Assembly (NCBI GenBank): GCA_035652075.1
Contig: DASREL010000107.1
Coordinates: forward strand, 12,385-76,384
From: Vicinamibacterales bacterium
GTDB lineage: Bacteria > Acidobacteriota > Vicinamibacteria > Vicinamibacterales > CAVVIG01
Direction of reading: 5' to 3'
DNA length: 64,000 bases
In this document: positions 1-64,000 of the stretch, piece after piece
How the letters are laid out: every line of letters begins with the position of its first letter
Numbering within the stretch: the stretch's first letter is position 1
The notes under the pieces: generated by a model
Told to the model about the DNA's origin: nothing
Seen by the model: the letters and a program-made list of their open reading frames with translations, nothing else
Databases searched by the model: none
Position numbers and translations under genes: made by a program

Positions 1-1
1 G

Positions 2-1147
2 AACGTCACGGTCAACGAAGAATTCTTCCAGGGACATTTTCCGGGCGCGCCGCTCTTGCCGGCGGTGCTGATGCTCGAATCGCTGCTGCAGGTCGCGGCG
101 CTGCTCCTGCTCGAGCGCGAGGATCGGCCGCCGGACATGCGCGTGTACTTGCGCGGCGTCAACGATGCGAAGTTCCGGCGCCAGGTCGTCCCCGGCGACC
201 GGCTGCGCCTCGAGATCTCGATGGGAAAGCGGCGGTCGTCGCTGGCGCGCGCGCAGGGGACCGCGTACGTCGGCGAGCAGATCGTGGCGGAAGCCGAACT
301 CCTGATCGGGCTGCGTCCCGATCGCACCGAGATCGATTCGACAGCGATCGTTGACCCGCGGGCGGTCATCGGCGAGGGGACGCAGATCGGTCCATCGGCG
401 AAGATCGGTCCGCACGTGCGCATCGGCAACAACGTCAAGATTGGCGCGTCAGCCGTCATCGACGGCTGGACTGAGGTCGGCGACGACACCGAGATCTATC
501 CGTTCGCGTCGATCGGGCTCGCGCCGCAGGATCTGAAATATCAGGGCGAGGCGACGAAGCTCGTCATCGGCCAGCGCAATATCTTCCGCGAGTTCGTCAC
601 GATCAACCGCGGCACCCGAGGCGGCGGCGGCGAGACGCGCATTGGCGATCGCAACCTGTTCATGGCGTACGTGCACGTGGCGCACGACTGCCACGTCGGC
701 AACGACATCATCTTCGGCCCGCAGGCGATGATTGGCGGTCACGTCACCATCGAGGATTACGCGAACATCAGCGCCGCGTCAGCGGTCCATCAGTTCTGCC
801 GCGTCGGCCAGCACGCGTTCATCGGCGGCTACTCGGTCGTGACCAAGGACGCGCTGCCATACGCGAAAACGGTCGGCAGCCGTCCCGCGCGGATCTTCGG
901 CGCGAACACGATCGGCTTGATGCGGCGCGGCATTTCGCCAGACGTGATCGACAAACTGAAGCGCACGTTCCGGTACCTGCTGCAGTCGAAGCTGAATACG
1001 ACGCGCGCGCTCGACAAGATCCAGAAGGACAAGTCGCTCGCGTGCGACGAAGTCCAGAACATCATCGACTTCATCCGCACCTCGCAGCGCGGCGTCATCC
1101 TCCGGCGCGCCACGCGGCGCGCTGAAGAAATCATGGCGGACGAATGA
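2..1147 (+). CDS. lpxA: FabZ-LpxA fused ORF (C-terminal part of 3-hydroxyacyl-ACP dehydratase joined in frame to acyl-ACP:UDP-GlcNAc O-acyltransferase); 5' end lies outside the window
   Basis: The frame is open from nt 2. It begins [26 protein letters not shown]...[10 protein letters not shown] (FabZ hot-dog fold motifs). Hexapeptide-repeat LpxA motifs follow ([36 protein letters not shown]). No stop codon or plausible internal start separates the two parts. Confidence 0.85.
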
Positions 1148-1959
1148 AGCTGGGCCTCATCGCAGGCAACGGCCGATTCCCGTTCCTGGTGTTGGAGGCT
1201 GCTCGATCCGCCGGCCACGACGTCACCGTCATCGCGCTCAAAGAAGAAACGTTTCCCGATCTCGCCGACGCCGCGGCGCGGTCGCCGGCCGCGCCGCTCC
1301 ACTGGATTTCCATCGGCCAGCTCGGCGCCTGCATCAAGCTCCTGAAAGAGGCCGGTGTCTCGCAGGCGCTGATGGCGGGACAGGTGAAGCACACCAAGCT
1401 GTTCGACATCCGCCCCGACCTGACGCTCGGCAAAGTGTTGATGCGGCTCGCGACGAAGAACACCGACTCGCTGATTTCCGGCGTCGCCGACGTGTTGAAG
1501 AGCGAAGGCATCTCGCTGATCGATTCGACGGCGTTTCTCGGTCCGCTGATGGCGCGCGCGGGGACGTTGACGACGCGAGCGCCGGACGAAGAAGAGCGCC
1601 GCGACCTCGAGTTCGGCTATCGCGTCGCGGACACGATCGCCGGGATCGACATCGGCCAGACGATCGCGGTGAAGTCGGCGGCGGTGGTCGCGGTCGAGGC
1701 GATGGAAGGGACCGACGCCGTCATCGCGCGCGCCGGCCAACTCGCCGGCGCCGGTGTCCGCATCATCAAGGTGGCGAAACCGAATCAGGACATGCGGTTC
1801 GACGTCCCCGTCGTCGGCGTGTCGACGATCGAGACGATGAGGGCCGCCGGAGCGACGCTGCTGTCGGTGGATGCCGGCAAGACGCTGATGATCGACGGCG
1901 ACGCGATCGTCAAAGCGGCGGACGCGGCCGGCATCTGCATCGTGGGACGATCGCGATGA
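1144..1959 (+). CDS. lpxI: UDP-2,3-diacylglucosamine hydrolase LpxI (DUF1009 family)
   Basis: N-terminus [14 protein letters not shown] and motif [25 protein letters not shown] overlap with the lpxA stop. Lipid A gene context. Confidence 0.8.
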
Positions 1960-2876
1960 CGCAGCGTGTTGCGGTCGTAGGCGTCGGCCACCTCGGTCGT
2001 CACCACGCCCGGATCCTGGCGTCGCTGCCGGGTGTCGAGCTGGTGGCCGTCGTCGACACCAACCGGGCGCGCGCCGAGGAGATCGCGGCGGCGAGCCGGA
2101 CTCGGGCGCTGTTCGATACGAAGGATCTGCACGACCGCGTGGACGCCGTCACGATCGCGGTGCCGACCGAGCAGCATGCGGTCATCGCGACGCCGTTTCT
2201 CGCCGCGGGCGTTGGCGTCCTCGTCGAGAAACCGATGACCCGAACGCTCGCCGAAGCAGACGCCATGATTGCCGCGGCGGCGAAGGGCGGCGCGATACTC
2301 GCGGTCGGCCAGACGGAGCGGTTCAACCCCGCTGTGGATGCGGCGCGACCGCTGCTGACCGATCCGCGCTTCATCGAAGTCCATCGCCTCGGCACATTCC
2401 CCGAGCGGAGCCTCGACATCGACGTCGTCTTCGACCTGATGATTCACGACATCGACGTCGTGCTCTCGCTCGTCAATTCGGAGATCGAGTCGATCGACGC
2501 CGTTGGCGTCCCGGTGCTCACCGGCCGCGTCGACATCGCGAACGCGCGCGTGCGCTTCGCGAACGGCTGCATCGCGAACCTCACGGCGAGCCGCATCAGC
2601 CGCGATCGCGTGCGCAAGATCCGGTTCTTCCAGCCGTCCGCGTACGTGTCCATCGACTACGCCGCGCAGAAGGTGGAGCGATATCAGCTGGTGAAGGGCA
2701 CCGGGCCCAAACCCTCGATCGAAGGCGGAGATGTCGCGGTCGCGAACGAAGAGCCGCTCAAGCGCGAGCTAGAGGATTTCGTGGATGCGGTCGCCACCAG
2801 GCGTGCGCCGCGGGTTGATGGGGCGCAGGGGCGGCGAGCGCTGGCCCTCGCGCAACAAATTACGGATAAGATGTGA
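1956..2876 (+). CDS. Gfo/Idh/MocA family oxidoreductase
   Basis: N-terminal Rossmann motif [13 protein letters not shown]. Length and C-terminal domain are typical of the family. ATGA overlap with lpxI. Confidence 0.8.
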
Positions 2877-2880
2877 ACTC

Positions 2881-2966
2881 CACGAAACACACGAAAACAC
2901 GAAACGCACGAAACACTCTTTGTACAAAAGACCTTTCGTGGGCTTCGTGCTTTCGTGGCTTTCGTG
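2881..2966. repeat. Heptamer-array hairpin: CACGAAA x4 followed by TTTCGTG x4
   Basis: CACGAAA starts at 2881, 2890, 2898 and 2907. TTTCGTG/CTTCGTG starts at 2934, 2943, 2951 and 2960. Both arms show spacings of 9, 8, 9. The apex is CTTTGTACAAAAG. Confidence 0.9.
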
Positions 2967-2975
2967 GCCAAGCCC

Positions 2976-4418
2976 ATGTACCAAGACCTGTCTGATTTCT
3001 TGGCGGATCTCGACCGCCGCAAGCTGCTCGCGCGCATCACCGATCCCGTCAGCCCCAATCTCGAGATCGCCGCGGTCACCGATCGCGTCTGCAAGATGCC
3101 TGGCGGCGGACCGGCGCTGCTGTTCGACGCGCCGACCGGCTACGACATCCCCGTTGCCTCGAACGTGTACGGCTCGCTGGAGCGCATGTGTCTCGCGCTG
3201 GGCGTGAAGGCGCTGGACGATCTCGCATCCGAGATCGACGAGTTGATGACGCCGCAGATGCCCGAAGGGATCATGGACGCGCTGAAGATGCTGCCGATGG
3301 TCGGCCGCCTGCGCGATCTGATGCCGAAGACGGTGAAGGATGCGCCCTGTCAGGAAGTCGTCGACAAGAACGCGCCCCTCGACTCGCTGCCGATCCTGAA
3401 ATGCTGGCCCGAGGACGGCGGGAAATACATCACGTTCCCGCTCGTGTTCACCAAAGATCCCGAAACCGGCATGCGCAACATCGGCACGTATCGCATGCAG
3501 GTGTACGACGGACGCTCGACGGGGATGCACTGGCAGCGTCACAAGGGCGGCGCGCAGCACTATCGCGTCGCCGAGCGCCTCGGGAAGCGACTCGACGTCG
3601 CGGTGGCGCTCAGCGCCGAACCGGCGTTGCCGTACTGCGCGACGGCGCCGATGCCGGAGGGACTCGACGAGCTGTTGCTCGGTGGATTCCTGTCGCGGAA
3701 GCGGATCGAGATGGTGAAGTGCGTCACCGTGGATCTCGAGGTCCCGGCGAGTTCGCACTTCGTCCTCGAGGGTTACGTCGAGCCGGGCGAACGCCGGCGC
3801 GAAGGGCCGTTCGGCGATCACACCGGCCTCTACTCGCAGCCCGACGACTTCCCGGTGTTCCACCTGACGTGCATCACGCGTCGGAAAAAGCCCACGTACC
3901 TGACGACGGTCGTCGGCGTGCCGCCGATGGAGGATTACTACCTCGGGCTGGCGAGCGAGCGGATCTTTCTGCCGATGATCAAGAAAACGCTGCCCGAGAT
4001 CGTCGACATGCATTTTCCAGCCGAGGGCATCTTCCACAATCTCGTGATCGTGTCGATCGACAAGCGGTATCCCGGTCACGCGCGCAAGATCATGAACGCG
4101 TTCTGGGGACTCGGTCAGCTGATGTTCTCGAAAACGATCATCGTCGTCGACAAGGATGTCGACGTCCACAATCTGAGCCAGGTCGCGTGGATCGTCGGCA
4201 CGCACTACGACCCGCTCCGCGACATCCAGATGACCAAAGGGCCGGTCGACGACCTCGACGATGCGGCGGATTTGCCGGCGTATGGAGGGAAGATGGGCGT
4301 CGACGCGACGAAGAAGTGGGCGAGCGAAGGGTACACGCGCAATTGGCCGGCTCGGGTCTCGACCACCGAAGCCGCCGGCCGCCGCGCCGCCGAAATCCTC
4401 TCTCGCCTGCGTATGTAG
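2976..4418 (+). CDS. UbiD-family decarboxylase (menaquinone-pathway type)
   Basis: MYQDLSDFLADLDRRKLLARI start, NVYGS, and GTYRMQV...HWQRHKGG motifs of UbiD. I prefer ATG 2976 over the track start at 2955, which lies inside the repeat. Confidence 0.85.
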   Translation: MYQDLSDFLADLDRRKLLARITDPVSPNLEIAAVTDRVCKMPGGGPALLFDAPTGYDIPVASNVYGSLERMCLALGVKALDDLASEIDELMTPQMPEGIMDALKMLPMVGRLRDLMPKTVKDAPCQEVVDKNAPLDSLPILKCWPEDGGKYITFPLVFTKDPETGMRNIGTYRMQVYDGRSTGMHWQRHKGGAQHYRVAERLGKRLDVAVALSAEPALPYCATAPMPEGLDELLLGGFLSRKRIEMVKCVTVDLEVPASSHFVLEGYVEPGERRREGPFGDHTGLYSQPDDFPVFHLTCITRRKKPTYLTTVVGVPPMEDYYLGLASERIFLPMIKKTLPEIVDMHFPAEGIFHNLVIVSIDKRYPGHARKIMNAFWGLGQLMFSKTIIVVDKDVDVHNLSQVAWIVGTHYDPLRDIQMTKGPVDDLDDAADLPAYGGKMGVDATKKWASEGYTRNWPARVSTTEAAGRRAAEILSRLRM

Positions 4419-4428
4419 TATTCGGCGT

Positions 4429-4935
4429 TCAGCCGGACCCGAACACGATCGTGTCGTGCTCGCCGGCCTCCGCAACCTGACCGGTCGCGACCGCGCGCAC
4501 GACGCCCCACAGGCGCACTAATCGACTCGACGGCACGTCCCAGTAATCCACGCGGTCGATCGTCACGGTAAAGATCGCGCTGTCCGGATCGTCGGCACCT
4601 TTCGGAAACCACGCGCGATACGTCGGGTTCCACATCTCATGCATCCGCGCGACATCGTGCGTCACCGAGGCGCGGCCGCTGACCGAGACGTAGCGATCGC
4701 CCTTGTCGCTGATGAAGGTGACGTTGACGCGCGGATCGCGGTGGACGTCGGTGGTCTTCTGTGACGAGAGGTGAGTGAGGAACACGAGCGAGGCATCCCG
4801 CTCGACGCGCTCCAGCAGCATCGGCCTCGCATGCAGCGCATCGTCGGTCGCGACGGTGGTGACCATCGCGACCGGGATGCCGTCGATCAGCCGCCGCAAC
4901 TCAGCGACTGCGCGATCCTGATCGCTTTGAACCAC
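4429..4935 (-). CDS. Pyridoxamine 5'-phosphate oxidase-like / general stress protein 26 family
   Basis: AELRRLIDGIPVAMVTTV...ALHARPM...VTFISDKGDRYVSVSG pattern of the GSP26/PNPOx-like fold. The start is set at in-frame GTG 4935. The longer track ORF would read through the upstream gene. Confidence 0.7.
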   Translation of the reverse strand: MVQSDQDRAVAELRRLIDGIPVAMVTTVATDDALHARPMLLERVERDASLVFLTHLSSQKTTDVHRDPRVNVTFISDKGDRYVSVSGRASVTHDVARMHEMWNPTYRAWFPKGADDPDSAIFTVTIDRVDYWDVPSSRLVRLWGVVRAVATGQVAEAGEHDTIVFGSG

Positions 4936-5587
4936 GTGAACCTTTTGAACCTCTTGAACCTCTTGAACCCCTTGAACCTGTATCGCTCGCCTGCGCCGGC
5001 ATGAACCGCCGCACGGCACCGCCGACGGTCTGGCCGACGAGCTGTGCGCCGCGCTGCAGCACGTCCATCGTCTTCAGCGTCTGGTCGTGCCATTCTTTCG
5101 ACGCCGCACGGTTGACGCCGCCCTCGGCGATCGCGGTCAATTTCTTGTCGGCGTTCTTCTCGTCCTTCAGGTTTTGTTCGAGCAGCTTCGCGACCTGTTT
5201 CTCGCCAAGGACGCTGGCGTACGTGCGGACGGTGCCGTAGGTGGCGATCTCGTAGTGCTCGACCTTTTGCGCGGCGGTGATCAGCATCGCATCGAGAAGC
5301 GCGCCAGGCTCGCCGCTTTCCATCAGCTCCTGGCCTTCTTCGAGCAGTCCTTCCATCGCCTCGCACGTCTTGCCCGATGCATCCTCTTTGAGCGCCTTCA
5401 GCGCCTGGCTGACGCGGCGTTCGTGCGTCTTGGTCTCCGCGAGATGTTTGCGAAACGCCGACTGCAGCTCCTTGCGCGAGGCCTTCTCGGCCATCATCGG
5501 CAACGCTTCGATGAGCTGCTGTTCAGCGTTCAATAAATCGTTCAGTTCCTCGACAAGATGTTCACGGAGTGACGCGACTGATGCCAT
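4901..5587 (-). CDS. DUF892 / YciE-YciF ferritin-like stress protein with a Gly-Ser-Arg repeat tail
   Basis: MASVASLREHLVEELNDLLNAEQQLIEALPMMAEKA and KVEHYEIATYGT motifs. GGAGG lies 7 nt upstream of ATG 5587. The tail GSRGSRGSRGSKGSRGSK is encoded by the 9-nt array. Confidence 0.8.
   Translation of the reverse strand: MASVASLREHLVEELNDLLNAEQQLIEALPMMAEKASRKELQSAFRKHLAETKTHERRVSQALKALKEDASGKTCEAMEGLLEEGQELMESGEPGALLDAMLITAAQKVEHYEIATYGTVRTYASVLGEKQVAKLLEQNLKDEKNADKKLTAIAEGGVNRAASKEWHDQTLKTMDVLQRGAQLVGQTVGGAVRRFMPAQASDTGSRGSRGSRGSKGSRGSKRSGSRSR
4926..4979. repeat. 9-nt tandem array (TTGAACCYN x6)
   Basis: tttgaacca cgtgaacct tttgaacct cttgaacct cttgaaccc cttgaacct. Direct repeats only. Confidence 0.9.
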
Positions 5588-5620
5588 CTCTGGACCTCCA
5601 GACGCTTTTGTGCACAATGA

Positions 5621-6094
5621 ATGCCACACAAGAGATGGTGCGTGGTGCGTAGTGCGGTGTGCGTGATGGCATTGTGCGCGGTTGCGTGTGGTGGGCCCGA
5701 CCGCGCGATTGGGGCGCGGCTCGCCTCGCCGGCGAAATTGACGTCAGAAGAAATTGCGCAGACGCTGCAGGCCGTGGGGCGCGCGATGCGCGGACGTCAG
5801 CCGCGGGTGAAGCAGGGCGCGGTTACGCGTCCGCTCGACGAGCGTGAACGCGCGCAGGTGTTCGACGTCCTGGCCGATGCGCGCGGACTCGAAGACGTCG
5901 GCATCAAGCAGAACGACGGCGTCACTGCGCGCGGACTCCGCGTGCCCGCCACGTCACCGCAATCGGAGATCGAAGCCACCGGCACCCTGTGGATTGACGT
6001 CAACACGCTACTCCCGCGCCGATACGACTTCGCGTACGCGATGCCGGGTTTCGGCGATTACACGCTGGACCTCACTTTCGAAAACACACCATGA
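5621..6094 (+). CDS. Hypothetical lipoprotein/secreted protein
   Basis: Hydrophobic N-terminus with a lipobox-like LCAVAC. GC3-rich frame. ATGA coupling to the next gene. No family recognised. Confidence 0.5.
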   Translation: MPHKRWCVVRSAVCVMALCAVACGGPDRAIGARLASPAKLTSEEIAQTLQAVGRAMRGRQPRVKQGAVTRPLDERERAQVFDVLADARGLEDVGIKQNDGVTARGLRVPATSPQSEIEATGTLWIDVNTLLPRRYDFAYAMPGFGDYTLDLTFENTP

Positions 6095-7041
6095 CAACAC
6101 GCTGGATTCCGCTCGCCGCTGTGGCCGTTGCCGTTTCCGTCTCAGTTGCAGTTGGCAGGGGTCAATCGCAACCGACGTCCTCTCACACGTTCAAAGAGAT
6201 CGCGCCTGGTGTGTACAGCGCCATCGGCAGCAGCACGTCGAACGCCGGATCGAATTCGGCGGTGATCGTCAATCAAGACGACGTGGTGATCGTCGATTCG
6301 CATATGACGCCCGACGCCGGACGCGCGTTGCTGCAGGACATCAAGACGATCACGAACAAGCCGGTGCGGTTCTTGATCAACACACATTTCCACTACGACC
6401 ACACCGACGGCAACCAGGCGTTTCCCAAGCCGATCGACATCATCGGCACCGAGTACACGCGCGCGCGGCTGAGCGCGCCGGACTACATGAAGAAGGGGAT
6501 GCTCGGGAATCTGTTGGCCGGCCAGAACACGTTGGCGCCGCAGTTGAAAGACCTGACGCCGATCGCGCCCAACGTCACGCTCGACGAGCGCATGACGCTG
6601 TGGCGCGGCGATCGCGAGATCCGGTTGCTGTATCTCGGTCGCGGCCACACCGGCGGCGACGTGGTCGTCTATTTGCCGAAAGAGAAAGTGCTGTGCACCG
6701 GAGATCTGCTCGTCAACCAAATCGCCAACTTGATCGACGGGTTCGTCGACGTCTGGCCGGACACACTCGAGAAGTTGAAACCCGTCGACTTCACCGACGT
6801 GATCCCAGGCCACGGCGAACCCTTCAAAGGCAAAGAGCGGATCGACTGGTTCCAGGCGTACCTGCGCGATCTCTGGAAGCAGGCCACGGCGCTGCACGAT
6901 AAGAAGGTTCCAGCCGCCGACGCGGCGAAGCAAATCGACATGTCCGCGCACAAAGCGCAGTACGCGAGCATCAACGGTCCAGGCGTCAACCCGGCCTACG
7001 TGTCACGTATGTATGAGGTGATGGAAAAGCGCGCGGAATAG
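6091..7041 (+). CDS. MBL-fold metallo-hydrolase, secreted
   Basis: Signal-like N-terminus. HFHYDHTDGN (HxHxDH) and GHG/HGEP metal ligands. Confidence 0.85.
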   Translation: MTTRWIPLAAVAVAVSVSVAVGRGQSQPTSSHTFKEIAPGVYSAIGSSTSNAGSNSAVIVNQDDVVIVDSHMTPDAGRALLQDIKTITNKPVRFLINTHFHYDHTDGNQAFPKPIDIIGTEYTRARLSAPDYMKKGMLGNLLAGQNTLAPQLKDLTPIAPNVTLDERMTLWRGDREIRLLYLGRGHTGGDVVVYLPKEKVLCTGDLLVNQIANLIDGFVDVWPDTLEKLKPVDFTDVIPGHGEPFKGKERIDWFQAYLRDLWKQATALHDKKVPAADAAKQIDMSAHKAQYASINGPGVNPAYVSRMYEVMEKRAE

Positions 7042-7052
7042 TCGTTGCATTC

Positions 7053-7613
7053 TTGAGCTGTATGGCCACCACAACTGCAACAAACGGGTTCGTGATGCGG
7101 CTCATTGGCGCACTCTCGCTCGACCCGCCAATCTACGAAGAGGTCGAAGCAGACCCGACAGCCACCGGTCAGGCGCTGACCGTCGTCTTGCTGTCGAGCC
7201 TCGCGACCGGCTTCGGTGCGCGTGGTTTCGGCGACATCACGCTTCAAAGCATCCTGTTCTTCACGACGCTCGCGCTGCTCGGGTGGGCCGCGTGGGCGCT
7301 CCTCACGTTCGAAATCGGGTATCGACTGATGCCGACGCCGCAAACGCGCGCCGATGTCGGCCAGTTACTGCGGACCACCGGATTTGCGGCGACGCCGGGT
7401 CTCTTCCGGATTTTCGGCATCATGCCGGGCGCCACGTGGCCGGTGTTCGCGGCGACGTCTGTGTGGATGCTCGCGGCCATGGTCGTCGGCGTCCGTCAGG
7501 CGCTCGACTACACGAGCACCGCGCGCGCAATTGCCGTCTGCGTCCTCGGGTGGGCGCTCGCGCTCGCGATTGGTCTCGTCATCGGCTTGTTCTTCGGACC
7601 GACGCTGTCGTAA
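7053..7613 (+). CDS. Yip1-family integral membrane protein
   Basis: Motif LSLDPPIYEEVEADPTATGQAL followed by about five hydrophobic helices. The start could instead be ATG 7062. Confidence 0.65.
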   Translation: MSCMATTTATNGFVMRLIGALSLDPPIYEEVEADPTATGQALTVVLLSSLATGFGARGFGDITLQSILFFTTLALLGWAAWALLTFEIGYRLMPTPQTRADVGQLLRTTGFAATPGLFRIFGIMPGATWPVFAATSVWMLAAMVVGVRQALDYTSTARAIAVCVLGWALALAIGLVIGLFFGPTLS

Positions 7614-7623
7614 GCTCGATCGG

Positions 7624-8466
7624 TTGGATCAAGAGCTGGTCACGCTCGCGGCGTCGCACGACATCATCAGCATCGGCATGCTCGCAGACGACGTTCGTCG
7701 TCGCCTCCACGGGACGAAGACGACGTTCGTCCGCGTCGCGACGGTTTCTGCCGAACCTGGCGCGCCGACCACGATTCCGCCCGCCGCCGGCGAAGTACGC
7801 ATCACCGGCGCGCCGTCGGCGCGATCGAGTGCCGCCGAGCGCGTGCGCGAAGTGATCGCGGCCGCGAGCGGCGTCGCCGTGTCCGCGTTTTCGCTCGCGG
7901 ATCTCGAATCGCTCGCCGCGACCGAACAGATCGCGCTGCGTGCGCTTCTCGAAGAGTTGCGCGGCGCCGGTCTGGAGCTGATCGCCGAGGCGCCCATCAA
8001 CAAGCTGCAAGACGCACGGCGCTCGATCGAAGCCCTGAACATCGCCGGCCTCGCGCTGGCGCGGCTGACGGTCGATCAGTCGCCGTCCGCGGATCCGTTG
8101 CCCCTGCTCAAAGGTGTGTCAGACCTCCAGCGTGACGTCGCCGTGATTCGCGCGTTTGCGCCGCTGCCGCGCCGCGTCAATCCCGCGGCGCCGTCGACCG
8201 GCTACGACGATGTCAAGCGGGTCGCGCTGGCGCGGATCGTGTGCGACAACATTCCGTCGATCCAGGTGGACTGGTCGCTGTATGGACCGAAACTCGCGCA
8301 GGTCGCCTTGACAGTCGGGGCCGACGACGTGGACGCGATCGCCGCCGAGGACGATCAATCGCAAGGGCACCGGCGGTCGCCGCTCGAAGAAATCCGCCGG
8401 AACATCCGCGCGGCCGGGTTCGAACCAGTGGAGCGCTCCGGCCGCTTCGACGCCATTTCCGAATGA
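7624..8466 (+). CDS. MqnC/MqnE-like protein lacking the radical-SAM CxxxCxxC cluster motif
   Basis: Collinear similarity to the downstream MqnC/E-type enzyme. For example, DDVKRVALARIVCDNIPSIQVDWSLYGPKLAQVALTVGADDVD matches IDYLRTLAIARIVLDNFDNLQASWVTQGGKVGQLSLAFGANDMG. The whole protein has only one Cys. The start is uncertain (TTG 7624 or ATG 7678). Confidence 0.6.
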   Translation: MDQELVTLAASHDIISIGMLADDVRRRLHGTKTTFVRVATVSAEPGAPTTIPPAAGEVRITGAPSARSSAAERVREVIAAASGVAVSAFSLADLESLAATEQIALRALLEELRGAGLELIAEAPINKLQDARRSIEALNIAGLALARLTVDQSPSADPLPLLKGVSDLQRDVAVIRAFAPLPRRVNPAAPSTGYDDVKRVALARIVCDNIPSIQVDWSLYGPKLAQVALTVGADDVDAIAAEDDQSQGHRRSPLEEIRRNIRAAGFEPVERSGRFDAISE

Positions 8467-9257
8467 ACACAGTCAGGGTTGGCGCGGTTGGCTATCTGAA
8501 TGCCCGTCCGCTCGTGTACGGGCTCGACCGATATCCGCGGTTCGATGTTCGCTACGACGTCCCGTCCGAGTGCGCGCGGCTGCTGCACGCGCACGAGACG
8601 GACATCGGCTTGATCCCATCGATCGAATATCTGCGCGGCGGTCCGTATCGCATCGTTCCGGATCTCGCGATCGCCTCGAGCGGTCCGGTGGCCTCGGTCG
8701 CGATCTTCACGACGAAACCGATCGCCGACGTGACGTCGATTGCGATGGACACGAGCTCGCGCACGAGCGTCGCGTTGACGCGCGTGCTCTGCGCGAAGCA
8801 TTTCAAGATCAACCCGACGTTCGAATCGCGTGGACCCGATCTCGACGACATGCTCGCGCACGCGGATGCCGCGTTGATTATTGGAGACAATGCGCTCTTC
8901 CAGCAGCCAGCCGCCAACAGCCAGCCGCTGGAGAAGATCGATCTCGGCGATGTCTGGACGCGCTTCACGGGCCTGCCGTTCGTGTACGCATTCTGGGCCG
9001 GTCGCGCCGGCGCGCTGGCCGCGGACGATGTGGAGGCGCTGCAGCACGCGCGGAACGAAGGGGAACAGCGGCCCGAGCAGCTCGCGCGCGAATTTCTCGA
9101 AGGGATGCCCGAGCGCTGGGACACCGGCGGCCGCTACCTACGGCACAATATCAAGTACCATCTCGGCGAGGACGAGCGAGCGGGCCTCGAGACGTTCTAT
9201 CGCTACGCGGCCGAAGTCGGCGTCGTCCCGAGCGCGAAGGTTCCGGAATTTTTTTAA
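8463..9257 (+). CDS. mqnA: Chorismate dehydratase MqnA (futalosine pathway)
   Basis: MNTVRVGAVGYLNARPLVYGL and IGLIPSIEY motifs. ATGA overlap with the upstream ORF. Confidence 0.85.
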   Translation: MNTVRVGAVGYLNARPLVYGLDRYPRFDVRYDVPSECARLLHAHETDIGLIPSIEYLRGGPYRIVPDLAIASSGPVASVAIFTTKPIADVTSIAMDTSSRTSVALTRVLCAKHFKINPTFESRGPDLDDMLAHADAALIIGDNALFQQPAANSQPLEKIDLGDVWTRFTGLPFVYAFWAGRAGALAADDVEALQHARNEGEQRPEQLAREFLEGMPERWDTGGRYLRHNIKYHLGEDERAGLETFYRYAAEVGVVPSAKVPEFF

Positions 9258-10462
9258 TGGTCGATCGGATCGCGGACAAGGTTCGGGCGGGCGAGCGGGT
9301 GAGCGCGGACGAAGCGCTCGCGCTCTATCGTCACGCGCCGACGGCGTTGCTGGGTCGGCTCGCCGACGGTATCCGCGCGCGCAAACATCCGGACGGCTAC
9401 GTCACCTACATCATCGACCGCAACGTCAACTACACGAACGTCTGCGTGGCGAAGTGCAACTTCTGCGCGTTCTACCGTCCGGTCGGATCGTCGGAAGGGT
9501 ACGTCCTCGGCTTCGATGAGTTGTTCCGCAAGATCGACGAGACGATCGCCGTCGGCGGTGTGCAGCTGCTGCTGCAGGGCGGACACAATCCCGACCTGCC
9601 GCTGTCGTGGTACGAAGATCTCTTTCGCGCCGTCAAGGAACGGTATCCGACATTCAAGCTGCACGCGCTCTCGCCGCCGGAAGTCATCCATCTCTCGCGG
9701 CTGACGCAACTGCCGGTTCCCGCGATCATCGATCGGCTGATCGCCGCCGGTCTGGACAGCATCCCCGGCGGCGGAGCGGAAATCCTCGTCGACCGCGTTC
9801 GCAAAGAGCTGCACTGTTACGGCAAAGCGACCGCCGACGAATGGCTCGACGTGATGCGCCACGCGCACAGCAAAGGTCTGCGCACGACGGCGACGATGAT
9901 GTACGGCACCGTCGAGACCGACGAAGAGCGGCTCGAACACTTGCTGCGGCTGCGCGCGCTGCAGGACGAGACCGGCGGCTTCACCGCGTTCATCACGTGG
10001 AGTTATCAACCGTCGAACACCGAGCTGGCCGGCAGCGAAGCGACCGGTATCGACTACCTCCGCACGCTCGCGATCGCGCGCATCGTCCTCGACAACTTCG
10101 ACAACCTGCAGGCCTCGTGGGTGACGCAAGGGGGGAAGGTCGGTCAGCTGAGCCTCGCGTTCGGCGCGAACGACATGGGCAGCGTGATGATCGAAGAGAA
10201 CGTCGTCCGCGCTGCCGGCGCGGCGTATTGCATGGACGAAGTCGAAATCGTCCGCAACGTCGAGGACGCCGGGTTCATCCCGAAGCGCCGCAACATGCAC
10301 TACGAGATCCTGGGCGATCCGATTTGCCGCGAGCGCAGCGTGCCGCGGATGCTGGAGCTTGCGACCGCACGCGCCGACGGCGACACCCATGTGCCGGACG
10401 AACTCGTCAACTACGAGGCGCGCAGCCGCGCCGGCAAGCAGCTCCGTATCATTCGCAATTGA
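9257..10462 (+). CDS. mqnC: Radical SAM menaquinone enzyme of the MqnC/MqnE family (MqnC-like by motif)
   Basis: VTYIIDRNVNYTNVCVAKCNFCAFYR contains CxxxCxxC. TAATG overlap with mqnA. I cannot separate MqnC from MqnE without an alignment. Confidence 0.75.
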   Translation: MVDRIADKVRAGERVSADEALALYRHAPTALLGRLADGIRARKHPDGYVTYIIDRNVNYTNVCVAKCNFCAFYRPVGSSEGYVLGFDELFRKIDETIAVGGVQLLLQGGHNPDLPLSWYEDLFRAVKERYPTFKLHALSPPEVIHLSRLTQLPVPAIIDRLIAAGLDSIPGGGAEILVDRVRKELHCYGKATADEWLDVMRHAHSKGLRTTATMMYGTVETDEERLEHLLRLRALQDETGGFTAFITWSYQPSNTELAGSEATGIDYLRTLAIARIVLDNFDNLQASWVTQGGKVGQLSLAFGANDMGSVMIEENVVRAAGAAYCMDEVEIVRNVEDAGFIPKRRNMHYEILGDPICRERSVPRMLELATARADGDTHVPDELVNYEARSRAGKQLRIIRN

Positions 10463-11670
10463 TCCGATACCGCGCCGCCTGGGTCCTGCCGATCAGCGAG
10501 CCGCCGATTCGTGACGGTTGGATCGCGATCGATCGCGGCCGCGTGATCGCCACCGGACGCCGCTCGGCAAACACCAGCGAGGCCGAAATCGATCTCGGAT
10601 ACGTGGCGGTGATGCCCGGTCTCGTCAACGCGCACACCCATCTCGAGCTGTCGCACATGCGCGACGAGGTGCCGCCCGCACCCGCCTTCGTCAGTTGGAT
10701 TCGCGGCGTCATGGAGGCGCGGCGCAAGCGGCCCGATCCGATGTCGACGGAAATCCTCGACGGCATCGACATTGGGATCGCGGAAGCGATCGCGACCGGG
10801 ACCGCGGTCGTCGGCGACATCAGCAACACGCTCGCGACGTTCGCGCCCTTGAGCCGCAGTCCCCTTGCCGGCGTCGTCTTCTACGAGTTGATTCGCTTCA
10901 ACGCGGCGGACCCGCAGGCGGTGGTGGAGCAGGCCGCCGACGCGATCGCGAAGCTACCGGCCACCGATCGTGTCCGCGCGAGCCTTGCCGCGCATGCGCC
11001 GTATTCGGTCGCGCCGCTGATGTTTCGCGCGATTCGCGAAGCGGTCGACCGCGATCCGTTCGCGCCGACGAGCGTGCACCTGTCCGAGTCGCAGGAAGAA
11101 GTGGAGTTCATACGAACCGGCGGCGGCCCGTGGCGCGCGCTGCTCGAAGCCATCGGCTCCTGGGATCCGAAGTGGGTGCCGCCGGGCGGATCCCCGGTCC
11201 AGTTCCTGGACGACTGCGGATTCCTCGACGGACGCGTGCTGGCCGTCCACGGCGTGCAGATGTCGGGGGCGGACCTCGAACGGCTGGCGAAGAAGGACGT
11301 GACGCTCGTCACCTGTCCGCGCAGCAACGGCCACACGGGCGCTGGCGCGCCGCCGATCGCCGATTTCTATCGCTCAGGCGTGAAAGTCGCCGTCGGGACC
11401 GACAGCCTCGCCAGCACACCTGACTTGAACGTCTTTGCCGAGGTCGCGACGATGCGTGCGTTGGCGCCGGGAGTGCCAGCAGCGGCGCTCCTCGAGAGCG
11501 CGACGATCGTCGGCGCGCGGGCGCTCGGCTTCGACGCCGATTACGGCACGATCGACGCGGGGAAGCGGGCGCGGCTGCTCGCGGTCGACATCCCGATCGA
11601 GGTCGATGATGTGGAAGAATATTTGGTGAGCGGGATAGAGCAGCGGCAGGTGCGATGGATAGACGGATAG
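10459..11670 (+). CDS. Amidohydrolase-superfamily deaminase (candidate aminodeoxyfutalosine deaminase)
   Basis: TTG start gives MIRYRAAWVLP...MPGLVNAHTHLELS (HxH metal motif), then HLSES and TDSLAS. TTGA overlap with the preceding gene. The specific function is inferred from context. Confidence 0.7.
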   Translation: MIRYRAAWVLPISEPPIRDGWIAIDRGRVIATGRRSANTSEAEIDLGYVAVMPGLVNAHTHLELSHMRDEVPPAPAFVSWIRGVMEARRKRPDPMSTEILDGIDIGIAEAIATGTAVVGDISNTLATFAPLSRSPLAGVVFYELIRFNAADPQAVVEQAADAIAKLPATDRVRASLAAHAPYSVAPLMFRAIREAVDRDPFAPTSVHLSESQEEVEFIRTGGGPWRALLEAIGSWDPKWVPPGGSPVQFLDDCGFLDGRVLAVHGVQMSGADLERLAKKDVTLVTCPRSNGHTGAGAPPIADFYRSGVKVAVGTDSLASTPDLNVFAEVATMRALAPGVPAAALLESATIVGARALGFDADYGTIDAGKRARLLAVDIPIEVDDVEEYLVSGIEQRQVRWIDG

Positions 11671-11681
11671 ACGAGAACAGT

Positions 11682-11822
11682 GGTGCAGAAGTGCACGGTG
11701 CACAGGTGCATGGTGCTTTGGTGCACGGTGCACCGGTGCAGGGCGCACCCGTGCACGCTGCACGCAGCACCCTGCACCCTGCACGCAGCACCCTGCACCC
11801 TGCACGCGGCACCCTGCACCAC
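11682..11822. repeat. GTGCAC-core array hairpin (about 18 units, period 7-8)
   Basis: The left half is GGTGCAN units and the right half is NTGCACC units, for example ctgcaccctgcacgcagcaccctgcaccctgcacg. It starts 12 nt after the amidohydrolase stop. Confidence 0.9.
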
Positions 11823-12665
11823 CTCCGCACGTACGCGTCTTTCGTCCGCATCAGCCACTCCGTCTTCGCGCTGCCGTTTGCGCTGGCCGGCGCGCTGCTC
11901 GCGGCCCAGCAATCGCCGTTGACGCTGCGCACGGTGATCTGGATTCTGGTCGCAATGGTTGGCGCGCGCAGTGCCGCGATGGGGTTCAACCGCCTCGTCG
12001 ACGCGCGCATCGACGCGTTGAACCCGCGGACCGCGAATCGCGAGCTGCCGCGCGGCGCGATGACCGCGCGCGAGGCGACCGCGTTCGTCACGATTGCATC
12101 CGCGGTGTTCGTCGTCGCGGCGTGGCAACTCAATCCGATCTGTTTCGCGCTGTCGCCGGTGGCGCTCGCGATCGTGTTCTGGTATTCGCTCGCGAAGCGC
12201 TACACGACATGGACGCAGCTGTTTCTCGGCCTCGCGATGGCGGTCGCGCCGGTTGGCGGATGGCTCGCGGTCGGCGGTCGCGGCGGCTGGCAGCCGTGGC
12301 TGCTCGCGCTCGCGATCGGCACGTGGGTCGGCGGGTTCGACGTTCTCTACGCCTGCCAGGATCTCGATTTCGATCGCGCGCACGGATTGCGATCCATTCC
12401 CGTCCGCTTCGGCGTGCGGCAGTCACTCGCGATTTCGCGATGCATGCACGTCGTCGCCGTCCTGTGTCTCGCAGCGCTGGGTGTCGTGACGACGCTCGGT
12501 CCGATCTACTTCGGCGGCGTCGCGATCGTCGCCGCGCTGCTGGTGTACGAGCAGTCGCTCGTCAGCGCCGAGGATCTCTCGCAGGTCAAACGGGCGTTCG
12601 ATCTGAACGGCTACGTCGGCATCCTCTACTTGCTCGTCCTCGTCGTCGCGTTATATGCACGATGA
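11751..12665 (+). CDS. UbiA-family prenyltransferase (MqnP-type)
   Basis: LRTYASFVRISHSVFALPFALAGALL and GFNRLVDARIDALNPRTANRELP (NxxxDxxxD-type motif), followed by multiple TM helices. The start is ambiguous. All in-frame ATG/GTG candidates (11655 to 11751) lie in or before the repeat. Confidence 0.8.
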   Translation: MHAARSTLHPARSTLHPARGTLHHLRTYASFVRISHSVFALPFALAGALLAAQQSPLTLRTVIWILVAMVGARSAAMGFNRLVDARIDALNPRTANRELPRGAMTAREATAFVTIASAVFVVAAWQLNPICFALSPVALAIVFWYSLAKRYTTWTQLFLGLAMAVAPVGGWLAVGGRGGWQPWLLALAIGTWVGGFDVLYACQDLDFDRAHGLRSIPVRFGVRQSLAISRCMHVVAVLCLAALGVVTTLGPIYFGGVAIVAALLVYEQSLVSAEDLSQVKRAFDLNGYVGILYLLVLVVALYAR

Positions 12666-13377
12666 CGGCACCGACGTCTCGAAGACGCCGGCGCGCATCG
12701 CGGGGATGTTCGATGCGATCGCCGGCCGCTACGACTTCCTCAATCATTTTCTGAGCGGAGGGATCGATCGCCGCTGGCGCGCCCGCGCGATCCGGTCGCT
12801 CGCGTTGACCGGGCGCGAAACGGTTCTCGACGTCTGCACCGGCACTGGCGACCTGGCGATCGAGGCGATGCAGGCGGCGCCGTCGGCCGCCCGGGTCGTC
12901 GGCGTCGATTTCGCCGGCGCCATGCTCGCGATTGGTCACGACAAATTGCGGCGTGCTGGCGCCGTGGAGCGCATCACGTTACTGCGCGGCGATGCGATGC
13001 GCATCCCGTTGGCCGATCGATCGGTCGACGGCGTCACCGTCGGTTTTGGCATTCGCAACGTGGCCGATGTGCCGGCGGCGTGCCGCGAGATGTTGCGCGT
13101 GTTGAAACCGGGTGGACGGATCGCGATTCTCGAATTTGCCGTGCCGACGACGCCGGTGTTCCGCGACGTGTTCGGGTGGTACATGCATACCGTGTTGCCA
13201 CGACTCGGACGTGCGATTTCGCGACACCAGGGCGCATACAAATACTTGCAAGCGTCGATCGACGCGTGGCTCACTCCTGCTGAGTTCGTGACAATTCTTC
13301 GACAATCTGGATTTGTCGAGATTCATGCAGTCCCACTGACCCTTGGCGCCGTCTTTCTTTATGAGGCTCGACGGTAA
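12655..13377 (+). CDS. ubiE: Demethylmenaquinone/ubiquinone C-methyltransferase UbiE/MenG
   Basis: MFDAIAGRYDFLNHFLSGGIDRRWR and VLDVCTGTGDLA SAM-binding motif. Confidence 0.9.
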   Translation: MHDDGTDVSKTPARIAGMFDAIAGRYDFLNHFLSGGIDRRWRARAIRSLALTGRETVLDVCTGTGDLAIEAMQAAPSAARVVGVDFAGAMLAIGHDKLRRAGAVERITLLRGDAMRIPLADRSVDGVTVGFGIRNVADVPAACREMLRVLKPGGRIAILEFAVPTTPVFRDVFGWYMHTVLPRLGRAISRHQGAYKYLQASIDAWLTPAEFVTILRQSGFVEIHAVPLTLGAVFLYEARR

Positions 13378-13407
13378 TCCGACTGCTATACTGCTTGTAA
13401 CTCCTTC

Positions 13408-14382
13408 ATGTATTTCGATTTCGAGGATTATCACCCCGACATAGCCGTCGTCGGGCGCGCACTGACGCGGCTGGAAGTCGTCCTGCTGACGATCATCTTC
13501 CATCTGCTGGTGGTGATTGCGATTCTCCTCGCGCCGCGCTACTTTCCGGAACTGTTCGTACCCGCTGAGAGGCCGACACAACTCGCGCTCGCGCCGCAGC
13601 AGGATCACACGCAGTTCGTGTTCGTGGCGCCGCGTATCGAACGACCAGTACCGAAGCCGCCGCCGAATGCGGAGCCGTCGGACCTGAACCGCGAAGCGCG
13701 GACGCCATTCAAAGCGCCGACTCCGCAGAATCCGCTGCCATTCAATCGCGGCAATTCACCGGAGCGCGTGGATGCGCCTGCGGAGCGGCCGCAGGTCGCG
13801 AGGGGACAGGGACCGCAGCCGGAACCGCAGCAGATGGCGCGCAACAGTCAACCGAATCAGCCGCAAATCGACAGTTCGGTGCCGCGCATGTCGGAGTCGA
13901 GCAGCTCGCTGCAGTTGCCGTCGAATCGATCGACGCAGCCGTCGAACACCAACGGCCGATCGGCGACGCCAGGCGGAAATCTCGGCGATGCGCTGCGCAA
14001 CCTGCAGCGATACGTGCAGAACGAGCAGTTCGAGAATCCTGGCGGCGGCGGTCAGTTCGGTCCTGAGATCCAGTTCGATACGAAGGGCGTCGAGTTCGGA
14101 CCGTGGATTCGACGCTTCATCGCGCAGGTCAAGCGCAACTGGTTCATCCCGTACGCCGCGATGTCGCAGCGGGGCCACGTGGTGATCTCGTTCAACATTC
14201 ACAAAGACGGCTCGATCACCGATCTGAACGTGGTCGGTCCGTCAGGGATCGATGCGTTCAACAGCGCCGCGTTCGGTGCGTTGTCCGGCTCGAACCCGAC
14301 GCAGCCGCTGCCGCCGGAATATCCGGCCGACAAAGCCTTCTTCACGGTCACCTTCTACTACAACGAACAACCACCACGGTGA
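13408..14382 (+). CDS. tonB: Energy transducer TonB family protein
   Basis: N-terminal TM anchor, a Pro-rich spacer, and a C-terminal TonB domain (HVVISFNIHKDGSITDLNVVGPSGIDAFNSAA). Confidence 0.85.
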   Translation: MYFDFEDYHPDIAVVGRALTRLEVVLLTIIFHLLVVIAILLAPRYFPELFVPAERPTQLALAPQQDHTQFVFVAPRIERPVPKPPPNAEPSDLNREARTPFKAPTPQNPLPFNRGNSPERVDAPAERPQVARGQGPQPEPQQMARNSQPNQPQIDSSVPRMSESSSSLQLPSNRSTQPSNTNGRSATPGGNLGDALRNLQRYVQNEQFENPGGGGQFGPEIQFDTKGVEFGPWIRRFIAQVKRNWFIPYAAMSQRGHVVISFNIHKDGSITDLNVVGPSGIDAFNSAAFGALSGSNPTQPLPPEYPADKAFFTVTFYYNEQPPR

Positions 14383-14456
14383 CGCGCAGCCAGCGGCTCG
14401 GGTTGCTGATCCTCGCGATCGCGTTCGTCCTGTACGTGCTGATCCGTGTCCACTAA
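14379..14456 (+). CDS. Possible 25-aa hydrophobic micro-protein
   Basis: A GTG overlapping the tonB stop (GGTGA) gives VTRSQRLGLLILAIAFVLYVLIRVH, a single TM helix. It overlaps the miaA start. Support comes only from frame and hydrophobicity. Confidence 0.25.
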   Translation: MTRSQRLGLLILAIAFVLYVLIRVH

Positions 14457-15378
14457 GCGGCTGGTCGCCGTCCTCGGTCCGACGGCGACGGGGAAGAGCG
14501 CGCTGGGCATCGCGCTCGCGCAGAAGTACGACGGCGAGATCATCAACTGCGATTCGACGGCCGTGTATCGCGGGTTCGATATCGGCACCGACAAGGTCCT
14601 GCCGCAGGATCGCCACGGCATTCCGCATCACCTGATCGACATCGTCGATCCGACCGAGGACTACACCGCGGCGCAGTTTGCGCGCGACGCGGCGGCGGTG
14701 ATTCGCGAACTGCACGCGCGTGGCACGCTGCCGATCCTCGTTGGCGGCACCGGGTTCTATTTTCGTGCGCTGACGCGCGGGCTGTTTCCCGGTCCCGGCC
14801 GCAACGCCGAACTGCGCGAGCGCCTCGAAGGGATTGCGGCGCGGCGCGGCGTCGAGTTTCTGCATCGCATGCTCGCGCGCGTCGATCGCGAGTCCGCGGT
14901 CCGCATCCAGTCGCGCGATCTGAAGCGCATCGTTCGCGCGCTCGAAGTGTTCTTCCTCACCGGCGCGCCGCTGACCTCGCACTTCGCACTGACCGCGTCA
15001 CCGATTCCGGATGTCGATGTGATCGCGATCGGCCTGACGATGCCGGCGGCCGTCATTTCCGAGCGGGTGACGCGTCGCGTCGACGTGCAGTTCGAGCGCG
15101 GGTTGCTCGACGAGATACGGACACTGCTCGCGCGTGGGATTCCGGAGAGCGCACGTCCGTTTGGTGGCCTGGTGTATCGGCAGGCGCTCGAGCACCTGCA
15201 CGGTGTGCGGGACGCTGCGGCCACGCGCGCGCTCATCGCGCAGGAGAACCGCCGGTATGCTCGGCGGCAGTTGATCTGGTTTCGCAAAGAGCCTAACCTA
15301 ACGTGGTTCGACGGTCCCGGCGATTCGCCGTCCACCATCGCGGCCGTCACGCGCTTCATCGATGAACGCACAAGCTAA
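14446..15378 (+). CDS. miaA: tRNA dimethylallyltransferase MiaA
   Basis: GPTATGKS P-loop, IINCDSTAVYRGFDIGTDK, and HHLID. Confidence 0.9.
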   Translation: MSTKRLVAVLGPTATGKSALGIALAQKYDGEIINCDSTAVYRGFDIGTDKVLPQDRHGIPHHLIDIVDPTEDYTAAQFARDAAAVIRELHARGTLPILVGGTGFYFRALTRGLFPGPGRNAELRERLEGIAARRGVEFLHRMLARVDRESAVRIQSRDLKRIVRALEVFFLTGAPLTSHFALTASPIPDVDVIAIGLTMPAAVISERVTRRVDVQFERGLLDEIRTLLARGIPESARPFGGLVYRQALEHLHGVRDAAATRALIAQENRRYARRQLIWFRKEPNLTWFDGPGDSPSTIAAVTRFIDERTS

Positions 15379-15592
15379 CATCCAGGACGTTTTCCTCAAC
15401 TACGTGCGGCGCGAGAAGCTGACCGTCACCGTCCGGATGATGGACGGTCACGAGCTCGAGGGGCGCATCAAGAACTTCGATCGCTTCGCGGTCGTGCTCG
15501 AAACGCAGGGCACCGATCAGATGATCTTCAAGCACGCCATCGCCGGCATCAAAACACCGAAGCCGGTCGCCAACTACTTTTCCCACTCCTAG
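15362..15592 (+). CDS. hfq: RNA chaperone Hfq
   Basis: IQDVFLNYVRREKLTVTVRMMDGHELEGRIKNFDRFAVVLE...IFKHAI carries the Sm1/Sm2 motifs. Conserved miaA-hfq order. Confidence 0.95.
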   Translation: MNAQANIQDVFLNYVRREKLTVTVRMMDGHELEGRIKNFDRFAVVLETQGTDQMIFKHAIAGIKTPKPVANYFSHS

Positions 15593-16770
15593 TGTTCACG
15601 CGCGCCATCGTCATCGTCATGGACAGCGTCGGCATCGGCGAGTTGCCGGATGCGGCGGACTACGGAGATCAGGGCAGCAACACGGTCGCCAACATCGACC
15701 GTCGCGTCCCGCTGAGGGTCCCAACCCTCCGCGCGCTGGGGTTAGACCAAATCGTCAGACTGAACAGTCTGACTAAGAAGTCTGACCAAATAGTCAGACT
15801 TCCCGCGTTCGGGAAGATGGCGGAGGCGTCGGCAGGGAAAGATTCGGTCACTGGACATTGGGAGATGATGGGAATTGTCCTGGACAAGGCATTTCCGACA
15901 TTCCCTGACGGGTTTTCGAACGACGTGTTGGAAGAATTTGCCCGCCAGACGGGACGCGGTGTCCTCGGCAACAAGGCCGCTTCGGGGACCGCAATCATCG
16001 ACGAGCTCGGTCCCGAGCACATGCGGACCGGCAAGCTGATTGTCTACACGTCGGCCGACAGCGTCTTCCAAATCGCCGCGCACGAGGACATCGTGCCCGT
16101 CCCCGAGCTGTATCGCGCCTGCGAAGTCGCCTACCGCATCGTCGGCGAAGGCCTCGGGGTGGGCCGCGTCATCGCGCGACCCTTCGTCGGCGCGCCGGGC
16201 AGCTTCAAGCGGACCGCGAATCGTCACGATTACGCGCTGCCGCCGTCGGGCGAAACGTTTCTGGACCGCGCGAAGGCCGCCGGCATCCCGGTCGTCGCGA
16301 TCGGCAAGATCGAGGATCTCTTCGCGGGACGCGGGATCACGAAGGCGATCCACACGAAGAGCGACGATGACGGGATGGACAACGTCGAGCGCCAGATGGC
16401 GGAGCTGGACCGCGGGTTCATCTTCACGAACCTGGTCGACTTCGACACGCAGTACGGCCACCGCAACGACACCGAAGGCTACGCGCGCAACCTCGAACGC
16501 TTCGACGCGCGGCTCGCCGCGATCCTGCCGCGCCTGCGCCAGGACGATCTCCTCATCGTGACCGCGGACCACGGGAACGATCCGACGACGCCGAGCACCG
16601 ATCACGCGCGCGAGTATGTGCCGCTGCTCGTCACCGGCACGCGCGTGCGCGAGAATGTCGACCTCGGTATTCGCCGCACCTTCGCCGACGTCGCGCAGAC
16701 GCTGGCCGAGAACTTCGGCGTCGGCCGTCTTGCGAACGGCACCAGCTTCCTCAGTACAATCAGCGCGTGA
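15592..16770 (+). CDS. deoB: Phosphopentomutase DeoB
   Basis: VIVMDSVGIGELPDA, GKDSVTGHWEMMG, TADHGNDPT. TAGTG overlap with hfq. Confidence 0.9.
   Translation: MFTRAIVIVMDSVGIGELPDAADYGDQGSNTVANIDRRVPLRVPTLRALGLDQIVRLNSLTKKSDQIVRLPAFGKMAEASAGKDSVTGHWEMMGIVLDKAFPTFPDGFSNDVLEEFARQTGRGVLGNKAASGTAIIDELGPEHMRTGKLIVYTSADSVFQIAAHEDIVPVPELYRACEVAYRIVGEGLGVGRVIARPFVGAPGSFKRTANRHDYALPPSGETFLDRAKAAGIPVVAIGKIEDLFAGRGITKAIHTKSDDDGMDNVERQMAELDRGFIFTNLVDFDTQYGHRNDTEGYARNLERFDARLAAILPRLRQDDLLIVTADHGNDPTTPSTDHAREYVPLLVTGTRVRENVDLGIRRTFADVAQTLAENFGVGRLANGTSFLSTISA
15741..15803. repeat. Intragenic 13-nt-period array of GTCWGAC heptamers inside deoB
   Basis: gttagac(15741) gtcagac(15754) gtctgac(15767) gtctgac(15780) gtcagac(15793). 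The array is locally AT-rich and in frame, and encodes DQIVRLNSLTKKSDQIVRL. Confidence 0.9.
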
Positions 16771-17804
16771 CGCTCCGCGAACAACTCGAGCAGCGCGAGC
16801 GCGAGATCCTTGCGCCGCAGGCCGCGAAGAGCGCCAACTCCAAAGGCCGCCTGCGCGAGGAGCGCGAAGACGACGTTCGCCCGGCGTTTCAGCGGGACCG
16901 GGATCGCATCATCCACTGCAAAGCGTTTCGGCGGCTGAAACACAAGACCCAGGTGTTCTTCGCGCCGACCGGTGACCATTACCGCACGCGCCTGACGCAC
17001 ACGCTCGAGGTCTCGCAGATCGCGCGCACGATCGCGAAGGTGCTGCGCCTGCACGAGGAACTGACCGAGGCGATCGCGCTCGGCCACGATCTGGGCCACA
17101 CGCCGTTCGGCCACGCGGGCGAGCGCGTCATCGACGGGCTGATGCCCGGCGGGTTCAATCACTACGAGCAGAGCCTGCGGATCGTCGACAAGCTGGAGAA
17201 CGACGGTCAGGGCTTGAACCTGACGTGGGAAGTGCGCGACGGGATCGCGAAACACTCGAAGGGGAAGTCGGGCGCGCCCGTCGGCATGCCGCCCCATCTG
17301 CGATCGAGCACGATCGAAGGCCAGATCATGCGCGTCGCGGATCTGATCGGCTACGTCAATCACGACATCGACGACGCGACGCGGGCCGGCCTGCTGAATC
17401 CGGACGATCTCCCGCGCGAGCACATCACGGTGCTCGGCCACACGGCGTCCGCGCGCATCGGCACGCTCGTCACCGACGTCGTCACCGAAACGCTCAAAGG
17501 CGGGCTGACCGAAATCCGCATGAGCGACACGGTGCTCGCGGCGGTGCTCGGGCTGCGCAGTTTTCTGTTCGAAGCGGTCTACGAAAACACGATCGCGACG
17601 GCGGAGTTCAAGAAGGCCACCGGCATCCTGTCCGGGCTGTGGGAAAAGGTCCGCGAGCGCCCCACCGAGTTCCTCGACGAGCGCACGATCGACGCCGAGG
17701 GGCTCGACTGCGCGACCCGGGATTTCATTGCCGGGATGACCGACCGCTACGCGGTCCGGCTCTACGAGCAGCTGTTCATTCCGAAGCCCTGGGCGATTGA
17801 TTAA
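16767..17804 (+). CDS. dgt: dGTP triphosphohydrolase-like HD-domain protein
   Basis: FQRDRDRIIHCKAFRRLKHKTQVF, RLTHTLEVSQIAR, GHDLGHTPFGH. GTGA overlap with deoB. Confidence 0.9.
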   Translation: MTLREQLEQREREILAPQAAKSANSKGRLREEREDDVRPAFQRDRDRIIHCKAFRRLKHKTQVFFAPTGDHYRTRLTHTLEVSQIARTIAKVLRLHEELTEAIALGHDLGHTPFGHAGERVIDGLMPGGFNHYEQSLRIVDKLENDGQGLNLTWEVRDGIAKHSKGKSGAPVGMPPHLRSSTIEGQIMRVADLIGYVNHDIDDATRAGLLNPDDLPREHITVLGHTASARIGTLVTDVVTETLKGGLTEIRMSDTVLAAVLGLRSFLFEAVYENTIATAEFKKATGILSGLWEKVRERPTEFLDERTIDAEGLDCATRDFIAGMTDRYAVRLYEQLFIPKPWAID

Positions 17805-17822
17805 GGTATACTCAATGGTTTG

Positions 17823-18341
17823 ATGCTATTGGACTTAAGCCGGATACGGACGGCCCACGAGCGGTATGACAAGTCGTACCCCGTGGATGCCTTCGCGCGC
17901 GACACCGAGGCCTTTCGCGTCGTCGAACCGGTGACCCTGGGTTTCGACATTTTCAAGGACAAGGACCAGTTCCACCTCGTTGGCGACGTCAAGACGACGC
18001 TCGAACTGCCGTGCAGCCGGTGTCTCGAGGCGTTCCAATGGCCGGTGGACGCGCATTTCGATCTGCGGTACCAGCCGAAGTCGGCACACACCGGCGAAGG
18101 CGAAAATGAAATCGAAGAAGACGATCTGACGACGGCGTTTTACGAGAACGAGGAGATCGACCTCGGACAGCTGATGAGCGAGCAGTTCTACCTCTCGCTG
18201 CCGATGAAGCCGCTCTGCACGGAACAGTGCCGCGGCCTGTGCCCGGAGTGCGGCACGAACTTGAACCGCGACACGTGCGACTGCAAACGCACCTGGGACG
18301 ATCCACGTCTCGCGGCGCTGCGTGAATTGAAGAGGAATTAA
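17823..18341 (+). CDS. yceD: YceD/DUF177 family protein
   Basis: C-terminal CRGLCPECGTNLNRDTCDC. Located upstream of rpmF, as in many bacteria. Confidence 0.85.
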   Translation: MLLDLSRIRTAHERYDKSYPVDAFARDTEAFRVVEPVTLGFDIFKDKDQFHLVGDVKTTLELPCSRCLEAFQWPVDAHFDLRYQPKSAHTGEGENEIEEDDLTTAFYENEEIDLGQLMSEQFYLSLPMKPLCTEQCRGLCPECGTNLNRDTCDCKRTWDDPRLAALRELKRN

Positions 18342-18343
18342 CG

Positions 18344-18526
18344 ATGCCGAATCCAAAACGACGACACTCGAAGACGCGGACGGCCAAGCGCCGCACGCAC
18401 GACGCGCTGAAGCCGGTCGGCCTCAGCGAATGTCCACATTGCCACGAGCCGAAACCGCCGCACCGCGTCTGCTCGAACTGCGGCTATTACCGCGGCCGTC
18501 AGGCGCGCGCGGTCGACGAGGAATAG
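18344..18526 (+). CDS. rpmF: 50S ribosomal protein L32
   Basis: MPNPKRRHSKTRTAKRRTH...CPHCHEPKPPHRVCSNCGYY. Confidence 0.95.
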   Translation: MPNPKRRHSKTRTAKRRTHDALKPVGLSECPHCHEPKPPHRVCSNCGYYRGRQARAVDEE

Positions 18527-18534
18527 ATCGCTAG

Positions 18535-19545
18535 ATGATCTGGATCGCCGTTGACGCGATGGGCGGCGACTACGCGCCGCAGAACATCGTCGACGGCGCG
18601 CTCGCCGCGGCGCGACACTTCGATCTCGGTGTCACGCTCGTGGGACCTCCGGCCGCGATCGAGCCCGAGCTCGCGCGGCACCTCGACGTCGATCCCCAGC
18701 GCATTCGACTCGTCGACGCAGCCGACGTCGTCGCGATGGACGACTCGCCGGTGGCAGCGCTGCGTCGGAAACCGCAGGCGACGATCAAGGTCGCCGCGTC
18801 GCTCGTGCAGAGCGGCGAGGCGGCGGCGCTCGTCAGCGCGGGACACACCGGCGCGACGGTGATGGCGGCGCACGCCGCGTTCGGGATGCTGCCGGGAGTC
18901 GATCGGCCGGCGCTGGCGGCGACGATTCCGACGCGCGGCGGCTCGGCGATCCTGCTCGACGTCGGCGCGAGCGTCGAATGCCGCCCGCATCACTTGCTGC
19001 AGTTCGCGGTGATGGGCAACGTCTACGCGAAAGTGATTTTCGGCACCGAGCATCCTCGCGTCGGGCTGCTGTCGATCGGCGAGGAAGCGACGAAGGGCAA
19101 CGAGCTGACGCGCGAAGCGCACCGGTTGCTGAAAGGTGCACCGCTGACGTTCATCGGCAACGTCGAAGCGCGCGATGTTTACAGCGGGACGGCCGACGTC
19201 ATCATCGCCGACGGCTTCACCGGCAACATCGCGCTGAAGATCAGCGAAGGGCTCGTCGAGACGATGGAGACGCTGCTTGGCGAAGAGTTGTCGAGCACGG
19301 TGACGACGATGGTCGGTTCGATGTTGACGCGGCGGGCGATGCGGCGCTTCAAACGGCGCGTCGATTACTCGGAATACGGCGGCGCACCGCTCCTCGGTGT
19401 CGCCGGCGTGACGATCGTCGGCCATGGACGGTCGAGCGCGAAAGCCGTCCGCAACGCGATCGCGATGGCGTATCGCTTTGCCTCCCAAAACTTCATTCAG
19501 CGCGTCGAGCAGACGATCGCCGCGGCCGCCATCCATCAATCGTGA
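18535..19545 (+). CDS. plsX: Phosphate acyltransferase PlsX
   Basis: IAVDAMGGDYAP, SAGHTGA, GFTGNIALK. Confidence 0.95.
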   Translation: MIWIAVDAMGGDYAPQNIVDGALAAARHFDLGVTLVGPPAAIEPELARHLDVDPQRIRLVDAADVVAMDDSPVAALRRKPQATIKVAASLVQSGEAAALVSAGHTGATVMAAHAAFGMLPGVDRPALAATIPTRGGSAILLDVGASVECRPHHLLQFAVMGNVYAKVIFGTEHPRVGLLSIGEEATKGNELTREAHRLLKGAPLTFIGNVEARDVYSGTADVIIADGFTGNIALKISEGLVETMETLLGEELSSTVTTMVGSMLTRRAMRRFKRRVDYSEYGGAPLLGVAGVTIVGHGRSSAKAVRNAIAMAYRFASQNFIQRVEQTIAAAAIHQS

Positions 19546-20480
19546 TCGCATTCATTTTTCCGGGACAAGGCGCGCAGAAGGTCGGCATGGGCAAAGCGCT
19601 CGCCGATGCGTTCCCGATCTGCATGCAGACGTTCGACGAAGCGGACGCGGCGCTCGGCGAGTCGCTCAGCGGGACGATCTTCAACGGGCCAGAGGATCGG
19701 CTGACGCTGACCGAAAACACGCAGCCGGCGATCCTCGCCGTCAGCACGGCGGCGTGCCGGCTGCTCGCGTCGAAAGGCATCACGCCCGCTTTCGTCGCCG
19801 GCCATAGCCTCGGCGAGTACTCGGCGAACGTCGCCGCCGGCACGTTCGCGTTCGCCGACGCGTTGAAATTGGTGCGCAACCGCGGACGCTATATGCAGGA
19901 AGCGGTGCCGGTGGGCACGGGGGCGATGGCCGCCATTCTCGGCCTGGACGCCGACACGGTCGCCCAGGCGTGTGCGGACGCGGCGGACGGCGAGGTCGTC
20001 AGCGCGGCGAACTTGAACGGCGGCGGGCAGATCGCGATCGCGGGTGCGACCGAGGCCGTGAAGCGTGCCGGCGAACGCGCGAAAGCGCTTGGCGCCAAGC
20101 GCGTGATTCCGCTGCAAGTCAGCGCCCCGTTCCACTGCGCGCTGATGAAGCCGGCGCAGGATCGTCTCGAACCGGAATTGCGCGCGCTGCGCGTGGCGGA
20201 CCCGCGCGTGCCGATCGTGGCCAACGTGGACGCCGAGCCGAAGCGCGGTGCCCGTGCGGCGATTGACGCGCTGGTTCGTCAGGTATCGGCGCCGGTGCGC
20301 TGGGAAGACGTCGTGCAACGTCTTGCGAAAGAAGGCGTCACAACGTATGTTGAGGTAGGTCCTGGTGCAGTGTTGAGCGGTCTGGTCCGCAAGATCCACC
20401 GCGATGCGACCGTGGTCAACTTCGGCAGCCCGGACGATCTCGAGGCGGTTGAGAGGACGCTTGGCGGGTCGCTCGGCTAA
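19542..20480 (+). CDS. fabD: Malonyl CoA-ACP transacylase FabD
   Basis: A GTG overlapping the plsX stop (GTGA). IAFIFPGQGAQ and GHSLGEYSA active-site motif. Confidence 0.95.
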   Translation: MIAFIFPGQGAQKVGMGKALADAFPICMQTFDEADAALGESLSGTIFNGPEDRLTLTENTQPAILAVSTAACRLLASKGITPAFVAGHSLGEYSANVAAGTFAFADALKLVRNRGRYMQEAVPVGTGAMAAILGLDADTVAQACADAADGEVVSAANLNGGGQIAIAGATEAVKRAGERAKALGAKRVIPLQVSAPFHCALMKPAQDRLEPELRALRVADPRVPIVANVDAEPKRGARAAIDALVRQVSAPVRWEDVVQRLAKEGVTTYVEVGPGAVLSGLVRKIHRDATVVNFGSPDDLEAVERTLGGSLG

Positions 20481-20506
20481 AGCCCTCGCGCGACATCATT
20501 GCGACA

Positions 20507-21247
20507 ATGTTTAGACTCGACGGCAAAGTGGCGCTCGTGACCGGTGCGTCGCGCGGGATCGGTCGCGCGATGGCGATGCGTCTTGCCGAACAGGGCGCGA
20601 CGGTCGTGGCCGCCGCCCGCGGCGACAACGCGAAGGCCTGCGTCGACGAGATCGCGGCTGCGGGCCACAAAGCGGCGATGTTGACGCTCGACGTCACCGA
20701 TACCGCCGCCCTCGAGAAGGTGCCGGGCGCGATCGTGAGCGCGCACGGGCGGCTCGACATCCTGATCAGCAATGCGGGGATTACGCGCGATCAGCTCCTG
20801 ATGCGGATGAAGCGCGACGACTGGGACGCGGTGCTCGCGACGAACCTGACCGCCACCTTCGTGCTGGCGCAGGCCGCGATGCGGCCGATGTTGAAGCAGC
20901 GCGGCGGGCGGATCATCGCGGTCAGCTCGGTCGTGGGCCAGATGGGGAATGCGGGGCAGACGAACTACGCCGCGTCGAAAGCCGGACTGATTGGCTTCGC
21001 AAAGGCGCTGGCGCGCGAAGTCGCCTCGCGCTCGATTACCGTGAACGTGATCGCCCCGGGAATGATCGAAACCGACATGACGCGTGCGATTGGCGCCGAT
21101 GCGCACGCGGAACTCGAGCGGCAGATTCCGCTCGGGCGCCTCGGAACGGTGGACGATATCGCCACCGCGGCGTGCTATCTTGCGTCGGATGAGGCGTCGT
21201 ATATTACTGGACACGTGCTCGCCGTCAACGGCGGCATGTATATGTAG
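20507..21247 (+). CDS. fabG: 3-oxoacyl-ACP reductase FabG
   Basis: ALVTGASRGIGRA, NAG, YAASKAG catalytic motif. Confidence 0.95.
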   Translation: MFRLDGKVALVTGASRGIGRAMAMRLAEQGATVVAAARGDNAKACVDEIAAAGHKAAMLTLDVTDTAALEKVPGAIVSAHGRLDILISNAGITRDQLLMRMKRDDWDAVLATNLTATFVLAQAAMRPMLKQRGGRIIAVSSVVGQMGNAGQTNYAASKAGLIGFAKALAREVASRSITVNVIAPGMIETDMTRAIGADAHAELERQIPLGRLGTVDDIATAACYLASDEASYITGHVLAVNGGMYM

Positions 21248-21256
21248 GAGGCATCT

Positions 21257-21499
21257 GTGGCCGTAGCCGACAAAGTGAAGAGCATCATCGTGGAGCAGCT
21301 GGGAGTCGACGAAGAAGAAGTGACGCCGGATGCGTCGTTTGTCGACGACCTCGGCGCCGACTCACTCGACACCGTCGAGCTGGTCATGGCCTTCGAAGAG
21401 GAATTCGGCATCGAAATTCCCGACGAGGACGCCGAGAAGATTACGCGCGTGAAAGAAGCGGTCGAGTACATCGAGTCGCACGCCAAAGGAAAAAAGTAG
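21257..21499 (+). CDS. acpP: Acyl carrier protein
   Basis: [32 protein letters not shown] Shine-Dalgarno sequence upstream. Confidence 0.95.
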
Positions 21500-21511
21500 G
21501 GCGGACCCTCC

Positions 21512-22759
21512 ATGGCGAATCCTCGGCGAGTGGTGGTCACCGGCATCGGCCTGGTGTCGCCGCTCGGCATCGGTACGGAATCGAACTGGGCGGCGCTCAC
21601 GGCGGGCACGAGCGGCATCGGCCCCATCACGCATTTCGATGCGTCGCAGCACGCCGCGCGCATCGCGGGTGAGGTGCGCGGATTCGATCCGCTGCGGTTC
21701 CTGGACAAGAAAGATGTCAAGAAGATGGACATCTTCATCCAGTACGCGATTGCGGCGTCGCAGTTCGCGATGGACGATGCGCGGCTGACGATCACGCCCG
21801 ACCTGGCGCCGAACGCAGGCGTGTTCATCGCGTCGGGCATCGGCGGGTTCACGACGATCGAGCGCGAGCACATCGCGATGCTGCAGGGCGGTCCGCGCAA
21901 GATCTCGCCGTTCTTCATCCCGGCGTCGATCATCAACCTCGCGGCGGGCCAGGTGTCGATCCGGTTCGGCGCGAAAGGGCCGAACTCGGCGACGTGCACC
22001 GCCTGCTCGGCCTCAGCGCACGCGATCGGGGACGCGTACGAGATCATCCGCCGCGGGGATGCGGACGTGATGATCGCCGGCGGATCCGAGGCGGCGATCA
22101 CGCCGATGGGCGTCGGCGGCTTTGCCGCGTTGCGCGCGCTCTCGACGCGCAACGACGAGCCGACGCGCGCGAGCCGTCCGTTCGACAAGGATCGCGACGG
22201 CTTCGTGGTCGGCGAAGGATCCGGCGTGCTGATTCTCGAGGAGCACGAGCGCGCGGTGGCGCGCGGCGCGCGCGTCTACGCCGAACTCGTCGGCTACGGG
22301 ATGACGGCCGACGCGTATCACATCACGGCCCCGTCGGAAGACGGCGATGGGCCGCTGCGCGTCATGCAGCGCGCCATGAAGAGCGCCGGCATCGAGCCGT
22401 CGCAGATCGATTACATCAACGCGCACGGCACGTCGACGCCGCATGGCGACAAGGTCGAGACGATTGCGATCAAGCGCGCCTTCGGCGACAGCGCGAAGAC
22501 GGTCGCGGTTTCGTCGACCAAGTCGATGACAGGGCATCTGCTGGGAGCGGCAGGCGGCCTCGAAGCCGGCATCACGGCGCTCGCGGTACATCACCAACTG
22601 GCGCCGCCCACGATTAACCTCGACCATCCCGACGAGGAGTGCGATCTCGACTACGTGCCGAACACCGTCCGGCCGCTCGAGATCGAGTACGCGCTCTCGA
22701 ATTCGTTCGGGTTCGGCGGTACCAACGGCGCCCTCTTGTTCAAGAGATACCACGCGTGA
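21512..22759 (+). CDS. fabF: 3-oxoacyl-ACP synthase II FabF
   Basis: Active-site Cys context ATCTACSASAHAIG, then NAHGTSTP and SFGFGGTNG. Confidence 0.95.
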   Translation: MANPRRVVVTGIGLVSPLGIGTESNWAALTAGTSGIGPITHFDASQHAARIAGEVRGFDPLRFLDKKDVKKMDIFIQYAIAASQFAMDDARLTITPDLAPNAGVFIASGIGGFTTIEREHIAMLQGGPRKISPFFIPASIINLAAGQVSIRFGAKGPNSATCTACSASAHAIGDAYEIIRRGDADVMIAGGSEAAITPMGVGGFAALRALSTRNDEPTRASRPFDKDRDGFVVGEGSGVLILEEHERAVARGARVYAELVGYGMTADAYHITAPSEDGDGPLRVMQRAMKSAGIEPSQIDYINAHGTSTPHGDKVETIAIKRAFGDSAKTVAVSSTKSMTGHLLGAAGGLEAGITALAVHHQLAPPTINLDHPDEECDLDYVPNTVRPLEIEYALSNSFGFGGTNGALLFKRYHA

Positions 22760-23520
22760 AAATTGCCGTCTGCATCAAACAGGTTCCGACGCGCGAATGG
22801 CAGCCGCGTCTGGACGACTCGAAGACCTGGATCCGCGAAGGCGATGCCAGCTTCGAGATGAACGAACCGGATGCGTACGCGCTCGAAGAAGCGCTGCGCC
22901 TCAAGGAAAAGAACGGCGGCGAAGTCGTCGTCTGCTCGGGTGGACCTGCGCGGGTCGCGCAGGTGATTCGCGAAGCGTTGGCGCGCGGCGCAGACCGTGC
23001 CATTCATGTCGAGGACGATTCGCTGGCGGCCGCTGACGCGTTCGTGACGTCAGGCGCGCTCGCGGCCGCGATGGCCGACGAGAAGTTCGATCTCGTCCTG
23101 ACCGGATTGCAGTCCGACGATCAGGGCTTCGCGCAGGTCGGCGTGATCCTCGCGGAGAAGCTCGGCCTGCCGCACGCGACGATCATCATGGAAGTGAACG
23201 TCGATGGCTCGAACCTGAAGGTCAAGCGCGAGCTCGAAGGCGGCTGGTTCCAGATGGTGACGATGCCGCTGCCGGCGGTGCTGACGATCCAGAGCGGCAT
23301 CAATCAGCTGCGGTACGCGACGCTCAAGGGCATCATGGCGGCGAAGAAGAAAGAGATCAAGAAAGCCGCAATGCCGTCAGGCCTGACCGCGCACCAGAAG
23401 ATCGTGAACCTCTACGTGCCCGAAAAAGGGAAGAAGACGCAGATCATCGGCGGATCGCCGGCCGAAGCGGCGAAAGAGCTCGTGCGCAAGCTGCGCGAGG
23501 AAGCGAGGGTCATCCAGTGA
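22756..23520 (+). CDS. etfB: Electron transfer flavoprotein beta subunit
   Basis: A GTG overlapping the fabF stop (GTGA) gives MKIAVCIKQVP. Also GADRAIHV. Confidence 0.9.
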   Translation: MKIAVCIKQVPTREWQPRLDDSKTWIREGDASFEMNEPDAYALEEALRLKEKNGGEVVVCSGGPARVAQVIREALARGADRAIHVEDDSLAAADAFVTSGALAAAMADEKFDLVLTGLQSDDQGFAQVGVILAEKLGLPHATIIMEVNVDGSNLKVKRELEGGWFQMVTMPLPAVLTIQSGINQLRYATLKGIMAAKKKEIKKAAMPSGLTAHQKIVNLYVPEKGKKTQIIGGSPAEAAKELVRKLREEARVIQ

Positions 23521-24473
23521 TTCTCGTCATCGCCGAACAGCGCGACGGGAAGCTGAATCGCGCGACGTGGGAAGCGATCGTCGGCGCGCAGCAGATCGGC
23601 GCGGCGAATATCACGGTGCTCGTTCTCGGCACAAACACCACTGGTCCGGCGAATGAGCTGGCGGCGGCGAGCGTGAAAGAGGTCGTCACGATCGAGCACG
23701 CTGCGCTCGAGCCGTACACACCGGACGGCTTCACGATGGCGTTGCAGGATGCGATCGCGCAGCTGAATCCGACGTACGTGCTGCTGCCACACACGTATCA
23801 GACGCGCGACTTCGCGCCGAAACTGGCGGCGCGGCTGGATCGCGCGATCATCACGGACGTGACCGCGGTCAAGAAGGGCAGCGACACTGCATTCGTCCGT
23901 CCGATGTTCCAGGGCAAGCTGACCGCCGACGTCGTCCCACAGGGGAGCGCGCCGCATTTCGTCACGTTCCAGATTGGCGCGTACCGCGTCGATCAGGTTG
24001 CAAAGGGATCCGCCGCCGCGCCTACGCGCGCGCTCAGCGTCACCATCGACGCGTCGAAGATCCGCCAGAAGCCGGAAGCGCCGTTTCAGCAGGCGAAGGC
24101 CGCCGTCGATCTGTCGCAGGCCGAACGCATCGTGTCGGTCGGCCGCGGGATCAAAGAGCAGGCGAACATCAAGATCGCCGAGGATCTCGCCAGGGCGCTG
24201 GGAGCGGAGATCGCCGCCTCGCGTCCGATTTGCGACTCGGGCTGGCTGCCGATGGAACGTCAAGTCGGCAGTTCGGGACAGACGGTCGCCCCCAAGCTGT
24301 ATCTCGCGCTTGGCATTTCGGGCGCGATTCAGCATCTCGTCGGGATGAAGGGGTCGAACACGGTCGTTGCGATCAACAAGGATCCCGACGCTCCGATATT
24401 CGAGATCGCCGACTATGGCATCGTCGGGGACCTGTTCGAGATAGTCCCCGCGATGATCGAGGCTTTGAAGTGA
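23517..24473 (+). CDS. etfA: Electron transfer flavoprotein alpha subunit
   Basis: C-terminal FAD motif VGSSGQTVAPKLYLALGISGAIQHLVGM. GTGA overlap with etfB. Confidence 0.9.
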   Translation: MILVIAEQRDGKLNRATWEAIVGAQQIGAANITVLVLGTNTTGPANELAAASVKEVVTIEHAALEPYTPDGFTMALQDAIAQLNPTYVLLPHTYQTRDFAPKLAARLDRAIITDVTAVKKGSDTAFVRPMFQGKLTADVVPQGSAPHFVTFQIGAYRVDQVAKGSAAAPTRALSVTIDASKIRQKPEAPFQQAKAAVDLSQAERIVSVGRGIKEQANIKIAEDLARALGAEIAASRPICDSGWLPMERQVGSSGQTVAPKLYLALGISGAIQHLVGMKGSNTVVAINKDPDAPIFEIADYGIVGDLFEIVPAMIEALK

Positions 24474-24478
24474 ACGAT

Positions 24479-24573
24479 GTATTGAGGATTGCGGATTGAG
24501 GATTGCGGATTGATTGTTGATTTACCCCGCCAATCGTCAATAAATCCGCAATCCGCATTCCTCAATCCGCAAT
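24479..24573. repeat. ATTGMGG array palindrome (family copy 1)
   Basis: attgagg attgcgg attgagg attgcgg attgatt gttgatt ... aataaat ccgcaat ccgcatt cctcaat ccgcaat. It fills the whole etfA-etfD spacer. Confidence 0.9.
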
Positions 24574-26404
24574 GACAGCGACCATCGTTTTCTGGCTTCT
24601 CTTCATCGCTTTCATCGGCGCCTTTGCGGCGCAAGTGGCCACCCGTGTCCGCCTGATCGCCGCCGCGCCGAATACCTTCAACGTCAATGACGCCGGCTTC
24701 CGCATCGGCCGGTGGCTGACCGACGTCCTCTTCCAGCGAAAAACGATCGTCGAACGCCCCGTCGCCGGCTTCATGCACGCGCTGGTGTTCTGGGGCTTTC
24801 TCGCCTTTGCCGGCTACACGTCGATCGAATTCCTTTACGGCCTCGGGATCGTCGACCTGACCGAGGCGCGCTGGTTCCACGCGTATCGTCTGTTCATCGC
24901 GCCGTTCGCGACGGGCGTCTTGATCGGCATCCTCTATTTGTTGATCCGCCGAGCGTTCGTCCGTCCGGTCGGGCTCGGCGATCACGTGTCGATCGAGTCG
25001 ATCGTCATCGCACTGTTCATCGCGACGCTGATGGTCACGTACCTGCTCGCATTCAGGCTCGACGAGCACTCCGCCGCCGGCCGCGCGAACTGGTGGATCC
25101 ACATGCTGGTGATCCTTGCCTTCATGGCGCTGATTCCCGCGTCGAAACATTTCCACCTCGTGCTGTCGCCGGTGACGGTGTTCCTGAAATCGCCCGAGCT
25201 CGGTAACCTGCCGAATTTGGACTTCGAGAAAGAGCAGGTCGGCCTCGAGACGCTCAAGGATCTCGGCAGCAAGTCGGTCCTCGACGCGTTCACGTGCGTC
25301 GAGTGCGGCCGCTGTCAGGTCAACTGTCCGGCGTGGGGCGCAGGGAAAGAGTTGAACCCGAAGGCGATCATCCTGCAGACGCAGGATGCGCTGCTCGAAG
25401 GGAACCGCGAGCGAAAGCTCGGCGAGATCTATTCCGAAAAAGTCCTGTGGCAGTGCACGACCTGCGGTGCATGCGAAAACCAGTGTCCGGTCGGCATCGA
25501 GCATCTGCCGATCTTGATCGGATCGCGCCGCGGTCTCGTGTCCAACGGCGACGCGCCCGAGTATCTCGGCGCGATGTACAACAACCTCGAACGTCGCAGC
25601 AATATCTGGGGGCTTGGCTACGATCAGCGGACGAAGTTCGTGACGTCCGCCGGCCTCGAGACGTTCGATCCAGCGAAGCACGATGTCCTCGTCTGGCTCG
25701 GCTGCGCCGGATCGTTCGATGCCGACTTTCAGAAGTCGTTGAAGTCGATGTTCTCGATTCTCATGCGGAAGGGCGTCAAGTTCGGCGTGTTGTCGAAGGA
25801 GCGCTGCACGGGCGACCCCGCCAAGCGCACCGGCAACGAGTACATGTATCAGGAGCTCGCCAACGGCAACATCGAGGACTTCAAGGCCGCCGGCGTGAAG
25901 AAGATCGTCACCTCGTGCCCGCACTGCGTGAAGACGATCGGCGCCGACTACGCCAAGTTCGGCTACCAGGTCGAGATCGTCCACTCGTCGGTGTTCGTGA
26001 ACGAGCTGCTCGCCGACACGCGTAGCGCGAAGGCCTCAGCCGAGCGAGACGCCGTCACCTATCACGATCCCTGCTACCTCGGTCGCTACGCCGGCACGGT
26101 CGACGAGCCGCGCGAGCTGCTGACGCGGTTCGGCGCCGACATCAAGGAGCCCGAGCGCAATCGCGACAACCCATATTGCTGCGGCGCCGGCGGCGGACTG
26201 CTGTTCGCGGACAAAGAAGAAGAGCCAGGCAGCCGCATCAGCGATGTCCGTTTCAAACAGCTGCAGGCGACCGGCGCGAACACCGTCGTCACGGCGTGCC
26301 CGTTCTGCTCGATCATGCTGAAGGGCGCGCAGGCGAGCGCCGGAGCGGACACGCAGTTCGTCGACTTGATGACGTTCGTCGATGGCAAGCTCAAGTCGCT
26401 CTAA
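24572..26404 (+). CDS. Membrane-anchored Fe-S / CCG-domain oxidoreductase, EtfD-like (candidate ETF:menaquinone oxidoreductase)
   Basis: About five N-terminal TM helices. Two ferredoxin-type motifs (CVECGRCQVNCP, CTTCGACENQCP). Two cysteine-rich CCG-type regions (YHDPCYLGR, PYCCGAGGG, ACPFC). Located directly after etfBA. Confidence 0.8.
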   Translation: MTATIVFWLLFIAFIGAFAAQVATRVRLIAAAPNTFNVNDAGFRIGRWLTDVLFQRKTIVERPVAGFMHALVFWGFLAFAGYTSIEFLYGLGIVDLTEARWFHAYRLFIAPFATGVLIGILYLLIRRAFVRPVGLGDHVSIESIVIALFIATLMVTYLLAFRLDEHSAAGRANWWIHMLVILAFMALIPASKHFHLVLSPVTVFLKSPELGNLPNLDFEKEQVGLETLKDLGSKSVLDAFTCVECGRCQVNCPAWGAGKELNPKAIILQTQDALLEGNRERKLGEIYSEKVLWQCTTCGACENQCPVGIEHLPILIGSRRGLVSNGDAPEYLGAMYNNLERRSNIWGLGYDQRTKFVTSAGLETFDPAKHDVLVWLGCAGSFDADFQKSLKSMFSILMRKGVKFGVLSKERCTGDPAKRTGNEYMYQELANGNIEDFKAAGVKKIVTSCPHCVKTIGADYAKFGYQVEIVHSSVFVNELLADTRSAKASAERDAVTYHDPCYLGRYAGTVDEPRELLTRFGADIKEPERNRDNPYCCGAGGGLLFADKEEEPGSRISDVRFKQLQATGANTVVTACPFCSIMLKGAQASAGADTQFVDLMTFVDGKLKSL

Positions 26405-27074
26405 CGACTGGCGCACGTCCGCTTCGAAACGATTTCAAGCCAAGCTGATCTCAATCCTCGGCTACCGCGCCATCAGCGCGCTCGCATCGACCTACCGCTG
26501 GAAGACCGAAGGGCTCGAGCACTACGACGCGATCGTCAAGAGCGGCCATCAGCCGGTCATGGCCTTCTGGCACGGCCGCATTCTTTCCGCCACCTACTAC
26601 TTCCGCCGCCGCGGCATCGTCGTCATCACGAGCGAAAACTTCGACGGCGAATGGATCGCGGGCATCATCGAGCGATTCGGATATGGGACCGCGCGCGGCT
26701 CGACGTCACGCGGCGCGCGCAAGGCGATGCTGCAACTCGTGCGCGACATGGCGGCGGGGAAGCCGGCGGGATTCACACTCGACGGTCCGCGCGGTCCCGC
26801 GCGTGTCGCGCAGCCGGGCGCCGTGTGGCTCGCGAAGATGACGGGCAATCCGGTCCTGCCGTTCCACCTCGAAGCCGATCGGGCATGGACGATGAACAGT
26901 TGGGATCGGACGCAGATTCCGAAACCGTTCGCGACCGTGTCGATGGCGATGGGCGAGCCGTTCACCGTGGCAGCGGATGCCGACGACGCGGGCTTGGATG
27001 CGGCCAGACGCGACCTCGAGGCTCGGCTTTCGGCGCTCGAGACGCGCGCACAGTCGTTGCTCGTCAATCCATAA
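26382..27074 (+). CDS. DUF374 lysophospholipid acyltransferase-like protein
   Basis: FWHGRIL...ITSENFDGEWIAGIIERFGYGTARGSTSRGA...DGPRGPA motif series of DUF374. Confidence 0.75.
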   Translation: MASSSRSNDWRTSASKRFQAKLISILGYRAISALASTYRWKTEGLEHYDAIVKSGHQPVMAFWHGRILSATYYFRRRGIVVITSENFDGEWIAGIIERFGYGTARGSTSRGARKAMLQLVRDMAAGKPAGFTLDGPRGPARVAQPGAVWLAKMTGNPVLPFHLEADRAWTMNSWDRTQIPKPFATVSMAMGEPFTVAADADDAGLDAARRDLEARLSALETRAQSLLVNP

Positions 27075-27100
27075 CCGGCGCAACGCCGTAGTTCAGACCG

Positions 27101-28354
27101 GTGCGGCGTCCCACACGGCCATGGCTGTTCGGCGTCATCAACGTGCCTTACGGAACGTGTTCCTCCGGGATCGTGACGACCGTGCTTCCGTTCCTCCTCC
27201 GGGCGCGCGGAGTATCGGTCGAGACGATCAGCTCGGTCGTCGCGGTCGCCGTAGTCCCGACGATCTGGTATTTCGTCTGGGCACCGCTGGTCGACGTCAA
27301 ATGGCGACGGCGGACATGGCTGGTCGCGTCCGCAATCGTCAGCGCGGCCTGCATGGTGGCCGCGCTGATGCTGCCGCTGCCGGGCGCGCTCCGGGCGATC
27401 ACGGTGCTGGTCGTCGGAGGGATCGCGATCAATCAACTCGTGGGTGCGGCCGTCGGCGGGCTCGTCGCGGACACGGTGCCAAACCACTGGCGTGGCGCCG
27501 CGGCTGGCTGGACGCAAGCGGCAAACCTGGGAGGCGGCGTCGTCGCCGGTGGCTTGCTGGTGTGGCTGTCGGCTCGCTCTCCGACCGCGTTTGTTGCGAT
27601 GGTGGCCGGACTTCTGATCGTGCTGCCGTCGCTGCCGGTGTTGTCTGTCGACGAACCGCCCCCTGCCGGTCGTGGCGCGCGCGAGCATTTCGGGCTGATG
27701 CTCCGAGACTTGAGGATTACGATCCGCAGCCCGCGCGTGTGGCTCGGATTCGCGTGGTTTCTCAGTCCGGTCGGCGCCGGCGCGTTGATGAATCTCTTCT
27801 CGGCGATCGCCGTCGATTACCACGCGTCCTCGACGGCGGTCGCTCTCGGTATCGGCGTATTCAGCGGGTTGGTAACGGCGGTTGGCGCGCTGGTCGGTGG
27901 TTTCGCCTGCGATCGATTCGATCGGTGGTTGGTCTACCCGGTGGCGGGATTGTTGTCGGCCGTGTGCGCCGGCGGCATGACGGTCGCGCCGCTCACGCCG
28001 ACTGTGTACGTGGTCGGCGCCAGCGCCTATTCATTTGCGTCTGGATTCGGTTACGCGACGTTCAGCGCGCTCGCGTTCGACCTGCTCGGTGACGGTGGCG
28101 CGGCCGCCGGCACACGGTCGGCGCTGTTCGTGTCGGCCGCCAACGTACCGCTCGCATACATGACCTGGGTTGATGGCGTCGGCCACTCGCGATTCGGCGT
28201 GCGAGGGTTGCTTGCATTCGACTCGATCAGCAATGTTTTGTCGTCACTGATGCTGATGGTATTTCTCGTCTGGTTGCGCCAATCGAAGGCGTCTATTTGT
28301 TCTGCCGATCGCGCAGTCGCCGCTTCCACTCGTTGTCGCGCCGCCAACGCTTGA
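27101..28354 (+). CDS. MFS transporter, AmpG-like
   Basis: About 12 hydrophobic segments. WAPLVDVKWRRRTW resembles the AmpG loop motif. Confidence 0.7.
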   Translation: MRRPTRPWLFGVINVPYGTCSSGIVTTVLPFLLRARGVSVETISSVVAVAVVPTIWYFVWAPLVDVKWRRRTWLVASAIVSAACMVAALMLPLPGALRAITVLVVGGIAINQLVGAAVGGLVADTVPNHWRGAAAGWTQAANLGGGVVAGGLLVWLSARSPTAFVAMVAGLLIVLPSLPVLSVDEPPPAGRGAREHFGLMLRDLRITIRSPRVWLGFAWFLSPVGAGALMNLFSAIAVDYHASSTAVALGIGVFSGLVTAVGALVGGFACDRFDRWLVYPVAGLLSAVCAGGMTVAPLTPTVYVVGASAYSFASGFGYATFSALAFDLLGDGGAAAGTRSALFVSAANVPLAYMTWVDGVGHSRFGVRGLLAFDSISNVLSSLMLMVFLVWLRQSKASICSADRAVAASTRCRAANA

Positions 28355-28421
28355 ACGCATCCCACGCGAAGACGCCCGCGATGAACAGGGCGACCACGGT
28401 CAGCGGCAACACGTAGTCCAC
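28293..28421 (-). CDS. Possible 42-aa single-TM micro-protein, translationally coupled to the zinc-ribbon ORF
   Basis: The GTG overlaps the TAG of the upstream ORF (TAGTG). It encodes VDYVLPLTVVALFIAGVFAWDAFKRWRRDNEWKRRLRDRQNK. The frame is GC3-rich. It overlaps the MFS 3' end convergently. Confidence 0.35.
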   Translation of the reverse strand: MDYVLPLTVVALFIAGVFAWDAFKRWRRDNEWKRRLRDRQNK

Positions 28422-28717
28422 TACCGATCGTTCCTTTTCATGATGAGGTGATCGCAGTCCAGACAGCGGAAGTACTGGATGCGTGACTGGGCCGACGAGG
28501 CGCCAGCGCGGCGAATGTTCTCGCCGCCGCATGCCGGGCAGGTCGTTGCCGTCTTCTGCGGCGAGTCGCTGCCGCCGACGATGCCCATATGTCCGCAGCT
28601 CTCGCAGCGGATGAGGGTACCGCCAGTGGCCGGGTCGATGCCGAGCGCTCGCGTCGACTGTCCCGCGCACTTCGCACAGGGAGGTAATGATGAGCTATCG
28701 ATAGGACATATACTACC
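28421..28717 (-). CDS. Double zinc-ribbon ORF (four CxxC motifs) without a canonical start for its full length
   Basis: Not in the ORF track. The minus frame is open from 28717 to TAG 28423-28421. It encodes ...PPCAKCAGQSTRALGIDPATGGTLIRCESCGHMGIVGGSDSPQKTATTCPACGGENIRRAGASSAQSRIQYFRCLDCDHLIMKRNDR. GC3 bias is strong throughout. The only canonical start is ATG 28588, downstream of the first two CxxC motifs. Confidence 0.5.
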   Translation of the reverse strand, partial: GSICPIDSSSLPPCAKCAGQSTRALGIDPATGGTLIRCESCGHMGIVGGSDSPQKTATTCPACGGENIRRAGASSAQSRIQYFRCLDCDHLIMKRNDR

Positions 28718-28752
28718 TCAAAACTCGTTATAGTCCTATATAGTCATATAAA

Positions 28753-29433
28753 TTACCAACTAATGGGATGCCTGTTGCTGAAAAATTGCCCGGTCGGGCC
28801 GTTGGCTGGCTGCAGGGCGAGCCAGACAATCGTATCAGCGCCCTGCTCGACCGAGGTCGGGGCCCCCGGGCCACCCATCCGCGTTCGAACCCAGCCCGGA
28901 TTCACGCTGTTGACGAGGACGCCCATGCCGCGAGTGGCAGCGGCGAGTTGCACGGTGAATGCGTTCAGCGACGCCTTCGAGATCGAATACGCCGGCGCAT
29001 ACGTGCCCATCGACGAGAGCTGGCCGGCGGCCGAGGACACGTTGACGACCGATCCCGTGCGCCGCTCGACCATGCCTGGGACGAACGCCTGCGCGACCGC
29101 AATGGCGCCAAACACATTCGTTTCGAACGTCATGCGAAACTCGTCGATCGGGGTGGCGAGCAGGTCGCGGTCTTCGCCAATCAACACCGCCGCGTTGTTG
29201 ACGAGGATGTCGACGCGACCGAACTCGGCGAGGACAGTCCGCTTGCACGCGGCAATGCTGTCCGCGTTCGTGACGTCGAGGACGACGTCCACGTGACCAG
29301 GGTCACGTCCGGTCTTGATCACCGTCACGCCGGCGGCGGCGAGTTGTCTGGCCACCTCGAGTCCGATGCCGCGATTGGCGCCGGTGACGAGCGCGATTTT
29401 CACGGTAGGATCACTCCCACGCATGTCCGTCAT
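28753..29433 (-). CDS. SDR-family oxidoreductase
   Basis: KIALVTGANRGIGLE, NNAA, YSISKAS. The start may be GTG 29403 rather than ATG 29433. Confidence 0.85.
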   Translation of the reverse strand: MTDMRGSDPTVKIALVTGANRGIGLEVARQLAAAGVTVIKTGRDPGHVDVVLDVTNADSIAACKRTVLAEFGRVDILVNNAAVLIGEDRDLLATPIDEFRMTFETNVFGAIAVAQAFVPGMVERRTGSVVNVSSAAGQLSSMGTYAPAYSISKASLNAFTVQLAAATRGMGVLVNSVNPGWVRTRMGGPGAPTSVEQGADTIVWLALQPANGPTGQFFSNRHPISW

Positions 29434-30454
29434 TGTGATCCATTCCGATCGTTTTGCGGAACACCAGACGCCTCCCGGTCACCCGGAGCGGTCCGAACGT
29501 GCCGAGGTGTTCGACGCGGTCGCCTCGAAGTGGGCCGGCAAGGGGATTGAGGTGGTCGCGCCGCGACTCGCGACGCGCGAGCAACTCGCGCGCGTGCACG
29601 ACGTCGATTACATTCGTCGGATATCCGAGACGACGGGGCGTGCGCAAGCGCTCGATCCCGATACCTACACGTCGCCGGACTCGTACGAGGTCGCGCTGTT
29701 GGCCGCCGGTGCGGCCATCGACGCCGTCGAGCGAGTGATGGGTGGATCGCACCGCGCCGCGGTGGCGATGGTGCGTCCGCCCGGGCATCATGCCGAGCGC
29801 GACCGGGCGATGGGCTTCTGCGTGTTCAACAACGTGGCGGTGGCGGCCGCGCACGCGCACACGCTCGGCGCGGCGAAGGTGGCGATCGTCGACTACGACG
29901 TGCATCACGGCAACGGCACGCAGCACATCTTCGAACACGATAAACACGTCCTCTACGTGTCGACGCATCAGTATCCGTACTATCCCGGCACTGGCGCGGC
30001 CGACGAGATCGGTCTCGATCAGGCCGCCGGATTCACCGTCAACGTGCCGATGGAAGTGGGATCGGTCAACGAGGATTACCAACTCGTGTTCGCGCGGATC
30101 GTGACGCCGGTGCTGAAGCAGTTCGAGCCCGAACTCGTGATCATTTCGGCAGGGTACGACGCGCACGAACGCGATCCCCTCGGCGGCATGCGGGTCACGA
30201 CCGCCGCGTTCGGCGCGATGACGCTCGAGTTGCGCGCCGTGGCCGAAGAATGCTGCCGCGGACGCATCGTCGCCGTCACCGAAGGCGGCTACGACCTCGA
30301 AGGGCTCGGCACGTCGCTGGACGCGTCGATCGCGGTCCTCCACGCGCCGATGACCGCCCCCGAGTGGCCCGCGAGCGGCGTCGCCTCGTCGCGCGGACGT
30401 TTCGCGGTTGACGCGGTTCGTCAATCGCTCGGCGGGTACTGGAACTTACCCTGA
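29423..30454 (+). CDS. Histone deacetylase / acetoin utilisation (AcuC-like) family deacetylase
   Basis: HPERSER, RPPGHHA, DYDVHHGNGTQ, GGYD motifs. Confidence 0.85.
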   Translation: MSVIVIHSDRFAEHQTPPGHPERSERAEVFDAVASKWAGKGIEVVAPRLATREQLARVHDVDYIRRISETTGRAQALDPDTYTSPDSYEVALLAAGAAIDAVERVMGGSHRAAVAMVRPPGHHAERDRAMGFCVFNNVAVAAAHAHTLGAAKVAIVDYDVHHGNGTQHIFEHDKHVLYVSTHQYPYYPGTGAADEIGLDQAAGFTVNVPMEVGSVNEDYQLVFARIVTPVLKQFEPELVIISAGYDAHERDPLGGMRVTTAAFGAMTLELRAVAEECCRGRIVAVTEGGYDLEGLGTSLDASIAVLHAPMTAPEWPASGVASSRGRFAVDAVRQSLGGYWNLP

Positions 30455-30493
30455 CGATGTGCTACTGTCTCCTGTCGAAGCAGAAGGGGAGAC

Positions 30494-30811
30494 ATGGATC
30501 TGCCGCAGGGCACATTGGATCTGCTGATCCTGAAAGCGATCGCGCTCGAACCGCAGCACGGGTGGGCGATCTCGGAACGCATTCAGCAGTTCTCGAATAA
30601 CGCGCTGCGCGTCAATCAAGGTTCCCTCTATCCCGCGCTCCATCGTCTCGAACGCAAAGGCTGGATCAAAGCCGAGTGGGACGTCTCCGATAACAACCGC
30701 AAAGCGAAGTACTACGAGCTGACCGCGAAAGGGAAGCGGCAGCTCGCCGAGCAGACCGATGCATGGCGAGCGCTGACGGCTGCCGTTGGTCTGCTGCTGG
30801 ATCAGACGTAA
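30494..30811 (+). CDS. PadR-family transcriptional regulator (module 1)
   Basis: GTLDLLILKAIALEPQHGWAI...GSLYPALHRLERKGWIKAEW...KYYELTAKG. Confidence 0.9.
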   Translation: MDLPQGTLDLLILKAIALEPQHGWAISERIQQFSNNALRVNQGSLYPALHRLERKGWIKAEWDVSDNNRKAKYYELTAKGKRQLAEQTDAWRALTAAVGLLLDQT

Positions 30812-30866
30812 GCAGCCCTGAAGACTGCGCTACACACGAGGCGGCCCTGACGGGCTGCGCGACAAA
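30812..30866 (+). repeat. Two tandem copies of the 25-nt hairpin element GCAGSCCTGAAGGSCTGCGCTAC
   Basis: gcagccctgaagactgcgctacaca (30812-30836) and gcggccctgacgggctgcgcgacaaa (30841-30866). The second copy ends 2 nt before the permease ATG. Confidence 0.8.
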
Positions 30867-30868
30867 CG

Positions 30869-33484
30869 ATGCTGAGCGATCTGTTGTTCCGTCTACGTGC
30901 GCTGGTGCGCGGTCGTCGCCTCGACGAGGAGATGGCTGACGAGCTGCGCTTCCATCTCGAGCGCGAGATCGAGAAGCTCGTTCGGTCGGGAATGTCACGC
31001 GACGAGGCGACACGCCAGGCGCGTCTCGCTTTCGGGGGCATCGACCAGACAAAGGACGCGTGTCGTGATGCGCGCGGGATCTCGTTCGTCGAGACGCTGC
31101 TGCAGGACGTGCGCTACGGCGTCCGAGCGATGCGTCGGAGCCCGGCTTCTGCGATGGCGACAATCGTCACGATTGCGTTGTCGTCCGCCGCGATCGCGAC
31201 CGTGGCGAGTCTGGGCTACACATTGCTGTGGCGTCCGCTGACAGTCGATCGGCCGAACGAGGTGGTCGCCATCACCGCCGCACATGGACGTGCGAACGAC
31301 GGAATCGCCGCGTATCCCGTCTCGTATCCGGACTACGTATCGTTTCGCGATCGGACGACAACGCTCGCTGCGCTCGCGGCGCACTATCCGTTCGCGCCGC
31401 TATTCGTGACGGCAAACGGCACGGCGAGGGAAGTCAACGGCGCGGTCGTCTCCGCGAATTATTTTTCGCTGCTCGGCATCGAGCCAGAGCAGGGGCGCTT
31501 TTTTCACGCCGACGAGGACCGTGTGCCGGATCGCGATCGCGTCGCCGTCATCGGTCACGATTTCTGGCGGACATGGCTCAACGCGTCGCCAACGGCGATC
31601 GGATCGTCACTGACGGTCAATGGCGTACCCGTCACGATTATCGGCATTGCACCCGCGAGCGTTCCGATGCTGACGCCGGTGCGCGTCAACATCTATATCC
31701 CCACGATGATGCTGCGGGTCGGCTATCGGTGGTGCGATGCGCTCAACGACAACACGTGCAACACGCTGCAGATGGTCGGCCGGCTGGCGCCGGATCGCAC
31801 GCTCGAGGACGCGAACACCGAATTTGCGGCGATCCTGCCGGCGAAATGGAAAAGCGCGCCAATCGGCCAGAACCGCGGCGTCCTCGTTCGTCGTCCGCGC
31901 GGGATGTCCGAGGACGATGACGAGCCACGATTCGTGGCGATCCTCGCAGGCGCGGCCATCGTTCTCTGGATCGTCTGCTGCATCAACCTGGCCGGGCTGC
32001 TGACGGCGCAGTCATCGGCACGCGCACCCGAATTCGCGATCCGCGTGTCGCTCGGCGCCGGTCGCATCCGCATCATCCGCCAGGTCGTCACCGAGTCGTT
32101 GCTGCTCGCGACGATCGGCGGCATCGGCGGCGTTCTGGTGTCGCGCGGTTTCATCGCGGTGCTCGCACGCATGTTCTTCTCGACAGATGACGAAGGGCAT
32201 GTGCTGTTCTACGACTTCAGCCCGACAACGTGGATCGTCGTCGCGACGGTGGCGGCAGCGCTTGCTGCAGGGCTGATCTTCAGCGTGATTCCGGCACTCA
32301 ACGCGGTCAATCGAGCCAACGTCACGGCGGCGACACGAACGGCGAGCGGTCGCTGGTCGACGACGCGATGGCTGCTGGGCGCGCAGGCGGCCGCTGCCGT
32401 TGCGATGATCGGCACGGCAGCGCTGCTCTACGGAAGCGCGCGGATGATTCTCGCCGGCCGCCACTACGACACGTCTCACGTGGCATTGATGCGGCTTCGG
32501 CCGCGACTGCTGAAATACACGCCGGAACGGGCGCAGCGATTTCAGCACGACGTGATTCGTCGGCTTGCGGCGCTCCCGTCGGTCGAGTCCGCAAGCCTGG
32601 TTGGTGTGGGTGCTGTCCTCGGCGGCGGGACCGCGACGCTGAATACCCACATGCGCGTGCGCTACAACGAAATCGGCCCCGCCTATTTCGCCACGCTCAG
32701 GGCGCCGCTCGTCGCGGGCCGTGAGTTCGACGAGCGAGACACCCTGCAATCACCGCGAGTCGCGATCGTCAACGAAACGCTGGCGTCGCGGTTGGCGCCT
32801 GCAAGTCAAGCGCTGGGGGCAGCCGTGACCATTGACGGGACGACGTATCGGGTCGTCGGTGTTGTCGCGGACCTCACGCTGCAAGCGCGCAATCACGAGG
32901 CAGAGCCCTGGGCGTACACGCCGTTCTGGCAAAACGCTGGCGAGATCGACTCACGCCTGGCCGTTCGGGTCTCCGGCGATCCAGCTACGGCGCTGTCAGC
33001 GCTCGCACGCGAGGTCCACGCAGTCGATCCGGACGTGCCGATCGCCGAAACGATCACGCTGCCGACGCAAATGGAGGGTCTCACCCGCCCGATTCGGGTC
33101 GGCGCGGTGTTCGTCGGCTACGCCGCAGCGCTGGCGACGATGCTGACCGCGGTCGGCCTGTATGGTGCGCTCGCGTCGGCAGTCGCACGACGAACGAAAG
33201 AAATCGGCATCCGGCTCGCGCTCGGCGCACGGCGGCAGCAGGTCGTCGGGGCGATCGTGCGCGACGGGGTTCTTCTCGTGACGGTCGGCAGCATGGTCGG
33301 CATGCTGCTCGCTCGGGCCGCGTCGCGTGCCGTCGTCCACTTGTTGTACGGATCGCCGGCCGGCGACTGGATGCTGTTTGCCGCGGCCGCGCTGGCCGTC
33401 GTCACCGTTGGTGTGGTGGCATCGCTCCTCCCCGCACGCCGCGCGGCGGCCGTCGAACCGATTTCCGCGCTGCGCCAAGAGTAG
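30869..33484 (+). CDS. ADOP-type duplicated FtsX/MacB-like ABC permease (module 1)
   Basis: N-terminal cytoplasmic helix region (LRFHLEREIEKL...). Two blocks of 4 TM helices, each with a large periplasmic domain. C-terminal KEIGIRLALGA FtsX motif. No adjacent ATPase. Confidence 0.85.
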   Translation: MLSDLLFRLRALVRGRRLDEEMADELRFHLEREIEKLVRSGMSRDEATRQARLAFGGIDQTKDACRDARGISFVETLLQDVRYGVRAMRRSPASAMATIVTIALSSAAIATVASLGYTLLWRPLTVDRPNEVVAITAAHGRANDGIAAYPVSYPDYVSFRDRTTTLAALAAHYPFAPLFVTANGTAREVNGAVVSANYFSLLGIEPEQGRFFHADEDRVPDRDRVAVIGHDFWRTWLNASPTAIGSSLTVNGVPVTIIGIAPASVPMLTPVRVNIYIPTMMLRVGYRWCDALNDNTCNTLQMVGRLAPDRTLEDANTEFAAILPAKWKSAPIGQNRGVLVRRPRGMSEDDDEPRFVAILAGAAIVLWIVCCINLAGLLTAQSSARAPEFAIRVSLGAGRIRIIRQVVTESLLLATIGGIGGVLVSRGFIAVLARMFFSTDDEGHVLFYDFSPTTWIVVATVAAALAAGLIFSVIPALNAVNRANVTAATRTASGRWSTTRWLLGAQAAAAVAMIGTAALLYGSARMILAGRHYDTSHVALMRLRPRLLKYTPERAQRFQHDVIRRLAALPSVESASLVGVGAVLGGGTATLNTHMRVRYNEIGPAYFATLRAPLVAGREFDERDTLQSPRVAIVNETLASRLAPASQALGAAVTIDGTTYRVVGVVADLTLQARNHEAEPWAYTPFWQNAGEIDSRLAVRVSGDPATALSALAREVHAVDPDVPIAETITLPTQMEGLTRPIRVGAVFVGYAAALATMLTAVGLYGALASAVARRTKEIGIRLALGARRQQVVGAIVRDGVLLVTVGSMVGMLLARAASRAVVHLLYGSPAGDWMLFAAAALAVVTVGVVASLLPARRAAAVEPISALRQE

Positions 33485-33496
33485 AATTAGAGGTGG

Positions 33497-36037
33497 ATGA
33501 CCGAGTTCAAACCACAAGCCCTCGACAAGAAGTGGCAGCAGGCGTGGACTGACGCGAACGCGTTCGAAGTCCAGATCGATCCCTCGCGCGAGAAGTTCTA
33601 CACGCTCGAAATGTTCGCGTATCCGTCGGGCCACGCGCACGTCGGACACGTTCGCAATTACATCATCGGGGACGTCTGTGCGCGGACGAAGCGGATGCGC
33701 GGCTTCAACGTCCTCCATCCGTTCGGGTGGGACGCTTTCGGCCTGCCCGCCGAGAACGCCGCCATCAAGACCGGCACGCATCCCGAGGCCTCGACGCTCG
33801 CCAACATCGCCCACATGAAAGGGCAGTTGCAGCGCCTCGGCATCAGCTACGCGTGGGATCGCGAGATCGCGACCTGCCTGCCGGACTATTACAAGTTCAA
33901 CCAGTGGATTTTCCTCAAGATGTACGAGCGCGGGCTCGCCGTGCGCCGGCGCTCGACGGTCAACTGGTGTCCGAAAGACGAAACGGTCCTCGCCAACGAG
34001 CAGGTGATCGATGGAGCCTGCTGGCGCTGCGGGACGACGGTCGTCGCGCGCGAACTCGAGCAGTGGTTCTTCCGCATCACCGCATACGCCGACGAGTTGC
34101 TCCAAGGCCTCGACACGCTGAAAGAGTGGCCCGAAAAAGTCGTCGTCATGCAGCGCAACTGGATCGGCCGATCCGAAGGGGCGCGGGTCAAGTTCGCGAT
34201 TGCCGGCAGCCAGCAGCCAGCATCCGGCAGCGATGCGATCGAGGTGTTCACGACCCGTATCGACACGATCTTCGGCGCGACGTTCGTGCTGCTGGCGCCC
34301 GAGCACCCGCTGGTCGAGAGATTCGCCGCCGAAAGCAGCGATCCGAAAGGGTTCCGCGATCGCGCCGCGAAACTGCGCGCGACCGACCGCGAAGCGCGGC
34401 TGACCGGCGCGACGAAGGAAGGATTCGACACCGGACGAAAGGCCATCAACCCGTTCACGAACGAAGAGATTCCGATCTGGGTCGCCAACTTCGTGCTGGC
34501 TGAGTACGGCACCGGTGCGCTGATGGCGGTCCCCGCGCACGACGAACGCGACTTCGAATTCGCCAGGAAATTCAACCTGCCGATCCGCGTCGTCGTCACG
34601 CATGGCGACGACACGCCGGTGGCGGATTCGATGTCGATGGCGACGACCAACTACGGGACGCTTGTCAATTCGGGTCCGTGGAACGGCAAGCAGGCCCCCG
34701 CGGTGATGACCGAGATGATCCGCGACGCCGAATCGCGCGGCATCGGCAAGGGCGAGGTGCAGTACCGGTTGAAGGACTGGGGCATTTCGCGTCAGCGGTA
34801 CTGGGGCACGCCGATCCCGATGATCTACTGCGAGAAGGATGGCATCGTGCCGGTCCCGTACGCCGACCTGCCGGTGAGGCTGCCGAAGTTCGCGAGCTTC
34901 ACCGGTCGCGGCGACTCTCCGCTCGCGCAGGTGCCAGAATTCGTCAACGTCACGTGTCCAACGTGCGGCGGTCCCGCCAGGCGCGAGACCGATACGATGG
35001 ACACGTTCGTCGACTCGTCCTGGTATTTCCTGCGGTTCGCCGATCCGAAGAACAGCGAGCTGCCGTTCGATCCGGTGGCTGCCGGCTACTGGATGCCCGT
35101 CGATTTCTACAGCGGCGGCGTCGAGCACGCGATCCTGCACTTGCTGTATTCGCGGTTCTTCACGCGCGTCCTCCGCGACGTCGGCCTGGTGAACTTCGAT
35201 GAACCGTTCAAGCGACTGCTGACACAGGGGATGGTGCTGAAGAACGGCGCCGTCATGTCGAAGTCGAAAGGCAACGTCGTCGATCCCGACGACATGCTGC
35301 AGAAGTACGGCGCCGATGCGCTGCGTCTCTACGTCATGTTCGTGGCGCCGCCGGAGAAGGAAGTGGAGTGGAGCGATGCCGGCCTCGAGGGCAGCTTCCG
35401 CTTCCTCGTCCGCGTCTGGCGTATGGTCGATCACTGGTGCGAGACGATTGGCGGGGAAGGCATCCCGGCGTGCGGCGACGACTGCCTCGAGAGCGAACGC
35501 GCGCTGCGCCGGAAGACGCATCAGACGATCCAGCGCGTGACCGTTGACATCGAGGAACGGATGCACCTGAACACGGCCGTCTCGTCGCTGATGGAGCTCG
35601 TCAACGAGCTGTATGCGTTCAGCGAAACCACCGCGCACGGTGCGCCGACGAAGGCGGAGCCGGCCGCGGGACGCGTCGAGCGTCCGCAGACGATCGCGGC
35701 GCTGCGCGAAGCGATCGACGCGCTCGTCGTGATGATCTCGCCGTTCGCGCCGCACATGGCCGAAGAGCTGTGGCAGATGCTCGGTCATCCAGACACGCTG
35801 ACGAAGGCGAAGTGGCCGGCGTTCGATCCGGCGATCGCCAAGGCTGACGAAGTCGTCGTCCCGGTGCAGGTCAACGGCAAGGTGCGCGGCCGTGTCACCG
35901 CGCCCGCCGATGCGAGCGCGGATCAGCTGCGCGAGCTCGCGCTCGCCGATCCTGGCGTGCAAACGCACACGGCGGGGAAGACGGTGCTGAAGGTGCTCAT
36001 TGGGAAAGGACCCATCGTCAGTGTCGTTGTCAAATAG
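33497..36037 (+). CDS. leuS: Leucyl-tRNA synthetase
   Basis: [14 protein letters not shown] (HIGH) and VMSKSKGN (KMSKS). GAGGTGG Shine-Dalgarno sequence. Confidence 0.95.
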
Positions 36038-36608
36038 ACGTCAACCACGGAACGCACGGAACCCACGGAAACTGTTCTTGTTCTGTGCGTTCTGTGCCTT
36101 CTGTGGTTGTCTTTCGTCAGGATGCGGGTACGCGCTCGCGGGCCGTGGATCCTTCTTGCCCGCCTATATCCAGACGATCGGCGTCCCGGCGTTCACGAAC
36201 CGCACCACGGTTTTCAACCTCGAGACGCTGTTGACGACGAAGGTCCGATCGGAATTCATCGGCCGCGGCAAGTATCAGGTGCTGCCGCAGAACACCGGCG
36301 TGGACGGGCTGCTGACCGGCGAAGTAACGGCGGTGACGATTACGCCGGTCGGGTTCAATCCGAACCAGGCCAACCTCGCGACCAGTTACAGCGTCACGAT
36401 GACCGCGCGGATCGAGTTCAGGGATCTCCACGAAAACAAAGTGCTGTGGGAAAATCCTGCGGTGATGTTCCGCCAGGATTACCCGGCCACGAGCGGCGCG
36501 CCGATCGGCAACCCCGTCGCGTTCTTCCAGCAGGACGCCAGCGCGCTCGAGCGCATGACCTCCGAGTTCGCGCGGACCATCGTCAGCTCCATCCTGGAAG
36601 CTTTCTGA
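36021..36608 (+). CDS. lptE: LPS-assembly lipoprotein LptE-like
   Basis: Lipobox-like LSSGC, then [12 protein letters not shown]...IGVPAFTN. Conserved leuS-lptE-holA order. The start is uncertain (GTG 36021, TTG 36027 or TTG 36000). Confidence 0.7.
36046..36105. repeat. Heptamer-array hairpin: CACGGAA x3 followed by TTCTGTG x3, period 9
   Basis: CACGGAA at 36046, 36055 and 36064. TTCTGTG at 36081, 36090 and 36099. Confidence 0.9.
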
Positions 36609-36609
36609 T

Positions 36610-37578
36610 TTGGCCACACTGACCGTTGCCGCCGTCCGCAAGCAAATCGAGTCAGGCGAGACCGATCCGATTTACCTGCTGACCGGTGAAGACGACATCG
36701 AGAAGTCGGCGCTCGCCGGCCATTTCGCCGAACTGGTCGACGAAGGGCTGCGCGCGTTCAACGTCGAACGGATCCACGCGGGCGAGTGGACGACGGGCGA
36801 CAAGCTGACGGACGGTGTGTCGTCGCTCATCGATGCGGCGCGAACGCTGCCGATGATGGCGCCGCGGCGTGTCGTCATCGTGCAGCAGGCCGAAGCGCTC
36901 CTGACGCCGAAACGCGAGAGCGACGCGGCGACCAAGGCGCTCGCGCAGCTCGAATCGCTACTCAACGCGCCCGAAAAAGAGACGACGATCGTGTTCGTGG
37001 CCGCGTCCGTCGATCGGCGCAGCCGCATGTTCAAGCTGCTGCAGAAGGTCGGGACCATCGTCGAATGCGGCGTGATTGCGGATCAGGCCGACGCCGAACG
37101 ATGGATTCGCAACCGCGTGGCCGCGAACGGTGTGGAGATCGATCCTGCGGCCGCGCGGGCGCTCGCTCAGCGTGCCGGCCCGGACGTCCGGCGCCTGCGG
37201 TCCGAAATCGATCGGCTCCTGCTCTACGCGTACGGCCAGAAGAAGATTGGGATGGACGACGCGCGGGCGATTGCGGGTCCGGCGGCGCTGCAGGACGACT
37301 GGGCGATGGCGAACGCGATCGAAGCGGGGCAGCCGGGCGAAGCGCTGCGTCAGCTGGCGTTGATTCTCGACAACGGAGCGGCGCCGGAGATGGTGCTCGG
37401 TCAGCTTGGCTGGCTGGTGCGCGCCAAGTTTCCACAGCTCGCGCCGGCGACGGTGCCCGGCGCGGTCGATGCGGTGTTCCGCACGGATCTCGACCTCAAA
37501 CTCTCGGCCGGAGATCCGCGCGTTCTGCTGGAACGATTGATCGTGGAGTTATGCGCGCGACGCCAGGCGCGTCGATAG
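36610..37578 (+). CDS. holA: DNA polymerase III delta subunit HolA
   Basis: Family-typical N-terminus (IYLLTGEDDIEK) and length. Synteny after lptE. TTG start. Confidence 0.8.
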   Translation: MATLTVAAVRKQIESGETDPIYLLTGEDDIEKSALAGHFAELVDEGLRAFNVERIHAGEWTTGDKLTDGVSSLIDAARTLPMMAPRRVVIVQQAEALLTPKRESDAATKALAQLESLLNAPEKETTIVFVAASVDRRSRMFKLLQKVGTIVECGVIADQADAERWIRNRVAANGVEIDPAAARALAQRAGPDVRRLRSEIDRLLLYAYGQKKIGMDDARAIAGPAALQDDWAMANAIEAGQPGEALRQLALILDNGAAPEMVLGQLGWLVRAKFPQLAPATVPGAVDAVFRTDLDLKLSAGDPRVLLERLIVELCARRQARR

Positions 37579-37812
37579 ACGGGACTTGTAGCGGCCGCCG
37601 GCGTTCTTGTGGATGATGCCCTTGGCGACCATCCGATCGATCAGCGAAATCGTGTCCTGCAGCGCCGACTTGGCCGCCTTCAGGTCGTTACCCGCAATCG
37701 CCGCCCGAACGTTCTTCAACGCGCCGCGCAGGCGCGACCGGAACTGCCGATTGTGCTCCCGGTTCTTGAGACTCTGTTTGTGCGCCTTCAGCGCGGATGC
37801 ATGACTAGCCAC
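37549..37812 (-). CDS. rpsT: 30S ribosomal protein S20
   Basis: ASHASALKAHKQSLKNREHNRQFRSRLR...IHKNAGGRYKSRL. GTG start. 30-nt convergent overlap with holA. Confidence 0.95.
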   Translation of the reverse strand: MASHASALKAHKQSLKNREHNRQFRSRLRGALKNVRAAIAGNDLKAAKSALQDTISLIDRMVAKGIIHKNAGGRYKSRLSTRLASRA

Positions 37813-37850
37813 GGTTCAGACAGTCCTCCAAAAACACGATCTTAGCACGT

Positions 37851-37944
37851 GTAATGCGGATTGAGGATTGCGGATTGCGGATTGATTGTCGATTCCGCAA
37901 ATCACCAATAAATCCGCAATCCTCAATCCGCAATCCGCAATGAC
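37851..37944. repeat. ATTGMGG array palindrome (family copy 2)
   Basis: aatgcgg attgagg attgcgg attgcgg attgatt gtcgatt ... aataaat ccgcaat cctcaat ccgcaat ccgcaat gac. It shares the core ATTGATTGTYGATT and the end CAATAAATCCGCAAT...CCGCAATGAC with copy 1. Confidence 0.9.
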
Positions 37945-37955
37945 TTGGAACCCGT

Positions 37956-37994
37956 TGTAGACACTCTACGTAGTAGGGTGTAGATTGTCTACAC
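37956..37994. promoter_or_regulatory. Nested dyads upstream of PadR module 2 (candidate operator)
   Basis: TGTAGACA (37956) pairs with TGTCTACA (37986). CTACGTAG is a perfect palindrome (37966-37973). GTGTAGA-ttg-TCTACAC (37978-37994) ends 3 nt before the ATG. Confidence 0.5.
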
Positions 37995-37997
37995 ATC

Positions 37998-38357
37998 ATG
38001 ATTCGACACAAGCCGGAGCAGCAGCGGTTCGAACTGCTGCATGGGACCCTCGACATGCTGGTGCTGCGCACGCTGCAGTGGGGGCCGCAGCACGGGTATG
38101 CGATCGGCAATGCGATCCGCGCGCAGTCGTCCGAGGCGCTGCAGGTCGAGACCGGGTCGCTCTATCCCGCGCTGCACCGCCTCGAGAAGCTCGGATGCGT
38201 CAAGGCCGAGTGGGGCATGACCGAGGGCAATCAACGAGCGAAGTTCTATCGGCTGACGCCGAAAGGCAAGAAGCAGTTGCTGCGCGAGCAGGAACACTGG
38301 AGCGATCTCGTCGCAGCGATCGGCCGCGTCATGAACCCGGAGCCTGCGAAGGAGTGA
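37998..38357 (+). CDS. PadR-family transcriptional regulator (module 2)
   Basis: GTLDMLVLRTLQWGPQHGYAI...GSLYPALHRLEKLGCVKAEW...KFYRLTPKG. Confidence 0.9.
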   Translation: MIRHKPEQQRFELLHGTLDMLVLRTLQWGPQHGYAIGNAIRAQSSEALQVETGSLYPALHRLEKLGCVKAEWGMTEGNQRAKFYRLTPKGKKQLLREQEHWSDLVAAIGRVMNPEPAKE

Positions 38358-38360
38358 CCG

Positions 38361-41015
38361 ATGCGTCGCCGCGACGTTGACGAAGAGATTCAATCGCACC
38401 TCGCGATGGCCGTTCGCGATCGGATTGCCGCCGGCGAAGATCCGGCGAGCGCCGAGCTCGCCGCCATCCGCGAATTCGGCAACGTCACGCTGACGAGCGA
38501 AGCGACCAAGTCGGTCTGGCGCCGCGGATGGGAAGTCGTCGCGGCCGACGTCTGGCAGGACGTGTGCTATGCGGCGCGGCTGCTGCGGCGCAGCCCGATG
38601 TTCTCAGGCGTCGTCGTGATGGTCCTCGGTCTCGGCATCGGCGCGAACGCCACCGTCTTTACCCTCTTCAAGGCGATCTTCCTCAAGCCGCTGCCCGGCG
38701 TCGTCGCGCCGGCCGACTTGCAGGCCATCGTCGCGCGCAGCAGCGGCGGGCGGACGGTCGGCTTGTCGTATCCCGACTACGAGTACTTGCGCGATCACCA
38801 GCACGTCTTCAGCAACGTGACCGCGTCAGGCATGAGTTCCTTCAACCTCGGCATTGGCAATCGTGCCGAACGTGTCTGGGGCGAGATGGTGACCGGCAAC
38901 TACTTCGAGATGCTCGGCGTCCGCGCCAGCCTCGGGCGGACGCTGATGCCGTCGGACAACGTCGCACCCGGACAGCATCCCGTCGCGGTGATCACCGACG
39001 GCCTGTGGCGGCGCGCGTTCAGCGCCGATCCCGCGATCGTCGGCCAGACGATCCACATCAACGCGCACCCGCTGACGGTTGTCGGCGTCCTCGAGCCGGC
39101 GTTTCACGGAACCGTCGTCAGCCTCGTGATGGATATCTTCATTCCGGCGATGGAGCAGCCGGTCATCGCCGCGGCATTCCGGCCCGTGGGCACACCGCAG
39201 GCGCCGGTCGGCACCGGAATGTTGCGGCAGCGGAACACGCAGTGGGTGATGGTGCTGGGGCGGCCAAGCCCTGGTGTGTCGCTCGCGCAGTCGGCCGCCG
39301 ACGTGCGCGTGCTCGCGGCGCAATTGGCCGCCGACAATCCGACCGCCGACTTCAGCCAACGCGCTGAAGTCCTGCCGTTGTGGCGGTCGCCGTACGGCGC
39401 GCAAACGTACTTGCTGCCGGTCGTGATCCTCCTCGGCGTGATGGGCGGCGTGATTCTGCTGATCGTGTGCGCGAACGTCGCCAACCTCGTGCTCGCCCGC
39501 GGGCTGACACGCCGTGGAGAGATCGCGGTTCGAACGGCGCTCGGCGCCGCGCGCGCACGCGTCATGCGGCTGCTGCTGATCGAAAACGTCATCCTCGCTG
39601 TTCCGGGCGCGCTCGCCGGCATCGTGCTCGCGCGGGCGCTGCTGCCGCTCGCGTCCTTCGGGTCCACGCCGATTGCGCCGATGCAGGTGGAGCTCGATCT
39701 CTCGACGGATCGGCTCGTGACGGCGTACGCGCTCGCCTTGTCGTGCGCGAGCGCGGTCGTCTTTGGATTCGTCCCGGCGTTTCGGATCTCGCGCGTGAAT
39801 CTGGCCGACGTGATGAAGGACGAGCTGTCGCCGCGCGGCGCGGGCCGCACCCGACTGCGAAGCGCGCTCGTCGTCGTGCAGCTGGCGATGTCGGTGCTGC
39901 TGCTCGTCGGGGCGGCGCTCGTCTTGCGCAGCTTGAACGCATCGCGGACGGCAAACGTCGGGTTCGATCCAAACGGCGTCGTATCGCTGTCGCTCGATCT
40001 CAAGCCGAATGGGTACGACGAGGCGCGCGGACGTGTGTTTTACCAGCAACTGCTCGACAACGTGCGCGCGATGCCGCGCGTCGAAGCCGCGACGGTGGCG
40101 GCCTACCTGCCGTTGACGCTGGTCGACGGTTCGTCGTGGAGCGTGACCGTCGAGAAATACGTACGACGCAAAGACGAAGACTTGAGCTTCCTGTACAACA
40201 TCATCTCGCCCGGGTACTTCGAAACGCTGCGCGTCGGTCTCGTGGCCGGCCGCGTGTTCGACCGCCGCGACGACACGGCGGGACCGCTCGTCGCGATCGT
40301 CAACGACACGATGGCGAAGCGATTCTGGAAGACACCGGAGGCCGCGCTCGGCCAGCGGATTCGCGTGGTCAACCAATGGCGCACGATCGTCGGCGTCGCG
40401 AAGGATCTCAAGTACGCGCGGGTGACCGAGAGCCCGCGTCCCTATTTCTATCTGCCGCAGGCACAGCAGTATTTCTCGAACATGACGCTTCAGGTACGCG
40501 CCGGCGATTCGGCCAACGACCTGATTGCACGCCTACGGCCAGTCGTGCAGGCGATGGATCCGAACCTGCCGATTCTCGAGGCGCGTCCGCTGAGCGAGCA
40601 GGTGCGCGTCGCCCTCGCCGGGTACGAGCTCGCGGCGGGCACGCTCATCGTCTTTGGTGTGATGGCGATCGGGCTCGCGGCGATCGGTTTGTACGGTCTT
40701 GTGGCCTACGCGGTTGAACAGAACCGCCACGAACTCGGCATCTGCCTCGCGCTCGGCGCATCGCGCGCCGACGTGCTGCGCCGATTCCTGGTGCGCGGCC
40801 TGCGCCTGGGGACCATCGGCGCCGCGATCGGCGTCCTCGGCGCATTTGCCACGACGCGGCTGATGTCGAGCGTTCTGTACGGGGTCAGCGCCGCCGATCC
40901 GCGTTCGTTTGCGTTTGGTGTCGCCACCGTGATGACCATCACGGTGATCGCGTCGTTCCTGCCCGCGTGGCGGGCATCGCGGACCGATCCGGTGACAGCA
41001 CTTCGAAGGCACTGA
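38361..41015 (+). CDS. ADOP-type duplicated FtsX/MacB-like ABC permease (module 2)
   Basis: Same architecture as module 1. HELGICLALGA FtsX motif near the C-terminus. No ATPase gene adjacent. Confidence 0.85.
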   Translation: MRRRDVDEEIQSHLAMAVRDRIAAGEDPASAELAAIREFGNVTLTSEATKSVWRRGWEVVAADVWQDVCYAARLLRRSPMFSGVVVMVLGLGIGANATVFTLFKAIFLKPLPGVVAPADLQAIVARSSGGRTVGLSYPDYEYLRDHQHVFSNVTASGMSSFNLGIGNRAERVWGEMVTGNYFEMLGVRASLGRTLMPSDNVAPGQHPVAVITDGLWRRAFSADPAIVGQTIHINAHPLTVVGVLEPAFHGTVVSLVMDIFIPAMEQPVIAAAFRPVGTPQAPVGTGMLRQRNTQWVMVLGRPSPGVSLAQSAADVRVLAAQLAADNPTADFSQRAEVLPLWRSPYGAQTYLLPVVILLGVMGGVILLIVCANVANLVLARGLTRRGEIAVRTALGAARARVMRLLLIENVILAVPGALAGIVLARALLPLASFGSTPIAPMQVELDLSTDRLVTAYALALSCASAVVFGFVPAFRISRVNLADVMKDELSPRGAGRTRLRSALVVVQLAMSVLLLVGAALVLRSLNASRTANVGFDPNGVVSLSLDLKPNGYDEARGRVFYQQLLDNVRAMPRVEAATVAAYLPLTLVDGSSWSVTVEKYVRRKDEDLSFLYNIISPGYFETLRVGLVAGRVFDRRDDTAGPLVAIVNDTMAKRFWKTPEAALGQRIRVVNQWRTIVGVAKDLKYARVTESPRPYFYLPQAQQYFSNMTLQVRAGDSANDLIARLRPVVQAMDPNLPILEARPLSEQVRVALAGYELAAGTLIVFGVMAIGLAAIGLYGLVAYAVEQNRHELGICLALGASRADVLRRFLVRGLRLGTIGAAIGVLGAFATTRLMSSVLYGVSAADPRSFAFGVATVMTITVIASFLPAWRASRTDPVTALRRH

Positions 41016-41017
41016 CG

Positions 41018-41043
41018 CTCGGCTGAAGCCTTCGCGCTACGGG
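41018..41043 (+). repeat. Degenerate copy of the 25-nt hairpin element
   Basis: ctcggctgaagccttcgcgctacggg. It shares CTGAAG...CGCGCTAC with the other copies, but the stem is shorter. Confidence 0.4.
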
Positions 41044-41055
41044 ACGACCACCACG

Positions 41056-43131
41056 CTACGGGACGACGACGACCGGCGCCCGCCAGAACGTGGCCTTCGA
41101 CTCGCCTGGCTCGAGGACGCTGACCTGCACGTCGTATCGTCCGACCGCCAACTCGTCGAGCGGGACGCTGAAGCGCAGCGGCATCGCCTTAGTCTTCGGA
41201 TCGACTTCGCCGATGATCGCGAGCGGCGCCGTCTCGAGCGCCTTCGTCGCTCCTCGATAAAACGTCACGAACGCGACGAGCGGCTGCGTCGTGGCCTCGC
41301 TCCGTTCGTACGCCTGCAGGAACACATACAGGTCCTTGCTTTTGCTGAACACGCGCGTGACGCTCGGCAGGAGCTTCGCGCCGTCGAAAACGAGTGGATT
41401 GACGGTTTCGACGTCCTTCTTCACGGAGTAAATCGCCTGCGCAAGCGGCACGCGCTGGCTGCCGAGGACGACGGAACTGATCGGGACGCGCGCGGTTTCG
41501 CGATTCAGATTCGGGATCGTGAAGTTCGCCTGATAGGTGCCGATGCGGCCCGTTTCGGCGTCGCGAGCCAGCACCTTGATCACGTACTTGCCAGGCAGCA
41601 ACGTGAATCCCGTTTCGTACTGGACCGGATGCTTTGCCAGATCCTGCGCCGTCTGATCGGTCAGCTTGATGTCCAGCTTGTCGCGGACGTTCTGCATTGT
41701 CACGCCGTAGTCGTCCTTCACCTCGCCGATGAAGTCGATTTCGGTGCGCGCGGCGCCGCGACGACGCGCGAGCGCCAGTTCGCTGCCCGGAATCTTGACT
41801 GACACCGGCACGAAGTACTCGGCGCGATTCAACTGGAAGTAATTGATTTCCATCGCGACAGGGATGTCGGTGACGGGGTTCTCGAGCATCAGCGCTTCTT
41901 CGAGCTGGCGCTCCTTGTCGGCCGCGGTGAATTTCCCGAACTCGCGGTCAGCGAAGTAACCCTCGCGGTAGGCGAGATCGCCGGCGAGTCCATTGCGCAG
42001 TGCCACTTTGACGCGGTGGAACTTGCCGTCGAGGGCCGGATGTGTGCTCGTGTAGCCGAGGATGTAATAGCTCGACAGCGACTGCGACGCCTGCACGATC
42101 CCTTGCGACAGATCGTTGTTGTCGAATAGCGCCTTGCCGCCCGTATCTTTCGCTAACGCGTACAGCGTGTCCTGCGACCGTTGAAACTGGTTGAGCCGTG
42201 TGTTGGCTGACTGACCGGTCAGCATGCCGATCCCACGCGGCGAGGCTTGCGTCGCGTCGCCAAGAGGCGCCTCGGCGACGAGGCCGCGGGCGTCGACCGG
42301 AAAGATGGCGACGTTCGCGCGCGTGGCGGCGTTGATCGTGGCGCGCAGTTGCGCCTGATTGTCGACGCCGTTCAGCCGCAGTCCGCTCGAGAAGTACACG
42401 AGCGATTTCTGCTCGGGCAGCGACCGCAGCATCGTCGCGGCCGTCTGCAGCGCCGACAGCTGCCGATCGGTGTTCAGAATATTGAACTCCGCATCGTCTT
42501 GGCCGAATGCGCTGCCGACGTCAGTCTCCTGGTCGGGCAGGTCGCTCGCATCGCGCGACTCGCCGTAAATCAACGTCTCGACGACTTGCTGGAGCGCCGC
42601 GCGGTCGCCGTTGAAATCCGTTTTGACGCGGACCGCGCCGTTCTGGAACGTCAGGATCGCGACAAGGTCCTGCGGCCGGATCTGCTCGGCGAGATATTTC
42701 CGTGCGGCGGTGAATGCGCGCATCTGATCGGGCGGCGGCATCGAACTGAGATCGAAATACAGAACGATCAGCCGCCGATCGCGATAGCGAATGGCCCCGG
42801 CCGTCGAGGCGGCGATGGTCGGTTGCACCGCTGGCGCAGCGCTCGCGGCGCGCGGTGGAGGCGGCGGCGCCGGCGGCAGCGGACGATCGACGGCCGGATC
42901 GATCTCGATGCGCTGAAAGGCGACTTGCGAGATCGTCTGCGGCTCGCCGTCTTCGGTGAGCACGAAGTCGTTCGCGGTGAGCCCATCGATGGGTTTGCCC
43001 TGTTTGTCGGTGACCGTCACGTCGACCACGTTCAGGCGTGCGCCGCTTCTGAAGACCGGCGTCTGGCCGGGTTGCTGCGCTGCGACGAGCGCGGACCCGC
43101 ACGCGATCAACACAAGCACGCGACGCAGCAT
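41056..43131 (-). CDS. Secreted VWA-domain protein (acidobacterial TIGR03436-like)
   Basis: The start is set at MLRRVLVLIACGSALVAAQQ (signal peptide), with the ATG overlapping the upstream stop (TGATG). FRSGARLNVVDVTVTDKQGKPIDGLTANDF and LIVLYFDLSSM are VWA-like motifs. Confidence 0.75.
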   Translation of the reverse strand: MLRRVLVLIACGSALVAAQQPGQTPVFRSGARLNVVDVTVTDKQGKPIDGLTANDFVLTEDGEPQTISQVAFQRIEIDPAVDRPLPPAPPPPPRAASAAPAVQPTIAASTAGAIRYRDRRLIVLYFDLSSMPPPDQMRAFTAARKYLAEQIRPQDLVAILTFQNGAVRVKTDFNGDRAALQQVVETLIYGESRDASDLPDQETDVGSAFGQDDAEFNILNTDRQLSALQTAATMLRSLPEQKSLVYFSSGLRLNGVDNQAQLRATINAATRANVAIFPVDARGLVAEAPLGDATQASPRGIGMLTGQSANTRLNQFQRSQDTLYALAKDTGGKALFDNNDLSQGIVQASQSLSSYYILGYTSTHPALDGKFHRVKVALRNGLAGDLAYREGYFADREFGKFTAADKERQLEEALMLENPVTDIPVAMEINYFQLNRAEYFVPVSVKIPGSELALARRRGAARTEIDFIGEVKDDYGVTMQNVRDKLDIKLTDQTAQDLAKHPVQYETGFTLLPGKYVIKVLARDAETGRIGTYQANFTIPNLNRETARVPISSVVLGSQRVPLAQAIYSVKKDVETVNPLVFDGAKLLPSVTRVFSKSKDLYVFLQAYERSEATTQPLVAFVTFYRGATKALETAPLAIIGEVDPKTKAMPLRFSVPLDELAVGRYDVQVSVLEPGESKATFWRAPVVVVP

Positions 43132-46052
43132 CAGAATCGCACTCGCAGCGTGCTGCTCAATTTGCGCATCGCGTTCGCCTGGATCGGCAACCCGAATTGC
43201 GGACTGCCGACGATGGTGTTGAGACCTGTGTAGGTGACGTGATTCAGGATGTTCGTGGCGTCGACGCGCCAATCGAGCGACCAGCGGCCGCTGCCGAGAA
43301 ACGACCGTCCTGCGCCCGCGTCGAGCGAAAACTGCGACGGCCCGCGGATCGAATTGCGGCCAGCGGTGCCCCATTCTCCGCGTGCCGGCGCGACGAAGGC
43401 GCCGCCGTTCGCATCGCCGCGAATCGATCCGGTGATCGCGGTGCCGGGTACCGAGGTCAGGAAGACCGGCGTGAGCGGCAGGCCGCTGCCCACGGTCAGC
43501 TGACTGGTCAGCGTCCACCCTTTGAGCAGCGCGCCACGCAGGCCGTCGACGAGCGCGCCGCCAGAGACGCCGACGCCGGAGGTGTATTGGAAATTCGCCG
43601 TGACGAGATGCCGTTGATCGAACGTCGACGGCGCGCGCTCGGCGTCCAGATGCAGCCAGTCCTGCGCGATTGCCGATCCGTTCATGCTGGCGCCCAGAAA
43701 TGCCGCTGCTGCATCATCGGTCGATTTCGAGAGCGTGTACTGCACCGATGCCGCGAGGCCGTTGCGGAGGCGCCGCCGCAGTTGCAGCTGCGCCGCGTTC
43801 CGGTCCGATGTGCCATTCGACGCGAGATACACGAAACCCGACGGGCACGCCGGACAGGGATTCGCGGCGCCGATTGGATACGTGTTGGGCAGTGACTCCT
43901 GAAGCAGATGCGTCCCGTGCGTGCCGAGGTACGACGCCACGATCGTCAACGACGCCGGCAGATCGCGCTGCACGAGCAGTTGCCAGTTGTGCGCGTAGCC
44001 GACTCTGAAATCGCGATCGACGGCAAAGGTGTTCGTCGCGGCCGCTCCGGATGTGGCGAAACCATTGGCGAGCGTCAGTGGATGCGTGGGGCTTGATTCG
44101 ACGCTGAGCGTCGTCGACAGCGGTGGTTGCTGCGCCAGCAAGAGATCGATTGCTGAATACACCGATGTGTTGCGGTAGATTCCGTAGCCGCCGCGGACGA
44201 CGAGCGAGGATCCGGCCAACGGCCGCCACGCGACACCGACCCGCGGTTGAAACCCGCCGAAGTCCGCACGCAACGGATTGCTCGAGACCACCTGCGTCGC
44301 CGATGCGAAGTCCGGCGCCAGATTGAGATTCACCAGGCGTCCCAATTGCTCGGTGAACGGCGACTCGAACTCCCAGCGGACGCCGATGTTGGCGGTAAAC
44401 GCCGGGCTGAGGCGCCAGTCGTCTGTCACGTACGCATCGGCGTTTGTGGCGCGCAGCAGCTTGTCGGCGTTGCCGTACGCAATCGCACTCGAATGGGGCA
44501 GTCCCAGCAGGAAATCGCCGACATCCGATCCGGTGGCAAAACCGGTGAACGTGAAGGCGCCGCGCGCGTTCTGCTGAGACGTGACGTCGAGCCGACGCAG
44601 CTTGACGTCGCCGCCAAACGTGACGTTGTGACGGCCGTGATTCCACAGCATTTCGCCGCCGACCGCATGCGTCTGGTCCCGGTTCGACGCGAACTGCGTG
44701 CTCGTCAGCGCCGCGATCCCGCTCGAAAACGCCAGGTTCGGCGAGCCCCAATTCGCCGGGTCCTGGCTGTTGCCGGTGATGCCGGCGTCGCCTGAGACGT
44801 TCTGTCGAAACGCGAAGTACGGCGTCGCGTGCGTGATGAGCGTGGTGTACTGATATCGAAGCCGCAGCGTGAAGAACTGCGAGAACCGATGCGACCATGT
44901 CATCGGCGCATCGACGCCGGTGACGACGTTCGAATCGACGAACCCGAAGATGTTGGCGGCGTCCACCGAAGTCCGCTGAAAGGAGACGGTGCCATAGACC
45001 TGGTTCTTCTGTCCCAGCGTTTGGATGACACGTGTCTGCACTGCGTCTTGAATCGTCGTCGCGAGCACCGGTGCCTGGAAGTTGAATCCTCCTACGCCAT
45101 CGACATTCGGCGTCGGATAGAAATTCATCAGCGCGGCCGCTTGCGGGCTGATGCGCGAGGCGGGAATCACGTTGTTGGGAAATGGCCGTCCGGTCAACGG
45201 ATCGGTAATGGGCGAAGAGAAGATGCCTCGGCGTTCATCGGTCGTCGGCACCAGCGTCGATTGCGTCGTCGCATCGTGGTTCGACGTGTGCTGATAGCCG
45301 AGGAATACATTCGCTTTCGTGCGGAGGCCGGGGATCTTGACGGGTCCCGCGAAGGACCCGACGGCTTGCGCGTCCGAGTACGACGGCTTTGGCGCGGGCT
45401 GATCCGTGAACGAGAACGGCCGCGCGTCCCAGGCGGAGTTGCCGAAAATTACTCCGATGCCGCCGTTGTAGAGCGACCGCGCGCCGCGCCGGTTGTTGCC
45501 GAACGCGGCGAGCTGCGCGAACGGCGATGACGCGCTGTTGTTGACGCTGCCGTTGATCAGAAAGCCTTCGGCCGCATCGCCGGATCGATCGTCTCCGCCG
45601 GCGCCCGCCGCGATTGGCGCATCGGCCGCGCGCGTCGCCGTCACCGTGGCCCGTTGAAATCCTGCGCCGTTGGTGGCACGCGCCGTCAGCGACGGCGCAC
45701 CGGTCTTCACCTCGTTCTTAACGACGTGGCCACTGGCGATCTGATCGAACGGCATGATCGTGAGCGCGAAGACCGGAGCCGGTGCGCCGGCTGCGACGAC
45801 GATGTCCTGGCGTGCGGACATGAATCCAAGCATCGCGACGTCGATCGTCCACGGACCGTCGGTCAGGTCGGCGAATCGATAGGTGCCGTCCTCGTCCGTC
45901 ACGGTCGCGTGCGATTCGCCGCCGTGCGTCGCGGTGACGGCGGCGCCGGGGACCGGCAGTCCCGCAAACGTCACCTGACCGCGGTGTTCCGCCGCTGACG
46001 CGGTGCCGGCAATCGCGCACGCGATCAGCAGACACGCCGTCTCAATTCGCAA
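43131..46052 (-). CDS. Outer-membrane beta-barrel, TonB-dependent-receptor-like, with an N-terminal carboxypeptidase-regulatory-like domain
   Basis: Signal peptide, then GQVTFAGLPVPGAAVTATHGGESHATVTDEDGTYRFADL (CarboxypepD_reg pattern). A long Gly/aromatic-rich barrel follows, ending in LRVRF (terminal Phe). Confidence 0.75.
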   Translation of the reverse strand: MRIETACLLIACAIAGTASAAEHRGQVTFAGLPVPGAAVTATHGGESHATVTDEDGTYRFADLTDGPWTIDVAMLGFMSARQDIVVAAGAPAPVFALTIMPFDQIASGHVVKNEVKTGAPSLTARATNGAGFQRATVTATRAADAPIAAGAGGDDRSGDAAEGFLINGSVNNSASSPFAQLAAFGNNRRGARSLYNGGIGVIFGNSAWDARPFSFTDQPAPKPSYSDAQAVGSFAGPVKIPGLRTKANVFLGYQHTSNHDATTQSTLVPTTDERRGIFSSPITDPLTGRPFPNNVIPASRISPQAAALMNFYPTPNVDGVGGFNFQAPVLATTIQDAVQTRVIQTLGQKNQVYGTVSFQRTSVDAANIFGFVDSNVVTGVDAPMTWSHRFSQFFTLRLRYQYTTLITHATPYFAFRQNVSGDAGITGNSQDPANWGSPNLAFSSGIAALTSTQFASNRDQTHAVGGEMLWNHGRHNVTFGGDVKLRRLDVTSQQNARGAFTFTGFATGSDVGDFLLGLPHSSAIAYGNADKLLRATNADAYVTDDWRLSPAFTANIGVRWEFESPFTEQLGRLVNLNLAPDFASATQVVSSNPLRADFGGFQPRVGVAWRPLAGSSLVVRGGYGIYRNTSVYSAIDLLLAQQPPLSTTLSVESSPTHPLTLANGFATSGAAATNTFAVDRDFRVGYAHNWQLLVQRDLPASLTIVASYLGTHGTHLLQESLPNTYPIGAANPCPACPSGFVYLASNGTSDRNAAQLQLRRRLRNGLAASVQYTLSKSTDDAAAAFLGASMNGSAIAQDWLHLDAERAPSTFDQRHLVTANFQYTSGVGVSGGALVDGLRGALLKGWTLTSQLTVGSGLPLTPVFLTSVPGTAITGSIRGDANGGAFVAPARGEWGTAGRNSIRGPSQFSLDAGAGRSFLGSGRWSLDWRVDATNILNHVTYTGLNTIVGSPQFGLPIQANAMRKLSSTLRVRF

Positions 46053-46899
46053 CCGGATGTTCCACCTTGTCGATCACGAGCACTTTGACCGGACCCTTCT
46101 GCGAATCGAGCTTCAGTCCCAGCTGCTCCTGCACCGCCGTGAACAGTGAAGGACCATTCGGATCGATCGCCACACCGTTGACGAGCGGTTCGGGCGCACC
46201 CGGCGGCCGCTGCGGCAGGTTGTCCGGCGTCCATGTCAGGTTCATGTCGTAGGCGCCAGCCAGCCCGGTTTTGTCGACGACCATGCGCCCGGCAAATTGC
46301 GACAGGACCGTCGCGATTTGCGCGATCGGCGAGCTGCCGACGACCATGTTTCCAAATCCAATGCGGATGCCGCATGGCATCGGCTGCCCTGGCGCCGGAG
46401 GCGGCGGCGGCGCCGCGCCGCGGCCGCGTCCCGTCAGCGCCGCGCAATCGACGTTGGATTTCGTCAACTGCGGACCGAGCTTGCCGTCCGGCCGGTTCAA
46501 CACGAGCGCGAAGATTGGCATCTCGCGTTCCTCGTCGTGGACGACGAGCTTGAAGCGATCCGCGAGCAGCGCGCGCATCATCAGCTGGATCGGTCCGACC
46601 TGCCCGGGCGGCGTGAGCGGCGCGACGAAACCGTCTTCGGCCTTTGCGTTGATGTCGAAGCGGTCGTTCGCGACCCAATCCGGTCCGCCGACGATCTGCG
46701 ACTCCTGCAGACCGTAGGCGTTGCGGATCAGTTGTCGGAGCGACACGTTCGATGCGGTGAACCGACCGCCGGGCTGCATGCCCATCATCACGCGCCCATC
46801 GCCGGAGTTGTTCGGTTTGATCGACGCGACCTCGAATTGGGGAGTGCCCTGCGCGAGCGTCGCAGCGGCAAACGCCGCCAGCATCAGTGTTCTGATCAT
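46042..46899 (-). CDS. Stand-alone TIGR03435-like (Solibacter-type) secreted protein
   Basis: Signal peptide, then PQFEVASIKPNNSG, GGRFTASNVSLRQLIRNAY, GGPDWVANDRFDI, and C-terminal KGPVKVLVIDKVEHP. Confidence 0.75.
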   Translation of the reverse strand: MIRTLMLAAFAAATLAQGTPQFEVASIKPNNSGDGRVMMGMQPGGRFTASNVSLRQLIRNAYGLQESQIVGGPDWVANDRFDINAKAEDGFVAPLTPPGQVGPIQLMMRALLADRFKLVVHDEEREMPIFALVLNRPDGKLGPQLTKSNVDCAALTGRGRGAAPPPPPAPGQPMPCGIRIGFGNMVVGSSPIAQIATVLSQFAGRMVVDKTGLAGAYDMNLTWTPDNLPQRPPGAPEPLVNGVAIDPNGPSLFTAVQEQLGLKLDSQKGPVKVLVIDKVEHPVAN

Positions 46900-46907
46900 G
46901 TTCGTTC

Positions 46908-48728
46908 CTAGTTGTTGGCGGGATGTTCCGCGTGATCGATCACGAGCATGACGACCGGACCCTTCTGAGCGTCAAGCTTGAGTCCCAACTGTTCTTGCAC
47001 GGCGGTGAAGATCGACGGCCCGTTCGGATCGATCGCCCCTGCGGGCGCAAAGCCGGCCTTGAGCGCGAGACCGGGCGTCGACTGGTCGGGCGTCCACTTC
47101 AACGTCGCGTCGAATTCGCCGTCGAGGCCCGTGCGATCGATGACACTGCGGTCCAGCAGTCCCGACAGGTTCGTCGCGAGCTGCGCGATGCTGACGCTTG
47201 CCATGTTCATCGTGCCCAGCCCGAGCCGGATGCCGCAATTCTTCGCGTCGTCGCAGCGCGTCGTCGAACGATGCAGGTCGGTCCCGAGACGGCCGTCCGG
47301 GCGCGACAGCACCAGCGCGTAGAGCGGCTGCTCGCGCGACTCGCTGCGCGTGCCGAGGGCGAACCGTTCGAGGAGCAACGCGCGGACCATCAGCGTCACG
47401 TCGCTGCTCTCATCGCCTTTCGCGACGATGTCGAACCGATCGCTGGTGATCCAGTCAGGTCCGCCGCTGACCTGGAACGATTGCAGTTTGTAGGCAAACT
47501 GCACCAGGTTCTTCAGCGTCACGTTGATCGCGGTAAATCGCCCGCCTGGTGACGTCTGTATCCGTACTGGTCCCTTGCCGCTGGTGTTCGGTTTGATGGA
47601 GGCGACCTCGAACTGCGGCAGCGGTCCGCTCTGCTGCGGCGTCACCTGCAATAACTGCGGACGCGACACGCGCAGCGCCACCGTCCGGACGTCCTCGCGC
47701 TGCACGTAACGGACTGGCGCCGTGATCGCGCCAAGCGAGATCGGTGCGGCGACGGCTCCGATGGCGGCCAATGCTAGGACAGCCTTGCGCGCGCGGGAGA
47801 GACGGCGCGGAGCGCGACTCGTCATGATGCGCTCGATTCGCCGGGCGAGATTCGATCCGGTGACGCCGGCGACGCATGCGAGCGGCGATTCGACATAGAT
47901 CCGGCACGCTTTCAGAATCGTCGCCGCGTACAGTTCGGGCTCGCTGCCGGACTGGAGTACCGCTTCGTCGCACGCGCGCTCGCGTTCTTCGATTTGGCGT
48001 GCGCCGAGCCACCAGACGAGCGGGTGGAACCAGAACAGCGCCTCGACAGCCATCTGAACCGCCGCCGCGAGATTGTCGCGCCGCCGCACGTGCGCGACCT
48101 CGTGCGCGAGAATCGTCGCGATGTGATCGTCGGCGAAATGATCGACGATCGATTTCGGCAGAATCAGAATCGGCCGCCGGATTCCGAACACGCCCGGCTC
48201 GATCGTCGTGTCCGAGTACCGCAGGTCGATCGTCGTTGTGTGTCCGTCGGCTCGTTCGATGGCGCGAAGCGCGGCGACGGCAGGACCGTCGTCGATCGGC
48301 GCGCTCGCGCGTGCAATCGCGCCGACGCGGCGCCACCGCACAATCGACGACGTTGCGAGCGTGAGCGTTCCGGCGAACCAGATCGCCAGTGCGGCCCACG
48401 TCGTCGTGCTCATGGCGTCGGCTGACGCGTCCTGCAGCGACGGATCGTCGAGGCCGAGCCCGGCGCGTGGCAGGCCGAGCCGCGTGTCGTTGAGCACGAG
48501 CGTGATCTCGCGACGCACGGGCGCGGTCGCGGCGGTGCGCACCCCGAGGGCGCCGCCGAGCGCGACCAGTGCCGCAAAGGGGATCAGGAACTTGACCGAT
48601 GCGGCCAGCCACATGGCATGCCGGACTGCGGCGCGGTCGCGGCGAAACGCCAACGTGCCGAGCGCGATGACGAGAGCGCAGACGGTCGATTGCAGCAGGT
48701 GGTCCGAGAGGAGTCTCAGCGGCGTCAT
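46908..48728 (-). CDS. BlaR1-like M56 membrane metalloprotease fused to a TIGR03435-like C-terminal domain
   Basis: The start MTPLRLLSDHLLQ lies 2 nt after the blaI stop. TM helices and HEVAHVRRRDN (HExxH). The C-terminal half repeats the PQFEVASIKPNTSG...GGPDWITSDRFDI...KGPVVMLVIDHAEHP series. Confidence 0.8.
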   Translation of the reverse strand: MTPLRLLSDHLLQSTVCALVIALGTLAFRRDRAAVRHAMWLAASVKFLIPFAALVALGGALGVRTAATAPVRREITLVLNDTRLGLPRAGLGLDDPSLQDASADAMSTTTWAALAIWFAGTLTLATSSIVRWRRVGAIARASAPIDDGPAVAALRAIERADGHTTTIDLRYSDTTIEPGVFGIRRPILILPKSIVDHFADDHIATILAHEVAHVRRRDNLAAAVQMAVEALFWFHPLVWWLGARQIEERERACDEAVLQSGSEPELYAATILKACRIYVESPLACVAGVTGSNLARRIERIMTSRAPRRLSRARKAVLALAAIGAVAAPISLGAITAPVRYVQREDVRTVALRVSRPQLLQVTPQQSGPLPQFEVASIKPNTSGKGPVRIQTSPGGRFTAINVTLKNLVQFAYKLQSFQVSGGPDWITSDRFDIVAKGDESSDVTLMVRALLLERFALGTRSESREQPLYALVLSRPDGRLGTDLHRSTTRCDDAKNCGIRLGLGTMNMASVSIAQLATNLSGLLDRSVIDRTGLDGEFDATLKWTPDQSTPGLALKAGFAPAGAIDPNGPSIFTAVQEQLGLKLDAQKGPVVMLVIDHAEHPANN

Positions 48729-48730
48729 CG

Positions 48731-49108
48731 CTATTTGTCCTTTCGTGCGAGCTTGCGCAGCGTTCGTTCCGCCTCGTGGACATCGTCGAGCGTCAGCTTG
48801 CCGGTTTCGATGAGATGCGCGACGACCGGTTGCGTGCGCCCACCGAAGAAGCTGAGAAGCTCGTCGATCACGCGTCGCTGGGCGTTCGCACGCGTAATCT
48901 GCGGCTCGAAGATGAACGCGTTGCCGACCTTTTTGACGCGCCGGACGGCCTTCTTGGCTTCGAGCCGCGACACGATCGTCTGCACGGTCGTATAGGCAGG
49001 TCTGCCGGCGGCCGGCAGCGCCTCTTGAATCTCGCGGACCGACGCCGGACCGAGGGTCCACAACGCGTCCATGATCTGCAATTCGAGCTTCGACAGTTTC
49101 GGTGCCAC
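48731..49108 (-). CDS. blaI: BlaI/MecI/CopY-family transcriptional repressor
   Basis: LSKLELQIMDALWTLGPASVREIQEAL...YTTVQTIVSRLEAKKAV. GTG start. Confidence 0.9.
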   Translation of the reverse strand: MAPKLSKLELQIMDALWTLGPASVREIQEALPAAGRPAYTTVQTIVSRLEAKKAVRRVKKVGNAFIFEPQITRANAQRRVIDELLSFFGGRTQPVVAHLIETGKLTLDDVHEAERTLRKLARKDK

Positions 49109-49137
49109 GCGTGCTCCTATAGACGTAGCAATAACTA

Positions 49138-49149
49138 CTACAGTTGTAG
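49138..49149. promoter_or_regulatory. TACA/TGTA dyad (candidate BlaI operator) in the blaI / ABC divergent spacer
   Basis: CTACA-gt-TGTAG at 49138-49149. BlaI/MecI operators are known to be built on TACA...TGTA dyads. Confidence 0.45.
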
Positions 49150-49154
49150 GTGGA

Positions 49155-49913
49155 ATGGCAAGGGCGTCATGTACACTGCCGCCCGTGGCGCTGTCCGTCG
49201 ATCACCTCCGCAAGGCGTACGACACGCTCGTCGCCGTTGACGATCTGTCGTTCGCCGTCGGTGCTGGCGAAATCGTGGGCCTGATCGGACCGAACGGCGC
49301 AGGAAAGACGACGACGCTCCGGTCGCTGGCCGGCATTCTGCGCCCGACCTCGGGCACGATCGCGATCGATGGACACGATCTCCTTGCGGCGCCAATCGAA
49401 GCCAAGCGCCGGCTCGCGTTCATGCCGGACGAGCCGCATCTCTTCGAATATCTGACCGTCGAGGAGCATCTTCGACTCGTCGCGCGGTTGTACACCGTCG
49501 ACGACTTCGATCGCCGCTCGCGCGCGCTGATCGACGAACTCGAACTGACCGGGAAAGAGAAGTCGCTGCCGGGCGAGCTGTCCCGCGGCATGCGTCAGAA
49601 GGTCGTCATCGCGTGCGGCCTCGTGCGGAACGCGACGACCTTGCTGTTCGACGAGCCGCTGACCGGACTCGATCCGATCGGCATCCGGCGCATGCGCGAG
49701 ACGATCGTTTCGCGCGCGCGCGCCGGCGCGTCGATCCTGCTGTCGTCCCATCTGCTGCACCTCGTCGAAGAGATCTGCTCGCGCGTGATCATCATGGCCG
49801 GCGGGAAGAAAATCGCGGACGGCACCTTCGCCGAGCTCGCGACGCGCGCCGATCTTGCGACGGCCGGATCGAACCTCGAGCAGATCTTTCTGCGCGTCAC
49901 CGGTCACGAGTAG
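49155..49913 (+). CDS. ABC transporter ATP-binding protein
   Basis: GPNGAGKTT (Walker A), LSRGMRQK (signature-like), LLFDEP (Walker B). The start is uncertain (ATG 49155 or a downstream GTG). Confidence 0.85.
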   Translation: MARASCTLPPVALSVDHLRKAYDTLVAVDDLSFAVGAGEIVGLIGPNGAGKTTTLRSLAGILRPTSGTIAIDGHDLLAAPIEAKRRLAFMPDEPHLFEYLTVEEHLRLVARLYTVDDFDRRSRALIDELELTGKEKSLPGELSRGMRQKVVIACGLVRNATTLLFDEPLTGLDPIGIRRMRETIVSRARAGASILLSSHLLHLVEEICSRVIIMAGGKKIADGTFAELATRADLATAGSNLEQIFLRVTGHE

Positions 49914-49917
49914 GTAA

Positions 49918-51681
49918 ATGCTCTTGGCCAGCCTTTACATCGTTCTGTGCAGCGCGAGAAACCGGCTGAACAGGCGGATGAAACGCCTGCGCGAACCGCG
50001 ATACCTGCTCGGCGCCGTCGTCGGCGTCGCGTACTTCTACTTCGCGATCTTCGCGCGCACCCGCGGGCGCAATGCAGCCCTCGACGCGGCGCGCGCGAGA
50101 AACGCGAACCGTCAGCGCCGAGGTCCCGATCCGGCGGCGGCGATCGCGATGGTCAGCGCATCCGGACCGGCGCTCGCTGGCCTCGCGTTTCTCGTGCTCG
50201 GCATCGTCGCATGGGTGTTGCCGTTCGACAGCGGCTTGCTCGACTTTTCGGAGGCCGAAACGGCCTTTCTCTTCCCGGCGCCGATCTCGCGCCGCGCGCT
50301 GCTGGTTCACCGCATGATGCGGTCGCAGCTTGGGATCTTGTTTGGATCGGTCATCGTCGCCTTCGCTGCGGGCTCCGTCACCGGATGGATGCGCCTCCGC
50401 ATTTCGATCGGGATGTGGCTGGTGTTCGTGACGATCAAGTTGTATTTCACCGTGGTCACGCTGGCGCGCACGCGGCTGACGGCGGAGCGCGTCACGACGC
50501 GGGTGCTTGCGTGGGCGCCGCTCGCGTTGCTGTTGGCGATGTTGACGACGGCCGGCACGGCACTCGTGCGCGCATTTGCCGCGTCGCCGGTCGAAAGCGT
50601 GCGCGATGCGTTCCAGCGCCTCGGCGCAGTGTCGCTGACTGGCGCATCGAGCGTCGCGTTGTGGCCTTTCGTCACGCTTGCACGTCCGCTCTTTGCGCCC
50701 GATTGGCCCGCCTACGTCCGCGCGCTCGGATGGGGCGTTGCACTCCTCGGGGCGTTAGTCGTCTGGGTGCTGGCGACAGACGATGCGTTCGAGGAGGCGG
50801 CGGCGCATGCGGCGGCGAGACGGGCCGCGAAGGCACAGTCGAAGCGGGCTTCGCTCGGACGGGCGCGGGCAACCGGCTTATCGCTCGCGCTGAACGGCCG
50901 TCCCGAGACGGCGTTCTTCTGGAAGAACGGCGTGCAGACGCTGCGCCTCGCGGGGCTGTCCGTCCTGCGGATCGCCATTGCGATGATCGTCATCGTCGTG
51001 ACCAGCACGTCTGCGACGTTCAACGCGCTGCATCTGCAGGGCGTCGCGGCCACGGCGTGCCTCGTGTCGATCGCGCTGGCAGGGTTCGCGGCGATTCTTG
51101 GCCCGCAGGTCGTGCGGACCGACTTGCGCAGCGATCTGACGCACCTCGATGTGCTGAAAACGTGGCCCGTTCGCGCTGCGGCCGTAATCCGCGGCGAGAT
51201 GGCGTGGCCGGCGGTGATGCTGACGATCGTGGGGTGGATCGCGATCGCGTCGGCGACCGCATTTTCTGCCGCGGCGTTTCCGCGGGTGGCGCTGGCGACG
51301 CGGCTGTCGGTGTCGGCGGCGGCGCTGCTCTTGATGCCCGCGCTCGTGTTCGCGCAGTATCTCGTGCAGAATGCCGCGGCGGTCATCTTTCCGGCATGGG
51401 TGCCGCTTGGCGACCAGCGTCCCCGCGGCGTCGATGCGATGGGGCAGCGGATCATCCTGCTCGCTGGCGTGCTCCTGTCGGTCGCGGTGATGCTCCTGCC
51501 CGGAGCCTTCGTCGGCGGCATCCTCTGGCTCGCTTTCCAACGCATCGTCGGTCCACCGATCTTCGTCGTCGGCGCGTTCGTCTGCCTGGCGTTTGTCGCG
51601 CTCGAAGTCCTTGCCGGAACAGAAATGCTCGGGCCGGTGTATGAACGCTTGGACGTGTTGGCGATCGAGCGCGCTGAGTGA
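49918..51681 (+). CDS. Large polytopic membrane protein, putative ABC-exporter permease partner
   Basis: At least 10 hydrophobic segments. It begins 5 nt after the ATPase stop. The family assignment is tentative. Confidence 0.6.
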   Translation: MLLASLYIVLCSARNRLNRRMKRLREPRYLLGAVVGVAYFYFAIFARTRGRNAALDAARARNANRQRRGPDPAAAIAMVSASGPALAGLAFLVLGIVAWVLPFDSGLLDFSEAETAFLFPAPISRRALLVHRMMRSQLGILFGSVIVAFAAGSVTGWMRLRISIGMWLVFVTIKLYFTVVTLARTRLTAERVTTRVLAWAPLALLLAMLTTAGTALVRAFAASPVESVRDAFQRLGAVSLTGASSVALWPFVTLARPLFAPDWPAYVRALGWGVALLGALVVWVLATDDAFEEAAAHAAARRAAKAQSKRASLGRARATGLSLALNGRPETAFFWKNGVQTLRLAGLSVLRIAIAMIVIVVTSTSATFNALHLQGVAATACLVSIALAGFAAILGPQVVRTDLRSDLTHLDVLKTWPVRAAAVIRGEMAWPAVMLTIVGWIAIASATAFSAAAFPRVALATRLSVSAAALLLMPALVFAQYLVQNAAAVIFPAWVPLGDQRPRGVDAMGQRIILLAGVLLSVAVMLLPGAFVGGILWLAFQRIVGPPIFVVGAFVCLAFVALEVLAGTEMLGPVYERLDVLAIERAE

Positions 51682-51779
51682 GGGAGCAGAGGATAGGTAG
51701 CCTCCGTTTTCTCTGCGGCTGGGCTCGCCAACGCGCCCGCTGAGCTCGTATCCTCGTAGCAATCCACAACGAAAGAGGT

Positions 51780-52400
51780 TTGCTGATGCGTGTTCGTATC
51801 GCTGTGTCCGTGGTGTGTCTTTTGGCGGCGACCGCAGTTCAGGCGCGAGCTGAACAGACGATCGTGTTCTTCCGCCACGGCGAAAAACCGTCGAGCGGCA
51901 ACGGACAGATCACGTGTCAGGGCATGAACCGAGCACTGGCACTGCCGACAGTGCTGTTCGCCCGATACGGAAAGCCGGCGTATCTCTACGCCCCAAATCC
52001 TGGCGTGAAAATCGCCGATCCCGGTGGCAGCTTCAACTACATCCGTCCGCTCGCGACGATCGAGCCGACGGCGGTGAAACTCGGCGGCATGCCGGTCAAC
52101 GCGAAATACAGCTACTCGGACGTCGCCGGCGTCGAAGCGTCACTTGTGACGGCGACGAAAGACAACACTGTTTCGTTTGTGTCGTGGGAACACGCCTACC
52201 TCGTAGAGATCGCGCAGGCGATCATGACGGCCTACGGCGGCGGCGCTACGGTGCCGGCGTGGGTGTCCGGCGATTACGACAGCTTGTACGTCGTGCGGCT
52301 GCACTGGGCTGCGGACGCGTCGGGCGTGATGCACCCCACGGCAACGTTCACACACGAATTCGAAGGGCTGAACGGCCAGCCGACCAGCTGCCCGTTTTAG
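51780..52400 (+). CDS. Secreted histidine-phosphatase-superfamily protein
   Basis: Signal peptide, then the IVFFRHGEK (RHG) motif. Confidence 0.55.
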   Translation: MLMRVRIAVSVVCLLAATAVQARAEQTIVFFRHGEKPSSGNGQITCQGMNRALALPTVLFARYGKPAYLYAPNPGVKIADPGGSFNYIRPLATIEPTAVKLGGMPVNAKYSYSDVAGVEASLVTATKDNTVSFVSWEHAYLVEIAQAIMTAYGGGATVPAWVSGDYDSLYVVRLHWAADASGVMHPTATFTHEFEGLNGQPTSCPF

Positions 52401-53138
52401 TTACTTGGTGACGACTTCGTAGGAGCCGGACGTCGGCTTGGTGTTCGTGTAGAGCGGAATCGCGCGGCCGTCGACGTACTTCGTGACCTTGTAGAGCGTT
52501 GCGCCGCTGCCGCGCAGTTCGATCGGGCGACCGCCCGCGAGGCGATTGACGCTCGCGACGTAGTCTTTCGTTTCCCGGTAGGGCGGCACCGTTTGACCGT
52601 GATTGTCGACGGCGCCCGGTCCGGCGTTGTAGGCGGCGAGCGCGAGTTCCTCGTTGTTGTCGTAGCGATCGAGCAGCGCGCGCAGGTAGGCGACGCCTGC
52701 GCGAACGTTTTCCGCCGGGTTGTAGGCGTTCCGCACGCCGTACTGTTTCGCCGTCGCCGGCATCAGCTGCATCAACCCCATTGCGCCCTTGGGCGATCGC
52801 GCAAGCGGGTTGAATCCCGACTCCACTTGCATCACCGCGCGCACCAGATCGACGCGCACGTTGTTTTCGCGTGCGTGCTCGACGATCAGATCATCGTACG
52901 TCCGCGACCGTTCTCCAGCCACATACCGCGTTGCGCGAATGCTCTGCGATTCGCGGACGGCGAACGTCTTCCGCGCCTCACCTGGCTTATGATCGGAAAG
53001 GACGAGGTGTCCGTTGGCGTCGCGCCAGGTGTAGATCTGCGCGCGCGCCGGCGCGGCCGCCAGCACTATCGTTGCGGTCAGGATGTAACGGAGCCCATTC
53101 GGGCTGCGGAAACTGCTGAGCATGCGCCGGTAAGTCAA
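52401..53138 (-). CDS. Lytic transglycosylase (SLT domain) with an N-terminal DUF4124-like segment
   Basis: IYTWRDANGHLVLSD, then VMQVESGFNPLARSPKGAMGLMQLMPAT and AYNAGPGAV. Confidence 0.85.
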   Translation of the reverse strand: MTYRRMLSSFRSPNGLRYILTATIVLAAAPARAQIYTWRDANGHLVLSDHKPGEARKTFAVRESQSIRATRYVAGERSRTYDDLIVEHARENNVRVDLVRAVMQVESGFNPLARSPKGAMGLMQLMPATAKQYGVRNAYNPAENVRAGVAYLRALLDRYDNNEELALAAYNAGPGAVDNHGQTVPPYRETKDYVASVNRLAGGRPIELRGSGATLYKVTKYVDGRAIPLYTNTKPTSGSYEVVTK

Positions 53139-53172
53139 CAGTTTAACTTATCGGCAGCGGCTGCACGATTCT

Positions 53173-53198
53173 GCAGCCCTGAAGGGCTGCGCTACGCA
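53173..53198 (+). repeat. 25-nt hairpin element copy
   Basis: gcagccctgaagggctgcgctacgca. It forms a perfect 7-bp stem (GCAGCCC/GGGCTGC) with loop TGAA. Confidence 0.8.
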
Positions 53199-53204
53199 CC
53201 CACG

Positions 53205-55853
53205 TTACGACAACATTCTCGCGACGACGCCCTCAGCGGCTTTCAGCATCTCGTCGATCTTTTCGGGCTGCTTGCCGCCTGCTTCGGCGAAATCGGGGCG
53301 TCCGCCGCCCCCGCCGCCGACGATCGGGGCGATTTCCTTCACGACCTGGCCGGCTTTCACTTTTGTGATCAGGTCGGGCGTGACGGCGACGACGATCTGG
53401 ACCTTGCCATCGTTGGCTGACGCGAGGATGACGACGCCGCTCTTGATCTTCGATTTCAGCGAGTCGGCGAGTCCTCGCAGCGCGTCCTTGTCGAGGTCCG
53501 CGACCTTGCGCCGCGCGAGCTTGATGCCGGCGACGTCGATGATGTCGTCGCCGCCGCTCTCGGAACCGCCGCCTCCCATCGCGAGTCTTGTCTTGAGCTG
53601 CGTCACCTCGCGCGCGAGTTTCTTCGCCTCGGCCTGCAACTTTTCGATCGCCTCGACCGCTTGATCCGCCGGCGTGTGCAACGTCTCGAGGACCGACGTC
53701 AACGCCGCGCGTTCGTGCTGCGCCCACTGGACCGCGCCCGCGCCAGTCAACGCCTCGATGCGCCGCACGCCCGCCGCGACGCCGCTTTCGGCGACGATGA
53801 CGAAGAAGCCGATGTCGCCCGTAGCGCTGACGTGGGTCCCGCCGCACAGTTCCATGCTGAACCCAGGGACCGAGACGACGCGGACGCTGTCGCCGTACTT
53901 TTCGCCGAAGAGCGCCATCGCGCCCGCCGCAATCGCTTCCTGCGTCGAGCGGACTTCGGTCGAGACGGTCGTGTTGCGATAGATCTGCTCGTTGACGATT
54001 CGCTCGATGCGGTCGATCTCCTCGCGCGTCACCGGCTGGAAGTGGACGAAGTCGAATCGCAGCCGGTCCGGCGCCACGAGCGAGCCTGCCTGCTTGACGT
54101 GCGTACCGAGCACGGCGCGCAGCGCCGCGTGGAGCAGATGCGTCGCCGTGTGGTTGCGGCGCGTCGCGTTCCGTACGTCAGCATCGACTGTTGCGCTGAC
54201 GATGTCGCCTGCGGTGAGCGTTCCGCGGGTCACCTTGATGTGGTGGAGCCGCGGCCAGTTCGGCACCTTCATCAGGCCGTCGACGACCGCAACGCTCGCG
54301 GCGCCGGACAACGTTCCGGAATCGGAGACCTGGCCGCCGGCTTCCGCATAGAACGGCGACCGATTGAGCGCCACAAACGCGGCGTCGCCGGCCCGCACGC
54401 TCTCGACCTGTTGACCGGCTTCGTCGAATATCGCGATCACGTGCGCGCCGTTCACTTCGGTCGTCGTGTATCCCTCGAAGCGGTCGCCAACGCCCTCGAG
54501 CTCGCGGTCCTTGCCGCCCACGGTGTTCCACGTCATCGCCGACGACTTCGCTTTGAACGTGCTGCCCGCCCGCGCCTTGTCGCGCTGCGAGCCCATCGCG
54601 CGCTCGTAGCCTTCCTTGTCGATCGCGATGCCCTGCGTCGCCGCCGTATCTTCGATGAAGTCGAGTGGGACGCCGAACGTGTCGTACAGGCGAAACGCGA
54701 CGTCGCCGCCGAGCGTCTTCGATTTCGTGCCGCTGACTTTCGTCAGCTCCGCCTCGAGACGCGGCAGTCCCTCGGTGAGGACCGCCTCGAAGCGGTTCTC
54801 TTCCGCGACGATCGTCTTCTCGACCATCTCGCGATTGCGACGCAGCTCGGGATACGCGTCGCCCATCTCGCGATCGAGGACCGCGACGAGCGTGTGCAGA
54901 AACGGTTCGTCGAGCCCGAGGTGCTTCCCATGCCGCATCGCGCGGCGCATGATTTTGCGCAGCACGTACCCGCGCCACTCGTTCGAGGGGATGACGCCGT
55001 CCGCAATCAGGAACGTCGTCGCGCGCGCGTGATCCGCGACGACGCGCATCGAGACATCGGACGGTTCCATCGTTCCTTTGTAGCGATGACCGGTGATGCG
55101 GCCGATTTCGGTGAGGAGCGGCGTGAAGATGTCGGTGTCGTAGTTCGATTCCTTGTGCTGCAGCACCGCGTTGATCCGCTCGAAGCCCATGCCCGTGTCG
55201 ATCGACGGCGCCGGCAGCGGCTTCAGCACGCCGTCCGCGGTGCGCTCGAATTCCATGAACACGTTGTTCCAGATCTCGATCTCGGGATCGTGGCCGCTGC
55301 CGCCGCGGACGTAGTAAATCTCCGAGCAGCGGCCGCACGGACCGGTGTCGCCCATCTGCCAGAAGTTGTCGTCGGTGCCGAGCTCCATGATCCGATCCGA
55401 CGGCACGCCGAGCTTCCGCCACACGTCGTACGCTTCCTCGTCGCGCGGAATCCCGTTCTCGCCTTTGAAGATCGACACGACGAGCCGGTTCGGATCCATC
55501 TTCCAGACGTCGGTCAACAGGCCCCACGCAAAGGGGAGCGCTTCTTTCTTGAAGTAGTCGCCGAACGAGAAGTTGCCGAGCATCTCGAAAAACGTGTGAT
55601 GGCGATGCGACGGTCCGACGTTGTCGAGATCGTTGTGCTTGCCGCTGACGCGCATCACTTTCTGCGAGGTCGTCGCGCGCGTGTAGTCGCGCTTTTCGCG
55701 GCCGAGAAAGACGTCCTTGAACTGATTCATGCCGGCGTTCGTGAACAGCAACGTGGGATCGTCGCCGGGGACGAGCGGCGAGCTGGGCACGATGCGGTGG
55801 CCCTGCTGCTCGAAGTACTTCAGGAAGGACGACCGTATTTCGTTCGAGGTCAT
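53205..55853 (-). CDS. alaS: Alanyl-tRNA synthetase
   Basis: MTSNEIRSSFLKYFEQQGH, FTNAGMNQFK, IWNNVFMEF, and the C-terminal editing and DHHA1-like region. Confidence 0.95.
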   Translation of the reverse strand: MTSNEIRSSFLKYFEQQGHRIVPSSPLVPGDDPTLLFTNAGMNQFKDVFLGREKRDYTRATTSQKVMRVSGKHNDLDNVGPSHRHHTFFEMLGNFSFGDYFKKEALPFAWGLLTDVWKMDPNRLVVSIFKGENGIPRDEEAYDVWRKLGVPSDRIMELGTDDNFWQMGDTGPCGRCSEIYYVRGGSGHDPEIEIWNNVFMEFERTADGVLKPLPAPSIDTGMGFERINAVLQHKESNYDTDIFTPLLTEIGRITGHRYKGTMEPSDVSMRVVADHARATTFLIADGVIPSNEWRGYVLRKIMRRAMRHGKHLGLDEPFLHTLVAVLDREMGDAYPELRRNREMVEKTIVAEENRFEAVLTEGLPRLEAELTKVSGTKSKTLGGDVAFRLYDTFGVPLDFIEDTAATQGIAIDKEGYERAMGSQRDKARAGSTFKAKSSAMTWNTVGGKDRELEGVGDRFEGYTTTEVNGAHVIAIFDEAGQQVESVRAGDAAFVALNRSPFYAEAGGQVSDSGTLSGAASVAVVDGLMKVPNWPRLHHIKVTRGTLTAGDIVSATVDADVRNATRRNHTATHLLHAALRAVLGTHVKQAGSLVAPDRLRFDFVHFQPVTREEIDRIERIVNEQIYRNTTVSTEVRSTQEAIAAGAMALFGEKYGDSVRVVSVPGFSMELCGGTHVSATGDIGFFVIVAESGVAAGVRRIEALTGAGAVQWAQHERAALTSVLETLHTPADQAVEAIEKLQAEAKKLAREVTQLKTRLAMGGGGSESGGDDIIDVAGIKLARRKVADLDKDALRGLADSLKSKIKSGVVILASANDGKVQIVVAVTPDLITKVKAGQVVKEIAPIVGGGGGGRPDFAEAGGKQPEKIDEMLKAAEGVVARMLS

Positions 55854-55860
55854 CCGATTA

Positions 55861-55885
55861 GTGTAGCGCAGGCCTTCAGGCCTGC
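55861..55885 (-). repeat. 25-nt hairpin element copy (minus orientation)
   Basis: The reverse complement reads gcaggcctgaaggcctgcgctacac. It ends 7 nt before the alaS ATG and covers the recX stop codon. Confidence 0.8.
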
Positions 55886-56337
55886 CGTCGCTGCTGCAGG
55901 GCACGCATGACGCGGTCGTGATCGAATCCTTGTCCGATCAGATAGCGATACAGGCGCTGGAACTCGCGGTCGTCGGCAATCTTTTCTCGACCGCGCAGCC
56001 GCTTCGCCAGCGACGCCTCGAGCAGCTCCTCGTCGTCGATCGACTCGAACACCTCGTCGATCGCTTTTTTTGCCGCTGACTTCGAGATACCGGCGCGTTC
56101 GATTTGCAGGCGGACGCGCATCTTGCCGCGCCGTTTGATGGAGGTCTCGGTCCGCGCGATCGCCTCAGCGACCCGGCTGTCGTCGATCGCCCGCTCCTCG
56201 CGGAGCCGCGCCACCGCGTCGTCGATCGCCTCCTCGTCGTGACCCTTGCGGCGGAGCCGCTGACGGACTTGCAGTTCGGAGAGCTCGCGTCGCGCGAGCA
56301 TCTTGAGGCCGTCGATGTACGCAGGACTAGCGCCCAA
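55876..56337 (-). CDS. recX: Regulatory protein RecX
   Basis: LKMLARRELSELQVRQRLRRKG...AVARLREERAIDD three-helix repeat pattern. Confidence 0.8.
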   Translation of the reverse strand: MGASPAYIDGLKMLARRELSELQVRQRLRRKGHDEEAIDDAVARLREERAIDDSRVAEAIARTETSIKRRGKMRVRLQIERAGISKSAAKKAIDEVFESIDDEELLEASLAKRLRGREKIADDREFQRLYRYLIGQGFDHDRVMRALQQRRQA

Positions 56338-57493
56338 ACCGCGAGATTTCCGGCGGCCCCGACGGCGGTTTGGCGGCGGCCGCCTCTTTCTTGCTCATGC
56401 CGTCGCGGCCGATTTCTGAACTGGTCATGATGCCGGCGATCTTCAGCTTGAATTCGTCGACGTTGCTGACCCAGCGCAGCGCCTCTTCGAGCGACACGAT
56501 GCCGCGTTCGTACAACCGGAAGATCGACTGATCGAACGTCTGCATGCGGTACTGCGATCCGCCGGCGGCGATCGCGCCGGCGATCAGATGCGTCTTGTCC
56601 TTGTCGACGATGCAGTCGCGGATGAAGGGCGTGGAGATGAGGACCTCGACGGCCGGCGCGCGACCTTTGCCGTCGGCGCGCGGCATCAGGCGCTGCGACA
56701 CGACCGCCTTCAGCACACTGGCGAGCTGCACGCGGATCTGCTTCTGCTGATGCGGCGGAAACACGGCGATGATGCGGTTGATCGTTTCGGTCGCATCGAG
56801 CGTGTGGAGCGTCGAGAACACCAGGTGGCCGGTTTCGGCGGCGAGCAGGCCGGTCTCGATCGTTTCGAAGTCGCGCATTTCGCCGACGAGGATGACGTCC
56901 GGATCCTGACGCAGCGCGCTGCGCAAGGCGTGCGCGAACGATTTCGTGTCGACCGACACTTCGCGCTGATTGACGATCGACATCTGATCGCGATGGAGGA
57001 ACTCGATCGGATCCTCGACCGTCATCACGTGCGCCGACCGCGTCTTGTTGATGTAGTCGATCATCGCCGCCAGCGTCGTGCTCTTGCCGCTGCCGGTCGT
57101 GCCGGTGACGAGGACGAGACCGCGCTCCTCTTGCGAGATCGCCTTCAGGACGTCGGGCAGATCGAGCTCGTCGATCGTCCGGATTTGCATCGGGATCACG
57201 CGAAGGACCAGGCCGACGGTGCCGCGCTGCTGGAAGATGTTGACGCGGAAGCGGCCGAGGCCGGCGACGCTGTAGGCGAGGTCGACCTCGTTGACCTGCT
57301 TGAACTTCTCGAGCTGCTGCTTCGACATGATCGCCGCACTCATCGCGACGACGTCTTCGTAGTCGAGCTTTTTGTCCTCGGTAATCGGTTTCAGCACGCC
57401 CGCGACCCGCATCATCGGGAACGTCCCGACCTTGAGGTGCAGGTCGGACGCGCCCTGATCGACCGCGAGCTTCAGCAGGTCGTCAACGTGCAT
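56327..57493 (-). CDS. pilT: Type IV pilus retraction ATPase PilT-like
   Basis: GASDLHL, GTTGSGKSTT (Walker A), ILVGEMRD, HLVFSTLHT. Confidence 0.9.
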   Translation of the reverse strand: MHVDDLLKLAVDQGASDLHLKVGTFPMMRVAGVLKPITEDKKLDYEDVVAMSAAIMSKQQLEKFKQVNEVDLAYSVAGLGRFRVNIFQQRGTVGLVLRVIPMQIRTIDELDLPDVLKAISQEERGLVLVTGTTGSGKSTTLAAMIDYINKTRSAHVMTVEDPIEFLHRDQMSIVNQREVSVDTKSFAHALRSALRQDPDVILVGEMRDFETIETGLLAAETGHLVFSTLHTLDATETINRIIAVFPPHQQKQIRVQLASVLKAVVSQRLMPRADGKGRAPAVEVLISTPFIRDCIVDKDKTHLIAGAIAAGGSQYRMQTFDQSIFRLYERGIVSLEEALRWVSNVDEFKLKIAGIMTSSEIGRDGMSKKEAAAAKPPSGPPEISRFGR

Positions 57494-58430
57494 GCGCCGG
57501 CTCCGGTGTGTAGACGTACGTCAGCCAACCGTGGCGGTCGGGCGTGACGCCGTTGATCACATCGAAGAACGCTGTCTGCAGCTGCTCGGTGACCGGTCCG
57601 CGTTTGCCGTTCGCGATCGTGATCTTGTCGATGGACCGCACCGGCGTCACCTCGGCGGCGGTGCCGACGAAGAACACTTCGTCGGCGAGGTAGAGCGCCT
57701 CGCGCGGAATCGTCGCTTCCGTCACGCTGAGGCCGAGTTCGCGGGCGAGCGTGACGATCGAATCGCGCGTGATGCCGCCAAGAATCGAATCGCCGACCGG
57801 CGGCGTCAGGAGCTTGCCGTCGCGGACGATGAACAGATTCTGGCCGCTGCCTTCGCTGACGTGGCCGTTGACGTCGAGCGCAATGCCCTCGGCGTAGCCC
57901 TCGAGCAGCGCTTCCATCTTGATCAACCCGGAGTTCGCGTAATTCGCCGAGCTCTTGGCCATCGCCGGCAGCGTGTTGGGCGCCATCCGATTCCAGGTCG
58001 CGATCTTGACGTCGACGCCGTTCTCGAGCGCTTCCTTGCCGAGCATCGTGCCCCATTCCCACAGGATGATCGCCGCGTCGATCGGGCAGGGGAGCGGGTT
58101 GACGCCGAGCGTGTCGTATCCGCGGAACGCGACCGGCCGGATGTAGCACGCCTTCATCTCGTTCGCGCGAATCGTCTCGAGCACCGCATCCATCCAGCCT
58201 TTGAGATCGAGCGGATACTCCATGCGGTAGATCTTCATCGATTGCTGCAGCCGGCGCATGTGCGCGTCGAGCCGGAAGCAGGCGGACCCGCGCGGCGTGT
58301 TGTAGCAGCGCGCGCCTTCGAACACGCCCGTTCCGTAATGGATGACGTGCGAGGCCACGTGAATGGTCGCGTCCTTCCAGTCGACGAGCTTCCCGTTCAT
58401 CCAGATCTTGCCGGTGCCAGCGAATGCCAT
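57483..58430 (-). CDS. ilvE: Branched-chain amino acid aminotransferase
   Basis: Class IV aminotransferase pattern: IWMNGKLVDW, VFEGARCY, EGSGQNLF. Confidence 0.9.
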   Translation of the reverse strand: MAFAGTGKIWMNGKLVDWKDATIHVASHVIHYGTGVFEGARCYNTPRGSACFRLDAHMRRLQQSMKIYRMEYPLDLKGWMDAVLETIRANEMKACYIRPVAFRGYDTLGVNPLPCPIDAAIILWEWGTMLGKEALENGVDVKIATWNRMAPNTLPAMAKSSANYANSGLIKMEALLEGYAEGIALDVNGHVSEGSGQNLFIVRDGKLLTPPVGDSILGGITRDSIVTLARELGLSVTEATIPREALYLADEVFFVGTAAEVTPVRSIDKITIANGKRGPVTEQLQTAFFDVINGVTPDRHGWLTYVYTPEPAHAR

Positions 58431-58440
58431 AGCTCTGATT

Positions 58441-59424
58441 TTATTGTGTTTCGCCGCAGAAGGGACAGCGGTCGGACCGGGCGTGCAGCGGCTTGCGGCA
58501 GTGCCAGCAGAAGCGGGGCTGCGGCGCTTCGCGGGCTTTCAGGCGGCTCTGGATCTCCTGCGCGGCGTCGACGCCGACGGCGGCTTCGACCGCCTCGGGC
58601 GTGTGGCGCGGCGTCTGCCGTGGCCGCGTCGACCGCGCCGCCAGCACATCGTCCAGCAATTCGTGCGCGCGCTGGTACCGCTCGGAAATCTGCGGCGCCA
58701 TCGCCTTCATGACGATGTCGCTGATGCCTTTCGGGATCTTCGAGTTCTTCATGCGCGGCGGCGACACGAGGCTGCCGGTCATCAACCGGTCGAGATCGGC
58801 GGGTGACGGCGTGTCGTAGGGCAACATGCCAGTCAGCATCTGATACATCGTGACGCCGAGCGAGTAGATGTCCGACGCGAAGACCGCCTTGCCGTGAAAC
58901 TGCTCCGGCGCCATGTACGGCGGGCTGCCGATCACCGTCGTCCCGTGCGCGGCGATCTCGAGAAAGCGCGACGTGCCGAAATCGGCAACCTTCAACATGC
59001 CGCTGTCGGCGACGAGGACATTGGACGGACGCAGGTCGCGATGCAGCACCCCTTGTTTGTGCGCGTGGTCGACGGCGTTCGCGATTTGACAGGTGTAGTC
59101 GAGCGCGCGCGCCAGATCGAGCGCGCCGTCGCGCGCGATGATCGACTCGAGCGTCTCGCCGGGCACGAACTCCATGACGATGAAGAAGACGTTGTCCTGC
59201 TTCTCCGCGGTCAGGATCGTGACGATGTTGGGATGATTGAGGCTCGCGAGCAGACGCGGCTCGCGCAGCAGCTCGCCGAAGTCGACGCCTTGCTTGTGCG
59301 GAACCTTGAGCGCGACTTTCTTGTCGATCCAGGTGTCTTCGGCGAGATACACGGTGCCAAAGCCTCCGCTGCCAATCGTCGAGAGGATTTTGTATTTCCC
59401 GATGATTTGTCCGCGGAAAAACAT
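58441..59424 (-). CDS. Ser/Thr protein kinase with a C-terminal zinc-ribbon
   Basis: The start is set at MFFRGQIIGKYKIL. GSGGFGTVY...VALK, HRDLRPSNVL, DFGTS, APE. The tail is CWHCRKPLHARSDRCPFCG. Confidence 0.85.
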   Translation of the reverse strand: MFFRGQIIGKYKILSTIGSGGFGTVYLAEDTWIDKKVALKVPHKQGVDFGELLREPRLLASLNHPNIVTILTAEKQDNVFFIVMEFVPGETLESIIARDGALDLARALDYTCQIANAVDHAHKQGVLHRDLRPSNVLVADSGMLKVADFGTSRFLEIAAHGTTVIGSPPYMAPEQFHGKAVFASDIYSLGVTMYQMLTGMLPYDTPSPADLDRLMTGSLVSPPRMKNSKIPKGISDIVMKAMAPQISERYQRAHELLDDVLAARSTRPRQTPRHTPEAVEAAVGVDAAQEIQSRLKAREAPQPRFCWHCRKPLHARSDRCPFCGETQ

Positions 59425-59443
59425 GCAGGGCGAGTATATCAGT

Positions 59444-59548
59444 GTGGTGCTGAGTGCACCGTGCAGGGTGCAGCGTGCTTTCGGTGCGCGGTCCGCACGT
59501 TGCACCAGGTGCACCTTGCACGCTGCACCCTGCACTTTTGCACCGCCA
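59444..59548. repeat. GTGCAS-core array hairpin (second locus of this word)
   Basis: ggtgct gagtgcac cgtgcag ggtgcag cgtgctt ... ttgcac caggtgcac cttgcac gctgcac cctgcac ttttgcac. It lies in the kinase/rsmE divergent spacer. Confidence 0.85.
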
Positions 59549-59550
59549 CC

Positions 59551-59556
59551 TATAAT
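59551..59556 (+). promoter_or_regulatory. Perfect TATAAT hexamer 7 nt upstream of the rsmE GTG
   Basis: cacc TATAAT ccgtccc GTG. There is no Shine-Dalgarno-like sequence in between. Confidence 0.35.
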
Positions 59557-59563
59557 CCGTCCC

Positions 59564-60301
59564 GTGCACAGGTTCTTCGCGCCCGACCTGGATCCCGGCG
59601 ACGAGTTCGTCGTCCTCCCGCGCGACGAGGCGGAGCATCTCACGCGGGTGTTGCGGCTCGGCGTCGGCGACACGGTGGCGGTCTTCAACGGACGCGGACA
59701 GGAGTTCGCCGCGCGGGTGGCGAGCGCAGTGCGGCGCGATGTGCGCGTGCAACTGCAGTCGCGGATCGAGCCGGCGGCCGAGGCCGACGTGCCGATCACG
59801 CTGGTGCAAGCCGTCATCAAAGGCGAAAAGATGGACGACGTCGTCCGCGACGCGGTGATGCTCGGCGTCGCGGCGGTGCAGCCGATCGTGTCGAAGCGTG
59901 CGGAGACGACCGTTGCGGCGCTGATTCGGACGAACCGCGTGGATCGGTGGAGGCGCGTGGCGCTCGCGTCGGCGAAACAGTCGCGCCGCGCAGTCCTGCC
60001 CGAGATCCGCACGCCGCTGACGCTGGAGAATTATCTCGCCGAGCCGCCGACCGCGCTGCGCGTGATGTTCGTCGAACCTGCGGCCGGGGGAGGCGAGTCG
60101 GTCGCTGCGCTGCAGCGAGAGCCGATTCCGTCAGACGCCGCGATTCTCGTTGGCCCTGAAGGTGGATGGACGGAGCATGAATGCGCGATGGCGCGCGAAC
60201 AGCAGGTGCGACTGATGACGCTCGGTCATCGCACGCTGCGCGCCGACGCGGTGCCGATCGCCGCGATCAGCGTGCTGCAGTTTTTGTGGGGCGATTTGTA
60301 G
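59564..60301 (+). CDS. rsmE: 16S rRNA (uracil1498-N3)-methyltransferase RsmE
   Basis: VHRFFAPDL start, HLTRVLRL, and a C-terminal GPEGGW motif. Confidence 0.9.
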   Translation: MHRFFAPDLDPGDEFVVLPRDEAEHLTRVLRLGVGDTVAVFNGRGQEFAARVASAVRRDVRVQLQSRIEPAAEADVPITLVQAVIKGEKMDDVVRDAVMLGVAAVQPIVSKRAETTVAALIRTNRVDRWRRVALASAKQSRRAVLPEIRTPLTLENYLAEPPTALRVMFVEPAAGGGESVAALQREPIPSDAAILVGPEGGWTEHECAMAREQQVRLMTLGHRTLRADAVPIAAISVLQFLWGDL

Positions 60302-60312
60302 CTGGCGGCGCG

Positions 60313-62067
60313 CTACCTGAGCGTGACCTTGAAGTCGTGCGTCTTCGAGTCGCCTTCGCTGATCGCGATGCGCGACGCGCCGGCGCGGTGTTCGTCGAGG
60401 TACGCCGGCTCGAACCACTCGCCCTGTTCCGTCGGATCGACGGTCGCGAGGTAGTAGTCGCCTGGCGGCAGCCCGCGGATCCGGTACTTGCCCGTTTGAT
60501 CGGGACGCGCGGTCATGATCTGCCGTGATTGCGCCCGCCACAGCGACGGATCCGTCGAAAACGCCAGCACGGTGAAGTCTGGAACCGGATTGCCTTGCGA
60601 ATCGGTGACGGTGCCGGTGATCTCGCTCAGTTTGTCGGTGAAGGTGACGGCGACGTTGGTGACCGACTGGCCGCTGCGCAGCGTGATCGGCGTGTCGGTG
60701 ACGTCGCGTCCGTCGATCGTCACCGATTTCAGCACCCAGCCTCGCAGGCCGCCGCTCGGCCGAATCAGGTGCGTGCCGGCGGCGACGCCGTCGAGCGTGA
60801 ACTTGCCGTCGCGATCGACGCGCGCGTTCTGCTGTGGACCGAACGAATCCTGATCGAGCGACGGCGCCGTGATGCGGATGTTCGTGATGTCGGGCGGCGG
60901 CGTCGAACCCGGCAACATGGTGACCGTGCCGGCGAAGTGCGCGCCGGCGGCGAGGATGACCGTGACGCCGTCCACGTCCTGACCGTTGACGCTGATCGGC
61001 TGCGACGCAAACTGCGGCGGCTCGGTGTCGGTGCCTCGCGCGCGGAGGACGTAGCGGCCCGGCGGAACGTTGGCGATCTCGAAGCTGCCGTCCCAATCGA
61101 TCCGGCTGCCGTAGTTGGCGCCCATCTGACCGCGCGCTATCGTGCCGTCGGTCATCAGGTTGACGTTGCCGCTCGACGTCGGCGTCCCGTCCGGATTCGT
61201 CACCGTGCCGGCGATTCGCGCCGCGCGCACGAGCTGCATGTTGAAGTTGATGTCGGTGACCTCTTCGCTGAGGCCGACGTTAATCGGCTTCGCTTCGACG
61301 ACCGAGGGCACGCCAGGGAAGTACGTCGGCGCATACGACAGCGACTCCTCGTCATCGCCACTGGTCGGTTGCGTGGCGGGCGGCCCGCCTCTCCCGCCGC
61401 GCCCGCCGCCGCCGAACCCACCGAACGGTCCGCCGCCGCGGCCGCCGAAGTTGAAGTTGCGTGCGATCGCGTTGACGTAGTATTCGCCGGGCATCAGTCC
61501 CCAGACGCGGAACTGACCTTTGTCGTCCGTCTGTCCGTTACCGGCCGGCGACAATCGCCGTTCGCCCTGCAAATACTGATAGCGCATCACGCGCACCTGC
61601 ACGCCCGCCATCGGCTCGCCGTCCTCGTCGAAGATGCGCCCGGCGATCACGCTGCCGCGCGGCAGCCGGAAGTCGACGCCTTTGAGCTGCTGGCCATCGA
61701 GCAACTGCAGCGGCGTGCCCGCTTGCAGCGGACGCCGTTGACCGTAGGCGAGCGACACGAATCCGGACTTCGAGACCGTCAGCGTGTAGCGGCCGGCGGG
61801 CAGTTCGGTGAGGTCGAAGACGCCCTGGTCGTCGGTCAGCGCCCCGCGTCCACCGGGCAGTTCGGCGGCGTTGATGAACACGCGCGCGCGCTTGATCGGC
61901 CGTCCCGAATCGCCCGCGACGACGCGGCCGGTAATGCGCCCGGTCGGCGTCGGCGGGGCATCTTTCTGGTTCTGCTGCGCTGATGTATCGCGCGACGGTT
62001 GTTGCGGCTGCTGCGCGACAAGCGTCACGGTCAACAGCACGCAGAGCGCGGTCAACGGACGAATCAT
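60313..62067 (-). CDS. Secreted multi-repeat carboxypeptidase-regulatory-like domain protein
   Basis: Signal peptide. Repeated G(R/T)(I/V)xGxVxD..G.P......V modules, for example GRITGRVVAGDSGRPI, IAGRIFDEDGEPM, ITGTVTDSQGNPV. Confidence 0.7.
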   Translation of the reverse strand: MIRPLTALCVLLTVTLVAQQPQQPSRDTSAQQNQKDAPPTPTGRITGRVVAGDSGRPIKRARVFINAAELPGGRGALTDDQGVFDLTELPAGRYTLTVSKSGFVSLAYGQRRPLQAGTPLQLLDGQQLKGVDFRLPRGSVIAGRIFDEDGEPMAGVQVRVMRYQYLQGERRLSPAGNGQTDDKGQFRVWGLMPGEYYVNAIARNFNFGGRGGGPFGGFGGGGRGGRGGPPATQPTSGDDEESLSYAPTYFPGVPSVVEAKPINVGLSEEVTDINFNMQLVRAARIAGTVTNPDGTPTSSGNVNLMTDGTIARGQMGANYGSRIDWDGSFEIANVPPGRYVLRARGTDTEPPQFASQPISVNGQDVDGVTVILAAGAHFAGTVTMLPGSTPPPDITNIRITAPSLDQDSFGPQQNARVDRDGKFTLDGVAAGTHLIRPSGGLRGWVLKSVTIDGRDVTDTPITLRSGQSVTNVAVTFTDKLSEITGTVTDSQGNPVPDFTVLAFSTDPSLWRAQSRQIMTARPDQTGKYRIRGLPPGDYYLATVDPTEQGEWFEPAYLDEHRAGASRIAISEGDSKTHDFKVTLR

Positions 62068-62115
62068 GGTCGTTTCGTCAATATTAGACAGTCCGCGGGT
62101 CGATCGCGTTGACTG

Positions 62116-62913
62116 TCACGATTTTTTCAACAACAGGCCGACCCATGAATCCTCTTCGCGTTCCCACACGACCTCGGCCGCCGCGAACGCGCGGACGACC
62201 GTGTCGCGTTCGTGGGACTGCAGGCCGCTCAGGATCAAGGCGCCTCCAGACCTGACGGTGGCGAGTAGTGTCGGAGCCGATCGCTCGAGCAAGGCGCCCG
62301 TCAGATTCGCGAGGACCACGTCAGCAGGCGACAGCGCCGCCGCGCCGAGGTCGGCGACGTCGAACCGCACGTGCCGCACGTCGGGATTGAGCTCGAGGTT
62401 CTCGCGTGCCGACTGGATCGCATCCGGATCCAAATCGATCCCGATCGCGGACGCCGCGCCGAGCCGATCAGCCGCAATCGCCAGCACTCCAGAGCCTGTG
62501 CCGACGTCCAGGGCAGTCTTGCCGCCAAGATCGATCTGTTGAAGCGCGTCGAGACACAGCCTGGTCGTCGCGTGATGTCCGGTGCCGAAGCCCATCGACG
62601 GGCGGATTACGACAACGATGTCGGGATTCGGGGTTCGGGATTCGGGATTCGGAAGAACGGTGATGCGGCCAACGGTGATCGGCGCGAGGCCTTCCTGCGA
62701 TCGCCGTGCCCAGTCTTCGTCGGATACGTCGATCGGCGTAACGGCAAAACGCTGCGACAGGGAAGCGCGAGCCGCGTCGCGCGACGCCGCATCGACGAAA
62801 AACACGCGAAACCCCTCGTCGTGCCCTTCGATCGCCGTTGGAGAGAAGTCGTCGACGGCCACCAAGACAAGGTCGGACTCGCCGACCACATCCAGCGCCG
62901 GGTAATAACGCAC
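62116..62913 (-). CDS. prmA: Ribosomal protein L11 methyltransferase PrmA
   Basis: MGFGTGHHATT and LDVGTGSGVLAIAA motifs. The start is set at GTG 62913 (MRYYPALDV). The track start at 62988 would read through a 9-nt array and overlap dnaJ. Confidence 0.85.
   Translation of the reverse strand: MRYYPALDVVGESDLVLVAVDDFSPTAIEGHDEGFRVFFVDAASRDAARASLSQRFAVTPIDVSDEDWARRSQEGLAPITVGRITVLPNPESRTPNPDIVVVIRPSMGFGTGHHATTRLCLDALQQIDLGGKTALDVGTGSGVLAIAADRLGAASAIGIDLDPDAIQSARENLELNPDVRHVRFDVADLGAAALSPADVVLANLTGALLERSAPTLLATVRSGGALILSGLQSHERDTVVRAFAAAEVVWEREEDSWVGLLLKKS
62623..62650. repeat. Intragenic heptamer array GGGATTC x4 inside prmA
   Basis: gggattc ggggttc gggattc gggattc. It encodes PNPESRTPNP in a variable loop. 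Confidence 0.85.
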
Positions 62914-62981
62914 CCTAGGCACCCCAAGCACGATTGGCACCCCAGGCACCTTAGGCACCCCAGGCACCCTACGCACCCTGT
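62910..62981. repeat. 9-nt tandem array GCACCCYAG x8
   Basis: gcaccctag gcaccccaa gcacgattg gcaccccag gcaccttag gcaccccag gcaccctac gcaccctgt. It lies between the dnaJ stop and the prmA start. Confidence 0.9.
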
Positions 62982-64000
62982 TATCCAAACATGTCCTTGA
63001 CGCGATCGAACAGGTTCCGTTCGTGTTCTTCCTCGTCGCGGGCGCGCGGTTCGAGCTTCTCTTTCGGCAGCACCGCGGCGAGCTGTTCGAGCAGCTTGCG
63101 CTGCTCTTTGTTCAGCTTCTTCGGCGTGCGCACTTGGATTGTGGCGAACAGATCGCCGTGTCCGCGTCCGTTGACGTCGGGCATCCCTTTGCCTTTGAGC
63201 CGCAGCGTCGTGCCGGTCTGCGTCCCCTCGGGAACCTTCACCGTCTCGGGATCGCCAAGCGTCGGCACCTGAATCTCGCCGCCGAGCGCCAGCGTGGTGA
63301 AGTTGACGCCGACTTCGCAGAACAAGTTGTTGCCGTCGCGACGGAAGTGCTCGTGTTCCTGCACGTGGATGACGACGTACAGATGACCGGCGGGACCGCC
63401 GGCGGCGCCGGCCTCGCCTTCGCCCTGCAGACGCAGTTGCTGTCCGGTCGCGATGCCCGGAGGAATCTTGACGGTGATCTTGCGTTCGCGCGCGACGCGG
63501 CCGTTGCCGCTGCACGTCGCGCACGGCTTCGAGATGATCTTGCCGTTGCCGCGGCACTGCGGACACGTTTGCGCAATCGTGAAGAAGCCCTGCTGCCGGC
63601 GCACCTGTCCCGCACCGCGGCACATCGGACAGGTCGTCGGCGAGCTGCCGGCGGCCGCGCCCGATCCATGACACGTCTCGCAGGTTTCATGTCGCGGAAT
63701 CTGGATCGACGTTTCGGTGCCCTTCGCCGATTCCTCGAACGAGATCTCGAGGTCGTAGCGCAAATCGGCGCCGCGCTGCGGACCGCCGCGCCGACGGCCG
63801 CCGCCGAAGATGTCGCCGAAGCCGAACATGTTGCCGAGGATGTCGGCGAAGTCGCCGAATTCGGCGAAGACGTTCGGATCGAAACCGGCGCCGGCGCCGG
63901 CCGCGGAGCTGACGCCCGCGTGGCCGAAGCGGTCGTACATCGAGCGTTTGTCGCTGTCGCAAAGGACGGCGTACGCTTCGGCCGCTTCCTTGAATTTTTC
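62981..64000 (-). CDS. dnaJ: Chaperone DnaJ, 5' end outside the window
   Basis: Four CxxCxGxG motifs (CETCHGSG, CPMCRGAG, CPQCRGNG, CATCSGNG). A G/F-rich region. The frame continues upstream through the J-domain tail EKFKEAAEAYAVLCDSDKRSMYDRFG to the window edge. Confidence 0.95.
   Translation of the reverse strand, partial: EKFKEAAEAYAVLCDSDKRSMYDRFGHAGVSSAAGAGAGFDPNVFAEFGDFADILGNMFGFGDIFGGGRRRGGPQRGADLRYDLEISFEESAKGTETSIQIPRHETCETCHGSGAAAGSSPTTCPMCRGAGQVRRQQGFFTIAQTCPQCRGNGKIISKPCATCSGNGRVARERKITVKIPPGIATGQQLRLQGEGEAGAAGGPAGHLYVVIHVQEHEHFRRDGNNLFCEVGVNFTTLALGGEIQVPTLGDPETVKVPEGTQTGTTLRLKGKGMPDVNGRGHGDLFATIQVRTPKKLNKEQRKLLEQLAAVLPKEKLEPRARDEEEHERNLFDRVKDMFG

Follow-up and report, generated by a model that had tools for sequence, protein, structure and literature searches.

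The window analysed here, a stretch of 64,000 nucleotides from the genome of a Vicinamibacterales bacterium, contains an intact deoB gene for phosphopentomutase, whose GTG start overlaps the stop of an hfq-like ORF upstream (Table 1). The best solved relative of its product is the phosphopentomutase (PPM) of Bacillus cereus (PDB 3m8w, E = 3.7e-127, aligned over residues 2-390), and the protein contains GKDSVTGHWE and keeps every one of the 68 columns in which 59 orthologues do not vary. Within the reading frame lie five heptamers of the GTCWGAC type with a period of exactly 13 nt: GTTAGAC at 15741, GTCAGAC at 15754, GTCTGAC at 15767 and again at 15780, and GTCAGAC at 15793. In full, the array reads GTTAGAC caaatc GTCAGAC tgaaca GTCTGAC taagaa GTCTGAC caaata GTCAGAC, with four spacers that all differ from each other, and it encodes the peptide LDQIVRLNSLTKKSDQIVRL between the LGL and GKM...GKDSVTGHWE motifs. 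The positions, the period and the in-frame location had been put forward in a preliminary description and are confirmed, as is its count of 25 G or C among the 60 nt from 15741; the G+C content of the array is 42% versus 66% in the remainder of the gene. The pattern GTCWGAC-N6-GTCWGAC, with at most one mismatch, has four matches in the window, all of them in the deoB array, compared with 0.02 expected from shuffled sequences.

Folding reproduced the hairpin that had been described for GTCAGACTGAACAGTCTGAC, which forms a stem of 8 bp, and added a second one with a stem of 10 bp. The array as a whole has a folding z-score of -5.2 as RNA and -5.7 as DNA, and none of 200 shuffles folds equally well. 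In an Rfam scan of positions 15400-16200, the only match was a sub-threshold one to isrO (E = 0.49), which we regard as due to chance.

Table 1 Features of the deoB locus and the four tyrosine transposase genes of the same genome. Coordinates without a contig are positions in the window.
Feature	Contig	Position	Strand	Remarks
deoB (phosphopentomutase)		15592..16770	+	392 aa, intact; evidence: ORF list, PDB 3m8w, structure model
deoB array, five GTCWGAC-type heptamers, 13-nt period		15741..15799	+	encodes L51-L70
First module, GTTAGAC CAAATC GTCAGAC		15741..15760	+	overlaps conserved L-D-x-x-V helix codons
Hairpin 1		15754..15773	+	8-bp stem GTCAGACT/AGTCTGAC, loop 4 nt
Stretch of family modules AGTCTGACTAAGAAGTCTGAC and GTCTGACCAAATAGTCAGACTTCC		15766..15803	+	verbatim in other family copies
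Hairpin 2		15777..15802	+	10-bp stem GAAGTCTGAC/GTCAGACTTC, 6-nt loop CAAATA
Y1_Tnp gene	C157	12338-12970		between 13-nt-type arrays 12108-12205 and 12965-13048
Y1_Tnp gene	C147	5283-5924		between 11-nt-type arrays 5038-5121 and 5996-6102
Third Y1_Tnp gene	C32			flanked by GAGGTGTCAGACACCTC-type hairpins
Fourth Y1_Tnp gene	C142			flanked by classical GTAG REPs

In the AlphaFold model of DeoB, which has a pLDDT of 93.6 overall, residues 61-70 form a low-confidence coil (mean pLDDT 55), with a short DSSP helix at residues 51-54 and a strand at residues 72-76; as modelled, the array thus probably encodes a floppy surface loop. The earlier proposal that it replaces a variable loop between the two motifs also stands. 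The distance from LGL to GKM is 25 residues, whereas 120 close homologues have a mode of 19-23, and the loop exceeds that of B. cereus PPM by three residues and that of a same-genus orthologue without an array by four, that is, it is only about 3-5 residues above the usual length. Because this gain is small, the array is more a substitute for loop sequence than an extension of it. Most of 30 DeoB relatives have a plain loop of the form LGLxRxxxxGG...GAxGRM, and relatives without the array carry CTCGACCGxCTCGTC at the position of the first module.

The same heptamer is dispersed throughout the genome, a metagenome-assembled genome (MAG) of 5.64 Mb in 227 contigs with 64.7% G+C and 5.7% contamination. 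It contains 646 GTCWGAC heptamers, the spacings of which between neighbours spike at 11 nt (83) and 13 nt (80), and 235 of them fall in 38 arrays of at least three units, 19 of each type. The unit consists of the near-palindromic heptamer and a spacer of either 4 nt, giving the 11-nt period (spacers such as TGGG and TCGG; units reading GGGGTCAG), or 6 nt, giving the 13-nt period (AT-rich spacers, most often TTCCAA; units reading CCAAGTCAG), and arrays reach up to 14 units. Oriented on GTCAGAC, a typical array of the 13-nt type reads GTCTGAC-(T/C)AAxxA-GTCAGAC-(TTCCAA-GTCAGAC)n-TTGTT(A/G)-GTCAGAC, a tandem core enclosed by inverted terminal modules. Both types occur on contig C15 and therefore belong to one organism. 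Exact matches of at least 17 nt to modules of the deoB array are found at C157:12107, C157:18617, C205:22279 and C122:10026, the first of which lies just upstream of a tyrosine transposase (RAYT) gene. With the arrays near this C157 gene, the deoB array has modules of 21-24 nt verbatim in common, and its spacers are those seen there. A search for the triple unit of the 13-nt type in 151 genomes of the order and seven chosen genomes found it in the present genome only; a copy in a sister species, described below, was found only through a protein search and not through this triple-unit search. The GTCWGAC family is absent from the same-genus genomes G001-G003 and is thus patchy even within the genus.

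Four genes of the genome match Pfam Y1_Tnp in a profile search, and the Y1_Tnp scores of the RAYT-like proteins are above the cut-off. For all four, the best NCBIfam model is the REP-associated tyrosine transposase NF047646 (REP_Tyr_transpos), although only one protein exceeds its curated cut-off of 80 bits and the other three lie just below it (76.2, 59.6 and 44.5). The proteins encoded on C157 and C147 have the HUH motifs (NHYH and THWH) and the tyrosine motif LRYIEQNPV; HUH and tyrosine of the RAYT-like proteins align with those of ISDra2 TnpA (2xm3), and their C-terminal extension of about 80 aa matches no Pfam domain at E <= 0.1. Each of these two genes lies between two GTCWGAC arrays, and RAYT genes bracketed by GTCWGAC arrays are also present in the carrier genomes G165, G052 and G134. 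The flanking arrays are in direct orientation around the C157 gene and inverted around the RAYT genes of C147, G052 and G134. In G001, the units on either side of the RAYT gene are GGGGACGGAGT; they also fill the DeoB loop of that genome and are dispersed at 11 or more loci, in G001 only. Because the present genome yields about 1,650 TRF hits, including many other 7- and 9-nt repeat families, the presence of some array near a given gene means little; the linkage argument rests instead on which word occurs on the two sides of the RAYT gene, in five genomes.

Of the 38 arrays, 14 (37%) reside in frame inside genes verified by Pfam or PDB, mostly in linkers, loops or tails or between Pfam domains. 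The host genes encode DeoB, PriA, an AddB-like PD-(D/E)XK protein (nuclease), AccC, LpxB, a TPP enzyme, two FAD oxidoreductases, SpoIID, a HEAT-cyclophilin protein, an aldehyde dehydrogenase, an ABC ATPase, an L,D-transpeptidase and a PD40-amidohydrolase protein. The GTCAGAC strand is free of stops in all three frames, encoding VRLPSQTSKSDFQ in the 13-nt type and VRLGSDWGQTG in the 11-nt type, and on the GTCTGAC strand one of the phases contains TGA. The two deoB units in codon phase 0 (15754 and 15793) are A-centred; the T-centred pair occupies phases 1 and 2. The alternating orientation pointed out in the preliminary description is therefore a consequence of the reading frame, because a T-centred GTCTGAC in codon phase 0 gives an in-frame TGA. 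We also considered an internal inversion, by which the two T-centred units would represent a flipped segment of 45 nt. Intragenic arrays are shorter than those elsewhere (median of 5 versus 7 units, p = 0.02) and seldom contain identical adjacent units (1 of 42 pairs versus 35 of 106, p = 2.8e-5), which fits selection against frame-shifting slippage within genes and recent unit amplification outside them.

The closest other DeoB protein, P0002, has 84% amino acid identity and is encoded on an independent JGI metagenome contig (locus L127) with identical gene order. Its loop reads GTTAGAC cgcttg GTCAGAC ttccga GTCAGAC ctcgga GTCAGAC tcccgt GTCAGAC, that is, five units in the same phase as in the present gene. 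The two arrays are orthologous, which places the origin of the array before the two species separated. Between them, the heptamers are identical at 33 of 35 positions and the spacers at 6 of 24 (Fisher p = 2.9e-8), with 82% nucleotide identity over the gene as a whole. This comparison of two sequences points to spacers that turned over and to heptamers that may have been retained, or made uniform again, as DNA. The first spacer retains the native R-L codons (L-D-R-L-V) in the sister species and reads CAAATC (Q-I), as in the family module, in the present genome, from which we infer that the array crept upstream into the conserved L-D-x-x-V helix codons with conservative changes only (R-L to Q-I). 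A contingency locus, in the sense of a phase-variable simple repeat, was tried as a description of the deoB array and rejected: no two of its spacers are the same, and the unit number is the same in the sister species.

Among the relatives compared, the DeoB loop is a recurrent host of repeats in Vicinamibacterales, each species having its own. An 11-nt-type GTCWGAC array occupies the DeoB loop of L026/G165 and, as judged from loop peptides only, that of the P0009 and P0013 groups; the loops of P0012 and P0066 contain the word of G001, those of L025/L027 and related proteins a long palindrome, and those of L022 and G002 other repeats. In two relatives, the unit in the DeoB loop is the one that flanks the RAYT gene of the same species. 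The gene for the TPP enzyme presents a similar picture, with a palindromic insert of its own in a same-genus genome where the present genome has the array, and in lpxB the array site is taken up, in another same-genus genome, by a stretch that is longer and GC-rich. A clean empty site was sought in orthologues of deoB, lpxB and the TPP enzyme gene, and none was found; because the array replaces variable sequence each time, no insertion junction can be defined. The net gain relative to orthologues is +12 to +18 nt in deoB and lpxB. Target-site duplications were not seen at the array borders, and array ends read A-GTCTGAC ... GTCAGAC-T, by which the palindrome is extended to a 9-mer.

Taken together, these findings make it probable that deoB houses a resident copy of a dispersed, REP-like family, and that this family is the cognate repeat of the genome's own HUH tyrosine transposases of the RAYT/TIRYT type. 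The preliminary description was right that the array is real, in frame and loop-replacing; it missed the dispersed, transposase-linked family of 38 arrays and the age that the orthologue in the sister species reveals. In our model, a copy would have entered the variable surface loop of DeoB before the split from the nearest sequenced sister, and three circumstances may have allowed it to survive: the GTCAGAC strand is stop-free in three frames and T-centred units would be tolerated only outside codon phase 0; the reading frame would have been kept by the net length change; and the disordered loop of DeoB would accept almost any sequence. Later, the heptamers would have been kept or re-homogenised in the DNA, and the spacers replaced by those now current in the family of the present genome. 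The RAYT may move or maintain the units, and the spacers may turn over by templated conversion. To DeoB itself, the array is probably a neutral passenger, giving the protein a loop specific to its lineage and no new enzyme feature. Speaking against this explanation, selection on the encoded VRL, S-T and SD residues might in principle account for the conserved heptamers.

The alternative that survives best, improbable as we consider it, is that the host selects the arrays as protein-binding sites, for instance helically phased ones bound by a nucleoid or regulatory protein or by a RAYT domesticated for some cellular role, and that they are not selfish mobile DNA, with the deoB copy being either a by-product or a functional site. 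A period of 11 nt is near one helical turn, a palindromic heptamer would suit a dimeric binder, and the heptamers, unlike the spacers, are conserved between species; moreover, RAYTs are usually single-copy and are regarded as domesticated. Against binding sites, however, 37% of the copies lie within the coding sequence of unrelated housekeeping genes, the family is patchy in the genus, being absent from G001-G003, the word changes between species while the linkage to RAYT genes persists, and the 13-nt type is out of helical phase. We give distinctly less credence to a local origin, in which a chance GAC-N6-GTC seed in deoB was duplicated or slipped, independently of the other arrays and of any transposase. 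The native L-D-R-L-V codons (GAC CGx CTC GTC) do resemble a unit junction, and the segments 15741-15760 and 15780-15799 form a direct repeat with 17 of 20 positions identical, but this origin is rejected because the modules recur verbatim between loci: stretches of 21-24 nt, spacers included, are identical to arrays on other contigs. Moreover, the unit is present at 38 loci and brackets RAYT genes, and slippage alone cannot spread units between loci.

Even harder to sustain is the notion that selection maintains DQIVRLNSLTKKSDQIVRL as a functional loop in this DeoB and that the periodicity of the DNA is secondary to it. The VRL, S-T and SD residues are conserved in both sister species, but these are exactly the residues encoded by the heptamers; relatives have plain or wholly different loops, the model has low confidence at the loop, and what leads us to reject the reading is that 13 or more unrelated proteins contain the same peptides. 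The preliminary description had named the presence of the DeoB array peptide in unrelated phyla as the sign of a conserved functional loop, and the peptide is found in none of them. Finally, although the genome is a MAG (227 contigs, 5.7% contamination) and some arrays lie at contig ends (C80 and C218), an assembly or binning artefact can practically be dismissed, as the deoB ORF is intact, an identical 392-aa protein with the loop is present in a JGI/IMG record (a different contig of 10,196 nt) and in a third source, and the orthologous array of the sister species comes from an independent metagenome.

Our preferred reading, a RAYT-linked repeat resident in deoB, places the array next to several known systems. 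REP/BIME elements and their RAYT (TnpA-REP) genes make up REPtrons (Nunvar 2010, PMC2817692; Bertels & Rainey 2011, PMC3116915; PMC3733652). As in REP/BIME-RAYT systems, the genome's own dispersed repeat lies on both sides of a single-copy Y1 HUH transposase gene, the units are clustered, often alternating and hairpin-capable, target-site duplications are lacking, and the families are lineage-specific and long-lived. Unlike a REP, which is a stem-loop or imperfect palindrome of 20-40 nt, the GTCWGAC unit is a tandem module of 11 or 13 nt round a 7-nt near-palindrome, without a GTAG or CGTC tag and with hairpins only between inverted neighbouring units; and whereas REPs are mostly extragenic, about a third of the GTCWGAC arrays are intragenic (14 of 38 in frame). 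TIRtrons, an acidobacterial TIRYT group, the TIR motif GGGGWSAS and intragenic REPs of 20-30 residues were described, together with REPtrons, by Di Nocera et al. 2013 (PMC3733652), and TIRYTs correspond to TnpA-Y1 subclass 2.1, which has a C-terminal HTH-type domain (Quentin et al. 2018, PMC6006769). The present system resembles these in part, in having RAYT-like genes flanked by inverted repeats other than GTAG REPs and in the 11-nt unit GGGGTCAG(AC), which fits the TIR motif; as in TIRtrons, where some TIRs are moderately abundant dispersed families occurring as dimers or clusters, the flanking repeat is also dispersed. It differs in that the 'TIR' is here a tandem array of up to 14 units, with no GGGG in the 13-nt type, that a search of the transposases against Pfam at E <= 0.1 found no C-terminal HTH, and that the arrays flanking the C157 gene are direct.

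Residence of repeats in frame within genes reportedly also characterises the Rickettsia palindromic elements (RPE). With these and with intragenic REPs, the GTCWGAC arrays have in common the in-frame position in housekeeping genes, some 20-30 extra residues in loops or linkers, and hosts that act in replication and repair, here PriA and the AddB-like nuclease. They are unlike both in that sequence and architecture are unrelated, that a cognate transposase is identifiable and that the array replaces more than it adds. Many intragenic REPs lie in replication or repair genes, and two Xanthomonas species have different REPs at one site of recB (PMC3733652), much as the DeoB loop has different repeats at one site of one gene in related species. 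Heptamer repeats of Xanthomonas (GGGAATC) and Nostoc (GGGGA(C/T)T) are, according to Rehm et al. 2015 (PMC4692102), contiguous 7-mers, prone to form G-quadruplexes, under-represented in coding regions and described without a linked transposase. They and the cyanobacterial STRR resemble the GTCWGAC arrays in being short-unit arrays dispersed genome-wide with variable unit number; the GTCWGAC heptamers differ from the Xanthomonas and Nostoc ones in being spaced and RAYT-linked, and the latter are closer to the other 7- and 9-nt families of the present genome. We conclude that the deoB array is an intragenic REP-like element, an unusual variant of known selfish DNA that is old, linked to a RAYT and lodged in a permissive loop. 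What is distinctive relative to the REPtrons and TIRtrons described so far is the combination of spaced tandem heptamers without GTAG, a very high intragenic fraction, and pairs of word and enzyme that differ from one sister genome to another.

Tentatively, and with more doubt than confidence, we speculate that the RAYT/TIRYT enzymes act on single units of 11 or 13 nt rather than on entire REP hairpins, adding, removing and re-templating them, so that all arrays of a genome, intragenic ones among them, would be continuously homogenised to the word that the enzyme currently recognises. If so, a word that is stop-free on one strand would let roughly one copy in three remain inside a reading frame, providing a steady generator of lineage-specific protein loops, and would explain why the DeoB loop of each species contains a different, RAYT-matched word. 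Our understanding of the spread and persistence of REP-type repeats is still limited, and GTCWGAC offers a compact candidate recognition word, while matched pairs of transposase and word that differ between sister genomes give a handle on the recognition and maintenance of such repeats. The orthologous intragenic copy in deoB, with its heptamers kept and its spacers not, points directly to maintenance of the heptamer at the DNA level. When Acidobacteriota genomes are annotated, a periodic AT-rich stretch within a GC-rich gene should not be mistaken for a frameshift or an assembly error. In this one genome, the arrays amount to selfish repeats that rewrite surface loops in 14 or more housekeeping enzymes, and the value of the GTCWGAC-RAYT case lies mainly in its being a tractable system for the recognition and maintenance of REP-type repeats.

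Around deoB, the locus of the sister species (L127) has the gene order hfq-deoB-HD dGTPase-yceD-rpmF-plsX, and the window agrees with it over the compared part, which runs from hfq through deoB to the HD-type ORF that follows. The DeoB loop has also received sequence of another kind. A second Vicinamibacterales DeoB group (loci L025 and L027; proteins P0048, P0057, P0070, P0071, and P0080) has an insert of 25-30 residues in a loop identical in position, with the peptide …EETAENA…SA.SAVSS…, and the DNA source of this insert is a long imperfect palindrome with no relation to GTCWGAC.

Arrays are also found in other host genes of the window's own genome, G000 (Table). The peptide encoded by the array in the TPP-dependent enzyme gene mimics the native FRQRLEAMLRG of the orthologue from the same-genus genome G002 (L112), and at the identical site this orthologue has its own palindromic insert (GAGATCGCAGA...TCTGCGATCTC), which differs from the G000 array. 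The array in the ABC-transporter ATPase gene seems to take the place of part of the N-terminal β-sheet rather than of a loop, and tolerance at this site seems less obvious.

Table. Positions of arrays, and regions that hold the listed genes, in G000 and in the window.
Feature	Position	Description
Array in TPP-dependent enzyme gene	C82:9388-9446	Encodes FRSDLEVRLTG
Array in ABC-transporter ATPase gene	C71:13028-13073	Encodes residues 28-42, directly N-terminal of Walker A region
11-nt-type arrays	C80:1-46; C218:18933-18984	At contig ends
hfq-like ORF and deoB start	window 15360-15594	Terminal TAG overlaps deoB GTG start (TAGTG)
Third RAYT paralogue	C32:1600-2400	GAGGTGTCAGACACCTC-type hairpins on flanks
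Fourth RAYT gene	C142:15550-16200	162 aa; scores above NCBIfam cut-off; classical GTAG-tagged REP hairpins (GTAGCGCAGCCCTTTAGGGCTGC) on flanks

Because 11-nt-type arrays terminate two contigs, these repeats probably break short-read assembly, so that their true number is likely under-counted. Across the whole of G000 (5.64 Mb), TRF gave 1,652 tandem-repeat matches, with period peaks at 7 (271 matches) and 9 (337 matches), and dispersed word families number in the dozens, e.g. AATCCGC (82 arrays), AATCCCG, AAGATCACG, and AACCTCTTG. Just four genes for Y1 transposases were found; thus most of these families have no enzyme assigned to them.

The hairpins flanking the third RAYT paralogue, which also occur as lone doublets on contigs C56, C128, and C202, are a third flavour that has the GTCWGAC core in common. 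Finally, the REP hairpins flanking the fourth RAYT gene place heptamer-core arrays and classical REPs together in one genome.

Follow-up and report, generated by a model that had tools for sequence, protein, structure and literature searches.

We found that the minus strand of a 64,000-nt stretch of DNA from a Vicinamibacterales-like acidobacterium (the whole stretch analysed, hereafter the window) carries a genuine copy of an uncharacterised family of ~91–100-aa tandem zinc-ribbon proteins. The two ribbons share one open frame with no canonical start codon ahead of the first ribbon. The simplest and most likely reading is of a lineage-specific accessory gene whose ancestral ATG has been shifted out of frame by an ordinary mutation. 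That such a start-frame loss has left a young pseudogene or a leaky, down-tuned gene, and not a recoding device, we regard as an evenly balanced call. The features of the coding region are as follows.

28421–28717, minus strand: tandem zinc-ribbon open frame (from translation, phmmer, the family HMM and AlphaFold)
28595–28678, minus strand: N-terminal ribbon, CAKC...RCESCGH, Cys14/17/38/41 of the 98-codon frame (register of the family HMM)
28454–28540, minus strand: C-terminal ribbon, CPAC...YFRCLDCDHL, Cys60/63/85/88 (43.7 bits against the family HMM)
28586–28588, minus strand: the only canonical in-frame start, which would yield a 55-aa single-ribbon product (P0001; ORF listing and JGI pipeline call)
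28293–28421, minus strand: TM42, a 42-codon ORF, VDYVLPLTVVALFIAGVFAWDAFKRWRRDNEWKRRLRDRQNK, with one hydrophobic helix and a basic tail (codon statistics and pipeline call)

The open frame begins at 28717, directly after a TGA (28720–28718, minus strand), and extends through 98 sense codons (28717–28424) to a TAG at 28423–28421. It contains four CxxC pairs, namely CAKC (28678–28667), CESC (28606–28595), CPAC (28540–28529) and CLDC (28465–28454). The sole in-frame ATG, GTG or TTG is the ATG at 28588–28586, downstream of the first ribbon; from 28717 to 28589 there is none, and therefore the ORF listing shows the 55-aa ORF only. The AlphaFold model of the frame consists of two three-stranded ribbons with a mean pLDDT of 82.8.

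Both ribbons belong to a protein family. An exhaustive search returned homologues that form an uncharacterised family of 91–100-aa tandem zinc-ribbon proteins aligned over both halves, and phmmer matched P0002, P0004 and P0005 at E-values of 6e-12 to 9e-11 across residues 8–98, with relatives showing 30–40% identity to the window frame over these residues. Family members (P0002, P0004, P0005, P0012, P0034, P0042, P0043) are built, like the window frame, of two CxxC-x20-21-CxxC modules, and share with it the motifs RCxxCGH (ribbon 1) and Y[FLY]RCxxCxxL (ribbon 2). When the window sequence is left out of the family HMM, the 98-codon frame scores 75.5 bits, the C half 43.7 bits, and the N half alone 31.2 bits, the last aligned in register with HMM positions 5–39. 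The invariant family columns R37, C38, C41, C60, C63, Y82, C85 and C88 are all kept. The homology of the N-terminal ribbon to this family shows that its frame is not open by chance, and the hidden ribbon is real. In leave-one-out scoring the window has the lowest N-half score of 13 sequences, a weak hint of possible relaxed constraint; its N-minus-C gap of -12.8 bits lies inside the family range (e.g. -14.6 for P0034). Wherever a source could be established, the family members derive from environmental metagenomes, soil among them, and two members carry the JGI label 'transposase-like protein'.

Several further searches returned no additional close relative. In a word-indexed protein search, the 55-aa stub of the window itself was the only match. 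When genome and metagenome contigs were scanned with back-translated patterns, the matches listed (at least 599, probably random) included no close ribbon relative; a wobble-degenerate DNA pattern of the ribbon gene had no match in metagenome contigs; and in 80 SDR-anchored loci, tblastn with the ribbon frame and TM42 as queries found chance matches only. Near-identical strains aside, the nearest relatives show at most 40% identity, so the mutation can be neither dated nor polarised.

The relatives begin in the ordinary way. A sequence-only reading of the window had asked whether orthologues possess a normal start, and an in-frame ATG was found in 7 of 7 relatives read as DNA (L081, L082/L084, L085/L086, L087, L089, L090 and L091), in contrast to the window copy. 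In all of these except L087, the ATG lies 5–7 codons ahead of the first Cys, and the N-termini include MTTTPGPC, MTSVPGPC, MSTTPGPC, MSDQQAC, MPTTPGPC and MAPAQNC. Orthologues with only the second ribbon, which would have spoken against that reading, were not seen: of three apparent single-ribbon relatives (P0008, P0032 and P0039), the two checked, P0032 and P0039, are start miscalls that lose the first CxxC, and both have an in-frame ATG upstream. On the family HMM, the family Met falls opposite roughly codon 7 of the window frame, around 28699. The stretch around this position contains ATG 28709, ATA 28711 and ATC 28702, together with the following features.

28716–28719, minus strand: GAGG, a Shine-Dalgarno-like (SD-like) tetramer (direct reading)
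28695–28709, minus strand: four-codon mini-ORF, ATG TCC TAT CGA TAG (MSYR-stop; direct reading)
28700–28711, minus strand: near-cognate codons of the ribbon frame, ATA 28711–28709 (overlapping the ATG as ATATG) and ATC 28702–28700 (direct reading)
28705–28764, no strand assigned: AT-rich island over the SDR stop, the intergenic spacer and the 5' end of the ribbon frame (GC scan)
28729–28748, no strand assigned: tandem 10-mers, TATAGTCCTA/TATAGTCATA (repeat search)
28695–28704, no strand assigned: perfect 10-nt palindrome, CTATCGATAG, over the last codons and stop of the mini-ORF (direct reading and repeat search)

The mini-ORF lies one base out of register with the ribbon frame, which is entered at AGC 28696 if T28697 is skipped. 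GAGG is spaced 6 nt from ATG 28709, 4 nt from ATA 28711 and 15 nt from CGA 28700. Taken alone, the GAGG and ATG pair is only weakly significant: when the 73-nt island is shuffled with its dinucleotides preserved, 5.9% of the shuffles contain such a pair. The genes of the window use SD sequences sparsely. As derived from the coordinates and a 125-aa ORF (28293–28670), the mini-ORF and TM42 occupy the same frame; an ATG-initiated frame running into TM42 as a 138-codon readthrough protein was rejected, with a codon score of -0.8 to -0.9 per codon.

The island, with a GC of 0.28, is the lowest 60-mer in the 64-kb window (next lowest, 0.38) and probably acts as a promoter and/or translation-initiation region. 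A 7-nt inverted copy of the tandem 10-mer motif, ATAGGAC (28701–28707), overlaps the mini-ORF. Within the island no match to the sigma-70 consensus and, in an Rfam search, no known RNA element was detected. No strong leader hairpin was found either, the RNA fold that pairs the repeat elements having z = -1.8. The repeat motif does not recur elsewhere in the 64-kb window, and a role as a regulon operator was rejected. Every feature named in the sequence-only reading was present when the DNA was read again: the four-CxxC frame with no canonical start upstream of its first half, the GAGG followed after 6 nt by the out-of-register mini-ORF, the AT-richest stretch of the window with its direct repeats and palindrome, and the coupled micro-membrane ORF, which has a strong coding signature and was also called by another pipeline. 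The two-ribbon ORF that it proposed holds up as well, as a member of a family whose proteins have both ribbons. It also named initiation at ATA/ATC and a truncated 55-aa protein as alternatives; loss of the start frame by mutation was not among its readings.

The mutation and the translated products we infer from the sequence. An insertion of 1 nt or a deletion of 2 nt within ~28706–28680 would have put ATG 28709 one base out of register; alternatively, an in-frame ATG at 28711 may have mutated to ATA. Ribosomes would load on the unstructured AT-rich initiation region, start at AUG 28709 and, after the four residues MSYR, stop at UAG 28697. Only by leakage would the two-ribbon protein then arise, through near-cognate initiation at AUA/AUC or a rare spontaneous +1 slip, while TM42 could start from its own accessible AGGA-N10-GUG site. 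[quoted passage not shown] Several findings speak against start loss. The 98-codon frame is fully open, with all eight Cys and every invariant family residue kept, so that a pseudogene, if it is one, must be very young. The N-minus-C score gap falls within the family range, the accessible AT-rich initiation region and the rare-codon 5' end are still present, and an in-frame AUA lies 4 nt past GAGG. In addition, TM42 overlaps the ribbon stop as TAGTG, which has the look of translational coupling that has been kept.

A functional near-cognate start is a tentative alternative to start loss, possible but unlikely. The two-ribbon protein would be the normal product, initiated at AUA 28711 or AUC 28702, and competition from the overlapping AUG mini-ORF would keep expression low. 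Both codons are in frame within a few codons of the aligned family Met. Local folding at 28700–28711 is weak (-10.6 to -13.4 kcal/mol; window mean, -19.1 kcal/mol), and the regions of ATA 28711 and ATC 28702, at -10.6 and -11.5 kcal/mol respectively, are accessible and among the least structured 60-mers tested. The intact frame with its conserved residues fits this reading, as does the same arrangement in a second strain (L092). AUA, AUC, AUU and CUG initiate at 1–2% of the AUG level in E. coli, where infC and pcnB use AUU (10.1101/063800); by analogy with these genes, the in-frame AUA/AUC of the window is a candidate weak, regulatable start. Unlike in infC and pcnB, however, a strong AUG overlaps in another frame at the window locus, and a near-cognate start is found in no relative: all those read as DNA use ATG. 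[quoted passage not shown]

It is doubtful that the functional product is the 55-aa protein. Under this explanation, a single C-terminal ribbon would be made from ATG 28588 and coupled via TAGTG to TM42, with the upstream ribbon as a fossil. ATG 28588 is the only canonical in-frame start and was called by the JGI pipeline, and the C half (28588–28424) has the better codon score (+0.18 versus -0.41 per codon for the N half), a GC3 of 0.84 and the better family score. However, this ATG lies without a clear SD in a GC-rich region of above-average structure, as the surrounding 60 nt fold at -22.6 kcal/mol against the window mean of -19.1 kcal/mol. Moreover, the checked family includes no single-ribbon member, P0032 and P0039 being miscalls, and the AT-rich initiation region is located 120 nt upstream, at the two-ribbon N-terminus.

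A programmed +1 frameshift, which the sequence-only reading had likened to prfB as a speculation, is not supported by the comparison and is very improbable. Translation would start at AUG 28709, produce MSYR and skip U28697 at CGA-UAG-C to give MSYR-SSSLPPC..., with the weak UAG-C stop setting the level. The geometry is right, for a well-placed AUG, 6 nt after GAGG, is one skipped base away from the ribbon frame; the product would have 10 residues before its first Cys, near the family range; and the arrangement is real and common to two strains. As in prfB, the long frame would be regained by a one-base forward shift at a stop with C as its next base, a context that the prfB literature describes as weak for termination (10.1101/2024.09.24.614795). 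The prfB site itself has a CUU-U slippery codon with an SD-like element 3 nt upstream, and its in-frame stop is TGA in more than 99% of genomes (10.1101/2024.09.24.614795). At the window site, CGA stands in the P site in place of CUU and becomes GAU in the +1 frame; the sole SD-like element is 15 nt, not 3 nt, upstream of the P-site codon; and the stop is UAG, not UGA. By standard codon-anticodon rules, GAU is unable to pair with an Arg tRNA, so CGA cannot re-pair after the shift. The shift would also fall at codon 5 of the mini-ORF, and it is not conserved in homologues: 0 of 7 family members read as DNA need it, all 7 being single-frame. Thus four of five prfB-type features are absent (slippery codon, SD spacing, UGA/UAA stop and conservation), and the one present is the C at 28694 directly after TAG. 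TAG is in ordinary use as a stop in this genome (13 of 45), and neither an Rfam element nor a strong structure (z = -1.8) accompanies the site. Equally improbable is a deliberate translational gate, in which a fraction of ribosomes would shift +1 at CGA-UAG-C without P-site re-pairing or an SD stimulator and so determine how much two-ribbon protein is made relative to the coupled 42-aa membrane protein.

The weakest explanation is an error of sequencing or assembly that added or removed one base between ATG 28709 and the codon of the first Cys. Such an error would account fully for the frame relation and could draw on the long-read origin of some related MAGs, but it is already largely refuted and scarcely credible. 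L092 is an independent megahit contig (k141; ENA ERZ27279688) of short-read style from a sister strain; its 8,318-nt alignment to the window has 99.87% identity, is free of gaps and contains 11 SNPs, all outside 28290–28760. Because this assembly is identical base for base across 28290–28760, the lesion is not a sequencing artefact. Likewise, only the 55-aa call (P0001) comes from a third variant, carried on a 6,388-nt JGI contig with an SDR that ends in HPINW (not HPISW), and no homopolymer longer than 3 occurs from ATG 28709 to the first Cys codon. Frequent assembly indels were also considered and rejected: the window shows no sign of them, with many ORFs of 800–980 codons intact and the mqn genes intact by Pfam, and the independent L092 assembly superseded this check.

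The surrounding locus is an accessory, lineage-specific segment.

27075–28752, no strand assigned: lineage-specific segment (MFS gene, TM42, ribbon gene and AT-rich island) between the conserved DUF374 and SDR genes (synteny)

Three syntenic relatives (L002, L003 and L006) have ~100–310 nt between SDR and DUF374 and miss the whole MFS-TM42-ribbon segment, and L001 has two unrelated genes at this position. The SDR homologue on the longest contig (P0047, 71% identity; L094) was set aside as not syntenic.

The significance of the locus is mainly a lesson in annotation, since three pipelines produced three outcomes (the 55-aa stub, the 42-aa ORF only, and apparently neither) and all three missed the two-ribbon gene. 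The analysis also brings to light a small uncharacterised tandem zinc-ribbon family. If the full-length protein is made, this uncultured acidobacterium would offer one of the few natural examples of a gene that depends on non-canonical decoding, by AUA/AUC initiation in competition with the overlapping AUG or by an unconventional +1 shift. The three routes would lead to three distinct N-terminal peptides.

The predicted architecture resembles that of Rpb9/TFS/TFIIS-type proteins, in which two three-stranded zinc ribbons are joined by a linker, and Rpb9 chains top the Foldseek results; these matches are non-significant (E 6e-3, TM ~0.3), since the two ribbons are not oriented to each other in a comparable way. 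The family profile matches 1qyp, an archaeal ribbon of TFIIS type, at 2.8e-5, TFS matches of family members are sub-threshold, and the TFIIS-type acidic loop motif was not seen in the family alignment. Unlike these proteins, the window protein is bacterial. The single ribbons resemble NF047912 ECs_2282, the IS1/IS1595 N-terminal Zn ribbon, FmdB (TIGR02605) and Zn_ribbon_8 at E-values of 1e-6 to 1e-4, below the curated cut-offs (28.5 versus 37 bits for NF047912; 22.8 versus 34.4 bits for PF09723, Zn_ribbon_8). A defence-system or curated family assignment was rejected, the matches being sub-threshold and generic to zinc ribbons. The archaeal HVO_2753 is a small four-C(P)xCG micro-protein with four Cys pairs (PMC11241148); the match to it is at chance level (E 0.027–0.36).

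Downstream of the ribbon frame, TM42 is a real gene. Its GTG at 28421 overlaps the ribbon stop as TAGTG, its own stop is the TAG at 28295–28293, and its final ~20 codons share their DNA with the 3' end of the convergent MFS gene (27101–28354). The codon score of TM42 is +0.53 per codon with a GC3 of 0.88, and real genes of the window average 0.49 per codon. An AGGA lies 10 nt upstream of the GTG, in a region of weak local structure (-13.3 kcal/mol), and the ENA pipeline independently called TM42 in L092 as a 42-aa gene. Among the seven relatives, one (L091) has a downstream overlapping 42-aa membrane ORF, which is not alignable to TM42.

Re-reading and translation of the minus strand demonstrated a ribbon frame open for 98 codons, from after TGA 28720-28718 (28717-28424) to TAG 28423-28421, which encodes GSICPIDSSSLPPCAKCAGQSTRALGIDPATGGTLIRCESCGHMGIVGGSDSPQKTATTCPACGGENIRRAGASSAQSRIQYFRCLDCDHLIMKRNDR. 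Its sole in-frame ATG, GTG or TTG is ATG 28588, which explains why the mechanical ORF list gives just a 55-aa ORF. The two-ribbon open frame, with no canonical start before 28588, and the sequence features that the sequence-only reading had described around it are all present:

28719-28716, minus strand: GAGG, 6 nt before ATG 28709
28709-28695, minus strand: mini-ORF ATG TCC TAT CGA TAG, from which skipping T28697 leads into the ribbon frame
28423-28419, minus strand: TAGTG, overlap of the ribbon stop with the GTG of a 42-codon ORF (TM42)
28705-28764: AT-rich island, GC 0.28, the lowest-GC 60-mer of the 64-kb window (mean GC 0.65)
AT-rich region and mini-ORF: tandem 10-mers and the palindrome CTATCGATAG, both found by repeat search

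A word-indexed protein search with the ribbon frame gave no match beyond the window's own 55-aa stub, and phmmer, run exhaustively over 1.84 billion representatives, gave 41, including proteins of 91-100 aa aligning over both ribbon halves. Specifically, the homologous proteins P0002 (E 5.7e-12), P0004 and P0005 cover query residues 12-96, 10-98 and 8-96, respectively. The family alignment contains CxxC-x20-21-CxxC twice, with RCxxCGH in repeat 1 and Y-x-RCxxC in repeat 2. Against a family HMM of 12 relatives, with the window sequence left out, the N half alone scored 31.2 bits in register with the family N ribbon, the C half 43.7 bits and the whole frame 75.5 bits. The hidden N-terminal ribbon is thus real and homologous in its own right, and the ribbon frame truly belongs to a family of tandem zinc-ribbon proteins that has no name yet. 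The AlphaFold2 model, with the family alignment as input, consists of two three-stranded ribbons (mean pLDDT 82.8). Among solved structures, Rpb9 chains and a TFIIS-type ribbon come closest, with scores (Foldseek E 6e-3, profile E 2.8e-5) that reflect architecture in common and do not indicate family membership. All matches in Pfam, NCBIfam and PADLOC searches with the ribbon protein fell under their cut-offs, and the family is therefore uncharacterised. Additionally, P0003 (872 aa), P0006 (847 aa), P0029 (2567 aa) and other phmmer matches each contain up to 11-12 separately matched ribbon-pair stretches, so the module also occurs tandemly repeated within large proteins.

The question of whether orthologs have a normal start was answered at the DNA level for seven distinct homologous genes (loci L081, L082-L084, L085/L086, L087, L089, L090 and L091). 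All seven have an ordinary in-frame ATG, and none needs a frameshift or non-canonical start. In six the first Cys follows the ATG by 5-7 codons (MTTTPGPC, MTSVPGPC, MSTTPGPC, MSDQQAC, MPTTPGPC, MAPAQNC); the exception, L087, is extended further at its N-terminus. Two relatives seemed to carry the second ribbon only, P0032 (L081 551-778) and P0039 (L082 1985-2203), but these are start miscalls, the public calls beginning too late, one with a GTG and one with an internal ATG; starting from the in-frame ATG at L081 497 or L082 1922 brings back the first CxxC and the full two-ribbon protein. Orthologs with the second ribbon alone, named beforehand as an outcome against the two-ribbon reading, thus did not turn up.

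The family Met aligns at about codon 7 of the ribbon frame, around 28699, within a few codons of ATG 28709 (out of frame) and of ATA 28711 and ATC 28702 (both in frame). The 60-nt folds around 28711, 28709 and 28702 are -10.6, -13.4 and -11.5 kcal/mol, around or above the 95th percentile (-11.2) for 60-mers drawn at random (mean -19.1, sd 5.1), while those around ATG 28588 and the TM42 GTG are -22.6 and -13.3 kcal/mol. The opening codons of the ribbon frame (ATA, TGT, CCT, TCA, TCA, TTA) are rare for the genome, as we would expect where a genuine gene begins in a GC-rich genome. The weak folding and rare codons together place the initiation region at the start of the two-ribbon protein rather than at 28588. 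Shine-Dalgarno use is sparse in the window, and the GAGG and ATG pair is merely suggestive, since it arises in 5.9% of shuffles.

The 5' frame lesion is real and reproducible. L092, a 48-kb megahit contig (ENA ERZ27279688) found via the window's PadR protein, matches window 26494-34811 at 99.868% identity (11 SNPs, no gaps) and is identical across 28290-28760. A third variant, seen in a JGI contig and in a protein recorded from run SRR5581483, differs at the SDR end (HPINW versus HPISW), and the JGI contig is the sole recorded source of the 55-aa call. These two records, and the absence of any sign of a general indel problem within the window, rule out a sequencing or assembly artefact. The protein collection searched holds no longer, ATG-started version of the ribbon protein. 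Three of the 11 SNPs lie within 12 nt (28236-28247), some 50 nt past the stop of TM42; each changes an amino acid of the MFS protein (V to A, L to S and L to V, within codons 379-383).

The best explanation, to which we give an even chance, is that the start of the ribbon gene was lost from frame in this lineage, either by a 1-nt insertion or 2-nt deletion directly after the ATG or by mutation of an in-frame ATG at 28711 to ATA. Most ribosomes at the initiation region would then make MSYR and terminate, the two-ribbon protein would be produced by leakage alone, and TM42 would still be a genuine gene with a start of its own. Against a lost start, the ribbon frame is wholly intact and keeps all conserved residues. 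By leave-one-out scoring its N half is the lowest of 13 sequences, with an N-minus-C gap inside the family range, a weak hint of relaxed constraint on that half. Two alternatives therefore stay live. Functional AUA/AUC initiation of the two-ribbon protein is possible though doubtful; in E. coli these codons initiate at 1-2% of AUG, and infC and pcnB are the only confirmed near-cognate starts (10.1101/063800). A 55-aa single-ribbon product is less probable still. The prfB-like +1 frameshift at CGA-TAG, raised as a speculation from sequence only, is very improbable: prfB combines an SD-like AGGGGG, spaced 3 nt from the CTTT slippery site downstream of it, with a TGA stop that is followed by C (10.1101/2024.09.24.614795), and only the C is present here, four of five feature tests failing, as CGA is unable to re-pair on GAU, GAGG lies 15 nt upstream of CGA, the stop is TAG (ordinary here, 13 of 45 stops) and no ribbon homologue has the out-of-frame arrangement. 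Moreover, neither a known RNA family nor strong RNA structure was found at the 5' region, and an analysis of frame transitions in 1,106 genomes counts 4,010 pseudogene clusters versus 146 recoding clusters (PMC3711429). Thus every described sequence feature and the two-ribbon gene hold, the prfB analogy fits poorly, and the sequence-only interpretation is borne out in part. The event itself is of an ordinary kind, although the small-protein family concerned is interesting, and it could become notable only if full-length protein turns up.

TM42, described earlier as a coupled membrane ORF, is a genuine gene that can start at a site of its own. Its coding signature is typical (+0.53 per codon, GC3 0.88; true genes average 0.49), and the ENA pipeline called it independently in L092. 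ATG 28709 shares its frame, which past the mini-ORF TAG is open for 133 codons (28694-28296), including a listed 125-aa ORF (28293-28670); across the ribbon gene this frame looks non-coding, as it scores -0.8 to -0.9 per codon. At 28293-28354 the last ~20 MFS codons (plus strand, stop 28354) overlap the last ~20 of TM42, and there the coding signal is strong for the TM42 frame but weak for the MFS frame (GC3 0.64, score -0.02). In L091, a 42-aa ORF (890-1018, MASGVSPSYLRWRWRTSYRLRVTVYVILAWVAAVGVAVALKL) overlaps the end of the ribbon homologue P0034 (612-905); like TM42 it pairs a single hydrophobic helix with a basic stretch, but the order is reversed and the two cannot be aligned. The other six family loci lack such an ORF.

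Identities to Vicinamibacterales (Acidobacteriota) homologues are 62-69% for the SDR neighbour and 73-82% for HDAC; with DUF374, these neighbours point to an organism near that order. The SDR-to-convergent DUF374 spacing is only 100-310 nt in the syntenic relatives L002, L003 and L006, L001 has two unrelated genes there (265 and 278 aa), and the window lineage has the MFS transporter, TM42, the ribbon gene and the AT-rich island; the junction is thus variable, and 27075-28752 is accessory DNA specific to this lineage. The HDAC homologue at 4935-5923 of L006, an uncultured Acidobacteriota MAG, aligns by tblastn in two neighbouring pieces (5923-5252 and 5249-4935), which suggests a frameshift or assembly indel in that record. 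Elsewhere in the window, Pfam matches at 7354-11670 (CofH/MqnC C-terminal region, radical SAM, VitK2_biosynth, amidohydrolase) are read as putative futalosine-type menaquinone biosynthesis genes; this region contains long overlapping alternative ORFs, with codon scores below the rest of the window.

Follow-up and report, generated by a model that had tools for sequence, protein, structure and literature searches.

A palindromic array of nine-nucleotide repeats at the leuS-lptE junction of an Acidobacteriota genome encodes signal peptide sequence of LptE

The window described here is the whole stretch of DNA that was analysed, 64,000 nucleotides from the genome of a soil Acidobacteriota (Vicinamibacterales). 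Its leuS, lptE and holA genes stand in the conserved order, with holA directly downstream of lptE (Table 1). The ORF after leuS encodes LptE, the LPS-assembly lipoprotein (Pfam PF04390, E 1.4e-14, 55 bits against a cut-off of 23, residues 50-190). A total of 6775 LptE homologues were found, and leuS lies upstream of lptE in nearly all of 80 loci from relatives.

Table 1. Features of the leuS-lptE-holA locus and a second copy of the repeat element (window coordinates)
Feature	Position	Strand	Details
leuS, leucyl-tRNA synthetase	33497..36037	+	ORF; Pfam tRNA-synt_1_2, tRNA-synt_1, Anticodon_1
Shine-Dalgarno-like GGAAAGGA	36003..36010	+	10 nt before GTG 36021; doubles as the G-K-G codons of LeuS
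Candidate lptE start GTG	36021..36023	+	Overlaps the final 17 nt of leuS; no other in-frame start keeps a fixed position across 6/6 clade sequences
lptE ORF	36021..36608	+	195 codons if counted from GTG 36021; Pfam LptE
leuS stop TAG	36035-36037	+	Sequence read directly
Left arm	36042..36070	+	CACGGAA at 36046, 36055 and 36064, period 9; encodes (Q)PRNARNPRK, candidate n-region
Loop, 10 nt	36071..36080	+	Holds in-frame TTG 36078, the only alternative start 3' of the left arm
Right arm	36081..36109	+	TTCTGTG at 36081, 36090 and 36099, period 9; encodes FCAFCAFCG, h-region
Lipobox-like L-S-S-G-C	36111..36125	+	Cys codon 36123-36125, predicted first residue of mature LptE
holA, DNA polymerase III delta	36610..37578	+	TIGR01128, E 1.1e-46
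Second copy, CACGAAA / TTTCGTG	2881..2968		Periods 9-8-9; non-coding; ends 8 nt before ATG of ubiD (UbiD Pfam hits)

An inverted repeat begins 4 nt past the leuS stop, and repeat search resolves it into 29-nt arms that are 83% complementary and separated by a 10-nt loop. Each arm is a tandem array of period 9 (two arrays of 2.9 copies each by TRF), with CACGGAA x3 spanning 36046-36070 and TTCTGTG x3 spanning 36081-36105. A preliminary description of this DNA had placed both arrays in the lptE frame before a lipobox-like LSSGC, which direct reading of the sequence confirms. The plus-strand RNA is predicted to fold at -44.3 kcal/mol (z -6.0) and the minus-strand RNA at -37.3 kcal/mol (z -4.2), both z scores being taken against shuffles of the same sequence. 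The pattern CACRRAANNCACRRAA occurs seven times in the window against 0.00 expected, only at this hairpin and at 2881-2966. Rfam gave no match across the whole window, and locally only chance-level miRNA hits. Because the repeat units lack stop codons in each of the three sense frames, an open frame across the left arm is uninformative.

Read in the lptE frame, the left arm (CCA CGG AAC GCA CGG AAC CCA CGG AAA) gives PRNARNPRK, and the right arm (TTC TGT GCG TTC TGT GCC TTC TGT) gives FCAFCAFC, followed by G, C and L-S-S-G-C. The hairpin thus sits in the LptE frame upstream of the predicted lipidated cysteine, and the signal peptide therefore has to be hairpin-encoded. Of the two halves that had been proposed for it, the right arm does supply the h-region; for the left arm, service as the n-region is the most probable reading in the window's clade. 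Loop and right arm together give an h-region of 14 residues, which fits the SPase II expectation of about 7-22 hydrophobic residues. The n-region carries 5 Arg and 1 Lys if translation starts at GTG 36021, and there is no charged n-region if it starts at TTG 36078. Compared with the lipobox [LVI][ASTVI][GAS]C, the window has S-S-G-C with Leu at -4, which is not textbook; LSS[GA]C is common among the relatives listed. Lipobox Cys followed by GY.LAGRG is invariant in a 43-sequence alignment and also in the 120 homologues listed, and the longer motif CGY[AST]LAGRGSFLP, from the lipobox Cys onward, is kept among the homologues listed. The lptE gene call on record (P0003, 150 aa) starts at TTG 36156, 3' of the lipobox Cys and hence of the predicted lipidation site, and is probably too short. 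The reading given here corrects it, and a rule for calling lptE starts in Vicinamibacterales follows.

The right arm (xTC TGy Gxx) yields Phe/Leu-Cys-Ala/Val repeats, and at every locus that has the array these make up the signal peptide's hydrophobic core. The frame of the right arm in the window is the same as that of the LCV/LCA repeats of relatives. Among 112 homologue signal peptides, 58 contain C..C and 34 contain C..C..C. A general link between arrays and signal peptides was considered and set aside: in 80 loci plus the window it was not visible, [LFVI]C[AVGLSTI] x3 giving 10 hits at lptE against only 2 in all other places.

The junction and the LptE N-terminus were compared across Vicinamibacterales. 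With an inverted-repeat score of 23 or more as the threshold, an array hairpin is present at the leuS-lptE junction in about 20 of 73 species-level genomes. More of the relatives have a repeat-encoded h-region without any hairpin, only the right arm being kept, with h-regions such as LCVLCVLC; right-arm-only arrays are seen, for example, at four loci. Junction hairpins start -5 to +20 nt from the leuS stop, in a leuS-lptE gap of 47-167 nt. One relative, 81% identical to the window, was left out as its h-region is one base out of frame, probably through a sequencing indel.

In most relatives lptE starts at the leuS stop or within the hairpin loop. Eight of them have an ATG or GTG in frame within the loop, from which a canonical K/R n-region follows, and in a further two such a codon is a second candidate start. 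The left-arm units of loop-start relatives (GGAGGA, AAGGA) look like Shine-Dalgarno sequences and are paired to CCTCC/TCCTT, and in many relatives the left arm is untranslated or lies in other frames. Conservation of codon phase in the arms was dropped as a test of left-arm translation, as open frames are uninformative and the arms differ in relative phase among members of the wider family (classes 5/10/5), two loop-start relatives having stops in frame.

The window's own clade, of six sequences, differs from these relatives in having no ATG or GTG in the loop in any of the six. GTG 36021 arises from an AGT codon for Ser in leuS; AGT accounts for 3.3% of the Ser codons in the window's genes, yet this one is kept in 6/6. 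The AAAGGA of the Shine-Dalgarno-like motif is likewise present in 6/6, making the motif a putative lptE ribosome binding site, though one also constrained as LeuS coding sequence. Within the clade AGA CGT has become AAG AAG, so that RR is replaced by KK via five nucleotide changes, and the n-regions are net positive throughout, across two different left-arm frames. The missing loop ATG/GTG, the GTG kept through a rare codon, the RR to KK replacement and the retained charge together argue for translation of the left arm. For GTG 36021 and the Shine-Dalgarno-like motif, which lie within conserved LeuS coding sequence, only the rare-codon argument is independent of LeuS. We therefore place the start in this clade, with good though not full confidence, at GTG 36021 inside the end of leuS, where the left arm would be read as an Arg/Lys-rich n-region. 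Other in-frame alternative starts are TTG 36000 and TTG 36027.

A start at TTG 36078 would instead leave the left arm untranslated in the window, with the hairpin acting as a 5' leader that hides the ribosome binding site and start; translation of lptE would then require the stem to be melted by ribosomes completing leuS, a strict translational coupling. This is the commonest arrangement in relatives, where the Shine-Dalgarno-like left-arm units described above would be the sequestered element. The window itself has GGAAA 6 nt upstream of TTG 36078, and gene callers give similarly uncharged short N-termini for a few homologues. However, the signal peptide from TTG 36078 is short (16 letters) and lacks a charged n-region, and this TTG is CTG in one clade member (L082) and absent in three others (L203-L205). 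The RR to KK replacement, the always-positive left-arm frames and the rare AGT that keeps GTG 36021 likewise favour the upstream start, and we regard a loop start in the window as unlikely.

Pairing between the arms is retained while their sequence changes. From the window to relative L081, CAC/GTG becomes CGC/GCG in every unit, via CCA to CCG, GCA to GCG and TGT to TGC. In the 25-bp consensus helix 94% of cells are paired, and 8 pairs show double changes. No shuffle in 500 reached the observed percentage paired or the covariation score, 4 of 500 reached 8 double-change pairs, and slid controls were 33-56% paired. The third codon positions of one arm pair with third positions of the other, and they co-vary synonymously. 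Judged from these alignments, the complementarity of the arms is actively kept, through compensatory synonymous changes. Selection on a periodic, Cys-rich h-region only, with incidental complementarity to the n-region codons, could account for the wide occurrence of LCV/LCA/FCA repeats in LptE homologues, including loci that have no left arm. It would account neither for compensatory changes at synonymous third positions of both arms nor for hairpins formed by the same units in non-coding DNA, and is very improbable.

Three positions in the stem are not Watson-Crick pairs, each being G:T on the plus strand and C:A on the minus strand. The arms are thus not exact complements and would form G-U in the sense RNA and C-A in the antisense RNA, as had been noted earlier. 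All three fall at one and the same unit position, and so represent one kind of change rather than three independent ones. The G-U wobble in each unit follows from the coding needs of the two arms, because one needs Arg (CGG, not CAG) and the other Cys (TGT, not CGT); perfectly complementary arms would be expected to place Arg among the h-region residues or Gln among those of the n-region. The earlier reading, which suggested selection on transcript structure, on peptide, or on both, is partly supported: compensatory changes maintain the pairing. The wobble itself is explained by the needs of the peptide. Across relatives the wobble tally is 42 left-G:right-T, 20 A:C, 7 T:G and 7 C:A. A strand-neutral count of G:T against A:C was rejected as evidence for RNA, the excess being only about 2:1 (42+7 vs 20+7) and due to left-G:right-T alone, which coding for hydrophobic residues or a C-to-T bias could explain.

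The better folding of the plus strand had also been taken as a sign of selection on RNA, and this argument is weak. In 105 ordinary 96-nt sense windows of the genome the plus-minus energy difference has a mean of -1.8 and a standard deviation of 5.4; 17% reach the gap of -7 kcal/mol and 12% fold at -44.3 kcal/mol or lower. Strand asymmetry in folding energy lies within this background, and was rejected as decisive evidence of RNA structure.

A stable stem directly past a stop codon might also act as an intrinsic terminator or attenuator, most leuS transcripts then stopping short of lptE; the tail TCTTTCGTCA has 5 T in 10. There is no U-tract, though; a terminator scan did not call the hairpin, and the tails behind the 20 junction hairpins have a mean of 3.1 T in 10, with none above 5. 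The right arm and tail both code for LptE, and a scan of 35500-36700 gave no promoter-like site, so that termination at the hairpin would leave no LptE transcript. LptE is essential in the model organisms studied. On the terminator scan and the T-poor tails, this alternative was rejected, with little chance of its being correct.

The hairpin is not confined to lptE. We define its family by at least three CAC[GA][GA]AA units at 9-nt spacing (each unit plus 2 nt), an inverted partner array and the outer ends CCAC...GTGG. The leuS-lptE element has all of these, and metagenome loci show the same architecture. Beyond the second copy in the window (Table 1), in five relatives the same unit separates the gene of an ABC ATPase from that of its permease, and these copies share the ends CTCCACCAC...GTGGTGGAG. 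Two copies with homologous loops, each just past a stop codon, are present in L200, and one copy lies inside a phage terminase gene. The window also holds several period-7 array hairpins, all non-coding, and its non-coding array hairpins pair near-perfectly on both strands, with neither a wobble bias nor a consistent strand bias. The period of 9 nt, earlier seen as keeping the array in frame, is a property of the repeat family that non-coding copies keep too, rather than an adaptation to the lptE locus.

We consider it likely that the leuS-lptE hairpin is one copy of this dispersed palindromic array family absorbed by the lptE frame, its arms encoding the n- and h-regions. Elements of the family would usually lodge in operon gene gaps, a few bases past a stop codon, and at the Vicinamibacterales leuS-lptE junction the lptE reading frame would have grown over one of them. 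In our preferred reading, the transcript hairpin may act like intercistronic palindromes in other systems and set the leuS:lptE expression ratio, or make lptE translation depend on leuS ribosomes.

As the cause of the kept pairing, such a role in the transcript and concerted evolution at the DNA level are about equally likely. By concerted evolution only, slippage would homogenise the units and intrastrand template switching would correct arm against arm; the element would be selfish or neutral, and tolerated since n- and h-regions accept nearly any suitably charged or hydrophobic sequence. In keeping with this, array units are homogeneous within a locus and different between loci, and all three units per arm changed together between the window and L081. 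The near-perfect, unbiased pairing of the window's non-coding hairpins also suits such a process, as do the right-arm-only arrays that persist without a partner. In other lineages this junction carries several unrelated array families (GGGGCTN, CTGGTTG, GGTGGCT and a 15-mer), which again fits. Against it stand the recurrence of hairpins at the one junction in about 20 of 73 genomes, within 20 nt of the stop, and the orientation of one-armed copies relative to flanking genes, which is 16 vs 4 between co-directional genes. A neutral element would predict neither, though an insertion preference could yield both. As a full account, concerted evolution is a serious contender that we rate at somewhat under an even chance.

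Several known systems resemble this element, a probable absorbed repeat which may also act in the transcript. Among the REP, BIME and REPIN elements of Enterobacteria and Pseudomonas, for which roles in protecting upstream mRNA and adjusting relative expression have been proposed, REPs are single, extragenic palindromes of 20-40 nt with a GTAG/CGTC tag and a cognate RAYT transposase. To our knowledge, no transposase has been linked to the period-9 array family. Like the surveyed REP, BIME and REPIN elements (PMC3733652), the leuS-lptE family consists of short, dispersed, imperfect palindromes in many copies, found in operons just past stop codons and foldable as RNA. Unlike them, its arms are tandem 9-nt arrays, its ends are CCAC...GTGG instead of GTAG/CGTC, and a copy lies inside the lptE ORF and is translated. 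Rickettsia palindromic elements, about 150 bp long and restricted to Rickettsia, have their own conserved peptide (PMC10969869). These too form a palindromic family in frame inside genes, adding a tolerated peptide, and the phage terminase and LptE copies behave likewise; they are not, however, arrays of short units. We know of no report of a Rickettsia palindromic element supplying a signal peptide.

Mycobacterial interspersed repetitive units (MIRUs) are direct repeats only, of 46-101 bp and without inverted arms. They are also intercistronic tandem repeats, with frames that overlap the flanking stop and start and suggest translational coupling, but they contribute nothing to the signal peptide of the protein encoded downstream. 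Cyanobacterial STRR and the TAACTGA repeats of Beggiatoaceae are very abundant intergenic 7-nt arrays, often in 5' leaders and possibly acting post-transcriptionally (PMC4679880; PMC4692102). The window's period-7 arrays resemble these, whereas the leuS-lptE family has period 9 rather than 7, is commonly inverted rather than essentially direct, and also occurs in coding sequence. In hairpins that sequester the ribosome binding site of translationally coupled operons, a stem at or after the upstream stop holds the downstream Shine-Dalgarno sequence and start. Relatives with loop starts share this arrangement; in the window the candidate start precedes the stem, which would itself be coding.

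The locus indicates that an essential outer-membrane assembly protein can owe its export signal to a repetitive palindrome, in which the same DNA meets the demands of base pairing together with those of two different peptide segments. The comparative series spans a non-coding left arm, a loop start and, probably, both arms coding. Short-unit array repeats appear to be very abundant in Vicinamibacterales, and if they are regulatory, many operon junctions of soil Acidobacteriota would be affected.

The period-9 family is common to Acidobacteriota, a Bacteroidota-like contig and phage-like contigs, and the exact unit array was found in at least 120 metagenome and at least 88 viral-collection stretches. 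Metagenome arrays sit at ORF edges, which makes a stop-to-stop ORF test of intergenic position uninformative. A limited literature search (unit sequences; Acidobacteria/Vicinamibacter repeats) together with Rfam found no description of the arrays. It is conceivable, and we offer it tentatively, that period-9 CAC/GTG arrays are an undescribed, cross-phylum, coding-compatible class of repeats that spreads or persists and has been taken up into proteins again and again, with the leuS-lptE hairpin also serving as an RNA device tying LptE synthesis to LeuS translation. The units are stop-free in five of six frames and their length is always a multiple of three; the recruited forms would be both halves of a signal peptide here and phage terminase inserts or C-terminal tails elsewhere. 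In L096 and L130 the low-GC contigs have no genes besides those for restriction enzymes and group II introns.

The inverted repeat at the window's leuS-lptE junction consists of two arms, each an array of three 9-nt units, with 83% complementarity between the arms as DNA. The three mismatched positions form G-U pairs in plus-strand RNA, for which the folding energy is -44.3 kcal/mol (z -6.0), versus -37.3 for the minus strand. Read in the LptE frame, the left arm gives PRNARNPRK and the right arm FCAFCAFC, followed by GCLSSGC, the last Cys of which (36123-25) opens a motif conserved among LptE homologues. The proposal in the preliminary description that this hairpin encodes the LptE signal peptide is borne out for the right arm and probably holds for the left. 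Its interpretation as a whole is supported in part, and its factual statements on arms, units, frame, wobble and lipobox-like site all hold. A two-unit array pattern of this kind occurs 7 times in the window (0.00 expected). The window is assigned to Vicinamibacterales, Acidobacteriota on the basis of ADOP-type MacB/FtsX permeases, a PadR regulator and its closest homologues.

Genes, hairpin elements and further arrays in the window
Feature	Position	Strand	Details
leuS	33497-36037	plus	stop TAG at 36035-37
left arm	36042-70	plus	29 nt, starts four bases past leuS stop; CACGGAA at 36046, 36055, 36064
loop		plus	10 nt, between arms
right arm	36081-109	plus	TTCTGTG at 36081, 36090, 36099
LptE gene		plus	between leuS and holA; lipobox Cys codon 36123-25
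holA	36610-37578	plus	
paired array CACGAAA / TTTCGTG	2881-2968		CAC-unit family; directly upstream of ubiD
paired array GTGCACN	11682-11820		upstream of ubiA
paired array GTGCACN	59454-59535		between Ser/Thr kinase gene and rsmE (divergent region)
paired array GGATTGN (GGATTG[AC] / AATCCGC, period 7)	24481-24573		abuts ATG (24572) of CCG/Fe-S oxidoreductase gene
paired array GGATTGN (as preceding)	37858-37941		between divergent rpsT and padR
one-armed array TTGAACCTC x6	4927-4979		at gene end
one-armed array TCGGGAT x4.6	62621-62652		at gene end
one-armed array GCACCCTAG x8	62910-62979		at gene end

With an LptE profile, 80 species-level Vicinamibacterales loci were collected. leuS lies directly upstream of lptE in nearly all of them, the leuS stop and the lptE Cys codon being 47-167 nt apart across relatives. 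A comparison of LptE N-termini and junctions had been suggested in the preliminary description. A strong inverted repeat is present in 20 loci including the window, starting -5 to +20 nt from the leuS stop; other loci (L029 and L061) have no array and an ordinary LptE signal peptide. The commonest unit of the junction hairpins is CAC[AG]GA[AG]GA / TCCTCTGTG. Without exception their right arm encodes (V)LC(V)LC, with CTGTG in the register that gives FCA in the window, and four short-gap loci (L057, L016, L030 and L063) keep the right-arm array alone. C..C is found in 58, and C..C..C in 34, of the signal peptides of 112 LptE homologues with a full N-terminus. In other lineages the junction holds arrays of other families (GGGGCTN, CTGGTTG, GGTGGCT and a 15-mer). 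The junction is thus a favoured site for arrays, and in much of the order LptE owes its h-region to repeats.

The G-rich, period-7 GGGGCTN arrays of four relatives (L009, L017, L036 and L053) begin 1-2 nt after the leuS stop and have G-quadruplex potential; in L009 this arm pairs with a C/T-rich right arm almost wholly through G-U (-78 vs -28 kcal/mol for the two strands). In L078 (2923-3010), a long-read MAG relative with 81% identity, the hydrophobic frame VLRVLCVLG is one base off the lipobox Cys, probably through an assembly indel in the repeat.

The start of lptE is arranged differently among relatives. In arrangement (a), ATGA at the leuS stop, by way of the rare Ser codon TCA, is seen in 32 of 73 relatives and GTGA in 14, and the frame continues through the left arm (e.g. 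MKLATTGDTVDTEDRTRRHF....). In arrangement (b), the loop of eight or more relatives contains an ATG or GTG in frame, which yields a textbook n-region (e.g. L014, MRIASRFFLCVLGVLCVCAAPGC), and two of this type, L020 and L073, have in-frame stops within the left arm. Here the left arm is leader RNA, with GGAGGA/AAGGA units that look like sequestered Shine-Dalgarno sites. Arrangement (c) comprises the window and the other members of its clade (L081, L082 and L203-L205), whose loop is short and lacks both ATG and GTG. Among the six, one start alone keeps its position: a GTG that lies 17 nt ahead of the leuS end and 10 nt past AAAGGA. It is formed by a leuS Ser codon, AGT, which is kept in 6/6 although the genes of the window use AGT for 3.3% of their Ser codons. 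The left arms encode net-positive peptides in all six, in two different frames, and past the leuS stop AGA CGT (RR) in the window corresponds to AAG AAG (KK) in L081, five nucleotide changes with the charge kept. Judged from sequence, lptE probably starts at GTG 36021, or else at a TTG close to it on the upstream side of the hairpin. Initiation at the loop TTG 36078, which would yield an uncharged 15-residue leader and is CTG in L082 and absent from L203-L205, is unlikely. The recorded gene call P0003 (150 aa) starts at TTG 36156, past the lipobox Cys, so that the signal peptide is missing; this is probably a start-codon miscall due to the unusual 5' end of lptE.

The better pairing of the plus strand had been read as a sign of selection on transcript structure, peptide or both. 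The G-U pairs do lie on that strand and its energy is lower, but such a gap between strands is nothing out of the ordinary in a genome this rich in G+C. In the window, the second codon position of CGG (Arg) is a G that stands opposite the first T of TGT (Cys). A Watson-Crick pair there would either turn the n-region codon into CAG, for Gln, or bring an Arg into the h-region as CGT, so that the wobble is expected from peptide constraints on the two arms. In L081, two of three units are at CAG, giving perfect pairs with Gln. Across the 20 junction hairpins G:T exceeds A:C (42 vs 20), with T:G and C:A equal at 7 each, and the six-sequence clade has 17 G-U cells vs 4 A-C cells, five of the 17 being one shared position. 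The G:T excess points to a C-to-T bias of the pyrimidine arm or to hydrophobic coding no less than to RNA selection.

Comparison of the window with L081 shows CAC...GTG replaced by CGC...GCG in every unit. The left arm of L081 has CCG for CCA and GCG for GCA, its right arm TGC for TGT, all of them synonymous third-position changes that pair with one another. RNAalifold on the six-sequence alignment gives a 25-bp helix with 94% of cells paired and 8 pairs changed on both sides; 0/500 shuffles equal the alignment in percentage paired or in covariation score, and sliding the partner by 1-3 columns lowers pairing to 33-56%. A/T-ending codons, rare in this genome, are used by both arms together. 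The paired synonymous changes, helix statistics and shared codons show that arm complementarity is maintained. RNA selection and concerted evolution of the DNA both fit this upkeep. The hairpin could, just as plausibly as having an RNA role, be a neutral, self-maintaining repeat: units in one arm change in concert, which fits slippage with template switching, and the window's non-coding hairpins pair near-perfectly and equally on both strands. Features resembling REP/BIME and RBS-sequestering hairpins are the post-stop position in an operon, cross-species recurrence and a one-armed orientation bias. In a tentative working model, the transcript hairpin would modulate the leuS:lptE ratio or make lptE translation depend on leuS ribosomes. 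An intrinsic terminator was rejected, there being no U-tract.

Palindromic repeats within genes are known. A limited literature search found no described case of a palindrome with arms giving the n- and h-regions of a signal peptide and with intermediate states preserved. The leuS-lptE hairpin is like REP/BIME in placement and like the Rickettsia palindromic element (PMC10969869) in being translated in frame, but belongs to neither, as its arms are arrays and taxa and lengths differ; it also has no GTAG or CGTC tag. With RBS-sequestering coupling hairpins it shares several features, including the post-stop position within an operon. The 9-nt period had been credited with keeping the array in frame. 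The arms are indeed read in the LptE frame, but non-coding copies of the CAC-unit family (CAC[GA][GA]AA + 2 nt) have period 9 too, and the period was not tuned at this locus. It let this family, unlike period-7 families, be absorbed into the reading frame.

TRF found further paired arrays in the window (see table), every one non-coding; the GTGCAC-type period-7 hairpins have up to about 10 units per arm and -99 to -114 kcal/mol. AATCCGC arrays are seen again in six relatives (L023-L026, L029 and L033), some 500 nt past the lptE Cys codon, and GAGGTTCAA-type arrays are also present in L072 and L076. Vicinamibacterales DNA totalling 543 kb contains 146 arrays with periods of 7-9. In five relatives the CAC-unit family also occupies the gap that separates an ABC ATPase gene from its permease gene, reaching from 2-4 nt past the stop codon to within about 10-15 nt of the next ATG (L012, L024). 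Its ends there (CTCCACCAC...GTGGTGGAG) agree with those of each genome's own lptE copies.

Beyond these genomes, exact matches to the array CACGGAANNCACGGAANNCACGGAA are present in at least 120 metagenome contigs (39-71% G+C) and in 88 stretches of a viral collection, often arranged as CCACGGAA...TTCCGTGG hairpins; among the 120 metagenome contigs listed, none has leuS or lptE nearby. In one of 49% G+C (L097), three TTCCGTG array copies and CCACAGATG arrays adjoin aroA. The only named close homologue of its AroA is a Prevotellaceae bacterium protein (71% identity), so the family is not restricted to Acidobacteriota. A further contig, L200, has two CACGGAA/TTCCGTG hairpins of about 90-105 nt with homologous loops (1317-1403 and 1619-1725), each 7-24 nt past the point where a minus-strand gene of an operon ends in its stop codon, with TAATGA overlapping the element end; these look like a dispersed, possibly mobile element. 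The period-9 family has no match in Rfam and no description in the limited literature searched, and seems undescribed. One-armed copies between co-directional genes have TTCCGTG on the sense strand in 16 vs 4 cases, and the gene upstream shares the strand in 31 vs 9, both counts including related, redundant phage-like contigs.

One phage-like contig of 69% G+C (L232, IMG/VR 3300037541_000777) carries copies at 1056, 1882, 2554, 3410 and 4985. One-armed (TTCCGTGNN)3 copies number 5-11 in it, in a single orientation, with similar ones in the contigs L230, L220 and L242, and CGGAG-like motifs lie on both sides of them. The L232 copies that were read are inside ORFs, in the frame S-V-S-S-V-C-S-V-G: the array is found in the N-terminal part of the terminase large subunit (TerL_ATPase, E 1.9e-32), and also in the C-terminal tails of two other ORFs, one HNH-like and one small.
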